Under the pieces are notes generated by a model, which worked only from the letters and a program-made list of their open reading frames with translations, was not told where the DNA came from and made no database searches. DNA of 64,000 nt from Lama guanicoe. Lineage: Eukaryota. The position numbers and the translations under genes are program-made. Below, piece by piece: positions 1-64,000 of this stretch (positions are counted from its first letter, which is position 1; each line of letters begins with the position of its first letter). The stretch lies in NCBI GenBank assembly GCA_013239625.1, contig MU055600.1, positions 12,375,010 to 12,439,009 on the forward strand, in the 5' to 3' direction.

Positions 1-3000
1 AAGAGGCTGCAGGATTGCCAGGGGGCTTCTGGTCTATTGCCTTTGTAGTTAAGTGGACATACACAATGTGTTCGGAATGTGAAAATTCATTAAATCTGCA
101 TATTTATCACTTACATACTTTCCTGCATGTTATACTTTGATAAAAAGTTACATTTTTAATCACTTAACTGTTAAAGCCATATATTAAGCTTCCACAAAAA
201 TTTATTTTGTGGGAAACAGGACTTCCCGAGAGTAATTTGAACTGTCTCCTGTTAGCTGGGACTGAATATATTAAAGTTTATTTCAGAATAGCTTTTCAGA
301 TAATTTAGTGATGATACTGTTTAATGATGCCCCAGAATAAAAAAGGAAACCATCTCGGTCAGAAATTCAATATATCAAGCTACAACTATACAATTCTTTG
401 GTCCTAAATTAAAAGTCAGCAGTTCGTCTAGATCTGGGTGCTGGGTACATGCTTGTGTTCAGTTTGACAAAGTGTGAGCTCTTTACTTATGTACTTTTCT
501 GTATGTTTATTATACTTAAACAAAAAAATATGAATCAGCATTTCAGTCCCACATCTTACTTATTTTGAACTACTTTGGCTAATCTATCCCTTTTGTAAGC
601 TTTCAAGCTATTTTAAATGGTTACGGAGAAGTCTCATCTCAATGAGTTAACATGAAACTTCTCCCTCCAGTCACTGCCCCTAGCCATATTATATACTCAG
701 TCTCCCTACCTATCCCTCCCTTAAGGTCATCTTACCAATTTTCACACTGTACAGACACTTAATAAAAACTCAGTTCATTTATGCTTTAATCACATTTCCA
801 TTTACAGCCGATTTCCTTCCTTCCTTCCTCACAGAGTTGAACAGATTATAGCTTAAAGGATTAGGGAGTGTGGAAAGGGCCCTCTAGGTGGCAGGCATCC
901 CTCTCATGAAGACTGTGTACATCCCCTCCACACGGCTGCTTGGGAAAGAGACCTAGCTCTGGCCTAACCTTCCAGCACCATCCCAACTCCTACCACCCCA
1001 CACACAACAAGGGCCTTCTTGGTGGGACACTAGCCCCAAAGCTCAGGCCTTATGTGACTTCCCCTGAACCACAGAAAGTCACAACTTCCCTGCATGTCAA
1101 CCGGTGGGCATTAAGACAGCTTCAGCTACTCTCCTCCTCTCCCTGCCTGGCATCACCTTCCAATTTCTCTTTCATCTCTACTCAGTCAAGGACAGAGAGC
1201 AAGTCTGCTGCCTAACAAGGGGCTCAACCTTGCCTTCTTTCTTGGAAGCATCATCAGTCTACACAAATGCTTCTCCTAGAAGACCTTGCCTAGCTTCACA
1301 GAGGAAGCAGCATCCCACCCTACTCTCCTACATGCTCCACTGAGTGGGGATGAAATCACATCAAATGCTACCCTCCAAAAGCAGTCTTCTTATACAGACC
1401 AGGGGAAGGCTGAGATCATGTTTGTGGTAGCAAGAACAGCTCTGTGGCCTCTTGGTAAGCCCTCAGTGAGCCCTCATTTTTGGGGACTGACATTGTACCA
1501 CGGTCACTTCACACTTCCTCATTCTCAGGGTTGGACTCCAAAGCCAATTTTAAAGCAAGAAAAAAATCTACTCAACATCCAGTTACACTGAAATAACTTT
1601 CTCTTCTTAAAGGCCTATTTCAAATGCTGCTTTATCCAAAAAGTGTTTCCTAGTTCCCTAACCAATACAGCCTCTCCCTCCTTTGACCTTGTCACAGCAC
1701 TTCTCCAATAACACCTTATCAACCAAGTGTGTAGTTCTGTTACTACTCTTACTGCAAACCATATGCAATGAAATTTTGTCACAGCTAACAAACAGCCTTG
1801 CAAATGACTTGACTCAAACATTTGTTCAAATGGAAAAAATAAGTGGTATGTAACTATTGCAAAGTCAGGTATACCTACATGAAACAAGTTTTGCAATTAA
1901 AAGTAATTGTCATCTATGCAAAATCCAAACAGCAATGTGAAACACTGTGCCAAAATACACCATTTTTAACAAGTTGTTATTATAAAACATGGATTTTGTT
2001 TTTGTTTTTGTTTTTTTACAGAAGAACTAGTGGGAAAAGTACCCAGAAAAAAAATCATCTCTAATGCCTTCACTGTTACATTTACATCTTGTTATTCCAG
2101 TCTTTCTCTTTGCATTTATACGTACCTAAGACCATATACTATTTTGTACTTTTTCATTTCGGTTTCTGTGATTGTCTATGTCATTACGTAGTCTCCTACA
2201 AACAGCACATTTAATAACTGCAGAACATTCCACTGTATGGTTACTTAAGCTTTTGTTCTCACCAAATTGTCCCTAGTTATGATGCTGCAACAATCTTGTT
2301 CTTAAGTTTTCATCATTCTGATTATCTTCTTAGGTAACAAAATTACTTTTGACCAGAAGCTACAAATTCAGGTTATTTCTTAAAGATCTTCATGGAAAAT
2401 ACATACCCAGGTTTACTTCCTCATTAACCACAAGGTGGGTTTTTTTGCGGAGGAGACCTGGGAAAGCTGCTCTCTGCCATAGGCCACGCAGTTCTCCGTT
2501 ACCACTTGGGACCAAGAGCCCATAGCCCTGAGCCAGTATTTCAGGTGGGGACAGGGAGATAGCTGGCCATATAGTGGGCGCTAGGTATGTGCACAGGGCC
2601 CAGAACACCTGCTACCTTGACCAGAATCTCTCCTACAATCCCTTGAAGTCCCTTCAAACTTCAGTACTGCTTCCTCATCTGAGCCCCAGGAGAAGAACCT
2701 TGAGAGGCATTTGGGGGTATGTACCATTCTGTCCTACAGGTGGAAAAACTACTAACTTTCTCAGTACCCGAGGTTAAACTTAGAACCCAGGTTCCCCTAT
2801 TCCTTCAAGGTACTCTTCCTATTGTACCTTTTGAATGTGTGCCCAAGAAGGCTCCGAAGAAGCCAAGAAGTCTATGCCTTGTAGTTTGGCTAGTCACTGA
2901 CCTGGGCAGAGTGCAATGGTAACACTTTCATAAGAGCCTGGCATCTTACCAGTGAGGCCATTGGGCTCCCTAGCCAACTCTAAACATACACTCCTCAAAG

Positions 3001-3837
3001 TTCCTCTCTTACTGACCATGGGTCCTTTCCCTTACTCAGGTCAACAACCTAGCGTAGCTGAAAAATAAACACCATAAAGTTTCCAGCATGTCTGAAGCAA
3101 CCCAGTGAGATTTAAGTCATTGATGCTTGTCATTCTTATTTGAATATAATTCATGCAATTTTCTCAAAAGAGAAAAACAACATGTATGTAGAACCAAACA
3201 GGTTCTCTTGAGTCTTTAATTCAGCATAAGCTAAAGAAGAATAAAGGTTAGCTCACGGCTTACTCAAATTACCAGAAAATAAATTATATGCATACTTTTT
3301 TGGAAGTTAAAAGAGACAAGATCCACCTGCAGCCCCCACCACCACAATCTCTCATTTCCTCTCTAGCACAATTTAATAAACAAATTCGACAATTCCACAG
3401 GTCAGTCTCCCGCCTTCTCTTAAACACTTAGCTACTTCATGTTCACATGTTCCTGCATTTCTGTGGGAATTATTTCCAAGGCCAGGCTAAATAATCAAAG
3501 AGTCCATAACTAAAACACAGCGATTACCAGTCCTTTTTCTGAGAATCTCTGTTGTTATCAAATATTTTCAAGGTCCATTTAAAAAATTAAAAACATGTTC
3601 ACTTTCATCTAAAATAATGCAAACAAAAAATATCCCATCAACATTCTTATAATATGGTGTGACTCCCACAAAAAGATTGTGAAACACTGTTAGGACATCC
3701 AAGCCTCCTTGTGAAGTATCATCCTCAGGAGATGCTGCCTTCTCCCTCCATTCTTCTGTGGACTAGCCTGAATATCATAAAAACCAAATGCTTGTTGACT
3801 TACACTCATGTCTAAAAGCAATTAAAATATTCAAGAG

Positions 3838-4070
3838 TTGCATTATCCACTACAGTAGCCACTAGTCATGTGGCTACTGAGCACCTGAAATGTAGCTAGT
3901 TCAAACTGAGCTGTGCTATAAATGTGAAAGTAGACATTGGATCTTGAAGTCTTAGTACTAACAAGACTATCTCATTAATAGTTTTTATATTGATTACACA
4001 TTGACATAATATTTTGCATATATTGGGTTAGATAAAATATACTTTTTAAAACTTTTTAAATGTAGCTAAA
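3838..4070. mobile_element. MER3/MER33-like hAT MITE
   Basis: GTAGCCACTAGTCATGTGGCTACTGAGCACCTGAAATGTAGCTAGT signature. Confidence 0.75.
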
Positions 4071-4347
4071 TGTGACTCTCTTTGTAATTGTACGTATAAA
4101 TAGTCCTGAAACCTTTGACCTATCCTTTTTCATCCAATCTTCTTGTAAATCACTATAAAATAGATCTCTGTATTATAGTCAAAGGCAGTCTTCACCCAGA
4201 AGGGGACCCAATCCACAGGCAAACTACAAAAGGGGCAAGTGTTGCCAGAGATTCAAGGTCATTCTTCAGAGGCTTCACAAGGAAGCTGCCTAGAAACAGC
4301 TCTGTATATACATGCCTAGTACATCCAAGTTTTCAAATCTAAATCAC

Positions 4348-4522
4348 CTGGCAAATGGTCATGAATTCCTCGATTTATGGGTGTAGTGCAGACTCTACTG
4401 AAATCCAGAGAATTATCCAACATGGCATTTATCCTTCGAAAGATATTGGCATTGCTACATGTGGAGAGTGCAGGTGCTTCCTGGTTGTCCCAGCAATCTT
4501 TTATCCTTCCCGCCTCTTCTTC
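4348..4522 (-). CDS. CPEB1: CPEB1 exon 2 (175 nt)
   Basis: TTTTCTCTGTGTCTAG|GAAGAAGAG...TTGCCAG|GTGATT. Confidence 0.96.
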
Positions 4523-7500
4523 CTAGACACAGAGAAAAGGTATTTAGGTTTTCTACTCTCCTTTATGACAGAGACTTCACACCTTCTTTCTTCTAACCCA
4601 CCACGATGAGTCAGATAAAGCAACAAGGGCTTGGGTTTCTTGCCTATATATTAAAATACTTTTGAGTGCTCACTGTGAACAAGATGCCCTGAGAGAACTG
4701 TAAGAGGGAAAAACACCAAATGTAAGGTGCTGCCTCAAGAACCATCTAACGTAGTGGGATGTGTCCAGGAAGAACGGCATGGGAGCAGCAGCATGAGCCT
4801 CAGAACCAGACATACCTGATACCTGGTTCAAGTCTTGGGGTTTATCTATACAATAGATTATTTCACAATAAAAAAGAATGAAGCACTGATACATATTACA
4901 ATATGGGTAAATCTTAAAAACACTAAGTGAAAGAAGCCAGTCATAAAAGACCACAGATTATATGAGCCCATTTATATGAAATGTCCAGAACAGGGAAATC
5001 TAAAGCAGATTAACTGCCTTCAGCTGGAGAGGTGGGGAGGAGGCTAGAGGCTGGTGTCTAGCGGGTACAAGGTTTCTTTTTGAGATGATGAAAATATTCT
5101 AAAATAAGATTATGGTGATGATTACAAAATTACAAATATGCTAGAAATCAATGAACTGTACACTGAAATGTGAACTTTATGGTTATGTATATCTCAATAC
5201 AGTTGTTTAAAAAGTTTGATTCTGTCATTTATGAGCAGTTATTAACCTCTATGCCTCTGTGAAATGGGAAAGGAGTACCCACCAACCTTGTGATAAGGTG
5301 TATACAGCATTTAGCATGGTGCTGGCATGTAGGAGCTGCTAGTTTTTACACCTGAAGATATAATTACAGGAAAAGACTCGGTAAGGACCAAGAGTGGTAC
5401 AATCACCACCCAAAGGGAACTGTTTAGTTATACAACTCTATGTGGTGACTAAAAGCACACACAATTCGTGTAAAACATTACTGAATGAAAAAAGCACTCC
5501 CAGATACATAAACATGAACTGAACCCCCGCTCACACACAGCTGATTCTTTTGGTATTCTCCATCTCAGTAAATACAACCACCTTCCTCCAGGCACCCTAG
5601 AAAGAAACCGAGGTATCATTCTTCACTCTCCAGTCTCCCATATCACCACATCCGATGCCTGACATCTAAGCAATGAAACACTGGCTGACGGACTGAATCT
5701 TCTAATGGGAGTCTGAATCATCCGTTCTGTGATTCCCAATTACCTTGGGGAAAATAAAAAAAGTAAGGAAACTAGTACCTAAGATCTCATAGCTGACTAC
5801 CTCAAAACACAACCCAAAAAAGCCTGGTGTTATTTTGTTTAGACTATTAAAGTCTAGGTATAAGCATGAGAATGACCAGAAACATCTATAACTTTGTAAA
5901 CTCTGCAGGATGGCCTTAAAGGGACAAACTTGAGTCCCATATCATTTTCAAGCTCTTGAAAAGACTGGTATCCTCTGCAAACTATGAGGATGACCAGAAT
6001 ACAAAGACCTGCAAGGTTGTTTTCCCAAGCTTTCCAGAGAGATGCCACTGACAATGGATAAATCTACTGACACAAGCCCCTTTTCACAACTGTAGATTTC
6101 TAAGATGATTCTCAGCTTCAATAAGGCAACTTTACAAAGGCTAAAATATAAGCATTCACAATCAATCTGAAGACCTTAAGGTGACATGCTTCATTCCTTC
6201 ACTGCCTAATCCGCCTGGTAACATTAACCAACTGCCCGCTACCTACAGCTGCATTCTAAGGGTAGGCAGATTAGCCAAAAAAAATTTTAAGTCTAGAAAG
6301 GGAACTAAACCTGATTATGTCGTGAACAACCACAACACAAGCTACAATGTGCTGTAAACATACACTGTCCTCTAAGCCGAGGGGACTCAGAGGAACAGAA
6401 TGTATCTGGAAGTGAGGGTAAGAGGGAGGTCTGAGGAACAGAGAACAGAGCAACATTAACAAAAGAGGTCCAGTGTGGTGGAGCATTAGGTATGGAGAAG
6501 AAAGTGGACTAGAAAGAGGACCTCATATGCCAGGTTAAGAAGTTAAAATTATCTTCTACATCAAAAGTCTCCGCACTTTAAAAGTCCCCTCTTAATATAT
6601 AAAAATTAACCTGATTTTTATTTACTATGATTACCAGATCCTGGCCACACTTAATGGCAAGTAAATGGTAACCATATGTGACTCTTAGAAGGAAACCATG
6701 AGCAATTACATGAAAGACAGGAGGCAGGAGAACCAGTGATGAAAGTGTTACAGTAGTCCACAGGAAAGATGCTGATCTGAAGATTTTCGGGGAGAAACGT
6801 GCTCCCCCACCCCTGCCTCCGGCCCCACCACCACCAGGAGAGCGGAAGGTCTAAGATTCTTACCATCTCAATAGCCTGAAAAAAAATCTAATAATACTCC
6901 TGGCGCGGGAAGGGTATAGCTCAAGTGGTAAAGCACATGCTTAGCATGCATGAGGTCATGGGTTCAATCCCCAGTACATCCTCTAAGAATAAATAAATAC
7001 TAAATAAACCTAACTGCCTCCCCACCAAAACAAAATTTAAAAATAAAGCACACAAGAATATGCCTGGCCAACTCTGCCCCATTCCCAGAAGGAACATACA
7101 CCAAAACCTCCAAACTTGAGGGAAATGACATATGGAATGCCTCCCTCCATCCCTTTAAGTACACCAAATGAGAGATCTACAAGACTTTATATAATTAGTA
7201 AAAGTAAAAATATAATTTTAAAAAGTAAAAATATAATTTAAAAAAGTAAATACCCCAAAATTGCTTAATCAGATCAGTAAGAACCAACAGTTTGCCTCGA
7301 GTAACCAATTTAGAAGGAGAAAAAAAGACCAAAGCCAGCAATGTCTGATGGGGAAGAGATCTACCACTTTCTTTATGTGGACAATAGGGATAAAAGTAAT
7401 ACTACTATTTCATAGGGCTTTTTGTGAATGAATACACATCATGTGCTTGCAGAGTACCTGGTACGTAATCATGTACTGAACAAATCAATGTCAGCTATCA

Positions 7501-10500
7501 GTAGTATTTTTACTATTACACCAAGGGGTCAGAAACCACCACAGGGATCCTTGAAGAAATACAATCTACTTGCTCTTTAAAGGAGAAAAATGAACTAAAA
7601 ACCCAGGCCAACTATTCCTTTGAATACCCCAGGCCCTTCCATGCCTAGTCTTCCTAATCATTTCATTTAAAAAGCTCAATTACAAGACTAAAGACATGAT
7701 AAAAATCAAACTACCTAAAACCTGAACCTACTCTAGAACATAGTTACCTTTTTAAAAATTCTCCAGTTAGGTAAAGGCATAGTTTCTCATTTTTGAAACA
7801 GAAACCTTCTATCTACACCATTACTTTGTATATTCTAACTCCAATCAATTTATAGGCCTGAGTTTTATGAACTCATGTTTCACCATGACAAAAAATAGGT
7901 TTTTTTCCTTGGCTATGCTATTATTGCTTATAGCGTTCACTGTTATTTTCTGGCATATCTTGCTATAAAGTGAGATCATGTGCAGCTTTTTTGACCTTTA
8001 TTTGGTCTTTCACTATGGATAGGACAGCAGGCTTTAGAGATTAGAAACATATAAGAGAACACAAACCTCGGTACTATTGAAAATCATGGATCAAAAGGAA
8101 GAATTACCTGGCAGTGCTAGAAAAGAAGAACAGTAATTCTTACCATTACTAGATAAAAATGGCCTCAAGATGAAACCAGTTATACATATACCTACTTATT
8201 ATCAGAAAGAATGGTTCACTAGGAATTTCTGTTAATATACGCTATTTTATAGCAAATCACAATTTTGTGCTCTTTCACAGGCATTGACACTCCCATTATG
8301 AAACAGTAGTTTTCTACAGCAATAATCCTTAACTGGAAAGGGCATGGGGGGGACTACAATCAGAAAAAAAGCATTTCCCTTTTCCACAGGGAAGAATCCT
8401 CCCCCAAAACTTCATTGTTTTGAAAAGTAAAAAGAAAAGCTTTGGAGTACAAATACCAAGTTTACCACTTAGTATCTTCTGTGAGCCCTGGATGCCTCAG
8501 GTACAAAACGGAGTACAGCACCTACTTTGTAGGCTTTGTGGTTATGAGAATTCTATAAAGTGCCTGGATATGCTCAGTACCTTATTACTGACAAATGTCC
8601 CCCAATTTCATCACTGTCACTCAGAAGTATATTTTCTACTTAGTTCATTCCAGGCAAGTTCATTATACTCAAAATCTGAAAAGAAACAAAAACGAATGCC
8701 TGCTGTGTTAGGGGTCCCCAAGACCACCCCCCGGTTCCATGATTCACTAGGATGACTCATAGAACTCAGCATATAGGTATACTCAGCATATATGGCTAAG
8801 ATTTATGACAGTCAGAAAATACAAAGCAAAGCCAGCAAAGGTGAAAAGATGCCTAGGGGAAACCAGGTGCAAGTTTCCAAGGGTCCTCCTCCCAGGGGAG
8901 TCACACACAACATACTTAATTCCCACAGCAACAAACTGTGACATGTGTGAAATGTTGCCCACAAAGAAAGCTTGGCACCCAGGGATTTTACTGAGGGCTG
9001 GTCACACAGGCAGCCTCTGTCTGGAATATACCAAAATTTCAGACTCCAAGAGGAAAGCAAAGGTTTAGCATAAACCATACTGTTTGTGCAGTTTAAGTAT
9101 AGTAAGTCACTCTTACCAGTTCTGGGAATGGTGGGAACTCAAAATCCAAGTTCCCAAACACTAGTCAAAGGACAGCAGTTAGGTTTGCTATGTTAACTCA
9201 TTTTTTTGCACACCCATAAGCGTTAAGTATGGATAAACTGTTCACATCTATAACATCTGTAAGATGGATATTCACATCTCTAATGTAGTACTATACAGAA
9301 AAAAAAACCTTCTGTACTACAACTTATAGAAACCTCAGATACTAAATTAAATGAACAACAGGCCAAACTCAAGAGTACACACTACATGATTCACAAGAAG
9401 TTCAAAAACAGGCAAAACCAACTGATGACAACAGATGGCAGAAGAGTAGTAACTCTGGGGTGGGGGGGCAGTGGATACAAAGTGGAAAGGGCACAACGGA
9501 ACCTTACAGAGTATTGGAAATGTTCTGTATCTTGATCTGCATGATGTATAAAAATAATACATAAATATGTAAAAATTGATCAAGTTATACACTAATATCT
9601 ACTGCCTTTTACTGCATGTATGTTATTCCTCAATTTTAAAAAAGTTCAAGGAATAGACCAGTAGGGCTTAAACTTGGCCACTAAGCTCAAGTCAGACCAT
9701 GATGGGCCTTGAATGCTAACTAAGGAGTCTGGCCTTACTCTGTGGCAGGGGTTCTCAAAGCGAAGGCTGTGGACCTGCCCTTTCAGAGGTCCACAAAGTC
9801 AAAACTATTTTCATAATTCTAAGATATCACTTTCTTCTTTCACTATGTTGACATTTGCACTGATGGTACAAAAACAATGGGAGTGCGTAAAACTGACACC
9901 TCAGCGGCAATCAAGGCACTGCCAGTAAACTGCAGCAGTAGTTACTGTATTCTTTACACTATGAATTCCCAGAAAAAGCCAGACTTACAAGTTTTCTCGG
10001 GTAAGCAGTAAAAATTTTATTAAATCTCAGCCTTTGAGTACATGCCTTTAATATTCTGTGAGACAAATGAACACAGTTTACGTGTAAAGCCCATTTGCTT
10101 CATACCAAAGTACAATGATGATCTCAATAAAAAGTATTTATGTGCTTGAGTTTCAAGAAGTAGCCTCTTTTTTTATTTTTCAAATGAAACATCTTTTCTA
10201 CTTGAAAAACCAACTGACATTCTATGGTTATCAACTTTGGGTATTTTGCAAACATTATCTTGAAAACAAAGTAAGCGAGTCACTTCAAAAAACAAATAAA
10301 TATCAGTACTTGTTGCTAATGATAAAAATTTGAGCTTTGAAGAAAAAATATGAATTCTGGAAAAACCCTTATCTGCCACCACTTGAACCTGACACCTTCC
10401 TCAACACCTTAAAAGATTTTTCTGATAAGACTGGTGATGCTATTAACCAGTGGTCAACATCTGCAATATTGCATAACTCAATGAACTATTTATCAAATGA

Positions 10501-13500
10501 TTAAAATATGTTACAAGATCAGGCATAGGTCGATGACTCATCCAAAGTGCAAGACAGACCAGTGCATTAGATTAATACAACAGTGCACGAAGAGTACATG
10601 GCTTCACACTACCTGTTGCAATTAGAGCTGTATCCCCAGGTTCCTCATCTGCAGATTCAATCAACCACAGAGTAAAAATGTTAGAGGAAAAATTCCAGAA
10701 AGTTCCAAAAATCAAAAGTTGATTTTGCCATGCACTGGCAACTATTTTAAATGGCACTTGCAGCGTATTTACAACTATTTACATAGTATAAGTAATCTAG
10801 AAATGACAATGTATATGGGAAGATACAGGTTATATGTAAATATGGTGTCATTTTATATACGGAACTGGAACATGACTGGATTTTGGTACCCATTGGCGGG
10901 GGTGGTCCTGAAACCAATCCCCCATGGATACTGAGGGAAAAACTTTAACCTTTAGAAAGTTACCACATGAGTTTTGGTGTAGTACCAAAGAGGAATAGTC
11001 ACAGTTATCTGAAAAGGTTATTAAAATACTCCTCCTCTCCCTACTACGTATCTGTGTGAAACAAAATTTTCCTCACATACATCAACCAAAACAACACATG
11101 GCAACAGAGTAAATACAAAAACAGACAACAAAATCCAGTTTTCTTCTATTAAATCAGCTACTAAAGAGATCAGCAAAAATGTAAAATGCTCACTCTTCTC
11201 ATTTTTTTGTTTGTTCTGGAAAATATAATTGTATTAATATGTCATGAATTTATTTTTTTGGAACTAATAAATAAATTTACTTTTTTCAGTTTTAATTCCT
11301 AATGGGTAAAAATTGATGGATGTGATCCACATGCACAAAAGCTCTTGACGGCCTCAAAATTTTAAGAGTATAAAGAAATCCTGAGATGGCAGTGTTTGAG
11401 AACCACCACTTATGGATTAGGTAATCAAATTTGCACTTTCCAAAGATCTTATAGGAACATCCAGGAAAGAATGCAAACATCCTGAAAGGCTCAAGAAACG
11501 TCTGTAAGATTTGATCGGGAAAAATGAACTTGGTAAAAAGAGTTCCAGAACAGAAAGTGTGAGGGAAGAGGATCTTATGATATCAGATCTCAAGGATTTA
11601 ACTGATGAGGAAAGGGTGAGGCAGTAAAGATAGAGAGGTTACTCTGTACAAAAGCTTGACAGGGAAGCTAAGGAAAGCCAGGGAGGCTGGTTGCTGGAGG
11701 GGATGGTCGTATTAGGAAAGGTCTAAACATGGAAGAGAGATGATCATGTTTACAGAGGTGAAAGATGTAGCAGAGATAACTGACCAAGAGGTCCTGAGGG
11801 TATGAGAGAAGATGGACTCCAAGACACAAAACTGCTCTTTGAGTAGGGAGGAGGACACTCTTCAACAACTGCAGAAAAGGGATAGTAGTGGAAGCTAAGT
11901 CCAACTGGAGAGGGCAAGAATAGGGCCCATATGACCAACTGTCCAAGTTGGTCTGTTCCTCACAAGAATTTATGAGCTTACCTCGTCTCAATATAAAGAA
12001 AAAGACATGCTTAGCAAAACTGAGAATCTTTCTCCAAATCAATCAGCTTAATAGAGCACTAGCACTCAAATCAGGATCCCAGATTCCAAACCTATTCTTC
12101 CTCCTGCATCAAAGCAGCCTGAGAAACAGGAGAGGAGGGGAGGTGAGACCAGGTCAGGGAACTTCTCTGTGGCGACTGAAGCTGTATGGGGAGTCTCTTA
12201 CAAGGGCAGGAAAATACTGTTCTCTGTGCTTCACCTGAAACATTTGGAAGCTTTATCATTAAGAGGTCCTCCCAAACTGAGGCAGGGCAATATGACAAGG
12301 AAAAGCGGCAGATGGAGCTGGCATAACCTCCTGACTGGCAGAGGCAAATTCAGCCTCTTCAAGTCCAAAAACCCAAGGGAAGTTTGAGTTTCATTTTAAA
12401 ACTCCTGTATTTAATCAGTAACACCTCACTAGTTACTCCTATGGTGGTGATCTGGGCGGGGGTGTTAGAAAAGATACGGGAAAAGGCCCTCTCACCTAGT
12501 GCTCACCACTCAGCTTAGAAGATACAATTACCCATTAAGACCCAAGGATCAAAGGTCTGAGGGAATCTGTCTGGGGAGCAGTAAGACCATTAGTATGGCG
12601 GAGCTCCACACAGAGACACAGGTGTGAAAAGGCAGGAATAACTAAGAAGGAAGGTGAAACAAGTAGACCGAAAATACTCATCCAAGGCAGACGTGAATTT
12701 GTTGTAGCAATGGGAATGGAGAAGGAATGGAAGGATACAGTGGCCAAGGGAGACAAAGAGCTAGACAGCATCAAGGTTCTATCGTTACAGAAACTGGGAA
12801 GAGGTTTCCAAAGGAAAGCTACAAGTATGTATTTACCTAGCATCCTTCTGTACTGGGGAATTTAGTGGCTAAAAAAATTTTTAAAACAAAAAAATACACC
12901 CGAACACAGTTTTTTCCCCCCAAGAGAAAAAAACAGACTAGTAATTGGGTGGAGGGGATAGAATTAGATTAGCCTCAGGAGATGAAGAAAAGAAGAAATT
13001 GGTTGTTTTGAGATCTTCTGGGTTTAATATGCCTCAGACAGACACATTTATTCAGTAGGCTAATGAGAACTACGGGTCTTGAGAACGACCAGGGCTAAAA
13101 CGCTCAACCTAAAACTTGACCACACAGAGGGAGAACTGGTGCTAGAGGAATACATAAGCCCTCTGTATAAGGGAACAAGGATGAGCCGACAAAATGAACC
13201 AGAGGGAACACAGCACTCAGGGGGAGGAGGAGGAAGCCTGTAAGTGCCAGGACAAGAAAAGATCTATCAGACAGACAAAGAAAAACTAGGAAACCATAGA
13301 GTCTTATGAACCACTGGGAAATTTTAAATACAATGAGATAATCAGAGACCAGCATAGCAGAGGGCAAGGTGCAGGAATTCTAGAAATAACACTAGTCCGG
13401 AAATAAAAAGACCTGCGTTTCAATTTGGCTCTATCATCCTCTCACTGTATAAACAACCACTTTTCCTTCTACGCTTAATTCTCCTTGTCTGTGAAAATGG

Positions 13501-16500
13501 TCAGACACTATAATCTGGGCTTGCTATCTACTCCAAGTTCTATCTGGGAGGCAGACAGGTCTCCAACACCTTTTGAGCTTGAAAACAATTCCAAAATTAC
13601 AGCTTTAAAAAAGTCTCAGGAGGAAGGGCAGACTCAGGAGACAGATGGTGTCAGAGCCAGAAACCAGGAGCACAAAGCCAGAATGCAGAGAACACAGGTG
13701 TTAAGTAGTAAGAGATTAAGCGTTCTGTCAAAAGACACAAAAAACTCAATCTGCTCTTCAAGGTAACAGCTTTCCTTCAATAAGAGAAGAGCTACTCCCA
13801 AGTCTTTATCAAAGAAGACTTCAGGCCAGAGTACTAAACCTGTCAGGATGGTACATGTCAGCATATTGTGCTGGCTGGAATAAAGAAAGCAGTTAACACT
13901 ATTATAGTCCAGTTACTCCCAGAATCAGCAGCTACATGCAACCATGACCCATTTTTAGCACACAAATCAATCTTTAGACCTGTCCTCTGGGGATTCTCCA
14001 ATTATCTCAAAGAAAGCCACGACAAAATGTCTTAAATATTAAAACAGAGTGTTAACTCACTATAATCTGAAAGGGTACTCCAGCCACGCAGGAATACTGA
14101 AAAGTGAAGTAGAATTCAAAGGCTATCCACGCCTAAGAGTTCTTCAGCACCACTGAAAGCAACGCTCAACTCTATTTAGTTGAACATTAGGAATGTTCCT
14201 GCTACATCTGTTATTTTAAAACATTCACATTATATTAAGAAGGCAAAGTAATTCCTAACAGGAGTCTTCTTAAATCCCTGTAACAAAACTCTGAAAATTA
14301 TGTCTAGAATGTAAATGCAACACTCTCAAATTTGGAAACTGACTTTTTACGGAAAGTCAGATAACTTTCCTATGAAAATATGAAATATTTACACTTTCAG
14401 TTCAATGTTTTCAGTCAATTTACTATACTTGAGAAATGCCTTGTTTCGAGGGTCCTATCTTGAACACAAAAACTTTCAGCATTTGCAATCTGTGCTTACA
14501 GACGATGACAAGCTTGCATAAGCAGGTGTAACTAAAATCAGGCTGCAACAATTGCAGGAAAGAAAACAAAATGCATTTCCAAAGCTGCAATGTGTGGGGG
14601 CAGAGGCGAGGTGGTCAGCAGAATCCAAACACTGAAAGGGTGCAATTGGTGCTTTAGTTTTAATTCAAAGAGAAGCAAAAATTCTTATATAACTTCCTCC
14701 ACTCCAATCTCTAGCCCAACCCCCTTCCAACCTACCCCTCCCCTACCCCCAGGTTTTCTGGCAAGTTCTCCCCAAAGTCAGTACAGCTTAGATACTGCCT
14801 AGGAAAAGCAGATTTGTAGAACAGGATGGGATTAGCACAGCTCTTCCGTATGAGAGAAAATAATTTGCTGTTTGATCCAGTGATTCTTTTACTGCCTCTA
14901 CCACTAGCTACTGAAGCAACAGCCTAAACACTAATATCTGGGTTCAGTATGCATTCCTATCTCAATCTTCAACCCAGAAGTACTACCCACTAATGAGTTT
15001 GGAATTTGTCCTTTAAGCAAACACATATCAACGTTAGAGAACAGTCATTCAGCTGAAAACAATGAATGAGAAACTTTGCATAGATACTACCTAGTACACG
15101 AACACTAAAATACCAGCAGAGAGCTTCTTTAGTCATCTCACCCTTCCCCTCCATCTCCAATTCACAAACATCGAACTCATAGCTTAGTGCCTGGCCTGTA
15201 AACGTAGTTAAAGAAGCAGCCGGGGACAGGTAACATTTCAGTTTCCATCTTTCCAAAAACTTCTCAGACAACAGGTTAAAAAAAAAAAAAACTCCACTGG
15301 TTTGTATTTGAGTCTGCATTCTCACTAAAAAATCTCTTTGGTAAAGTCTCTGAATATGCTCTTTACTGCTTTATATCCTTTGGGGATAAGATACAGAAAT
15401 AAAGGTACCTATCACTTTACATCTGCTAGTGTGGCTGTGTACACTGATAGAATTCTGAGTTTTGCCCAGAATGAAACCCCAACCCCTCATTCATGATGCA
15501 GGGCTCTTTTATGCCCCGGGAGCTTACTCCAGATTTTACCATGTATTCCTAAAACCCGTATTTATTCTTCCTGGAAATCTAAGAGACAAAATTATGGGAA
15601 TTTTAGGCTAAGCCAAGATGGCGGAGTAGAGAGACTCACAGCTTACCCTCCCCCACAAACACACCAAGAATTACATATACAAACCCACTGAATCACACAG
15701 AAAACCTACTGAACTCTGGTAGTGTCTCTCATTTCAAAATACAGGATTCTCACAAAATCCGATAAACAAGTTTATACTGTTTATACTGTTATATCATCAT
15801 GCTATAGCACAGGGAACTATATTCGATATCTTGTAGTAACTTATGGTTTAAAAAGAATATGATAATGAATATATGTATGTTACTATATGACTGAAATATT
15901 GTGCTGTACACCAGAAATTGATAGAACACTGTAAACTGTACTTCAATATAAATATATATAAATAAATTATGAGAATTTTAGTTAAAAGAGAAAAAATGAG
16001 GTTTAATAAGCCCTGTTCTACTTTTACAGGTCTTATAACAATTATATAATTTCAAATTATACAATTTCAAATTTGCCTTGTTTCAGAAGAAAAATGTTGC
16101 TGAAATTTAACTGTCCTGAAAGAGGAAAGTCTTTTGTGCAGAGGATTGGGAGGGTCACCCCCACAGTGGGAGGAGCCTGACTTCTCCAGACCTCTGGCTC
16201 TCTCAGGGTCAGCTAACTGCTCTGACACACATCATGGAATGATAGACACAGCACATTCCTCCTGACATCAACACTGCTGCACTAATGCTCAGAAGACCCA
16301 CACTGACTTCCACAGCAACCTCCAATTCCCTCCAATGCAGCTGAGGCTCAATTTGCCTATAAATGTGACCAGCCCATAGATCATCGCATTTTCTATACAA
16401 TTCACATCACCATTAACCCTCTGACCCCCCCGACATACCAGAATACCATATCACAGGTTGAGCTATGGCACCAGAAAGACCTAGGTTCACACACCAGTTT

Positions 16501-18983
16501 TATCACTTAATAGCCTTGTGACTTGATTTCTAAGCCCCTTTCATCATCTGCAAAATAGGGGGAAAACCAGAAAGGGATGTTTTAAGACAGAGATCCCAAA
16601 CTAGCCCTCAGGTTAAATCCAATCTCTAGAGACATGTTACTTTGATCCACGTAGTGTTTATAATTTGTTAATTGCTACATTAAAAAAAAAGAGATTGGCT
16701 TTACTAGAAGAGAAGACAAAGATCAATTAACTCAGGGCCTATGCATCAGCTCTCTAACCTGCCTGCTGTAGAGGCTAGCATAGCTCTCCCCATCCTCACA
16801 GGGAGCCTGCGCCAGAGAGATGTCTGTTAAGACAACACTGGGGAGGGAGAAAAGCAAGTGTTTCTACATTACAGACTGAGTTACATAGAGGCTAGTCAAC
16901 TCCCAAATCCTAGCGCTATAAACTGAGCACGTACTGCCAGGTCAATCCTCAAGTTTAAATTACATCACTGTGACAAACGCCAAACTCTACAGCAACGTGC
17001 TCTGTAAATACAGTTCAGCTCGAAGCATGCTCGGTGAGGATGCTCCAAGACCAGTGGTCAGCCCTAACCCTCCTGTCCTGAGGGGCTCCCGACAGCCCAG
17101 ACTCCATGGAGCTCCAGATGCAGCACTTCCTTCCACTCCTCTACCTACGATAAAAACCAACCCGCCAGGAAAACCACCAGCAGCCTGAGGTTTCCAAGGT
17201 TTCCTTCTGCCTGTTTGCATTTATTTTTGTTTTTAACCCAGCACGTGTCCCTGGGCTCAAACACAACCAGAACCTAAGGGTGCAAACTATCCTCAAGAGA
17301 CACACACTTCCAGCTGGCACATGTCAGCTCTGTCACCTGAGGGGCACACGGGAGGCAAGAGGGCCACCTGTGACTTCCAGAGAACCAGCTCCGACCCATT
17401 GGCCCCTCTCGCCCTGCAAATGACGCAGACCAGCGGTTTGCTCAGGTGCTGGAGAAAGCGAGGCGGCAGATCGGTAGCCACGGAGACCAAAGGAGGCAGC
17501 TGCCAGCGAAATGCAGCGCTAAGCAGAGCCGAGGCCTCGGGGCGGGGTGGGGGAGGGGGGCCATGGCCAGCAACCCCGCCTCTGAGAGCTCTCCTGGAGT
17601 GCAACCTGGAGCAGGGCACCATGCCGAGGGGCAAGGCCTGCAAGGCACAAAGTGCCACCAAAAAATAACCCGTGCACACGAGGATGTGCTCCAGAGCCCA
17701 GGTGTCCACCTGGTCTTTCTCGGTCTCTTGGGCGGCGCTAGGCCACTTACAAAGAGCCGGGCCTTGCCTGGGCCCTCTGGGAACCACGCAAGAAAGTCAG
17801 GGTCGACCTGACAGTAGAGAACACCCACGCAGGGAAAAAGCCGGGGGAATGACGCCAAGTGGGACAACCAAAGGTGAGTGACCTTTTCCTGGTCTGAGAC
17901 CCCTGTTCCCCCCGGGGCTCGGGGCAGGCACAAGCCTAAGAAGCAACCAGGCTGTTTCCCAAGCCACTGCTCCACCAAACCTGAGACCAGAGCTGACCAG
18001 GCACCCAACCCCTCACCGACGTCTGGGTACCTGGTCCAGCCCTGGACTGAGGAGAGAATGACAAAGCCATGACCACACGCACGCTTCTCCACTGGCCAGG
18101 CAGCCCGCGGGGGAGAAAACAGAGGCTGGTGCGGCCTAGCTCAGCTCCACGCTTGAGGAATCTCCGCGGCATGCATGACCCCCACCCATGGCCGCAGGAC
18201 CCACCTCTGAGCCTCAAGGCTCCCCAGAGCGAGGCCACGTTGCACGTGCGAGCCACCCACTCGCGCTCAACCCTACCTAGCCAAGCCCGCCCCCAGAATT
18301 CCAGCTCCTGCGCCAATCGAACGTGTGAAGCCACGTGACCTCCTGGGCCAAGGAAGTGCGTGCCGACTGCACGAGGGGCCTGATCCCTCCGCCTTAAAGG
18401 AGCCGCGCCCGCTGCCGTCGTGGCAATCTCAGGTGTCCGGAGGCCCAACGCGGGGGTCTCTGCCACCAGCAGCCCCGCCCCACCCAGGCCGCCCGTCCCC
18501 ACCGCCCACTGGGTACGAACGCGACTCGTGGGGGACGCTGCGAGGCGCGTGAGCTCCCAGCGCCGGTGGCTTCGGGTCTCACATGCGACGGCTGCGGGAG
18601 AAGGAAGTGTTCTGGACGCGGGTGCGCCCTTCCGTCCGGTCAGCTCCCGTCTAGACATACACTCGAGGGCACCGGGAGTCTGCAGCGCCACTCGGAGGCC
18701 CCACCGGCCGCCCCCGGAGGGCCGCGGCGCCTTTAAGCCCAAAGGCCCTGAGTCACGAGGAGTCTCCCTACCCCCCCTCGCCACACACCCCTCCACGAGG
18801 CCCCACGCCCGCGGGCACGTGACCCGCGCCCCGCCCGGGACTCGCGCACACGGGGGGCGGGGGAGGGTACCGCGGAGCCGGCCGAGGCTGCGCGCGGACC
18901 GTTAGCAGTCTCGCTCGGGACCGCGGCCCCGCCCAGCCCCGCCCTGGCGGGCGGCAGGCAACTCTTACCAGCGGGAGCGCCAT
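4348..18983 (-). CDS. CPEB1: Cytoplasmic polyadenylation element-binding protein 1, 5' part (coding exons 1-2; gene continues past the window start)
   Basis: Spliced exons read MALPL|[58 protein letters not shown], the CPEB1 N-terminus; synteny with AP3B2. Confidence 0.95.
4845..5215 (+). mobile_element. Old L1 3' UTR fragment
   Basis: AAGTGAAAGAAGCCAGTCA...TTTCTTTTTGAGATGATGAAAATATTCT...TATATCTCAATA. Confidence 0.8.
6905..7053 (+). mobile_element. tRNA-derived SINE, camelid Vic-1-like
   Basis: Pol III A box (TAGCTCAAGTGG) and B box (GGTTCAATCC), A-rich tail, imperfect 15-bp TSD at 6890-6904 and 7054-7068. Confidence 0.8.
7200..7250. repeat. 21-bp AT-rich tandem duplication (AAAAGTAAAAATATAATTT..)
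   Basis: Seen directly. Confidence 0.8.
8704..9210. mobile_element. ERVL-type LTR, MER21-like
   Basis: TGTGTTAGGGGTCCCCAAGACCACCCC...GATTCACTAGGA..ACTCA start resembles the recalled MER21 consensus. Confidence 0.7.
9240..9645 (+). mobile_element. Old L1 3' UTR fragment
   Basis: GGAAATGTTCTGTATCTTGAT...TATGTTATTCCTCAATT. Confidence 0.7.
9746..11408. mobile_element. hAT-Charlie1-type DNA transposon, interrupted by MER2
   Basis: Terminal inverted ends CAGGGGTTCTCAAA ... TTTGAGAACCAC; AT-rich Charlie-like interior. Confidence 0.7.
10625..10940. mobile_element. MER2-like (TcMar-Tigger) element nested in Charlie
   Basis: GTATCCCCAGGTTCC..ATCTGCAGATTCAA..AACCAC ... AACCAATCCCCCATGGATACTGAGGG. 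Confidence 0.75.
15606..15963 (+). mobile_element. Short L1-derived element: L1 5' end joined to L1 3' end
   Basis: CAAGATGGCGGAG L1/YY1-type start; TATAGCACAGGGAACTATATTC...TACTTCAATA L1 3' end; 17-bp TSD at 15589-15605 and 15964-15980. Confidence 0.75.
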
Positions 18984-19950
18984 GGGGCTGGCGTGGCCCT
19001 GCGGGAAGGACGGACCGGCCGGCGGGCGGCTGGCCGGCACGGCGAGGGACGCGCAGACACGTGGGCACTATTTTTGCAGCGAGCCGCGCACAGCGCCGCA
19101 CTCTGGACGGCTTATAAAGCCCCGCGGAGCCGCCCCCCGGCCGGATGCGAGGCACCTGTGTCGGCCCCGCCCGGGGCCCCGCCCCTTCCAGCGTGCTGCG
19201 CTGAGGGCTCAGTCGCCCACCCGGAGCCAGGCGCCTGGACCCGGGAGGGCTCGGCCGCCGCGGAGGCTGCTGGCCACAGCTGTACCCTTGAGAGGCCAAG
19301 GGCCCAAGTTAAGCACGCCACTCACCTAGTTACCCTGGTCAAGGCACTCACCTCCTCTGAGCCTCAGTTTACCCCTTATGAAATAGGACGCGATTTACAA
19401 GCCTCTGCGACGGGGCGGCAATATGCTTTGTCAGTAAAGCCCTCTTTACAGTGTCCACGCTCCGTTCCTTCCAAGGACCTCTCCCGGCGAAAGCCAACCC
19501 TACGTACCCCGGTCCGAGCCTTCGCTCCTTGGGCTCCAGGAGGCGCGCTCACTCTAGACTGGCTGCTCCGTGTGTTGGAACTGGTCGGGGGCGGGGGCCG
19601 GTGCGCCGGCGTCCGGGGATCCCGGAAAGTTCCAAAAACACCAGGGGGCCTCTTTGTACCGCAGTTCCCTGGGGAAACCGCTTCCGACGTTCTTGCCGGA
19701 CTGCGACAGGAAACTTCTCCGAATGGGGAGAAGAGACAGGGCGGGGGTCCCGGGGTGAGAGACACCGTGGGTCGGGCTGTCGTCGGGAAAGGCGTCCTGG
19801 GGTAGCCGGGGCGGGGCGGACCGGAAGCTCCAGGCAAGCGCAGAGGCGGAGATGGCGTGCCAGGAGGGGGAGAGCAAGCAAAGGCTGGGAAGGAGGACTG
19901 AACAGAACGGCTCCATCTGACCCGGGCGCAGTATAATGCGAGGGAAGCCT
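17300..19950. promoter_or_regulatory. CPEB1 CpG island (probably a bidirectional promoter)
   Basis: Dense CpG, GC boxes, TATA-like TTTATAA at ~19112-19118, several CACGTG E-boxes. Confidence 0.9.
18969..18983 (-). CDS. CPEB1: CPEB1 coding exon 1 (15 nt, MALPL)
   Basis: CCCCATGGCGCTCCCGCTG|GTAAGAG, strong donor, inside the CpG island; phase 0 fits exon 2. Confidence 0.85.
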
Positions 19951-21289
19951 GGGCCCAGTTTGTGAAGGGCCATTATTTTACAGACAGCGGGGAACTATTA
20001 AGAATTGTAAACAGAAGAATGGCAGTATCAGATCTCTTTTAAGATTTTACTGGAAATGTAGCAAAGGTTGGACAGAAAAGGGGAGAAACGAGGGAGTGGG
20101 GAGGAAAGGGACCAGCGTTTGTTGAGCATTACTAAGTGTTGAACTTGTGTTACCTCATCATTGTAATACAATTTTATAAAGCATTTACTATGCTTAAGGC
20201 TCCTCCTGGCAGTTGGGAAGAAGCAACTGCTGCCTTCCTGGCAGGCTGCTGAGGCTGGCCTGGATCTGATGCTAAGGGGAGGGCGGCAGATACCTGTAGT
20301 TTTCTGTCTAGGGCAATGGAAGGAGAGGAAGTCAAGGTCTAGTCTACTGTTGCAGGAGAATTAATGGGAGAAGGTGAGGGTAAGAACCAGTGCTGGAGTA
20401 GAAGTCCACAGGAGGACTCAGAGTGACAGTGAGAGTTGGCCGGTCTCGATCCATAGAATATCCCCATGTGGGAGCTTCTTGGGTTGCTGAGATCATGAGC
20501 AGAGAGGGTGTTGGCTGCTAGGGCAGGACAAGAGGGGGCCCTGGCATACCCCCTAGCTATAAACTGCTCTACCCTCTCTCTCCTTCAGACTTGCTGCTTA
20601 GCCATTTGCCCTCCCTCCTCAAAATGGCCCATTCCAGCTACCCAGGAATCCACACCTTCTGGTTTAGCTTCACTGGAACCCTCCCACACCAGGACCTACC
20701 TGGGGCTCTTCCTTCTCTCAAAGCAGCCCATCCACAAGTCTCACCCTGGCCCACAAACAGCAAAGGACAGCTCATGCAAAGTGGTGTATCTTGCTTGTCC
20801 TGTCAAGGGGTGCCACACCCAAATACCTACAGCCCAGGAGCCAAGTGAGGATAGGTGAGAGTACCAAGAAGGCCCAAGGCACATCTAAAAAGGCAACCAG
20901 CTTATGGATACCATGCAGGTCCCAGCCCAGCCAGATCTTTCAAGACAAGCTGTAAATGCAGTTTTGTTTTGTTTTTTAATGTGAAATCTAATTTTAAATG
21001 TGGTCACTAACTGAAATTTAAAGAGCCACGGCTAGCATGTCCAGGGGCCTCATGCAGCTCATTGGCTGCTAACTTGTGATCCTTTCCATTTCTTCCTTGT
21101 CCCTGACCCAAACCTGAGTAAGATAAGAACCTGAAACCTGGAATTGTGCCCAGGGGAACAGGCATCTGGGAGCTCTTTCATATTTTAAAACTCCCAGCCA
21201 TAGGAAAATGAAAGTATCTTTCAGGTGACTTGGAACAGAAATTTCTGCTGCATAAAATTCCTCTTTCTGAACTCTGTGTTGCAGGTAAT

Positions 21290-21490
21290 AATAACAGCTG
21301 ACTTTCACTGAGCACTTACTGTGTGCTTGGCACAGTTCTAAGTGTTTTACCTGGGTTAACCCATTTGCAGATGAAGAAACTGAAGCTCAAAGAAGTCAAG
21401 GAACTAGCTCAACGACTCCCAGCTAGAAGTGGAGTGGAGACTCAAACCTAGGCAGTCTTCTAACTTCAGAGCCTGAAGCCTTAACCAGAT
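21290..21490 (-). mobile_element. MIR SINE
   Basis: CCCATTTGCAGATGAAGAAACTGAAGCTCAAAGAAGTCAAG core. Confidence 0.8.
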
Positions 21491-22189
21491 AAGAACAAAA
21501 CATCCAGCACCCTATGTGTACACTACCTGCTGACGGACCCAGAGTTCACTGTAAGCAATGAAGGAAGGGGTGGCTGAATCCACAGACGGGCATGTATTTG
21601 GTGAATCCTTGCTCCCTGCCTGATGTGGCCAGGGCTGCAGGTTCTACAGGAAGAACAGTGCCCCTAACCAGAAGTGCTCCACGATCCACAGGGCAGGGTG
21701 TGGAAAGTGGCAGAGGTGGAGATGTTAAATGACTTGGTCAAGTCCCCACAGCTGGTCACTGGCAGAAGTAACAGGAACAAACAGGCAGCATTATCCATTC
21801 TCCCAGTCAACAAACAGCCTTTGAGCCCAGCTATGCCTGGCACCATCTCTGCAGTCAAGCCCCAGATTTAGAATACAGGTTTTAAGTGTAACCGTAATTG
21901 GCTGGACTTTTAAATGCATGCACTGGAGAGACAGGAGTGACCCTGTAGTCTTTTATATGCTCAGGTGTTCAGTGCCTCCACAGCAGGCAGAGAGCTAAAA
22001 GAAGAAAAGAGACTGCAGGGAGAAAATAATTTTCCTGGTTGAAAAAGATCAGAAGAGGAATTCATTTAGGAACTCAAGACCACAAGGTAAAGTGAGCACA
22101 TGGTGTCTACTCAACTTCTGCCAGGCTCTGTGCAGAAGAAACCATGTTCTTTGTTTTTTGGGTTTTTTTTGTGCCCTTTTAAGTGGGAC

Positions 22190-23820
22190 AAAAGAAAGTG
22201 AATCAGCCCTACCTTTCATCATCCACAAATGTAAATTTTAAATGGGTTAAAATAGAAATATGTAAAGTATTACTTGAAAAATTTTTAAAAGAAAATATTA
22301 GAATATTTTTATTACCGCAGCATGAGGACAAATTTTGTAAATATGGGACAAAAAAGCACAGGATATAAAGGGACATTGACTATATCATAACTTAACACCT
22401 TGGTTTATCAAAAGATATTTAAAACTTGAAAAAACAAGCCATAGATTGGAAGAAAGCATTTGCAATACTTGATCTATAAACGACTAGTTTCAGAATATAT
22501 AAGAACTTCTAGAATGAGACAAATAGAAAAATGGGCAAAGATGGGGACAGGCAGTTGACAGGAGTGAAAACCCAAATGTCCAATGTTTGTTTGTATCACC
22601 AGATGCCTACCCTCACCAATAACCAGGGAGATGCAAATGAAGCAGTGGGATACCATTTCACACCTCCCAGACAGACAAAGTGAACAAGGCTCACTATCCC
22701 AACAGCAGGCTCACCGCCAGGAAGGGTGTAAACTGGTTCAACCACTTTGTGACTTTTGTTTTCTGCATGTTTTGAATTAAGAGATAAACCACATACAGAG
22801 AGTGAACAGAACGTATAAGCTTAGGTGTACAGCTTGATGATTTTTTTACCTGCATAACCACCACCCATCAAGGCATAGAATCCTTCCAGAACCCCACAGG
22901 GTTTCATCACAAGCTCTTCCTAGTTTACCCCTCCTCCTTGAAGTAACTAATATCTTACTACTTTCCTCACAGATTCATTCTGTTTTAAGCATTCACATAA
23001 GCTTTTGGCCTTTTTCATTCAACACAGCACCTGTGAGATTCATCCATGTTGTTGCAGGTAGCAGTAGTTCAGTCCTTTTTATTGCTAAGTAGTATTCTGT
23101 TATATGGGTATACCATAATTTGTTTCTCCATTCTCCTGTTGATTGGCAATTTGAACCAGAGGATTATGAATGAAAGTGCAGTGAACGTTCTTGATATGAA
23201 GTCCAGCTACTCTGGTGAGCAATTTGGCAATGTTGTTAAGTTGCAGGTGAGTATACTCTAAGACCCAGCAATCCCGCTCGCAGGGAAACACTTTAGAGGA
23301 ACTTTCCCACGTGTTAAAATGGGCAGGAGTAAAAATGCCAGTAGCTGTGTGATTCAAAATTGCAAAAATAAAATATAAAATACCTTACATCCCCATCAAC
23401 AGGAGAGTCGATTGACAAATTGTGGTCTAGTCATACAATGGAATACTGTATATAAGCAAAAGTAAATGAAATAAAGCTAATCATATCAACATGGATGACT
23501 CAAACAACATTGAGTGAAAAACTCAGGACATAGGAGAATACATATTCTACAACGCCATTTGCATAAAATCTGAATATATGCAGTACGTTACCGTCACGAA
23601 GTACAATACGATAGATTGTTTAGGAACACATGTATGTAGTAAAAGTACAAAAACATGCATGGCACTGATAAGCAGAAAATGCAGAATAGTCATTTACTTC
23701 AGGTGGGGAGAGACGAGCTCGTGAAACGAGGAGTTGATGAGTGCTTTAATTCATAAACCAGGTGGTCAGTACCCAAGCAGTAATTTTATTCTTTAAACTT
23801 AAAATGCAATTGTTTAAAGA
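22190..23820. mobile_element. Old L1 (L1M-type) 3' fragments in mixed orientation
   Basis: GACCCAGCAATCCC and CATACAATGGAATACT motifs on +; CATCCATGTTGTTGCA segment reversed. Confidence 0.75.
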
Positions 23821-23843
23821 GATTAAGAGATGGAGATAAGGGC

Positions 23844-24008
23844 AGGGGTGTGCTGGTAAATGTCTGGCAATTGGCTGCAGGGAGGGGAGTGATTTGTATT
23901 CATCTCTTTCTGTGGCATAAATACTCCTACCGTGGCCAATTTCAAACTACCAATTTGATGCCAGCCGGTGCTCATGAGCCGGTACGAGCCAGCTCCAGCA
24001 CACCACTG
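23844..24008. mobile_element. MER63-like hAT MITE
   Basis: TIRs CAGGGGTGTGCTGG ... CCAGCACACCACTG. Confidence 0.7.
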
Positions 24009-24109
24009 ACACTGAACGTGGGAGCAAACTGCTCTGAAGCTCAAGGCCAGTGGTCCAGGCTCCCTCTGAGGACTTTTCCAACACCCTGGGAGATGAGTCG
24101 AGGGCTGGA

Positions 24110-24570
24110 CTGTATTAATTTATGCTGTTAAGTCACCCCAAAACTAAGCAGGTTAAAACAACAAATATTTAGTATCTCACACAATTTCTGAGCATTGGGA
24201 ATCCAAGGCTGACTTAGCTGGGCCATTCTGGCTCAGGCTCTCCTGAGGGTGCAGTCAAGCTGTCAGGCAGAACGGCAGTCATCTGAAGCTTTGCCTGCAG
24301 CTGGAGGATCTGCTTCCAAGCTCAGCCTCAAGCTCACTCAGTTCCCTGTCACATGGACCTCTCCGGAGGGCTGTGGGCTTTCTCCAAAGCAAATGTGACC
24401 AGAGAGACAGGGATGGAGGTACAGTGACTATCAAAATCTCATCTCAGAAATGACACACTATCACTCTGCAACATCCTATTGTTTACACACACTAACCCTG
24501 ATAAAATGTAGGAGGGGGTGACACAAGGGTGCAAATGCCAGGAAGCAGGGATCACTGGATGTCGGCTTCC
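24110..24570 (-). mobile_element. MLT1 (MaLR) LTR
   Basis: CCCAAAACT..AAAACAACAAATATT..TATCTCACA, typical MLT1 reverse-strand end. Confidence 0.7.
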
Positions 24571-27500
24571 TCACCAATCACAGCTGAAGGTGAGTGCCAG
24601 TTGTCCTGAGATGCTTGCAACAGAGTTAGAGGCTCCTAGAGTCACACACAGCACAAGGAGAGACATGGGAACCTGAGAAGCAGTCCCCTTCGTTTTGCAG
24701 CTAAGGAAACTGAGAAGTTTACAGATTTACTAGAGAGTGCAGCCACTCTTGTCAGGAGCCCAGGGGCTCAGTCCTGCCTTGGTCCTAGTGACAAGGACCA
24801 TGCTCACCCTCTCCTGGCCTCACCTCTCCCTGCCTTCCCTCTGCAGGTGCAGATGCTGGGGTCCTAGCACATCAAGGCCTAGATCAGAGTCACCTTGCCC
24901 AAGCCCTCAAGAGTTCCTTTTTCCTCAGAGCTGTTTCCTCACATTCTCTCTCAGTCACACCAAGAAGACCACCCCACTTGTTTCCACAAACCCCGCCTCT
25001 GCCACAGGGGTTGTTGGTAGCACGTCCCCAGGAGCCCCAGAGTGCAGCATGTACCGCCGTGTTGGCATTGCCAGACACAAGGCTGTGCTGGCCTCCTGGG
25101 GTCCCAATGCCATTTGCAGTCGGTGTTGAAACGTCTCAGAGCTCTGCAATCGATCTCTGAGTGAAACAAAACACGGCCCCAAGCCAGAAGGAGGCGGGAG
25201 TGAGGCGTGCTGCTGCGCTTTGCTCCTTGGTCTGGATGTTGTTCATGCAGGTTATTCATTCTATGACAGCTCATCAGATTGCACTCTGGTGATTTGTACA
25301 ATTTTCTATATGAATATTATACTTCAAAAATTTTTAATATTCTCAAAGACTGGGACATATGTGTCTGGAAAGATCCCAGACAGAAGCTTTCTTCTGAGCC
25401 ATTGGCAACCTTTGTTCTCCGTCACCACGGGGAAGCTCCATTCAGGTGGACTCTTGGGTGGCAGATCTGAAAAGGGACTAAAGTTAGAAGGCCCTTGGCA
25501 CCAAGATAAGAAGTGACATTCAGGGGGTCTGGGCATCCCCAGCATTGCTCACCCTTCTCAGCACTGTCCCAAGCCTCAGTGACCCCAAAGCATCCTGGGC
25601 AGTAGTGGAGGAATAAGGATGGGTGTTCCCAACCATCAGGATCAAACAGTGCATCCCTCAGAGCTTTCTCTGAGTGGACAGGTCAGGGGGACGGGGGACA
25701 GGGGAGAGACAATGAGGTCAGGCCAGCACCATCAAGCAGAAGAGCCAAGAAGTTACGCACTGCTTTGCCTTTGGATATGTTCCACATTATCTCCTGTTCT
25801 CCAAACTCCTTCTTGGGGTTCACCCTTCCAGGCACCGGTTCACTGTTCTTCTTTTGACCCTGGGAGACAACACTGACCAGGCCATCAGAGAAAGAAGACC
25901 CAGCTCACCTCCTTGAGGACCCCGGTCCATGCACATCTTCCCACCGCTCTCCTGCCCCACCCCTGAGCTGGGACTCTCCCAACCCTGCAAGCTCTGCAGC
26001 CAGTTGCAGGCTGGTGGAATGAGACGGGACCTACTGAGCTGAGCAGTCCCTCCATGGTTCACACCCCAGTCCTGCCTGATCATCAACCTATAGGTCCTTT
26101 GCCACCACAGTGCCTAGCTGCTCAGTAAGTGCTCGATGAGGAAGGAGGGACCTAAGGCAGACCTTTCCCCCACCCACCTCATGTGGAGCCATGGTAGAAA
26201 TGGGAGCCACTGAGAGGGACATGAATGTGGCTGGGGAGGCAGGGAAGAAATTGCTGGTGAGGATCCTGGCTGTCCAGGAGCCAGATTCTGGGAGGTCAGA
26301 AGTTTCCTATTTCCCCTTCTTTGCCCAGTCAGGCCAGGGAAAATCCCCTCACGCTGACACACTGACATACTGACACACAACAACCCATCCCTCTGATCTG
26401 TAGGCTGTGCACCCACAAGATGCCCCGCTGAAGATGCTAAACGAGCACAGAGGCTAGCTCTGCGGCTGACTGACTAGGGGTTCAGGCATGGGTACAACTA
26501 ATGCCCCAACTCTGGGGTCCTTGTCGTGGCTTCCTTGGTGTCTTTGGATGGGTCTGTTCCCCAATCATTGCAGCTGGTCAGCTGGAGCAGCCTGGCGGAA
26601 GCTGAAGCCATTCCTCTTACCCACTTGCCGGAGTACCACTTTGAAGCCATGCCAGACTGGGCTCCCGTTCCCAGCCCCTCCTTGTGTTCACTGTCCTCTG
26701 ACCTGTCAAGGCCTGCAGTTAGGCTCAGGCCACACATGGACCTCCTGGGTCCTCACTAATGCTCTACCCAGCCCTTGCGGGGAGGGGGCACTTTCTGCCT
26801 CTGTGGAAGTCCCTGTGCGTTTCTGGCCCCTCCCCACACCCCTTCCTCTGCACCAGCACAGCCTAAGAGCCCTTCCCAGTCTGCTCTGTAGTCCAGGGCC
26901 CTGGCTGCCCCTTCAGTGCTGTTCACGGGACACATGAGATCCAGGAAGCCTGTGACCACAGTGGCCAAGACTTGGATCAGTGACAAGATATGGGGTATGA
27001 TATGAGTTGGAAAGAAGAATGTTCTGGGAAGAAGTGAGGCCTCCGCCCCCAGGTCCAGGACCTGTCTAATCTGATCCCAAAATGTGTGCTAGGTAGGCCC
27101 TGCCTTATCTCTGCAGAGGCTCACTCAAGGATGCTAACATGGCAGAGCTGTGGGAGGTTCAGCCATGGACCTAGAGTTTTGGAAGAGATGGGCTGGGCTG
27201 GGCTGTGCTGAGGGCTCCCTTCCTCTCTGACTGACGTTTTCTCCCCGCAGCTCATTCGCTAGAACAGAACGGGCCCCCTCCCCTTCCTGGGTTGAAGATC
27301 GCTACTCTGCCTGCCTCCGCAGTCCCAGCCTTCCCAGCTGGGCTCCTCCTCCTCCTGCCCAGCTGCAGACTCAGACTCTCCCTGCTTACACCTTGCTCTC
27401 CTGCTTCCTGCCTCTCCGGAGACAATCTCACGCACAAGAACCATTCTCTTAAGAAGGGCTGTTATTGCTAATCCCACAGCCTGGGACACATTCCAGAGAA

Positions 27501-28504
27501 ACCAACACAGGGCTTTGACCAACGTTCCCATGCTCTGGACTCTCAGGGTTGGAGATCCTGGGGCACTTTCCAAGAGGTTCTGGGAGCCTGGTCTGTGAGC
27601 TCCTCGGCATGCTTTATATATAGGCTTCTGGTTCCCACCAAGTCAACTCTGCAGCAACGTCCAGGTTGGTAAGGAATTCTCTGATGGTCCTTGTTCTAAT
27701 TCTTAAAAAAAAACCCCCACCTTCTTTCTCCTGCTGCAGGCAGTGCTGATTCAGAGACACGAGTGAGAACGAGTCTACCATTCAAGTGGCCCTTGTCTGG
27801 TAGATCAGTCCCATTTGAGAACCTGCAGTGACAAAAACAGTGATTCCAGGAAGACTTTGGGGCCCCAAGGCTCTCAAAGAAGCAGCAGCCCCAGCTGCTC
27901 TCCAGTGCCACAGAGCCCAGCAAGTCCCCAGAGCCAGAGGCAGGGCTGTCCCCTGGCACTGCCTTTGTTCTTCCCTGAGAAGAGGGCCACACCTGCTTCC
28001 CTGTCTCTCCGCAGACAGACTTGCTCAGGGACTCTTCAGTGACAGGGCCCTGGGGAGGGATGATCAAAGAACTAGAATCTTGGTCTTGGAGGATCAGGGC
28101 TGAGGCACCACATCTCGAACTATCACTGGAGTGTGTTTCCTGTAATACAGTCAATCAAGATGCTTTGGGACAAATGCATCCCAAGGTCAAAACCAAGTAT
28201 GGGTAACACTGAGCTCTAGCCCCTCTTGGAAGGAGGGGGTGGGGGGTTACAATGTGCATTAACATAGTAAAGGCTCTGAAAAAGCCTGTGGGAAATAAAC
28301 TTAACTGCATTTCAGTCCATGATTTCTAAACATATTTGATTACACTTCTTTTTTTCTGGCAGAACACATGTTAATAGAACACCTTTTACACCTTTAGGAA
28401 CCACTGCCTGCTCAGCCTCTCTCCTCATGGGGAAGGGCACCAGGGAGGGCCCTGGGTCTCACTGCCACCCCCAGAAGGCTTGGCCCAGGTGTGGAGGGCT
28501 CTAC

Positions 28505-28668
28505 ATCCTCACTACTCAAGTATGTCTGTGGAGCAACAGCATTGCTGGGTTGCTGGGATCTTGTTAGAAATGCAGAACCTCAGGCCCCACCCCAGACCTA
28601 CTGATCTGAATCTGCATGTTAGCAAAATCCCCAGGGGATCTGATAAACGGCAGTTTGAGAAGCACTGT
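28505..28668. mobile_element. MER5A hAT MITE
   Basis: CTTGTTAGAAATGCAGAACCTCAGGCCCCACCCCAGACCTACTGA...TTTGAGAAGCACTG. Confidence 0.85.
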
Positions 28669-29158
28669 TCTACATCTCCTGTTCTTCCCCCTCCAAGATG
28701 GCCAGTTGGGTCATCTCCCCAGCTAGGTGGGGGCCCTAGGCTCCGTATCTGGATGTAGTTGACATAGCCTGAACCTTGTACCTGCTTAGGAATTCCCCAC
28801 ATTATGAGTTCTTCTTCCCAAGAGCCCGTGAGGGGAACCAAAATGGACTGCCAGACATCGACAAGGCTTCATTTTTGCAGAGGCTCATGAAAAGGACCAG
28901 GGAGTTCTTCCAGCTTGGCCTCCCCGTCCCTGATCAGATGCCTCTTCCACAGATGGACCTGGAGACTCAAAGATGGTCATCTTGGGGGTCCAACCAGAGT
29001 CACCTCTGAGAGTCAGTCACAGCCTCCCCTAGAAGGTCAGTAGTGATCATTCACAAGGGTCAAACATAGTCGCTCTTAGGAGCTCTCCCCTACCCTCGCC
29101 AACCCCCTTAGGCACCCAGAAGAAAGGAAAGGTAAGCCAGAATCTAGGGAGAAGATGT

Positions 29159-29164
29159 TTTATT
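29159..29164 (-). terminator. AP3B2 polyadenylation signal AATAAA
   Basis: TTTATT on the + strand ~260 nt past the stop codon. Confidence 0.75.
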
Positions 29165-29425
29165 GAGATTTTGCTACATAGATAGCTACCGAAAGCTGAG
29201 AGGACTAAATGGAGCAGCTGCTGTCTCCTCCCTCTGCACAGGTCACCTAGGAACCCATGGGGAGGGGAAACTGGGGGGAGCCTGACAATGACTAGATAGA
29301 GAGAGGACCCCTGGATGGTATCTGGAATGAGGAGTCTGATATGAGAGAGGAAGAGAGAGAGGCTAACAGCCTAGGTATCACAAGGGAGGGAAAAGTGAGG
29401 GCCAAATAGGTCACAGCACTTGGGA

Positions 29426-29576
29426 TCATTGGGTCAGAGCCTGTACCACGTCCTTCACCAGCATAGTGCCGATCACCATCTTCTCACTGTTGACGGTCAG
29501 CTGGGCAGCTCCAGTGGGCTGGGCGTCCAGGGTCAGCAGGACCAGGCTCCCGCTGGTCAGTGTCCTCCCTGCAAAC
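29426..29576 (-). CDS. AP3B2: AP3B2 last coding exon 27 (151 nt to stop)
   Basis: [49 protein letters not shown] (TGA at 29428-29426). Confidence 0.95.
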
Positions 29577-32500
29577 CTGGGGTGGGAGTAGAGGAAGGGG
29601 CTCAACCCTGGGGCATGGGACCCCTCCTTCAAACCAGCCCTTCTCTTCCCCTCTGCTGGTGGTCAGTACCTATACTCATCAGATGTCCCACAAGGGACAC
29701 GACCCAGGTTAGCAGTGGCAGTAACTTTCTGTACCACAACGTGGTCACTCCGACAGGTGTCTGGCAGCGTGAGCTTCTCTGTGATCTCATTCATGCCCGT
29801 CAGCTTTCCTGGGGACAGAGGTCATGATGAGGGCAGAGGCCGTGGTGGGTGCACCTGCTTCTGCCCACTTAGCATCCTCACCAGGCTCTACTTAGGCTGG
29901 GCAGGTCTGAATCTCCCTCACTGGTCTTGAGGAGGGGTCACGTCCTTCTTGAACCTGGCCCTCCCTCAGGGAGCCTCTGTATCCTCACCCCACCCAGGGG
30001 TCTATCCACAGTGCTGACCAAAGACTGAGCTGGCGTTTCCCCACTGTCAGACGTCTGGGCCACCAGCCGCTTGAGAGTACCAGTGGACTTGGTGGCCAGT
30101 CAGTCCTTCCTAGTTGGCCCTCCAATCCAAGTTCAGATCTCTCCCAGCTCCTAGAGGTTGAGTCTTCACAAAGAGATCACTGGTGGCTGCTGCTGGTCCC
30201 CCCAGACAGGCCAGAGTCCAGTAGTCACATGCAGCCCTCACAGGTGGACCCCTAATTTCACCTGTGGCAATAGCTCCAAACCTGCCCAGGATTCCTGAAG
30301 CCCTTGGGCACCCACAGCATCCCTAGAAACCCTCAATCCACTGACCCCTCCTCTACACTCACACGCGCTAGCCAGCATGTGAGCTCCTCCATCTGCCCTC
30401 CTCTTCAGCCTCTTTCTCCTCCTCCTGCTGCTTCTCCCATTCTTCTCCTTTTGAGAATGGACGTGCCCTTCCGGTTGCTTTCACCCCCTCCATTCCTTAC
30501 TGTGACATTTTCTTGCCCCTGTTCTTTTAGCTTCTCCATGATTAAGTCTCCTGGCTCCTCAGAAGTCCTCTCCAGAAGACAGATCCCTCATTATATTAAT
30601 GCCGTGTCTTCCCCCACCATTCACGGCCAAGGTCCTCCAAAGAGGACTCCATTTCCTCTGTGTCCACTTTTGCAATGACCTGCTCTCTCTGATACTGGTA
30701 GCAGCTTCCTATCTGTGGCTCTGAAGGTCTTTGGTCATCCCGGCCTGTACACCCTCTAGGCACTTTTCTACCTTCTCATCTCTCATGGTTCTCCCACCTC
30801 TTACCCTGTTCCTTCTCTTAACCTTCCCTTCTTTTTCTCCTGAAAAACACAGGTTTTCCTAAAGGAAGGTCCTTGGCCTTCTTATCTTCCAGCCCATCTC
30901 TCTCCCAGGCTGATCTCACTCATATTCGCAGCTTCAATTATCACCTCTATGTTCCTGACTCCAGCATAGGAGTATTTCCTGGGCACAGACCCACACTTTT
31001 AGCTGTGTACTAAACACCTCCTCCTGAACTTCCCAAATGTATTTCAAAAGCAGCTTATCCAAAACTAACCAAGATCTTTCCCCCTCCCTTACCATTCTTC
31101 TTTCTTCCAGATTAGGAGATTGGCAAATTACAGCCTCAAGGTCAAATCCAACCCACCACCTGCATGACCCATGATTCTTTTTTATATTTAAGTGTTGGAG
31201 AAAAAAATCAAAAGATGGATATTTCATGACACGTGAAAATTATATGAAATTCAAATGTAAGTGTCCACAAATAGAATTTTATTGGAGTACAGCCACATAC
31301 ATTCATTTACATATTACCTGTGGCTCTTTCTGTGTTACAACAGTGAACTGCCACAGAGACCACCTGACCCAGAAAACCTAAAACATTTGTTTTATGGTCC
31401 ATGAAAGAAAGAGTTGGCTGACCCCTAGTCTAGATGAACAGCACTGCCATTCTCCGTACCATCTAAGCCAGACATTCTAGAGTCAGTTTATATGTCTCCT
31501 TCTCCTCCTTCTTAGGGCAAATGCCAATGGCTTCTCTCTCCCCCACTGCAGACTTTCATTTTTTTTGCTATGGCTCTAATCCTGGTCCTCATCATCTCTC
31601 ATCTGATCTTCTGCAATAGCCTTATAACTAGTCACAGAATTTAGTCCAAGGCCACACACCAAGCAAGTGACAAGCTTAGAACTTAAAGCCAGGACTCATG
31701 AAGCCCCATATTTCTTCCCACTTTCCTCTTGCATATTCTCTCAATTCCAGTTTTAGCTGTAAATGTTACCAAATTCCTCTTTTTGAAGCAGAGGTCTGAA
31801 CCTGACCCCCTCATTGCTCAAAAAAAACTTCAATGACTCCTCCACTGCTAGGAAAATGAAATCTATAGTCCTTATCTCTCTAACGATGGACTTGGACCTC
31901 TGTGACCCCTTCCAGCTCTGGGATTTTTGGACTGAAATCCTTTAGCATAGCATTAAAGGTTTCCAGAAACTAGACCAAACATATTTTTAGCTTTGTTCTC
32001 ACTACTCCCCTATGCTAAGAACTTCTATGTCCCAGAGCAAACTGCTCCCTTCCATTCTTCCTCTAAACTTTCACTAACACATACTCATGATGTTTCCCTC
32101 AGTAGGAATGCTGGCCTAGAATTTTCTGCCTGGCTGAGTCCCAACTCTCTCCCAAGCCTCACTGAAGCGTCCTGGAGCCACAAGTTGTGAGGCTTCCCTC
32201 GATCTGCAGGAGCTGGGGCTCCCTCAGCATGACTGTGTGGTGGAGCTGAATGAGCCCCAGTGGGTGGTGCTGAACACTCTCCCTGCCCACCCCCAGGAGC
32301 ACTCACCCTGTTCCTTCTTGAACTCGTTCTCACTCATGAACACGGGGGCCATCAGCTCCCCAACAGGTGGCTGAATGGAGACGTAGAACTGTCGGGTTTG
32401 GGTGCTGGGAAGGGTAGGAAGAGACAGAGGGAGAGGTAGTGAGACCAACATCTCTCCCCTCACGTCCCTCTTTGCCTGGAGGCAGGGCTTAGAGGCAGCA

Positions 32501-35500
32501 GGAGAGGGAGGTAAGACCTGAGGTCTTGGGAGGCCTTCCAGACCCATCAGATCATGGTGTATCCCCACCTACTATCACCCCACCTCTCCCCAGCCACCCT
32601 ACTACCCCTCTCCATGAGTTGGACACATACCACAGCTGGAAGTTGGCCGCCTGGGTCGAGTCACAGAAATTAATGCCCATGATAGCAGTGGCAGACTCTC
32701 CAGGTGCCAGGGACTCTGCAGCAGTATGAGGCAGGGAAAGGGGGAGAAGGAGACACCATCACTTGACAGGTCTGGAACCCAGGCCCATTATCCCATCCAC
32801 TGCCAGAGCTGACCACCCCTCTATGGAATGCTGGCTTTCTGGGCCCTTGGAGACTGTTCTTGGTTTTTTCCTAAATTCTAAACACCTTTCCCCATTTAAG
32901 TCAGTTCTGGAACAACCAAGCCTCAAGAACCTCTTGCCCTGATATGGACTTTCTCATTTTCTAGTCTGTCTTGTCCACCAGGGCACGGACTGTGTTAGAT
33001 GCCATCTCCATGCCCCTATAGCTTAGACCCTGGCCTGACACAGAGGGGGCCTCAACAGCCACAGAAAGACCAACTCCACCCAGGAGCCTCCTTCTCCACA
33101 ACCTTCCGCACCGATTTCAGGAAATTCCTGGATGCTGATGCCAGCAGGCAGTTTGGGGGTGCCCACATGCAGGCCCTTGATGGGGGTATCAGAGCTGTTG
33201 GAGAAGTGGATGTGCACAGACACCATGTGGGGGTCCCCGGAGAAAGGTTGGCGGCTGAAGGTGTAGTCCACAGCCAGCCCCTCGCCAGCTACGCGGTGCA
33301 GCAGCTCCTGCCTCCCAACACCCAACACTGGACTCAGCAGCTAGAGGAGAGGAGGAGTGGGGGAAGTATAGAAATGAGCAAGAAGGAGATAGCATGTCCC
33401 AGCCTTGTCCCCACCTGTGGTCACAGCAATAGGGACTCAAAGCTGTCCCCTCCATCACATTCCCTTCACACAAACCCATACCATAGGATGCAGCACAGAA
33501 ATGTGTCCCTGCCTCAGCCCAGTGCCTCCCCATCCCACTGACCGAGGGCACCAGAGAAGAGTCTGTGAGTGTCAGGCCCTCCAGGTCAGTAGCCAGACTG
33601 GTGGACACAACCATGGGAGGAGACACAGGCTGGACACTTGGAGGGGTGACTGTGGGAACATATGAAGAAGACTGATGAGGGAGAGGCAAAGTGGAATTGG
33701 CTCAGATCTAGCAGGAACCCAAGGCGCAGGGAGCAGACAGTTCAGCACCATGGACAGCGAGGCACGTGGCAGCCTGGTGCCTCTGCAGGGATACCCACCC
33801 TTGACCCCAAGCCCACACCTGGGGAGGTTGTCCTGCTGCCCTCTCAGGGCTGAAGATGTGTTCTGTCTGCTCCCCCAACCCTGAAGCTCTGAGAAACCTA
33901 ATTCAGAACTCCCATGGACCTTCCAGAGTCACATTACCTAGGCATCCTTCCCCTAAGACTTCTACCACCCAAACTCACAGTCCTCTAGATCAAGCAGGGA
34001 GATCTCCTTGGCTGCAGGGGCACTTTTGCTGCTGGGAGGCTGGAAGAGAAATGTGGGATGTGAGTGTGGAAAGGGACTATCCTGGCCTGTTTGGGTTGTG
34101 GGGAGATGCCTGGGCCTGGCCCAGAGGATGGGGAGGGCCCTGGTCCAAGAGCCCACCCCCTTTCTGCCCCAAGGCTCTCACTGTTTTTTTTCTCCAGGAG
34201 GCAGGTTCCACCTGCTCCTCCTCAGTCTCTGATGTCATCTCAGACTCTGATGAGCTGCTGCTGGAATCGCTGCCCTCGTCTGAGGATGTGCCTTCTCCTT
34301 GTCCCTCTGACACCTTCTTCCTCTTCTTCATCTTCTTCTTACCTTCCTCCTCACTTTGTTCACTGGAGGAGAGGGGCCAAATGGGGCTCAGGCCCAGCCT
34401 GGATGGCTCCTCCATGCCTCACAGAAGAGTAGGAAAAGCCTTGGAAAGCAGGGGTGAGGGTGGGGAGCCTGGGCCAGTGGAGTCCACACCTAAGCTCCTA
34501 GGCCTGTGCCAGCTCAGGCCCCCGTCCTGACTGCTCTTCATGCTGCCCCCATGAGGTGCAGGCCTGCCGCAGAGACCTCCTGCGAGCAGACCAGCGGGCC
34601 CATCAGCTCATGGGGAGGCTCAGGGGCTCTTAGGAAACTGGCTATTAGCCCTTCTTTTCCTGGGGAGACCCCAGAAGCCCCCCAGTCATCTTACCTCTCA
34701 CTACTCCTCCCTTTCTCCTCGTCGTCTTCCTGGTCTTCATTGTCAGACTCACTGCTGGACTCCCCAGAGCCACTCTCACTGCTGCTCTTACTGTCCGATT
34801 CACTCTCAGACCCGGGGTCTGTGGATAGACCATCTCAGGCTGCCCTCCCTTGTGTGCAGGACTCCTAGGGTTCCCTGGGTGCCCAGCTTCAGACTCAGCA
34901 CTGAAGCAGTAAACCTCCCACACCCTCAACCTGCTCCCAGTCCCAGACGCCAACTAGATCACCTGGGACAAAGATGGACCTGTATGGACAGAGACCTGAA
35001 CAAGCATCTGGGACATGCAATCCATTAGGTGCATAAACACACGTGCAGGTGCACTCAAGCAGGTGCACACCCTGTTGGACACATGACCATATAAAACATG
35101 AGCACACACGTGCACCAGCCAGCCACAAGGCACACACATGGGCAGGAGCACAGGGCCCCAGCTCTGCCATCTCCTCACCACTGTCTGCAGACTCTGTGGG
35201 GCCTGACTCCCCCTCAGAGTCTGAGTAGAAGGGTTTCTCCTTCTCCTTCCTCTTCTCCCGATTTGAGCACTTGGTCCATTCCGGTACCTGGAGATGGAGA
35301 AGGGGGTCATTAAATGATGGGTGGGGAGGGGGAGGGAGAGCATGAGGCCCTCTAATCTGTCACCCTGCCTCTTCTTGGGGCCCCAACTGGTCCTGTCGCC
35401 AAAAGGGAATAACGGAGGGGAGGGAAGGGGCACTGTCCACAGAGGGGAAGGGATGCTGTTCACAGAGGGGGACTGCCAACAAGGAAGAAACAGGGTATAG

Positions 35501-38500
35501 GGAAGGCACAGGGCTGCAGCACACAAGGGGAAGGGGAGGGGGCAGCACAGGTTGGGAGAGAGCACTGCACACGGAGCAGAGGGCACACAGCACACTGGGG
35601 CAGGGGACCTCAGTGTATTCGCCCAACAGGCCCACGTGGGTCTCAACAAGGGAGAGATCTTCTTCCTGTGCATGGGGAGGGTATCAGGAGGGCTGGCTGG
35701 CACACCCAAGGCTCCCTGCTATCTATCCCTCTGCACACACAACTCAACCCTCCACCCCTGCTGACCTCCACGTTGCGCACAGATGGATCTGGGGCTTCCT
35801 CTGGCCAGTCTGGGAGCTCTTGGTAGCCCGTGGCCTTAGCGTTGAGCAGGTGGGACAGTGAGCCCAGCTGGAAGTGGTCCCGGTCTGGGGACAGGGTAAG
35901 AGGTCAAGCCAATGGTGACAGTGAGGAAATTGCCCTGGGACTTGTTTCCTAGGTGAGGCTGGGTGGTGATTCTGGTTGGAAACCCCTAGCTAGACAGAAG
36001 AAAGGGGTGGTCGTGTCCCCTGACGGTACTTCTGCCCTGACTGAAACTTCAGGCCCATATGCTGGAAAAAAGGTTGTATGGCCCAGCTAGAGCAGGACTG
36101 AAGGACAGAAGCAGAGGAGGGCAGGAGGGGACTCAGCTCAGAGCTGCTGCTGGCTTGTCCTCCTAGGTCTACCTGCTGGGGATGCAGAAATGTGAGTGAG
36201 GCTTCTCTTCCAGGGCAGTGGGGACTGTGCTGTTGTAAGTCAAGCTCAGGAAGGAGGCCTACTTGGGACCAGGGTAGCAACTGTGAATAAGAGGTCAAGG
36301 GGCAGGGAGGTGTGTCTGGTCAGGCTCCAGACTTCATGGGGAGGGGTGAGCAGTCCGAAAGGGAGTGGGAGGGAGTCAGGGCCAGAGGAGGGCAATGCAG
36401 AAACTTGTAAGTGGGAATGGTGTTAGAGAGAAGAAAAGGACCATTCCCCTTCCTCCAGGGAGGTTTTCACATCTGCCCCATCCCTCAGAATCTCCCTATT
36501 CCTGAGGTCCAGGGAGGAGAAAAAGCAGAACAAAAAGATCTGCAGGAGAACCAAGCTTGGTGAAGGAGGCTGCCCTCCTGGGTAGGTTCCTGGGTCCAGA
36601 GAGCCAGCTGGAGGACCCTCCCGCTCCCCGCCTCTCTCAGAGCCTTTGACATGGGAGACCAGCCCAAGAAAAGAGGCAAGGCTGAGGGCCTGAGGCCCAG
36701 GGTTTGGGCTGAACTCCAGTGACAGCCCACCAAGTGCTGGCAACTGCTATCATGGGATCCTTACAAACCTACACCTCTCCTTTGTATGGTGTTTTACTTC
36801 CTGTCTTCCTGGGCCCGTGGTATGTAAGATCTGGATATATAGAGCCTGCTCAGGGAGGTGGCTGGAAAGGGGATCCGGAGAGGAGAGACCCAGGTGAGGT
36901 GATGCTGGTGGTGGCTGTGAGTGGGTGAAGGAGCAAGCCCTCAATGCTGCACGTGGGGCAAAGTGCTGGGCCAGGGGGACAGGACTGGCATGTCTCCAGA
37001 AGTCCTGCCCATCACAGCCTGGCACCAGGCTAAAACAGAGCTCTCAGCAGGGAGGTCTGGGACTGGGGTGCCGGCCAATCTTCCTCTTCCCCCATGNNNN
37101 NNNNNNNNNNNNNNNNNNNNNNNNNNNNNNNNNNNNNNNNNNNNNNNNNNNNNNNNNNNNNNNNNNNNNNNNNNNNNNNNNNNNNNNNNNNNNNNNNNNN
37201 NNNNNNNNNNNNNNNNNNNNNNNNNNNNNNNNNNNNNNNNNNNNNNNNNNNNTATCGTAGTTCTGGTCATACTTGGCCAGACTCAGCACATACTGGGTCA
37301 GCAGCTTGGTCTGGGGGACAAGAGGTGGGACATCAGCCATCACAGAAGGTGGGGACACAAGAGCTCTCTGAGCCAGATTCTTTAAGCCAACAGCTCCAAG
37401 CAGTGCCGCCTCCACCCGGTTTTCCCTCCCACCCTGCCACTGTGTCAGACCCTGCATCTTTTCTCACCTCGCCGGCCCTGACTCCTGACCCCAGCTTTGA
37501 TAACTACCATGAGTCAGCAAAAGAGGCTGCCCTTTTGGAATCCTCCCTCTTGGCCCTGGATGCCATTCTTCCTCAGGTTTGTGGTCCCTGCTGCCCCAGG
37601 CCCAGTTCCTACCCCACCTAGTCCAGGCTGGGCTAACCCCTCTACTCTGGGCTGGGGTGCCACAGTGAGTGAAGGGCTGGAAAATTCTGCTGGACCTCAC
37701 AGCTTCCAGGCTCCATCACCCAGGGGAAATTATACAACAAGAAGAGAAAGGAGAACACAGGAATGCCCTCAGCAAGGCCCCACTGACCCACAGAGCAGAT
37801 TCTGAGCAGCCCAGGGGTCTCAGAGGCCATAATCCTCCCCTGGAAGATTCTAACAAGATCAGAGCAAACTGCAACTGCCTATGGGTTTGCTGAAGTCACA
37901 TAGGGTTCATAGTCTGGAGTCAAGGCAGCCATATTCCAGGACCCCAAATCTCAACTTCTGCCCTGATCTGACTAGTCTAACCTGTCTTTAGAAAATGAGG
38001 GTGCTGGCCATCATTTATGGGGTATCCTCTAGTGCCAAGTACTGTGCTAAATGTTTCACTATCTAATGTAATTTCCATAACCCTCCTGAGAGGTGGGTGC
38101 TATTGCCACATCTACACAGAAGCAGACTCATTAAGTCACTTTCCCAGGTTAAGGAGCCAGTCAGTGCTACATCCAGGCCTGGACCCACCAGAGTCTACTC
38201 TGTCTGCTTCTCCCTACTGCTCACCATCCATGGCTGCCCTCATCCAGGTCTCCATCCCTCAGGATCAAGACAGTCAAAACCCACCAAGTACATACATCCT
38301 GTGTCACCACAGCCAGAGTACGTGGGGAGATTCTGAGCGACGGGGATCAGCAAACCAACTCCTGAGGTTTATGGTTACATAGTGTTAGAAAGATGTCCAT
38401 GAGGCACAGAGCCCCAAGATGCTGAACCAAAATCATCTGTTCCACTCCTACCTACAGCATGACCCACGAGGACTTCACGTTCAGCTCAGTCCCTTCCAGC

Positions 38501-41500
38501 ATAGCACCATCTGCAACGCTGTTCTATTATAGATAAGTACTCGGAACCACATACTACCCTAGGATGCCACCATCAAAATGGACTTCATCACAGACCTGCC
38601 TCTCCCTTGGCCAGACACCATCTCACCAGCCAAGGCTAATGGGCACCCTTATCAATGTGGTCCATTATTAAGATGCTGCTGATCTTCCTCCACAGACTTC
38701 CCAGCTGGCTGATCACAGACTTTCTCCCTCCCCCGAAATCCTTGCCTAGTTCTGGAAAGAAGTGTTCAGGACTTGGATCCATCTGTCCATCTGTCAACAA
38801 CCAACATAAGGAGGGACTGGACCACCTCCTCCACACTGCAGGATTTGCCTATAACAAATTAATTACCCTGCTCCACCCTAAGGACCCATTTCCCAGGGAT
38901 TATGACAACCAGTCTGCAGCACCCCAGGCCCACCCCTCCACCTCCCACCTCAGCCTAGGAGTGCAGGAATTATAGGCTGCTCAAGAGGGCCTATGAGACA
39001 TGCTTCATTGCACCAAGAATGGAACAAGTCTCCCACTGACCAGTGGGCTCCAGCTGCCGGGGAGAATTTTAAGTTGGGAACACTGATACTTTTTCAAGAA
39101 CCTATACTAACATAACTGCTACCTTGCAGACACCTATTAAATCATGCTGGGGAAACTATCTATTCAAAAAAATAAAATGAATTAAAAGACATTCTCATCT
39201 GACACACTGCATAAAAATTAGCTCTAGATATGAGGCAGACAGACGCCTAGGTCCTCCCCCACAATCCTTGCCTCCTGATGCTCATGCCTTGACCCCCTCC
39301 CCTTGAGCATGGGCAAGACCTGACCAATAGAATATGGCAAAAGTGACTGGGAAGTGAAATGTAATCCTATGGTTATGTTTCATTATATAAGACTCCAGCC
39401 TTGCTAGCAGCCTGGTTCCAGAGACTTTTTTCCCTGTAGCTTTGAAGAAATAAGCAGCTATGCTGGGAGAACCCATGTGGCAAGGAACTGAGGGTGGTCT
39501 CCACCTGCCAACCAGCAAGAAGCAAGGGCCTCAGTCCTGCCACTGCGAGGAACTGAATCCTGCCACCAACCATGTGAAACTGAATGTGAACCCTTGCCCA
39601 GCAGAGCCCCCAGTTGAGAATCCCAACTTGACCAGCACCTCAACTGTAGTCTTACATAAGACCCAACTAAACCGTATCTGGAACTCTTGACCCATAGAAA
39701 TAGAAAACAAACATGTTGTTTTGAGCTACTAAGTTTATGGTAACGTACTACACAGCAACAGAAAACTAATACAGTGGATTAAAAAAACATGAAAATAGAA
39801 AAAAATCTGGAGGAAATTAATGGATGAAAATTTTAATTCATATGTGAATGGGGAAACAACTTTCTAAATACAAGGTATTGACAGGAAACAGAAATGAAAA
39901 GACTAATGTATTGAACAAGACACAAATGTACAACTTCTGGATGACTATATATAGGAATCAATTTTTTTTTAAAGCTGAGGAAATATAAAATTAATGGTGA
40001 TCTTTTCTAGGTAGTAGATCTATGGCTAATTTAAACTTTTAATTAATATTTTTCTGGAGTTCCCAAATGTTCTATGATGAGCATGCATTAGTTTTATGAC
40101 ATATTAAAAAAAGTTACAAACTTTTTAAAAAGTACTGCCAAACTTATCAGAATCTTCCATCCACTGTAGAAGCCAGATTTCGGTTCCTATCATGCCCTAA
40201 GCAGACCCTCCCCCCCCCACATATCTCACCAGGCATACAAAAGCAAACTCACCTGCCAAAAGCATTCCAGACAGTTGCCCCAAGTGGCTGCAAGAACCAC
40301 CCTCACTATCACTGCCACCCCCAGCACTCTCTCAGTGCATCTATTATTAGAGCCTTTGTGGCCTCTGGCCTAGTATCTGATTATCTGCTAAGCAACAGAA
40401 GGGCAGAGCTCCTTGGTCTTCTCCTTGACCACAGTCTGGGCCAGGATCTGGTGTGCAGTGGGGGTCAGTACGAGAGGGAGATGGCTGGGATTGTTGAAGC
40501 CCTGTGGAAGGTCCAGAATGTTACCCGCGGTACTGTGATGGGGGAAGTATCTCTGCTTTTTTGCAAAGATAGCCATGCGCACATCCAAACTACCTCCCTC
40601 TTAGAATGCCAAGAATTCCCCTTCCTCCACTACTCCCAGAACAGGCTGGGAGGAAAGAAGAGACAGGAGGGTAGGAGGTTAGAGGAAAGCTCTCTATATT
40701 GAGTCAAAGAACCATTCTAAGGGGCCTGTGCCTGGAAGGACCAACCTTCAGGTGAAGGGTACCTGGAGGTCAGTGTCCACTTGCCTAAACAGCCTACTCC
40801 ATGCCTTGATAGGGCTGGGTCCCCTGTGTCCTGCCCAGGAGAGGGGTTCAGCTGTATATACCCACAGCTCTCTGTGCTAATCCTGACCGCACCCTTTATT
40901 GCTCTGCATGTGGTGCTGTTTCCTTGACTTGGCTATGACTGTTTGGGGGCCAGTAAACATGTCTTACTCACTGTCATTACCCCCAGGACATAGCTCAGTG
41001 CCAGGCATAGTAGGCACTCAGGAAATGCATGTTAATTAAATCAGTGAATAAATGCACATGCGGCTGACAGTGACAACTTGGGGGAAATGCCACGTGGGCA
41101 CACCCAGGCTTATGAAAACATGCCCACATCACCATTCTCGGGCTCAGGACTCTGGCTCAGTCCTGAGCCTGTCAGATGCCCACCTACTTGGGCGGCCACC
41201 CACTCAGGCTGCTTCATCTATTCAAACGTTCCTCCCACCTGCTTCTTCCTCCCATTTGAATAAAGGAGACACACAAGTATTTGTTCTATGACTGAAGGCT
41301 TCCCCGTGGTGCTCCCTCTAACTTTTCTGTCTCTAATCTGCTTCTCCCACGGTAGTGACACCCACAGACCCAGCCCCTCATTGCTTCCAGACAGAGGCTG
41401 TCATTTCCACCACCTGACAAGAGTCCCAGCACGTGACAGCCCTGCCTCCCAGCTTGACCCACTCTGGCCACCATGGATCAAAGGAGCCGCTGATGAAGCA

Positions 41501-44500
41501 CTAGTGCCACCAACCAAAGCATCCCATAGAATGACAAAGAGGCCACCTTCAGGCCAGCAGGGATGTCACAGTCTCCAGGGTGTGGCCCAGATGCTTTGCT
41601 CCAAGGGTTGGCAAACTCCTTCTATCAAGGGGCCGAGTAACTATTTTAGGCTTTGCAGGCCACATGGACTCTGCTGCAACTACAACATCCAGACAATAAA
41701 CAAATGAATGAACATGGCTGTGTCCTAATAAAATTTTATTTACGAAAACAGTCAGCAGGCCAGATTGGGCCCGTGGATGGTAGTTTGCCAACCCTGGTCT
41801 TGATTAACTGAGTGGGGCAGTGACTGTGGGAACTGTCATAGTGCTTGGTGTCCCCAATACCTTGGAAAGCTCTGCACATTATACTTTTTTCTCAGCAGAA
41901 TCTCCTGGGACCATCTCAGAGGATGCCGGACACTCGAGAGACTTAATATCCTGGTATTTCAGCTCAGTTGAGCCATGTCCTTGGCTACAGTGCCTCTTAT
42001 AACTTTTCACCTTGGGAATGACAATGGCTGCCAATACCACCCAAGGCTGAGCACAAACTTGCCCTCTTACCCCTGGCACAGACTAGCTAAGCATCACCAA
42101 GCTTCCAGAGGAAGCACAGACCACACCTCCTGGGACACAGAGTCGCCCATCAGTGCCTGTCCCTGCCGGCCCCTCCCCTTGGCCACAGTGTTCTAAAGGC
42201 AGCAGGTAGGGACACTCCCACTGATAGACTGGAAGTCACAACCCCAAAAGAGAGCCTCTTGCACCACCCCTACCAGGCCCTTGGGTCCCCAGAGGAGCTG
42301 TGGACACTGGGAAAACACTGGCTACCTGGGCAGACCAGCCACCTACCCTGAGCTCTCTCTTCAGAAAGAGGTGCTGGAGTTCATGCCTAGCTGGTGAGGG
42401 CCCCCCACTTCTGGGGCTCAGAGTGTTTGAGGAGGCATCTTGCAATCTTTACCTGCTTAGAGTTGGTCAGGTAGAGCTTGGCTGCCAGGTTGATGACCTG
42501 CAGCTTAACAATATCCTCCTCTGCTGTGAAGGACTTGGCCATTTTTCTCAGGACGTCAGGTGCAATCCTGGGGACGTGCTCACAGTATTCACCAATGAGC
42601 CACAGGATGCTGGCTCGGGCCATGGGCACCTGTGGGTGTGGGAGAGGAGTTAGGACTGGGGTAAATGTGAGAATGTTGGAGGGCCTGCCAGGGAATTGGC
42701 ACTCTTCCTATCTGTGCTGACCTATTGTATCATGGGATTCTCTGGAAACGGGGGTGGGAGGTGGTGGGAGAGAGATTATATGGCAAGCATTTCCTGGGCA
42801 GCATCCCCTTCATCCCTAGGGTTCATTAGCATGAGCAGAGCCTTCAAGCCCCCAGTTCAGTCACGGTTTGATATAGAAGATTGCTTTTCTGGATCCATTG
42901 TACCCTTAATGCTTAACTGCCAAGTTATTCTTCCTGAATCTTCAGGAACTCCTTGTTTGAATGTTTCAACTCGGCAGTGTAACAGAAAAACACATGATTT
43001 GTCAATCGGCCACCCTGGGCCAAAGCTTTGGAGTGGTGGTCCAGACTGTGGATGGAGTTCAGCAAGGGATCCCCAAAGGGAAGGTGATTCAGGGTCACAT
43101 GGCTCATCCATCCCCTTCTTCCACCTGAAGACCTTTCAGAGCCAGTATGGAAAGTTTGGAAGCTGATTTTTATTAAGGCCAGTGTTTAACCTAGGGTCTT
43201 AAAATCATGGGGAGGATATTGATGTGGGGAGGGAAATATGGGGTTACTCCCTCACCTGGATGTTGTCTGTGAGCTTTGCCAAGTGTTTGATGATCTCTCC
43301 ATGCTGTGCTGGCTGCATTTGCAGCAGCTTCTTAATGACAACCACTGACTCTGCAACCACGAGCTCTGTGGAACAGGAAATGAGCGTGTGGAGAGGAGAG
43401 TCAGACGATCACACACAGGTAGGCAGACGCACTTGTGATGTCCCCAGGCCCTTGACTCTCTTCCTCAACCTCCTGTACTTCTGCAGGTTCCCTCAGAGGT
43501 GTAGGAGCACTTACACACCAAGTGAGGCAGACAGACTGGTGAACACACACTGCCTGTACAGACACTGGCCATCAGAGTTAGACATGCAGGCAGACACCCA
43601 CTAGTCATTAAAGCTGGANNNNNNNNNNNNNNNNNNNNNNNNNNNNNNNNNNNNNNNNNNNNNNNNNNNNNNNNNNNNNNNNNNNNNNNNNNNNNNNNNN
43701 NNNNNNNNNNNNNNNNNNNNNNNNNNNNNNNNNNNNNNNNNNNNNNNNNNNNNNNNNNNNNNNNNNNNNNNNNNGTGGGACACCACAACAGTGACCCCTC
43801 ATTCCTCAGGCCTAACTCAGCAGTGACTCTGCAGGCCTGAGGGTGACCTTCCAGAAAGCTGTTACCCCTCATTCAATGACTCATCATGCCAGAGAATAAA
43901 CTCCATGAAAAGGAGTGACATCCTCTTCCATTACTCAGTGGTTCCCTAACCCAAAGCCAGCAGAAGGCATTGGGAGGGGAGCTAAGATAGCAGTTTCTCC
44001 ACTTTGGGCCCCTAAGAGAAGGTCTGACCCACCAGGACAATTCTCACTGAGCACAAGGAGCTGTAGGGCAACTCTCCCAGGCCCCTCTGGCCATGAGCTG
44101 ACCCCTGACCCATACCTGGAATTCCCGTAGGACAGTAGGGATGTTGGTCTCATTGGCCAGGTTGGTCAACACTTCGAGCTGCAGGGAGGCAGAAAATGGG
44201 CAGCATGGCTAGTGGGTTTTCTGTGCTTTCACAACCCTTCATTCCAAACACACTTCTTCCAAACACACTTCGCAAGAAAACGATCCTCAGGCAGGACAGC
44301 CCTGTGTCATCCTTAGACTGGTGAGGAAATTGATAAATCATGAAACTTGTCCAAAATGTAGCATGACCAGTTTACTTCTTTAATGGACTCCCTGATAGAA
44401 TGTGCTTACAGTATGATCATGTCACCTCTCTACCTCCAAGAAAAAGGCAAAGCCTCCTATTGCTTTTAGGATAAAGACCAACGTCCTTACCACAGCCTGT

Positions 44501-47500
44501 AAGTCCCCAAATGGTCTGACTGCTGTCCACCTCTGATGTCCCACCATTCCCCTCCTTCCCCTCCCTGCCCCAGGCACACAGTCAGTCAGACCTCTCCTGC
44601 CTCATGGCCTTTGCAGATGCTGTTTCCTCTGTGTGGAGCACGTCTTCCCATTCCTGTCCCTGCATTTATCTGGAGACTTCCTGTTCATTTCTCAGGTCTC
44701 AGCTCAAGCCTCACCTCCTGAAGGAAAACTTCCCTGACATGAGACAAGATCAGGCCCTCCTCTTTCTGCTCCTATATAGCTCTCTGTGCTTTCCCTTCAT
44801 ATCATATTTTGCAAGTGGATTTTTACCTATGTTTTGTGATTAGCTGCTCAATGTCTCCTCCTCACCCCAGCTAGACTGTAAGCGCCACAAGGGCGGGGTG
44901 CCTGACTAGTTTGCTGTCTGTTGTACCCCTCAGTCTAACCATAAGACACAGTAGGTGTTCAGAAGGGTTAGGAGGATTAACTGCTGCTGAATGAAGTCAC
45001 TCAAAAATGAGGAGAGCAGGAATAGAAGGTGAGTATGGGCTCCTGCCACTTTTCCTGTGGGTGTATGTTTGCACGACAGCCTAAGTGGGTAGGCGTGTGG
45101 GAGTGATAACACAGTGGGTGGGAGACAGACTATAATGGGAAAGCATGAATTTTGGAGTCAGCAGACCTGAACTTGGCTAGTTACCTCACCTCCCTAAGTC
45201 TACATTTTTAAAAAGTGGAGAGAATGTACACCTCCTGAGGTTCTCATGAAAGTTTAATTACTTCATATGTGACAAGTGGCAGGTGTATAACAGATATCAG
45301 GCAAAGGACAGCTCCTTTGGCCCTGTCCCCCTGCTTTCATTCACTTGGCTTCCTGGGCAAACATTTGTGACTGGAACAGCAGTGCCAGAATTAGGCAGGC
45401 ACCAAGGTGGCCACTGTGGATATTTGAGTGGGTCGGTGGGGTTGGAGGCAGAAAGGCCACATGCACTTCTGTCCAACACTCACCTTTAGGATCTTGATCT
45501 GGGTGGGGTCGGTGGACCTGATGTAGAAGCTCTTCAGGTACGGCTCGAACATGCCCTGGCACAAGAGAGGCAGCCCCAGGGAGCTCCACCACAGCCCTAG
45601 ACCTGCTTCTCCTCCAGGGCACCCCGCTCCTCTCCTGCCCCAGGGCCCAGTACACTTCTGCCCCTAACTGCCCTCCACTCCTCCATTCTTCCCTCCTCCT
45701 CACACCTGACCCGGTCTTCCTTCACCGGGCTTTCCTCCCTCAGCGGCCCAGGGATCCACGCTCTGCTTCTCCAATTGCTTTTGGGGCCTCCCCTCCCCAT
45801 GCTCTGCACAGCTAAAGCACTCCCCCTTTCTGCCTCCGCCCACCCCCGTGCCCTCAGCCTCGCAGGAGCCAGTCCCCGGACTGCCAGGCCAGACCTTGGT
45901 CACTCGCTCACCCGGCGCTTGATGGACATGGTGGCCACGTTCTGGAGCACCACGTACTGCACCTCACTGTGGAGAGGAGGGGTCAGAGGTACCTGGGCCC
46001 CTCGGCTGGGGTGAGGGGCAGCAGGTGGAGAGAAGGGAGGAGAGCCAAATAGGAGGGAGGAGAGGAGCAGTGTGGGGAGGTCTCCGGTGGCAGGAGGGCA
46101 GGGCTGGGGTCAGTGCGGGAGCTGGTGGGCTAGGGCCCGTGGTGTGATGCGTTTATGGTGCGGGAGAAGTGGGGCAGGCCCGGGCCCAGCCCCCGGGTGT
46201 GGGCGGGGAGGGCGCCCACCTGTGGCTGCGCAGCAGGCGCACGAGGGCCTTGGNNNNNNNNNNNNNNNNNNNNNNNNNNNNNNNNNNNNNNNNNNNNNNN
46301 NNNNNNNNNNNNNNNNNNNNNNNNNNNNNNNNNNNNNNNNNNNNNNNNNNNNNNNNNNNNNNNNNNNNNNNNNNNNNNNNNNNNNNNNNNNNNTTTCGGG
46401 CGGGCAGAGCTGTGGCAGTCGCCTCCTCCGACCCCGGGCCCTTGGCTTCATCCTCCTCGGAGCCGTAGAAGGCCTTCTCAGGGTTCTCCTCCAGCAGAGA
46501 CTCCTGGAGAGGGAGACAGGTGGGGCACTGGGCACCTCCTCCAGGCGACCCTCCTACCCACACTGCCGGGCGAGGGTGGGGGTCCCGCCCACTCACGTTC
46601 TGAGTGGGGCTCAGGAACTGCGTGCGGGCGTAGCGGGTGAGCATGCTGATGATGACCACCTGGCCCCACTCCTCCACGTCGATGAGCAGGTTACAGAGCT
46701 TCCGGTAGTTCTTGTGGATCAGGTCAATGCGCTCCGGGCACACCTCCTCGAAGGCCATCACCACACTGCCTGCCACCAGCTGGGGAACCAATAAAGGCAA
46801 GAGAGCATGAACGGGGACGGAAGGGCCTCTGCCTGGCACCTTTCCTCCATGCAACCCTGTACGTCTGTATACGCACCGTGGTCTTGTCGGCCAGAAGCTT
46901 CTCAATAACCTCTATCAGCTGGTCCTTCTGGTCAGAATCCAAACTGAGGGAGAAATTGTTGAGAAGAATTTGCCCCTCCCCCCATCTCCAGCCTTCCTAA
47001 TATCTGCCAAGCTGTGTTCACCTCCCTCACCCCAACCCTATTCACAAAGAGGTGTGAGCCACTGCCTCCAGTGTCCTCCATCTGTCAGTTCCCCCAAACT
47101 ATCTTAAACCATCTGAAGAGTTTTTTTTAAGATGGCAGCCTGCAAGACTTGGGAGAGGGCAGGTGAGGGCCGGGGGCTTGGGGTATACCTGTAGAGCTTA
47201 GGGATGGCATGGGCAGCTGTTTTCCTCACGTAGGGTGACATATCTGAGGCAGCTTCCTTGATGGCCAGCATCATGATGGGCACTATGATGGGCACACGGA
47301 TGCTAGAGAGGACGCGGAGGGCACTGGCACGAATCAGCTGGTTGGGATCCTAAGGACAGAGGTGGAGGCAGAGCCATGGGAGGGCAGCAGGTGGCCCGAT
47401 GGGAGAGGCCATACCTATGGAACTCACTGTTCCTAGTTAACACCAGCTCTTACTTCCCTGACTGCTGTCTTGAGCCTGGATGATGTGCTAGTGCTGGGTA

Positions 47501-49564
47501 CCTGGGGGCACTGCCTAAGGGCACCGACTCTTGGCCTCGCTACAGAAATCTGATACCTGAACTGATGTGGCACTGGGCTGCTTCGCTTTCAGGAAGAGTA
47601 ACAGTATTTCCAAATACCCAAAGTTCTTGAAACACACCTCCTGTTCCTGAGGGGTGTGTGTGAAGGGGGAGGACATCTTTGTGTTTCCACTGGAGGTGAC
47701 TGCCAGCAAATGCAAACTGGTCTCCCTTCCAAAGAGTTCATCCTTACAGCCCTCTCCCAGCAGCCCCTCAAAAGCTGCCCTTTTTCCTCATTCTCCACAG
47801 TGTTGAAAAGAGAATAGGTGTGTAGGCCCCGCCTCTTTGCTCCTATTGCTTCCTACAGACACCTGAGAAGAGCCTCAGACAGTGTACTGTAATCATGAGA
47901 TGGCATAGCAACAGCAGAAGCTGTAAATTACTGTTAATCTTGGAGGATGGTGGACAGTGGGAGAGGTGCTGGTACACTAAAGGATAGATGCTACCCTGAT
48001 TTTCTAAAAGGGAGAAAGAGAAGATCCACAAAATTACAAGTGAAAATGATGGTAATCCCTGACAAAATTCTGGAATTGAGTTTTAAGTAGATGGTTTAGA
48101 AGCACCTAATTAAAAAGCAGAAGTCTATTTTCTTAAGGTCAAATCATATCACATTCACTGCTAAAACCTATTATCCTTTTTTTAAAAAACACTTTCTTTG
48201 AAAATAATTATGGACTCACAGGAAGTTAATCCACCCCCAAATCCATTTTCCTTTTTGACAAGGTAATTAGGCTGATAGATATAAACACTATGTACCTTGA
48301 TTTCAGCAAAGCATTTGTAAGAGTCTCTCACAGCATTTCCTGGATTGCCATTTTTGATGCCAGTCTTTTGTCTCACTTAACATGTAAGCATTTTAAGAGC
48401 AGAATTCACGTCTACTTTATCTCTGAATAACCACAGCCCTTTGCACATGAAAGATATTGAGAAATTATTTTGCTGTTGAATAAGATCTTTCCTAACAAGA
48501 TAGGATGATGCTGGCTGACTGCACAGTGAGGTGGATCAACAGTTTGGTAAAATGTAGTAACTGGGGTAAGTTTTACTAACAGATCAGTGTCAACCTAGAA
48601 ACATGATACACGGGGCTCATTGTTGCCTTTGTCTGAATATCTTATCAACATTTTGGAGGAAGACACAAAATCAGGACAAAATTCAGATTCAGAATCACCC
48701 TGGCTTGGATCCTGTGCTAAACCTGTAAAATGAAATATAACAGAATTTCACAGGGAATTCAAGGGACCAACTGCATAGACAGGATGTAGGAAGACCTGGA
48801 TTATCTGCTTGCCAACTGGAAGTTTGTCTGAATTGAGCCAACAACTTAAGTGGGATGCTAAGAAAGCAAACACAGCCTCAGCCTAGGTTGATGGAAAAGG
48901 CTGGTTCGGAAGTGTAGGAGAGCCCCCCAAACAGTACCAATAACAAAGAGAAAATGAGTTTTAGAGGAATACATATAAGGTACTGTTTACAAAACAATGT
49001 TATATATTATTTAGGAATATCTAAATAAATAGTAAAACAATAAAACGTGCATATGAATAAAAAACAGAGGAAGGTACATAGGGAGCTCTGGCGATTTGAT
49101 AAATCTTTCATTTCCTATGCTGGGAATACATTTCATTACATTATTCTTTATGCCTTTTGCAGATCTGAAATAAATTTTTAAAAATTACAGCCATGGAAGT
49201 TTCAAAACGATACAATTTTTTTTTAAAAAAAGCTGTAATCCTCTCACACCTGTGAGAATGGCTATGGTCAAAAAGGTAACAAATAATAATGTCGGAGAGA
49301 ATGTGGAGAAGAGGGAACTCTCTTGCACTGTTGGTGTGAATGTGAATTGGTGTAGCCACCATGGAAAAGAGTGTGGAGATCCCTCAAAAAATTAAAAACA
49401 GAACTTCCATATGACCCAGCAATTCCACTCCTGGACACATATGCAAAGAAAATGAAAACACTAATTTGAAAAGGTGTGTGACCCTAATGTTCATAGTAGC
49501 ATTATTTACAAGATATGGTTATTGCTATCTCAGCATTATTGCTGAGATAGTGGATAAAGAAGAT

Positions 49565-49603
<39 letters not shown>

Positions 49604-52600
49604 GACTATTACTCAGTCATAAAAAGAATGAAATGCTACCATTTGCAACAACATGGATGGACCCAGAGGGTATTATGCTTAGAGAAATAAGTCAGAGAAA
49701 GACAAATACTATGTTTTCATTATTTGTGGAATCTAAAAAATGAAACAAATTAATAGAGCAGAATAGAAACAGACTCACAGATACAGAGAACTAGTAGTTA
49801 CCAGTGGGAAGGGGGGTGAGGGTAGGAATAAGACAAGGGAAGGGGATTAAGAGGTACAAACTAGTAGGTATAAAATAAATAAGATACAAAGATGTAACGT
49901 AAGGCACAGGGAATACAGCCAATATTTTATAATAACTTTAAGGAGAATAAGCTACTATACAAATATGGGATCACTAGGTTGTACACCTGAGACAAATATA
50001 ACATTGTAAGTCAACTATACTTCAATCAAAACAAAAAGAAAAAACAGTTGTAATTTAAGACAGAGTGCGGGCTCTATCACCGGAGGTGACCTGTCAGGTA
50101 TCATTTGCTCTAGATGATCCTTTGTTCTAGGGCAAAGGTTGGCACACTACAGTCCTCCGGCCGGATATGTCTTCTGCTTTTTATAAATAAGAATGTATAA
50201 GAACCTGGCCATGCCCACTCATTATGGCCACTTTCACACTACAATAGCAAAGGGGAGCAGTTGCAAGGTTGAGACTGGATGGCCTGCACAGTCTAAATTA
50301 CCACCTCCTGGCAGTATACAGAAAAGGTTTGCTGACCACTGTTCTAGAGAAATCATTGCATTGAGTTGGACTGAACGAGCTCTGGCTTTCTAAAAAGGGA
50401 ACAAGGGCGGCTGTAGGAACTTCAGGTCAGTGTAAAAATCTGTGCACAAATACCAGAATGGTTCTTATAAAATGATTCAGCCCCGATTCAAATCAATCTG
50501 AGACAGATAGATCCTATGGTTTTGACTTTCACAAATAGCCTAGCACAATGAGTGGCACAGAGATATCCAAGTATTTGCTGAATTAAAGAACAGCGTATGC
50601 ACATGCCCATGCTTTCTGCCCCACCTTGGAGAAGCAGACTTTGTCTTCCCTTCCTGCCAGCCACAGCAGACTGAACCAGGCGTGAGCCCTGGGTTTGGGC
50701 AGTCAACGCTCAGGCTGCTCAGCAACCTACAGAATCAGCTGAACATGAAAAGATTAGCTGGACCTTTCTGAATCTCTCTCATAAGAATTTGAACTAAATG
50801 TGTGGGAAGACTAGGGGGCGTTAATGGCTGTAATCCGCACTGAAGAGTCTGATTTGGAGAGAGAACAGAGTGGCGGGGATGCTGGCTTCTGTACCCTGGA
50901 GATTATCTTATACTAACCAGAAAAGCACCCAGTGGAGGGGGTCATGCCTGCATTTAATATACAAAACAAGAGGTGAGAATATTCAGTTTATATAGTGTGG
51001 GGGGATTCAGCCTCCACTCCATTCTAGAATACTTGAACTCCATTCTAGAATACTTGAATCTTCTGTTCTAGAATACTGTTCCTTCCCTTAGGTGAAGTCA
51101 AGTTCCGCCTTCCTCAAAGAGCATTTCACCACAACAAATGTGATCCAGGTCCTTAAAGGCAAATATTTTGCATACATTGGGGCATCTAAGGCAAGTCAAC
51201 TACTTCTTCTGGTGCTAAACAGAATAATCAATTTGTTCCAATTCTCCAGGAACAATCGGCTGTATTGAAATTCTTGAAAATGGACTGGTTCTATTTTTAT
51301 GTTCTCTGTGCTGACCCTCAGACCTAACTTCCACATCTAGTGTTGCTCTCCTGCTTGGTAAACTTTGTGATTTTCCTCTCGGTGGAGCTCATTTGTTTTC
51401 AGTAAGCCCTTCTGTCCTCCTTACCAAGTTCCAGGTGAAAAGGTTCCAAAGCCATCATTCTCTACAGAGATCTAGACTAGGGGACCCTGCCAGTGCCAAG
51501 GCTTTGTCACCCAGAGGTGAGGAATCCAGGTCAGCACCTCACAGAACCCTGTCTTAAGCAGGTTGACTTCTGCCTGGCTGTGGGTCACAACTCCGTTACA
51601 CCAGTGGAGATGAGGGCCAATTACCAGGAGCTCAGGTGGTTCATATCTGAGGCAGCCTCAAAGCACAGGCTCCTCTAAGTCTGACTCTCAACTTTAGGCA
51701 GCTAGGAAAGGGCCTCCAGAGCCTGCCCCCCATGCTCAGACCTCTTCCTGGGCTCACTCCTGCAATACAACATCAACAGGGCCCAGACCCCAGGGAGGCA
51801 AGCTGAGCCCTCTGACCTTTAGGCCACGCTGGAAGGTGGAGATGGAGAGCAGGGCTAGGTCTTGCTGCTCCTCAGCGTAGCGCACCAGGTACACGTAGAC
51901 AAGCTTCTTCACCTGGGAAAGAGCGGGTTTCTCAGAAGGGATTGGTACCCCGACTCGTGAGATGTCATCACCCCAGCTGGCTGCAGTCCATGGGGTGAGC
52001 ATCCTGGGTGAACCCTGGCTCCTTCACTCTAACGCACATCTAGTTCAGGGACATGTAGACAGTGCCTTTTCCTGGACCAAGGACATTTTTGAGCAGATCA
52101 GGCCCCCAGGGGCTGGAGGGTTCCCTTCCTCACCCCCAGTCAGCTCCAGTTTATTCCTGGTGGAGGTGGGCATGAGGGACCCCTCATTGGGTAGCACTCA
52201 CCTCTATGTTCTTACAGGCCACGTTCTTCACCACAGCAGGAAACAGGTCTGAGGCATTCTTTCCCCGGGCGATCATCTGGGTGGTGGGATCAAGGCAGGG
52301 GGAGAAGGAGAAGGGAGGAGGCCAGCACTCATTAGGGGAAGGTCCACAAGGAGCCAAGGACATATGTTCTTTGATTCCCAGGCCCCCGCCCAAAGGAAGG
52401 ACCCCTCCTTCCGCCCTCACCGCCACAATCCTCTTCATGGCCTCCAGCTTGAGGGAATCCTTGTTGGTGTCCAGCATCTCCTTTAGGTCATCATGCCTGG
52501 CAGGAGGCACAAGAGATCAGCTGAGGGCACAAGGGTGGTGAGGGCGCTGTCAATCAGTAGGATCCAGGCAGAAAGAAGGGACATGGGCATGGAAGGTTTA

Positions 52601-55600
52601 GGCAGGACCCAACCAGAAGGGCAGGTGGTAAAGGACAGATCAGGGAACTTGGGGTCAGGAGAAACATGTGGGCCAGCCAATGTTATGGGCTGAATTGTAT
52701 CCCCCGCAAAACAGATGTTGAAGTCCTAACCCTGAGTACCCCAGAATGTGAACTTATTTGGAAATAGAATTGTTTCAGTTGTAATTAGTTAGGATGAGGT
52801 AACATTAGAGTAAGGTGAGTCCCTGATCCAATATGTCTGGTGTTCTTATAAGAAGATGGCCCATGGTACCAGGTTGAAAATATGAAGTCATGGCCTCAGG
52901 GAGAATGCCTTGTGAAGGCAGAGGATTGGAGTGACACATCTACAAGTCAATGAACACCAAAGATTGCCAAGAAACTACCAGAAGCTAGGAAGGGCGAGGC
53001 AGGATTCCCCTACAGGGAATCCTGCTAACACCTTGATTTTGGACTTCTAGCTTCCAGAACTGTGAGACAATAAATTTCTGTTGTTCTAAGCCCCCAGGTT
53101 TGTGGTTACAGCAGCCCTGGAAAACGAATATAGTCAGGAGATAAGAGGGTGGGTTTGGGGCGGGAAATTTAGGAACCCAGCCTAGGAAATGGCCAGTTGG
53201 ATAGATGAGAAGGACCTGATGGGTGTCAAAACAAGAGCCAGATACCCGTGCCCTGGCTGAGGGTACTCCCAGGCCCTGACCCCACAGATTGAGCTGATTT
53301 CAAGGACTGGACAGGTCCTAGGTGCTCCAGAGTCTATTGAGATGGCCTTATAACAAACACCAGATATGTCACTCAACATTCAACAGTCATTCAAGGAAGT
53401 TATAAAACCCTAATGTGAGAAATAAATGACAATTTGAATAAATAACCCCTTTCACAAGGCAGAGGGGAATAAAGGTAGCCCCCAAGGCAACATACAAATT
53501 GAATTTCAATGGAGGCCTTTGTCAAACTTCCTGAAATGACTGCAGATTTCATCTGGAAACAAAAATCAATAAGTAAGAATTCCAAAGAATTTGGGAAGGA
53601 GGGAGAGAAGAGAACAATGGAACAGTGACAGACAACTCACCCTACTGGAATTCAAAACACAAAACTACATGACAATGATAAAAGCCCTCTGGTACCAGGT
53701 TAAAAATATAAAGTCAAAGGTCATAGGGGGAAATTTCACAAATGGATCTAAGTTGATACATTAGGAACAAAAAACTCACCAATGAGAGAAAGAACCTTTG
53801 TCCTTCCCTTAAATAAATGTTGTTGGGACAACTGCCATGTAGCAAATAATTTAACTTGTTTACATATCTCACACCAAAATGAAGTCCACATTTATTTAAC
53901 AGTTATATTATATATATAGTTTTTTAGATAAAAGGGGAACTTAATTTTCAAGGTTATAAAATCATCAGTAATAAGATAGCTAGGTTTAATGTTAACTTTA
54001 TTTTTAACTTAAACTAAATTTAGGGGGCGGAAAACCCTTTAAAGGCTCAACCTTCACTTAGTCACATTCTGAGATACTAGGGGTTAGGATTTCAACATAT
54101 GAATTTGAGGGAGACACAGTTCAGCCCATAACAGCAACAGAAAGGAAAATATTTGGGATATAGTGAATAAAAGTTTAATATTCAAAAGAGGTAAAGTATT
54201 GATGTAAATTTAGGGCCTAAATTCAGTATTCATTGTCAGGGCTGCTTCAAGCCCATCTACCATCCACTTGCCCCTCCAGGCAGACATAGCTCTGAGATGT
54301 TGTTCCCCATTCAGTGATTGGAGCATGGTCTGGTATTCCCTGGCCATGTACCCTTGTGCAGTGAACAACCTGCCCAACCATACCCAGAGGTCCAGGGGCT
54401 GGTGGTCAAAGAAGTGAACAGAGAAGTGTGAATAACCCCATGAAAAAATGTGTCTGGTCATAGCTGATAGAGCTGTGTGACCACTGATGTACTCATATGT
54501 TGCCCAGACAACTTCACAATGTGATGAGCAGCTCTGTATGGAGACCTGCACATTCTCTAATCCCCAGATGATACTCGGATAACCCACAGCTTTGACCTAG
54601 GGATAAGAACCCAGCCAAGAGAGGTATCACCAATGGTATGAATTAAAAAATCAGTGTATACAATTAGTCACAGAAGTGAAACATTTAGAAGCTGTAGAAA
54701 ATCAGAAATTGGAGGTAGCAATATTAGGAGAGGGAAGAGCATGATAATAGTCACAAAGAGGCAAGTGTGACCAGTGCTGATGCTGCAGGATGAGTAAGTG
54801 ACAAATACTAAGATGAAGAGAAGAATCTAACACACACCTAGTCACAGGGCTGCATTTTATAGAAACCTGTGAATGCTTAAGAGATAAAATCAGAAAAGAC
54901 AGGAGGAGTGCTAAGAAATTGATGTTCAAGGATTTAAAAAGTGTCTTTCCTGAAGAATTTATTATGGAAAGCAAAATAAAATTTTGATGCCTTCCAGAAC
55001 ACAGAGGACTTGCTGGTAGTCAGATGAGGGCAGATGTCCAGACCCACTCATGTTGCTCTAAACTTGGGATGTCCCCCAAACCAGAGGACATTTTCTACTC
55101 CCTATGGCCATGCCAAGGTCAGAAGATAATCACCTTGTCACTGTCCTAAACACAAACCAGATGGTCAATTCCTAGGCGTGTTGAGCTCAGGACATGTGGC
55201 TGTGGACAGAGGTACAGACCACTCAGCTGGGCCTGGGCAGCACTGAGGGTGTGGGAAGAATGACAGAGCTGGTTGTCACCTTTCCTGGTAAAAAAACGCA
55301 CACCACTGCAACCCCCAGGATCTTCCACACATGCCCCAGCCAACTCACCCCTACAGATACCTACACATACCAAGACCCCCGCTGAATGCTGGTGCCACCA
55401 ATACACTCCCATATGTCCCCCACAGACATACCTACACCCCCAGACATAACCATACCCCCAAAGACACACCTACATCCCTCCAGACACATATAATCCACTC
55501 ATAAACCCCCACCACACAAAAAACCTTTCAGACACACACCCCCAATCCCCACAGAAACACACACAGTCATAGACACATACAGACACTTCCCACAAAAACA

Positions 55601-58600
55601 CTCTCAACACATAAACCCACATACCTGTGGACACACACACCTCACCCACAAATCCCTACAGACACTCATAGACACATACCACCACAAGCCCTCTCCATAC
55701 CCCTCAAACCCTGAACTAGACATGCACAGCCCACACAATGCACATGCCCTACGTACAGTCCCTCCATAGATACACACACCACACATACTCTACACACACA
55801 CACGTTTTCGACAAAACTGGGTCACTCCAGTCTTATTCACCAAAACGGCCTGTGGACTCCTATTTGAGATTCTTCATGATAAATATAGGCTTCTAAGATC
55901 AAACAAATCTAGTGTCACAGATCCTCTGACTTCCTCTTGAGGAATCAGGTGGGTGTCCTCATTGGTCAGTGTGGGGTGACTTCACTGGGACCAGTCAGAG
56001 TTTGCCCAGGCCCCTTTAAAGCTGGCTGTTCCCTAAAGCAGACTTCCTCACACTCGGCTGTCCTAACCGCCATGCCAGATGCCACGGGCCCATGTCAAAT
56101 GCCTTCCACATACCCAGGACATGTACTGGGGTACGCACACTGCCCCCACCCAGCTAACCTAGTGCACACACTCCTGGCTCCTGAAGGCTCCAAGGCCCTG
56201 GGCAAAGGGGACTCGAGGGAGGGGAGGGGCTGTCACAGCAGACAAGCAGAGGCAGGATTGTCAGATGCCCACTAACACAGACAGCAGATCCCTCTACCCT
56301 GGGTCCCTCATCTTTGCTCCCACCAGTTCATGTTCCCAAGAGGGAGAGGAAGGGAGAGATACACAGCAACACTCTGAGGCCATGAAAGATTCATCTCATG
56401 TAGTCAGATCCCCTTACACTGCACTCACTGTGACCTGACCTCTGGCCTGGCCTGGCCTGAGGGGCTCTCCGGGGGTGACTGGAGCCAGCCGGGGATAAAC
56501 ATGGCATATCCACTTCACCTGATAAACACCTTCCTCACTCCTCTCCCCACCCAAGTCCCATTAGATGGGAGAAGGTGGCCAAGTATTTTATCCTGTGTTT
56601 ATCCTGTGCCCAAACCTCACCAGAACCCACTTTAGCCAAGATCTGGGGGATGGAAAAGGTCAAATATTTTGCTCCACCCTCGAATATTTTAGTATCCTCT
56701 TCCCTTCAGAGGTTACAGGGAGATAAGCTCGTCTCCCCCCAACTCAAACTCTCAGTCCCCGCACAGTGCCCCTGACAGCCCCCTCCCTCATAGACCTTAA
56801 GTGCCGCCCAGTCCTCCTGCTGAGGACTGGAACTTAAAGGGGTCTGGGCTCAGAGTGGCAGCTTCCCATCCCTTGACTTCCCGGCTGTCTGTGTGAGGGT
56901 CCCTGGGGGCTCCTCTGTACCGCAGTGGCTGGCTCTGGTTCTGGCCTTGGTCAGTCTCCGGGCAAGATCCTTCCCGGGATGTTTCTGGGGTCGTGTCTTC
57001 CTCTGGAGCCTGTAGCCACCGAAGCTCCTCCGGCTGAAGGGCCTGGTACCAGGGTGGCGGCCCACCTTCAGGGGCCAGCACAGGGCTGGCAGCCTCCTGA
57101 TCAGCCCCACAGGCCCCTCTGCCCCCTGGCCTCACCACTGTCCCTGGGAGCTGCAGGAATCGCTGCATTGGACACCAAGTCTTGATCCAAAATGGGACTG
57201 AGCTGACCAGGGAGCCAGGGATGCCTGTCACTGTCACCAGACAGCCCGCCCCGAAACTCAGAAACCAGACACTGGCGGGGAGGGAGGATCTGGTTTCCTC
57301 TTCGCTGCTCAGAGACAGGGACTCACCAGGGGGAGGAAGGCAGGGACTGGGGACAAAGCCAGCCCCCAATATCCAGGCAGGGGACTAGGAGGGGTTAGGG
57401 AGCTGATCCAGACAGAAGTGAGGCTTCCCTCACCTCTACTCTCATGCCACAACTGGACCTCTGCCTCCCAGAACTGCTCTTCCTCAGAAATCTTATTCAC
57501 CCTGTGCTCCCTCTGACCCTAGCCCTCCAGATCCTCACCTATCTTTCCAGAGCCAGTTCCTTGATTTTTCCCTTCCTATCAGCACTCTCTTATCCCTACT
57601 TCCTTCATACCTGGCCTAGGCCCCCCACGTCAACCCCTCCAACTGCTCCCTACCCTGCCAGGAGCTGTTGCCTTTATTGGCTGTATTTCAAACCCACTCC
57701 ACGCTCCTCAAATTCTCACCCCTAGCCTTGCCCTTGCAAGCTTCACTAATTGCTTCTCATAGAAAATAAAGATCTTAGATCAAATCCCCAGCAGCTGCCA
57801 AACACCTGCATCTATGCTCTCCTCTCCTCCTGCCCTCCTCCCTCAGAGCAGAGCTGGTCCTCCTCAAAACCATGCCAGTCCTCTGACCCAGCTCTTTAAG
57901 CCTTCCCTCCCATCACTCAGGGATCTCTGCATCCTTCAGTTCCTTTCAGCCTCCCCTACACTATTGGCTCCTTCCCATCAGCAGTTAAACTTGCTCTAGT
58001 CTCTCCCATCCTATAATAAACAAAGAAAAATAATAACAAAAATAAAATAAATAAATCTTGAACTGAAGTTCTCCTCTGGCAACTCTCTCCCTCCCTTCCC
58101 TCTACAATCACACTTCTTGAAAGAAAAATTCCTATTCCCTGTGTTTATTTTTTTAATTCCTATTCCTATTCACGCCTCTATTCACTTTAATCTGGCTTCA
58201 TATGCTGATTAGAAATTAGGGCTGAGGGGCCATGTTTGCAACTTACATGGTTCAGGCAAAAATATTTATAGCTAGATGGTTAAATAAAGCAAATATGGCA
58301 CAATGTCAATGTTTGAATCTAGGTGGAGGGTATACATAAATTCATTACATTATGTTTAAAACTGTTCATTGTATTATGTTTAAAATTGTTCATAATATAA
58401 TGGGGGGGGTGGAATCTAGCTTCTCTTCTAACTTTGCCAGAACTGGTCTCCCAGGGCAGGAGGTGGGGGTTGGAGCAGGGAGGGGTTGCCCTGCACTTTG
58501 TCAAACCAGTGGTCACAATTTCTTCCCTTATTTGAGTTGAACTCAATGGGCATTGACACTGCTTATATCTTGCTTCTTCTTGAAACTACATTTTATTTTT

Positions 58601-60318
58601 CCTCCTATCCTTGGCTTACTTTTTCTCAGTTGCCTTGAGACACTTTCCCTGCTCTCTGGTCACCCTTAATGTCCATGTCTTCAGGGTTCACACCCATGCC
58701 CTGTGAACTTATTTTACTGCAGGCTGTCTAAGTTATCTTCACTTCGTTTTGTGGCTTTGATTGACATATATATACATACATATATATATATACATACCCT
58801 AATAATCTCTCCTGGAATCCAAATCCTAACACCCTAGGACTAGACTTGAATGTACCTCAGAGTTTACAATCTCGGCATGTCAAAAGCTGGGCTCAACATT
58901 ATTTTCCACAACTTTGCTTGTAATGACTTTATTTCTAGTTACACTGTATGGTACCATCATGTGTCCGCTGCAAGAACTAGTAACTGGAGTATTATCCTTA
59001 TCTTTTCCTGGCCCCTTCCTCTCCCCTCCCCTCCCCTCCCAAGTTATCATCAGGTCTGTGGCTTCTACCACTTCAACAGCCCTCAAACCCTCTTAAACTT
59101 AGGCCACCATCATGTCCCCCCTCCTCCAATTTCAACATCCCCTCACTTGTCTCCTGCTCAGTCCAGCACATTCCTTCTCCACAATCCAGCCTGGCATCCT
59201 TCTAAAATGCTAATCTGCTATTGCCTGTTTAAAACTCTTCAGCGGCCACAGCCACCTCCAACCTTGGCGTCTCCTCACCTATATTTCTGGTCACTCCTGG
59301 GGGCTTGCTCAGAGATTCTGGCCACATTGTACTAACACCTACAAAACCTGTGACCAGGCTCTCCTTCACCTCTTTCCTCTGCCTGAAACATACCTCGCTC
59401 TCCCCCTCTCCCTTCTCTCCAGGCCCAGGGAACAACTCCTCATCCCTCTGACTGCCCCCACTACACTGAATCGTCACTGACAGAATCTTCCCTGTGTTCC
59501 CCTCTAGACAACTAGAGGACGTTCTCAAGAACTGAACCATGCTCACGGCTGCATTTAGTGACTAGGACAAGGACAAGGCCCTTAAAAAATGCTTGTTTCA
59601 GAACTCACGAATAAACGAATTAACGAACGAATGAGCCAAAGGTAAAAGGGAAGAGTGGTAAGCACAGGGGCAAAGTAGGGACCATAGTGTGGGCGCCAGA
59701 GTGTAGATGGGGATGAGAACACGGGGACCAGAATGAGGGAAAATGGACTGTAGGAGGGGCCAGGCCTGGGAGGTTCTGAGTATGTATCCAGCACCGTCCT
59801 TCCCGGACAGGCCCGCGGCTCAAGCTCGCCGATTCTGGCCCCTCCCCTACGTTCTTTCAGGGTCAATTCGTCACGCGCGGAAAAAGGCGAGGACCCTGTG
59901 ATCCAAACCTACAAACAGGAGAAATCCTGGGGTTGGTCCTCCAGAAACGGAGCTGGCTAGCCCATCCCCCACCAGCCTCCAACTCCCTTCCCGGGTTCCA
60001 GGCCGGCCCCTCCGAGCAGGGCGCTGGCGTGGGGACGAGGGTTGCAAGGGTCGATGCCCGCTGCGGGAGGGGGCTTCCGGTCCGCGGCGCCGGGGCGGGG
60101 CATGGGCTGGGCCGCAGCGGACGGGCCCAGGCGCTGTCCGTGGTACCGGAGCGCGTCTCCCGCTGCGGCGCCGGGTCTAGCCACCCTCTCGGCGGGCTCC
60201 CTCACCGCTTGTAGTCGGAGGAGAAGATGCCGCCACTCGCCGGGTCGTGGCCGTACTCGGGCTCCCCGGGGCCCGCAGAGCCGCCCTTGTCGTCGCTGTA
60301 GGCGGGGGCGGCCGACAT
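29426..60318 (-). CDS. AP3B2: AP-3 complex subunit beta-2, 27 coding exons, ~3312 nt / ~1103 aa including the 57-nt cassette exon
   Basis: Starts [38 protein letters not shown] and ends ...[22 protein letters not shown]. All visible exons have GT-AG boundaries with consistent phases. Exon 12 (133 nt) and the 3' part of exon 15 (187 nt total) are inferred under N-runs from the recalled orthologous protein. Confidence 0.98.
29670..29808 (-). CDS. AP3B2: AP3B2 exon 26 (139 nt)
   Basis: [45 protein letters not shown]. Confidence 0.95.
31112..31428. mobile_element. MER58-like hAT MITE
   Basis: TTGGCAAATTAC ... TTTTATTGGAGTACAGCCAC ... TTGGCTGACCCCT. Confidence 0.75.
32307..32404 (-). CDS. AP3B2: AP3B2 exon 25 (98 nt)
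   Basis: [32 protein letters not shown]. Confidence 0.95.
32631..32715 (-). CDS. AP3B2: AP3B2 exon 24 (85 nt)
   Basis: [27 protein letters not shown]. Confidence 0.95.
33112..33340 (-). CDS. AP3B2: AP3B2 exon 23 (229 nt)
   Basis: [32 protein letters not shown]...ISIQEFPEI (ear domain). Confidence 0.95.
33543..33649 (-). CDS. AP3B2: AP3B2 exon 22 (107 nt)
   Basis: [35 protein letters not shown]. Confidence 0.94.
33741..33761 (+). promoter_or_regulatory. RE1/NRSE (REST site) in AP3B2 intron 21
   Basis: TTCAGCACCATGGACAGCGAG versus consensus TTCAGCACCACGGACAGCGCC. Confidence 0.85.
33979..34039 (-). CDS. AP3B2: AP3B2 exon 21 (61 nt), clathrin-box
   Basis: [20 protein letters not shown] contains the LLDLE clathrin-box motif. 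Confidence 0.95.
34182..34362 (-). CDS. AP3B2: AP3B2 exon 20 (181 nt)
   Basis: [20 protein letters not shown]...[10 protein letters not shown]. Confidence 0.92.
34695..34818 (-). CDS. AP3B2: AP3B2 exon 19 (124 nt), Ser/acidic hinge
   Basis: [40 protein letters not shown]; donor |GTAAG. Confidence 0.92.
35179..35287 (-). CDS. AP3B2: AP3B2 exon 18 (109 nt)
   Basis: [36 protein letters not shown]. Confidence 0.95.
35609..35665 (-). CDS. AP3B2: AP3B2 exon 17, symmetric 57-nt cassette exon
   Basis: [19 protein letters not shown]; phase 0/0; matches the recalled 19-aa insert of the long isoform. Confidence 0.85.
35766..35884 (-). CDS. AP3B2: AP3B2 exon 16 (119 nt)
   Basis: [39 protein letters not shown]. 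Confidence 0.95.
37124..37310 (-). CDS. AP3B2: AP3B2 exon 15 (~187 nt; 3' end hidden in N-run 37097-37252)
   Basis: [19 protein letters not shown] visible; lower coordinate inferred from the recalled orthologous exon length. Confidence 0.8.
38280..39120 (+). mobile_element. Decayed Ty3/Gypsy integrase fossil (antisense in AP3B2 intron 14)
   Basis: Motifs in the expected order: [21 protein letters not shown] (38578), [21 protein letters not shown] (38838). Confidence 0.7.
39230..39773 (+). mobile_element. MLT1 (MaLR) solo LTR
   Basis: CCAATAGAATATGGCAAAAGTGA, GAACTGAATCCTGCCACCAACCA, ends GCAACAGAAAACTAATACA. Confidence 0.85.
41602..41796. mobile_element. MER58A hAT MITE
   Basis: TIRs CAAGGGTTGGCAAACT ... 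AGTTTGCCAACCCTG. Confidence 0.85.
42453..42629 (-). CDS. AP3B2: AP3B2 exon 14 (177 nt)
   Basis: [59 protein letters not shown]. Confidence 0.96.
43256..43365 (-). CDS. AP3B2: AP3B2 exon 13 (110 nt)
   Basis: [37 protein letters not shown]. Confidence 0.95.
43619..43774 (-). other. AP3B2: N-run expected to contain AP3B2 exon 12 (~133 nt); exact boundaries not visible
   Basis: Exon 11 ends in phase 0 and exon 13 begins in phase 1. The missing TYIRSMDKDF...SNRD segment is not visible elsewhere between them, and the 156-nt N-run can hold it. Confidence 0.75.
44116..44178 (-). CDS. AP3B2: AP3B2 exon 11 (63 nt)
   Basis: [21 protein letters not shown]. Confidence 0.95.
44350..45010 (+). mobile_element. 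L2 3' fragment
   Basis: GGCCTTTGCAGATGCTGTTTCCTCT, CTAGACTGTAAG..CCACAAGGGC, ends TGAATGAA. Confidence 0.7.
45484..45555 (-). CDS. AP3B2: AP3B2 exon 10 (72 nt)
   Basis: [24 protein letters not shown]. Confidence 0.95.
45912..45966 (-). CDS. AP3B2: AP3B2 exon 9 (55 nt)
   Basis: [18 protein letters not shown]. Confidence 0.95.
46220..46503 (-). CDS. AP3B2: AP3B2 exon 8 (284 nt, interior 46254-46393 is N)
   Basis: [19 protein letters not shown]...[N]...[10 protein letters not shown]; frame preserved across the N-run. Confidence 0.92.
46597..46779 (-). CDS. AP3B2: AP3B2 exon 7 (183 nt)
   Basis: [61 protein letters not shown]. Confidence 0.96.
46877..46943 (-). CDS. AP3B2: AP3B2 exon 6 (67 nt)
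   Basis: [22 protein letters not shown]. Confidence 0.95.
47189..47349 (-). CDS. AP3B2: AP3B2 exon 5 (161 nt)
   Basis: [53 protein letters not shown]. Confidence 0.96.
47900..48900 (+). mobile_element. L3/CR1 LINE reverse transcriptase fossil
   Basis: [13 protein letters not shown] (~48000), IPDKILE (~48055), [13 protein letters not shown] (48293-48331). Confidence 0.75.
49240..50040 (+). mobile_element. 5'-truncated L1 (end of ORF2 plus 3' UTR)
   Basis: CATATGACCCAGCAATTCCACTCCTGG motif, A-rich tail, TSD-like AAAAAAGCTGTAAT / AAAACAGTTGTAAT. Confidence 0.9.
49568..49601. repeat. (AC)17 microsatellite inside L1
   Basis: Perfect dinucleotide run. Confidence 0.95.
50132..50341. mobile_element. 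MER58-like hAT MITE
   Basis: AGGTTGGCACACTAC ... GTTTGCTGACCACTG. Confidence 0.7.
51016..51078. repeat. 21-bp tandem repeat (ACTCCATTCTAGAATACTTGA x2 plus a degenerate third copy)
   Basis: Seen directly. Confidence 0.85.
51817..51912 (-). CDS. AP3B2: AP3B2 exon 4 (96 nt)
   Basis: [32 protein letters not shown] (adaptin N-terminal motif). Confidence 0.96.
52202..52276 (-). CDS. AP3B2: AP3B2 exon 3 (75 nt)
   Basis: [25 protein letters not shown]; AG/GT. Confidence 0.96.
52421..52496 (-). CDS. AP3B2: AP3B2 exon 2 (76 nt)
   Basis: [25 protein letters not shown]; CAG| and |GTGAG. Confidence 0.96.
52681..53132 (+). mobile_element. MLT1C-like solo LTR
   Basis: TGTTATGGGCTGAATTGTATCCCCC ... CCAGAACTGTGAGACAATAAATTTCTGTTG ... 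CAGCAGCCCTGGAAAAC. Confidence 0.9.
55290..55805. repeat. CA-rich low-complexity tract (UG-rich in the AP3B2 pre-mRNA)
   Basis: ~500 bp of degenerate CAC/ACAC/CAGACAC units. Confidence 0.85.
58560..59635 (+). mobile_element. L2 fragments
   Basis: Pyrimidine-rich L2-like segments ending in a (GAAT/AACGAAT)n tail at ~59608-59632. Confidence 0.6.
60130..60150 (-). promoter_or_regulatory. RE1/NRSE-like site at the start of AP3B2 intron 1
   Basis: Minus strand TCCGGTACCACGGACAGCGCC, 18/21 match to consensus with a perfect right half. Confidence 0.7.
60206..60318 (-). CDS. AP3B2: AP3B2 coding exon 1 (113 nt)
   Basis: ATG at 60318; MSAAPAY...SSDYKR; donor CG|GTGAG. Confidence 0.96.
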
Positions 60319-61851
60319 GAGGCAGCAGAGGAGAGAGCTTCGCTGGAGAGGAGTTGGCGCGGCCGGGATGCGGCTGGGGTCGAGGAAGGGAACGCAGTCC
60401 GGGAAGGCGAGGTCGGCGGCGCGGCCCGCGCTCTGCAGAGGCAGCAATCTGCTGTGGCGGAGGCAGCGCGTGGATTTATCAATCAGGGCGGAGGGCGTTG
60501 AGGTTCTTAAAGGCACCAGCGCCTGCGGAGCGGAAGGCGGGTCCGTGGGGGGAGCGGGAGGGGAGGTGCATCAGGGTCTAGCCCCGCCCCAATCCCTCGG
60601 AAATCAGCCCCGCCTCAACCCCGTAAGGAAGGTTCCTGACCCTTTAAAGGTCTGGGGGTAGGTGGAAGTGCCTGGACTGATGATGGGACAGACTTCCAGG
60701 ATGTCAAACCCACTCCAGAACACCAGGTCTCAGTGGTATGGCTTCTAGGAAGCTCCGCTCATTCCAGACTCAAGAGCGGATACTCACCCACACAATGAAA
60801 GAAAAGGTGGGGTGGGGTGGGGGGTTAAGAGAAAAGCTGTGCCACAAGACTGAGACTGAGGGTCCTACAGCAGGAAGGAGGCACTGCACCCTGAGACTGG
60901 GTCAGAGACCAAGGTCGGTCCCTCTCCCCACTCCATTTTTCCTACAAAATCTGGGCCCCTCTGACAGCGTCCTATTTTCTTACCAGGAAGCCAGGGACCT
61001 CCCTGGAGATGATGGAATTTAAGGAAGGCTGAGGAGCTTACATACAGCAGGCTGCTGTAGATGTAGATGCAGATGTGGAGAGATGGGGAGAGAATAGCGG
61101 GGGCGGTGAACCCTGAATTCAGCTTCGGAAAATAGTTTAATGACCATTTCCGAAGCCTCCATGCCCACCTTGGCATGCCTGAGGTCATGGCTAGTCCATA
61201 GTCAAGTCCACATCCACTGACACCTAGGAAGGAAGGAAAAGGGAAGAGGCTGAGTTAGGGTCTGGTATGATTGCCAAAATTCTTGAATCATGTGAGGCCC
61301 CCGGTTCATCTCCCAAAGCCCAAGGTACCCCAAGGAAAGATGGCCTGGGTCTAGAGGGAAAGTTGTGAGTGGGCTGGAGAAAGGAGTGGGATCTAGTTGA
61401 ATTAAGGGCAATAGGTTGAAAAGCTGGGATCTCTTGCCTGGGCTTGGGGGAGGAGGTGAGGAAGACTGGATTCAGAGAGCAAAAGGATCCACAGGGCTGA
61501 GTCCTGATCTCCAGAATCAGAATTGGTGGGCCTGGGTGGAGATGGGTGAGGCCTGGAAAGGTGGAGCTTTGGTTCTGTACATGGGTTCCACTGGGGAATG
61601 GGAATGAGGGTTGACCAGGACCATGGCAGCGCTTGGCTGAAGTAGGCTGAAGTAAATAGATATGCCCAGGACCTGTGAGCTGGGATCTTTCTGCAGTGGC
61701 CCCAAAAGGGTTTCAGAGTAGAATCTTAACGAGTTAACAGGCCTAGCTTGCTTCTGGGGGCTTTGGGTCTACCAGAGTAAAGTAGATTTTGAGTTTGAGG
61801 AAGGTGACCCTGGGTGGGGAGGGAGGCGTGAACTCTGCAGCAGCAGATTGG

Positions 61852-63010
61852 TTAGCTGCATTTGTTAACCGGCTCTGGAGGTGGGGTGGAGTCCTGGGTG
61901 GGTAGCTGAGCTGTGCTCACCGGGCTAGTGGGACTCTGGTCTTCTTGTAGGGGGTCCAAGCTGAGCAGATGTAGTGCAAAGTGCACACCATTGCTCCGCA
62001 TTGGGTGATAGGAAGGTGGGTCAGCGTCCATGGCTTTATGTACACAGCACTCTAGCACAGAGTGGTCAATCCCCCTGCATTTACGCAGCATGTGCCAAAG
62101 CCAGTGGGAGCACAGCACCGGGCGCTGCCCCTGTTTAGATACAACACCTTCACAGTAGCCCAAAAATGTGTGCAGCTTGTGGCCACCAGGATTCTTGCCT
62201 ATGGGGATCACCCGACAAGTGTGAATCAGAGCTGAGCTTAGGTCATGTGACTCCAGCCCTAAGATCTCACACCCCCATCTCCCAGGAGCCGGTAGCCCTG
62301 CGCCACATGCTCTGGGCCCCCAAGCACCTGTCTTCAGGGACCTGTGCCATCTGCCCTGACCCACAGTCTTCATCCCCATGAAGCCCCGCCCATTGATGGA
62401 GTGGCGCTTGATGGGAAGCCTCTGTTCCAAGACAAGGGCCCTGTTTCAGCCAGAGACACTCACCCTGGAAGTGGATGATCTCTCCTTGGCCACAATACAC
62501 GCCCACATGGGCCCCGCACCAGCGTCCAGTGGGGGACATCAGCCTGAACAGGAAGAGGTCTCCAAGCTCAGGTTGGCTGCCCTCCAACTCCACAGCCTCA
62601 AAGAGCTGACCTAGGAAAACCTCAGATAGGAAGAACTTAATGGTGCTGACTTCCCCAGTTGGAGCCTGGAAGGAGGAATGGACCAGACCGCTGGGTTTTT
62701 GCAGGCCAGGATGAAGGAGAATCCAGTTCCTTTCACTGGTCATTGGGTTAGATGGGCTACCTAGGCCTCAGGGAGTCCTGGCTGGGGGCTAAGCCTGAGG
62801 TGAATGTCTTCACTATCCCACACCTGCCTCCTTGTGCTGAGGAACTTCAGAGGCCTGGACATCATGGATAAATCCTGCCCTGAGCCACCCTTCAGTTTCC
62901 AGCAGTTGGGACCTCCTCATCCAACATTTTCTTCCCATCTCAAATTCCAGCCTCTCCATCCTCTTCCCCTCCCCATCCTCTAGAATCCCCCTTCCCCAGT
63001 CTTCACCCAT
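61852..63010 (-). CDS. Divergent LRAT/PLAAT (HRASLS-like, permuted NlpC/P60) protein; exons 62464-62610 and 61852-62198, start uncertain (ATG 63010 in a micro-exon, or in-frame ATG 62743); catalytic Cys replaced by Gly, possibly a decaying pseudogene
   Basis: PELGDLFLFR...HVGVYCGQGEIIHF resembles PLAAT PKPGDLIEIFR..HWAIYVGDGYVVHL; YHPMRSNGVHFA resembles YxLxxxNCEHFV; phase-1 GT-AG intron 62199-62463. Confidence 0.7.
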
Positions 63011-64000
63011 CTTGCCATTCTCTGGAGGCAACACTGGGGACTGCTTATACCTAAGATGAGCAGAAGTCCTAAAGAAAGAGAGAAACCTGGGTGAGATCTA
63101 GATCCAGGACAGGCATCTTTTCCCAAGTCTGAGTGAGAGAAGACTCCTCCAACAGCCTCAGCTGCCAACATCTATTGAGCAACTGCTCATTTGATGCTTA
63201 ATATGATCTGACAAAATGGGTACACTATTCCCATTTTCAGGATAAAGAAGCCAAGGTTCACAGAAGTTATACATTGCCAGAGTACACACAGCTTAATCTA
63301 TGCCTGTGTGACTGTTTCTTGTGCCCTCTGTACTAAACATAAGTCACCTCTCTTATCTCCCTTTCCTCTACAAAGTAATGAGAAATGCATTTAGTTCATA
63401 TTTCTTCTACCTTTACTGGGAACAGAGGGCTTTGGAGACGGGAGGATGGCCTCCTGGGCTGTGCCTGAGCTTTGGTCTCAGAGAAAGCCTGAGAAAGGGG
63501 GTAAAAGTAGGGCCCGTTGAGCACTGAGCCATCTTGAGCTGGCAGAGGAGCTGGGAGAAGGAAGTGGCCCATTCACTGCTCACCCCTCTCCAGGTCTCTA
63601 TCTATTTTGGAAGGGAGGGGATTGACTCCAGCAGATATAACTTGGTGGGAAGGACCCACATACAAATGAGGAGCAGGGATGCCCAAGCCACACTACAGAG
63701 TGCCAACCACTGTGTGTGGCTCTCTGTGTCTCTCCTGTCCCCTGACCCTCTCCTTCCCTCCTGGCCTCAGTCCATAGTATCCTCTACCTATTACTGGGTG
63801 AGTCACATTTTCCCAAACTGGGAGCTGTGAAAGACTCGGGGGACCAACTCATCCCAGTCTTCCTGGGGCCTTCCAGGTTTGTAAAACTGAAAACCTTACA
63901 TCCCAGGAACCCAGCAAAATTTGGACGGCTGGTCACCTTAGGCTCAGTCCTCCTGTCTCCCATCTCTCTCTTTACCTCAGGAGACCACAGGAGGACCTAT

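Follow-up and report, generated by a model that had tools for sequence, protein, structure and literature searches.

The window, by which we mean the whole 64,000-nucleotide stretch of L. guanicoe DNA analysed here, contains on its minus strand a gene which, judged by homology and collinearity, is orthologous to the mouse gene listed as 'cDNA sequence BC048679'. Every orthologue keeps Cys at the nucleophile position of this putative acyltransferase, and the L. guanicoe copy has Gly there. We give a probability of about 0.6 to the reading that this copy is transcribed, is dead as a catalyst and evolves under relaxed constraint, i.e. an early unitary pseudogene with an open frame. The features of the locus are as follows.

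62464-62743, minus strand: coding exon 1, read through from an ATG (MTSERNWILLHPGLQ...IIHFQ and the first base of a split Gly codon)
62667-62666, minus strand: AG of a strong alternative phase-0 splice acceptor, read from the sequence (tcctccttccag|GCT), with first exon base 62665
62507-62509, minus strand: codon of the first catalytic-type His (GAHVGVYCG), invariant in 39 family members (H59 of the jerboa orthologue P0008)
62471-62473, minus strand: codon of the second His (EIIHF), 12 residues past the first His
62199-62463, minus strand: intron 1, phase 1 (GT 62463-62462, AG 62200-62199)
61921-62198, minus strand: coding exon 2 (KNPGGHKLHTF…SNGVHFALHLL…QSPTSP), carrying an eroded Arg-rich helix and the C-box
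61987-61989, minus strand: GGT (Gly) at the position of the nucleophile Cys (N-G-V-H-F-A-L against the family N-C-x-H-F-A-L)
61224-61920, minus strand: intron 2, phase 0 (CCG|gtgagc, GT 61920-61919, AG 61225-61224)
61191-61223, minus strand: coding exon 3, VSVDVDLTMD and TAG (GTG TCA GTG GAT GTG GAC TTG ACT ATG GAC TAG)
61136-61141, minus strand: ATTAAA, a likely polyadenylation signal from a pattern scan, about 50 nt past the stop

The original prediction had proposed two minus-strand exons joined at a phase-1 junction, and the letters are as claimed: the intron 1 donor is CAG G|gtgagt with 62464 as the last exon base, the next exon opens ccccatag|GC at 62198, and the frame is open to the TAA at 61854-61852. 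The junction reads ...IIHFQ-G-KNPGG..., recurs in the spliced sequence P0012 of a close relative, and is shared by six orthologue protein models (...HFEGKNP...). The proposed spacing of exactly 12 residues between the two His (codons 62509-62507 and 62473-62471) was also confirmed.

The 5' boundary of exon 1, which had been placed at 62610, did not stand. The minus-strand translation of 62608-62465 is QLFEAVELEGSQPELGDLFLFRLMSPTGRWCGAHVGVYCGQGEIIHFQ, and a conserved in-frame peptide, STIKFFLSEVFLGQ, with the pattern TGxVSTIKFFLSE(A/V)FLGQ, lies upstream of 62610 and is also present in the orthologues. Read through from its ATG, exon 1 carries an N-terminal helix that is conserved (STIKFFLSEVFLGQLFEAV), together with the PELGDL box and the two His. 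From the first Met onward, its translation runs collinear to the muntjac model P0007, at 79% identity over 95 residues (tblastn, E 7e-46). Several orthologue models, among them those of jerboa and buffalo, have MSF(T/I)SQ ahead of the point equivalent to 62665, and P0012 parts from the L. guanicoe sequence exactly at ...|APTGEV, i.e. at the acceptor with first exon base 62665. No MSF(T/I)SQ-type start exon was found in 62744-64000, searched to the window end, and so any such upstream exon lies beyond the window or has been lost.

A four-base ATGG micro-exon had been put forward as the start (63007-63010, minus strand; ATGG|gtgaag at 63010-63005). Its letters exist outside the supported model, and we rejected it because no aligned orthologue starts with Met-Gly-Gln and because it would delete the helix that is conserved in the family. 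The idea of N-myristoylation rested on this Met-Gly-Gln start and is left without support.

The C-terminus had been set at the TAA at 61854-61852, by which the last coding exon was overlooked: the orthologues splice 61921|gtgagc to a 10-codon exon, at 61223-61194 in L. guanicoe. Exon 3 agrees with the horse C-terminus VSVDVDLTVD at 9 of 10 residues (tblastn), a polypyrimidine tract and AG stand just 5' of it, and the tail is kept in horse, muntjac, rabbit, beaver, jerboa and gopher. When intron 2 is retained, the frame continues to the TAA; the buffalo model P0005 matches this read-through form, as do two Logan ORFs, P0001 and P0003, ending ...PVNK(CS). Comparison with the orthologues supports the predicted three-exon model (exon 1 from 62743, or from 62665 if an upstream exon is joined there, to 62464; exon 2, 62198-61921; exon 3, 61223-61191) as the corrected one. 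Summed exon by exon, the supported product has 93 + 1 + 92 + 10 = 196 codons.

The 114-aa translation of exon 2 and of the read-through tail that follows it to 61855 was searched against 5.8 billion sequences and matched 12 mammalian proteins with E values from 1.5e-30 to 9e-7; for exon 2 alone, matches at E 1.5e-30 to 2.7e-17 lie well outside what chance would give. The proteins include horse F7AUU7 ('LRAT domain-containing protein'), the jerboa 'cDNA sequence BC048679', Bubalus LOC123465227, rabbit LOC127487727, and Muntiacus and Castor models. Apart from P0012, the exon 2 search returned nothing above 66% identity from any source, so that no annotated protein model of a close relative turned up. 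The L. guanicoe exons are collinear with the orthologues over all three exons, and in per-exon ML trees they fall inside the mammalian orthologue clade, with 100% SH-aLRT against the bird members. Identity to the orthologues is 63-89% in exon 1 and 47-68% in exon 2, where the mean identity of the orthologues to one another is 75% and 67%, respectively. With these orthologues L. guanicoe shares the three-exon coding structure, the junction phases, the N-terminal helix, the PxxGDL box, the His-12-His spacing, the Arg-rich helix, DADPPxYHP, the position of the C-box and the short tail exon; it differs from them by Gly in place of the invariant Cys and by about nine replaced Arg. In mouse, BC048679 presumably adjoins Ap3b2.

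The gene had been described as unnamed. It indeed lacks a proper name as well as a symbol of PLAAT/LRAT type, but it is catalogued already under placeholder names. Identification with an already-named gene had been listed in the original prediction as a ground for refutation, and by that measure the placeholder entries count against novelty. Since the gene and its family label are both present in public databases, the finding is of a kind already known. In the papers examined, BC048679 is mentioned in an expression table or a primer list, with no proper name or function given to it. A literature search for a proper name (Lratd3, PLAAT6, LRAT domain with Ap3b2) gave nothing relevant, and we found no paper assaying phospholipase A1/2 or acyltransferase activity of BC048679.

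Profile evidence upholds the gene's place in the LRAT/PLAAT superfamily (H-box/NC, circularly permuted NlpC/P60), in a clade that spans the vertebrates; this agrees with the LRAT/PLAAT-type assignment proposed before. A profile built from six orthologues yielded 144 representatives at 50% clustering (E<=1e-3, 1.84 billion proteins). The members come from mammals, birds and fish and include 'LRAT domain-containing protein' entries of Falco and Astyanax and two-domain proteins of pigeon; canonical proteins with the LRAT domain (74-332 bits) make up the weakest matches of this orthologue profile. In the 39-member alignment, the GD in PxxGD never varies, nor do the first His, one Ile, and the N, C and F of N-C-x-H-F-A-L. 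The permuted order of His, His or another polar residue, and Cys box position holds in 39 of 39 aligned members and in L. guanicoe. The second His is conserved in the members from mammals and birds; some divergent members have E, D or Q in its place, among them P0128 from the fish Astyanax.

Pfam LRAT was matched by 37 of the 39 members at E<=0.01 (best E 2e-12), and in the ESM Atlas the nearest clusters were LRAT in 29 of 30 cases. LRAT (PF04970) is the best family model for the bird and fish members, which scored 25.7-47.9 bits against a gathering cut-off of 24.3, while the six mammal orthologues stayed just under it with 17.6-23.5 bits. The L. guanicoe pieces, taken alone, are too short for a decision and stayed below threshold: exon 1 matched NLPC_P60 at E 7.6e-4 to 0.0024 and LRAT at E 0.065-0.26, and exon 2 had no LRAT match.

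Against the PDB, the orthologue-only profile gave weak NlpC/P60 matches only (best E 0.0068), whereas the wider family profile reached PLAAT2 (4dpz, 7.7e-7), PLAAT3 (2kyt, 4dot and others, about 1.3e-6 to 1.4e-6) and PLAAT4 (2.7e-6). The alignment to the PLAAT chains spans the whole domain, from PGD to NC-x-HF, with the first His of the family on a His of these chains and the family Cys on the Cys of NCEHF. The HRASLS3/LRAT chimera 4q95 was matched with a profile E of 2e-4 and a Z of 8.2.

For the fold, an AlphaFold2 model of the jerboa orthologue P0008, computed with the 39-sequence alignment, stands in for the L. guanicoe protein. It reached pLDDT 85.2 and pTM 0.79 (a 6-sequence alignment gave pLDDT 45). 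The best matches of this model are PLAAT2/3/4, in line with the structural comparison to PLAAT that had been suggested: all of the top eight Foldseek hits belong to these three, and VIA-align gave Z 11.2-12.1 to PLAATs, with rmsd 2.5-3.4 A over 97-111 residues at 23-26% identity. Classical NlpC/P60 structures scored about Z 5-8 in VIA-align, clearly under the PLAATs.

The catalytic domain of PLAAT1-5 (HRASLS) has the same His...His...Cys order and the same fold as the BC048679 clade. Unlike PLAAT1-5, the proteins considered here form a separate clade, carry an extra N-terminal helix (residues 6-27 in the jerboa model) and have no C-terminal transmembrane helix; their C-box is NC(V/I)HFAL, in place of the NCEHF of PLAATs, and the L. 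guanicoe copy lacks its Cys. The absence of a C-terminal transmembrane helix had been predicted and was borne out, for the 19-residue Kyte-Doolittle maximum mean of L. guanicoe is 1.16 in the exon 1 helix and 0.35 in exon 2. No segment was sufficiently hydrophobic for a transmembrane anchor in the scan, in which the orthologues reached at most 1.62 and no maximum was a C-terminal hydrophobic tail. From LRAT the clade differs by the lack of the LRAT-specific insert and of the LRAT terminal transmembrane helices. In classical NlpC/P60 peptidases (MepS/Spr, 2hbw) the PGD...H...H half matches, but Cys precedes His, whereas it follows His in the BC048679 clade, and this likeness is at superfamily level only. 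Other permuted relatives in the fold search, YiiX C92, TseH and Aichivirus 2A, fall with the 2hbw group at Z 6-8.

L. guanicoe departs from its family in the C-box. An NxxHF box had been noted in the original prediction; its spacing stands, with the Cys-equivalent 73 residues past the second His, but the defining Cys is absent, as the box reads SNGVHF, a loss that had gone unmentioned there. This Cys is invariant in the 39 aligned members (C144) and aligned to the Cys of the PLAAT2/3 NCEHF. Through a census of the C-box in all fetched family proteins, we counted Cys in 118 of 123, Ser in 5 and Gly in none. In the PLAAT/LRAT mechanism, the Cys, which sits at the N-terminus of a specific helix, attacks the acyl ester of a phospholipid and a thioester acyl-enzyme is formed. 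By analogy, the protein of most species, having the same His-His-Cys set as PLAAT enzymes, would form such an intermediate through its Cys. Since this mechanism needs Cys and the L. guanicoe copy has Gly, we infer that this copy would be incapable of acyl-transfer chemistry.

Exon 2 also stands out by its divergence. In the per-exon ML trees, the L. guanicoe terminal branch is 0.12 for exon 1, equal to the median of 0.12, and 0.50 for exon 2 against a median of 0.21 (about 2.4 times); only Apodemus (0.54) and an unnamed sequence (0.57) have a longer exon 2 branch. The consensus RSRSLWRVLRRRGGIDRAALERRVREAM has become CSHWLWHMLRKCRGIDHSVLECCVHKAM, and nine consensus Arg of exon 2 have been lost, with Cys at four of these sites, His at another four and Lys at the last; there are T>M, V>M and A>V changes besides. 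The Arg to Cys/His, T>M, V>M and A>V changes are readable as products expected of CpG transitions in CGN-rich codons, and the exons are CpG-poor (observed/expected 0.19-0.29). Private changes at otherwise invariant sites number four in L. guanicoe against 0-6 among the orthologues, so it is no outlier in this respect. Buffalo shows similar Arg erosion with the Cys retained, and therefore CpG loss alone is no proof of decay.

The closest sequence, the near-identical P0012, comes from a 1.4-kb Logan contig; in this 152-aa ORF, exons 1 and 2 are already spliced (…IIHFQGKNPGG…). It shares the derived residues QPELGD, HFQG and GHKLHTFLGYC with L. guanicoe, so the erosion would predate the split of the two species. 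P0012 is frameshifted within exon 2 and then stops; past the shift, 23 codons of its tail match the L. guanicoe +1 frame at 100% identity. Judged from this contig, the relative's copy is disrupted, though P0012 could be a retrocopy instead. Two other fragments would suggest repeated decay elsewhere: the first His is missing from P0053, and in P0026 exon 1 runs into a part of exon 2 that is out of frame.

As to expression, four 'reproductive system' RNA-seq runs from one study contain 15-29% of the sampled words of 61100-62760, of which about 41% falls in the three exons when exon 3 is taken as far as the poly(A) signal region. In mouse, BC048679 is the most up-regulated gene in the ESR1-knockout oviduct (222-fold) in the passage of PMC4725743 that mentions it, and an excerpt of PMC5131473 gives an 8.3-fold drop in the uterus from day 3 to day 4 of pseudopregnancy. 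The word content of the RNA runs gives a hint of agreement with this reproductive-tract regulation.

The reading that we prefer is that splice sites and frame have stayed intact in L. guanicoe while catalysis would have been lost with the replacement of the nucleophile Cys by Gly. Exon 2 has changed faster than in the median orthologue, largely via CpG-type Arg to Cys/His changes, and the spliced sequence of a close relative is frameshifted in the same exon. Decay is favoured by the loss of an invariant nucleophile, by an acceleration confined to the exon of the catalytic core, by the frameshifted relative and by the lack of a protein model from a close relative.

A functional pseudoenzyme is less likely. 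The protein would then be made and selected for a function other than catalysis, for example binding a lipid or a partner, or regulating PLAAT-type enzymes, and the change from Cys to Gly would be adaptive or tolerated. The intact frame of about 196 codons, with its ATG, four splice sites and stop, and the ordinary branch length of exon 1 fit a protein still in use, as do an exon 3 kept at 9 of 10 residues and the presence of part of the locus in RNA runs. Catalytically inactive members exist in the LRAT/NlpC-P60 superfamily, and the fold search listed one non-catalytic NlpC/P60 protein, RipD. However, the fast-evolving part is exon 2, the very core round the active site, the near relative P0012 is frameshifted there, and Gly stands in none of the 123 boxes counted, which gives no sign of a conserved Gly clade.

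It is improbable that the enzyme is still active or that the Gly is unreal. GGT is a single T to G change from TGT and might be an assembly or sequencing error or a minor allele of TGT; alternatively, another Cys might serve as nucleophile, since four Cys were gained in exon 2 and the Cys of GVYCG is one more candidate. Against an error, DNA runs of one organism, the same as that of the window, share 78-86% of the sampled words of 61100-62760, by which the assembly is broadly reproducible, and many other derived changes of exon 2 are common to P0012 at the DNA level, so that the divergence of exon 2 is real. A substitute Cys elsewhere is unlikely because the nucleophile has its position on a specific helix. 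That there is no gene, only a chance open frame or a dead, untranscribed relic, is very improbable: a CpG island is missing upstream (CpG observed/expected 0.0), but homology at E 1e-30 over three exons with conserved splice phases, the words found in the RNA-seq runs and the spliced exon 1-exon 2 sequence of P0012 speak against it.

If the copy is a catalytically dead one, the L. guanicoe lineage holds a natural active-site knockout. Considering the clade as a whole, we might speculate, tentatively and at somewhat less than even odds, that BC048679 and its relatives represent a distinct, unstudied branch of PLAAT/LRAT acyltransferases: anchor-less, helix-capped, with some bird paralogues possibly lipidated at the N-terminus, active in most vertebrates, steroid-regulated in the female reproductive tract and repeatedly lost in mammals. 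In that case, L. guanicoe with its Cys to Gly change, the frameshifted relative and a bovid-like fragment without the first His would be natural knockouts for finding the function. There is nothing unusual in the locus as such, where both the gene and its family label were catalogued before; the window adds only a lineage-specific loss and, for the L. guanicoe genome, a corrected three-exon model. The only part of real interest is the biochemistry of the clade, which is vertebrate-wide and PLAAT-like, has an invariant His/Cys set and is uncharacterised despite very strong hormonal regulation in mouse oviduct and uterus. PLAAT enzymes make N-acyl-phosphatidylethanolamines and degrade organelles, and an unstudied soluble relative could for this reason interest lipid biochemists.

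The gene lies upstream of AP3B2, whose exon 1 is about 0.6-0.7 kb downstream of the gene's end. The segment 60190-60276 of the window falls in this AP3B2 exon 1.

The frame that reads through from exon 2 into intron 2 of the LRAT-like gene ends in a short tail:

61852-61920, minus strand, intron-2 read-through frame, C-terminus ...EPVNKCS*

This ending was found unchanged in P0003, an ORF from Logan which is elsewhere only 57% identical, and the C-terminus of a second Logan ORF, P0001 (...QPVNKQG), resembles it. The tail may be a conserved alternative C-terminus.

Several paralogues of the family (P0078, P0089 and P0095) start with MGSSSS(K/C)..CC, and from their resemblance to named bird proteins we guess that these three could come from birds. 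An N-terminus composed of Met-Gly-x-x-x-Ser and Cys-Cys is typical for myristoylated and palmitoylated proteins, and the family may gain access to membranes through N-terminal lipidation in place of a C-terminal helix. No N-terminus of this type was found in any of the mammalian orthologues. Tandem two-domain forms also exist in the family, including P0013 from vole, P0040 from pigeon and P0041-P0043; the vole protein carries Ser rather than the nucleophile Cys in its second domain (NSVHFAL).

Three more sequences came from Logan. P0012, a contig from a near relative of the guanaco, contained exons 1 and 2 already spliced, with exon 2 frameshifted; its N-terminal 32 residues differ, and no match for them was found inside the window. 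In the bovid-like fragment P0053, which has EPELGD in common with the window copy, the first His is gone (GATLVYCG), and in the fragment P0026 exon 1 is fused to an out-of-frame portion of exon 2. Both fragments are a hint that, among mammals, the LRAT-like gene may have decayed repeatedly or been spliced aberrantly.

The neighbouring AP3B2 gene contributes the following features, its gene body being interrupted by three N runs:

37097-37252, AP3B2 gene body, N run of 156 bases
43619-43774, AP3B2 gene body, N run of 156 bases
46254-46393, AP3B2 gene body, N run of 140 bases
about 60200-60520, minus strand, AP3B2 exon 1 and CpG-rich promoter

The region upstream of the LRAT-like gene (62744-63400) contained zero CpG, and the CpG observed/expected ratio was 0.70 across the AP3B2 promoter region (60200-60900). 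Only some 0.6-0.7 kb separates the predicted poly(A) signal of the LRAT-like gene from the start of AP3B2 exon 1 and its promoter, both located downstream.
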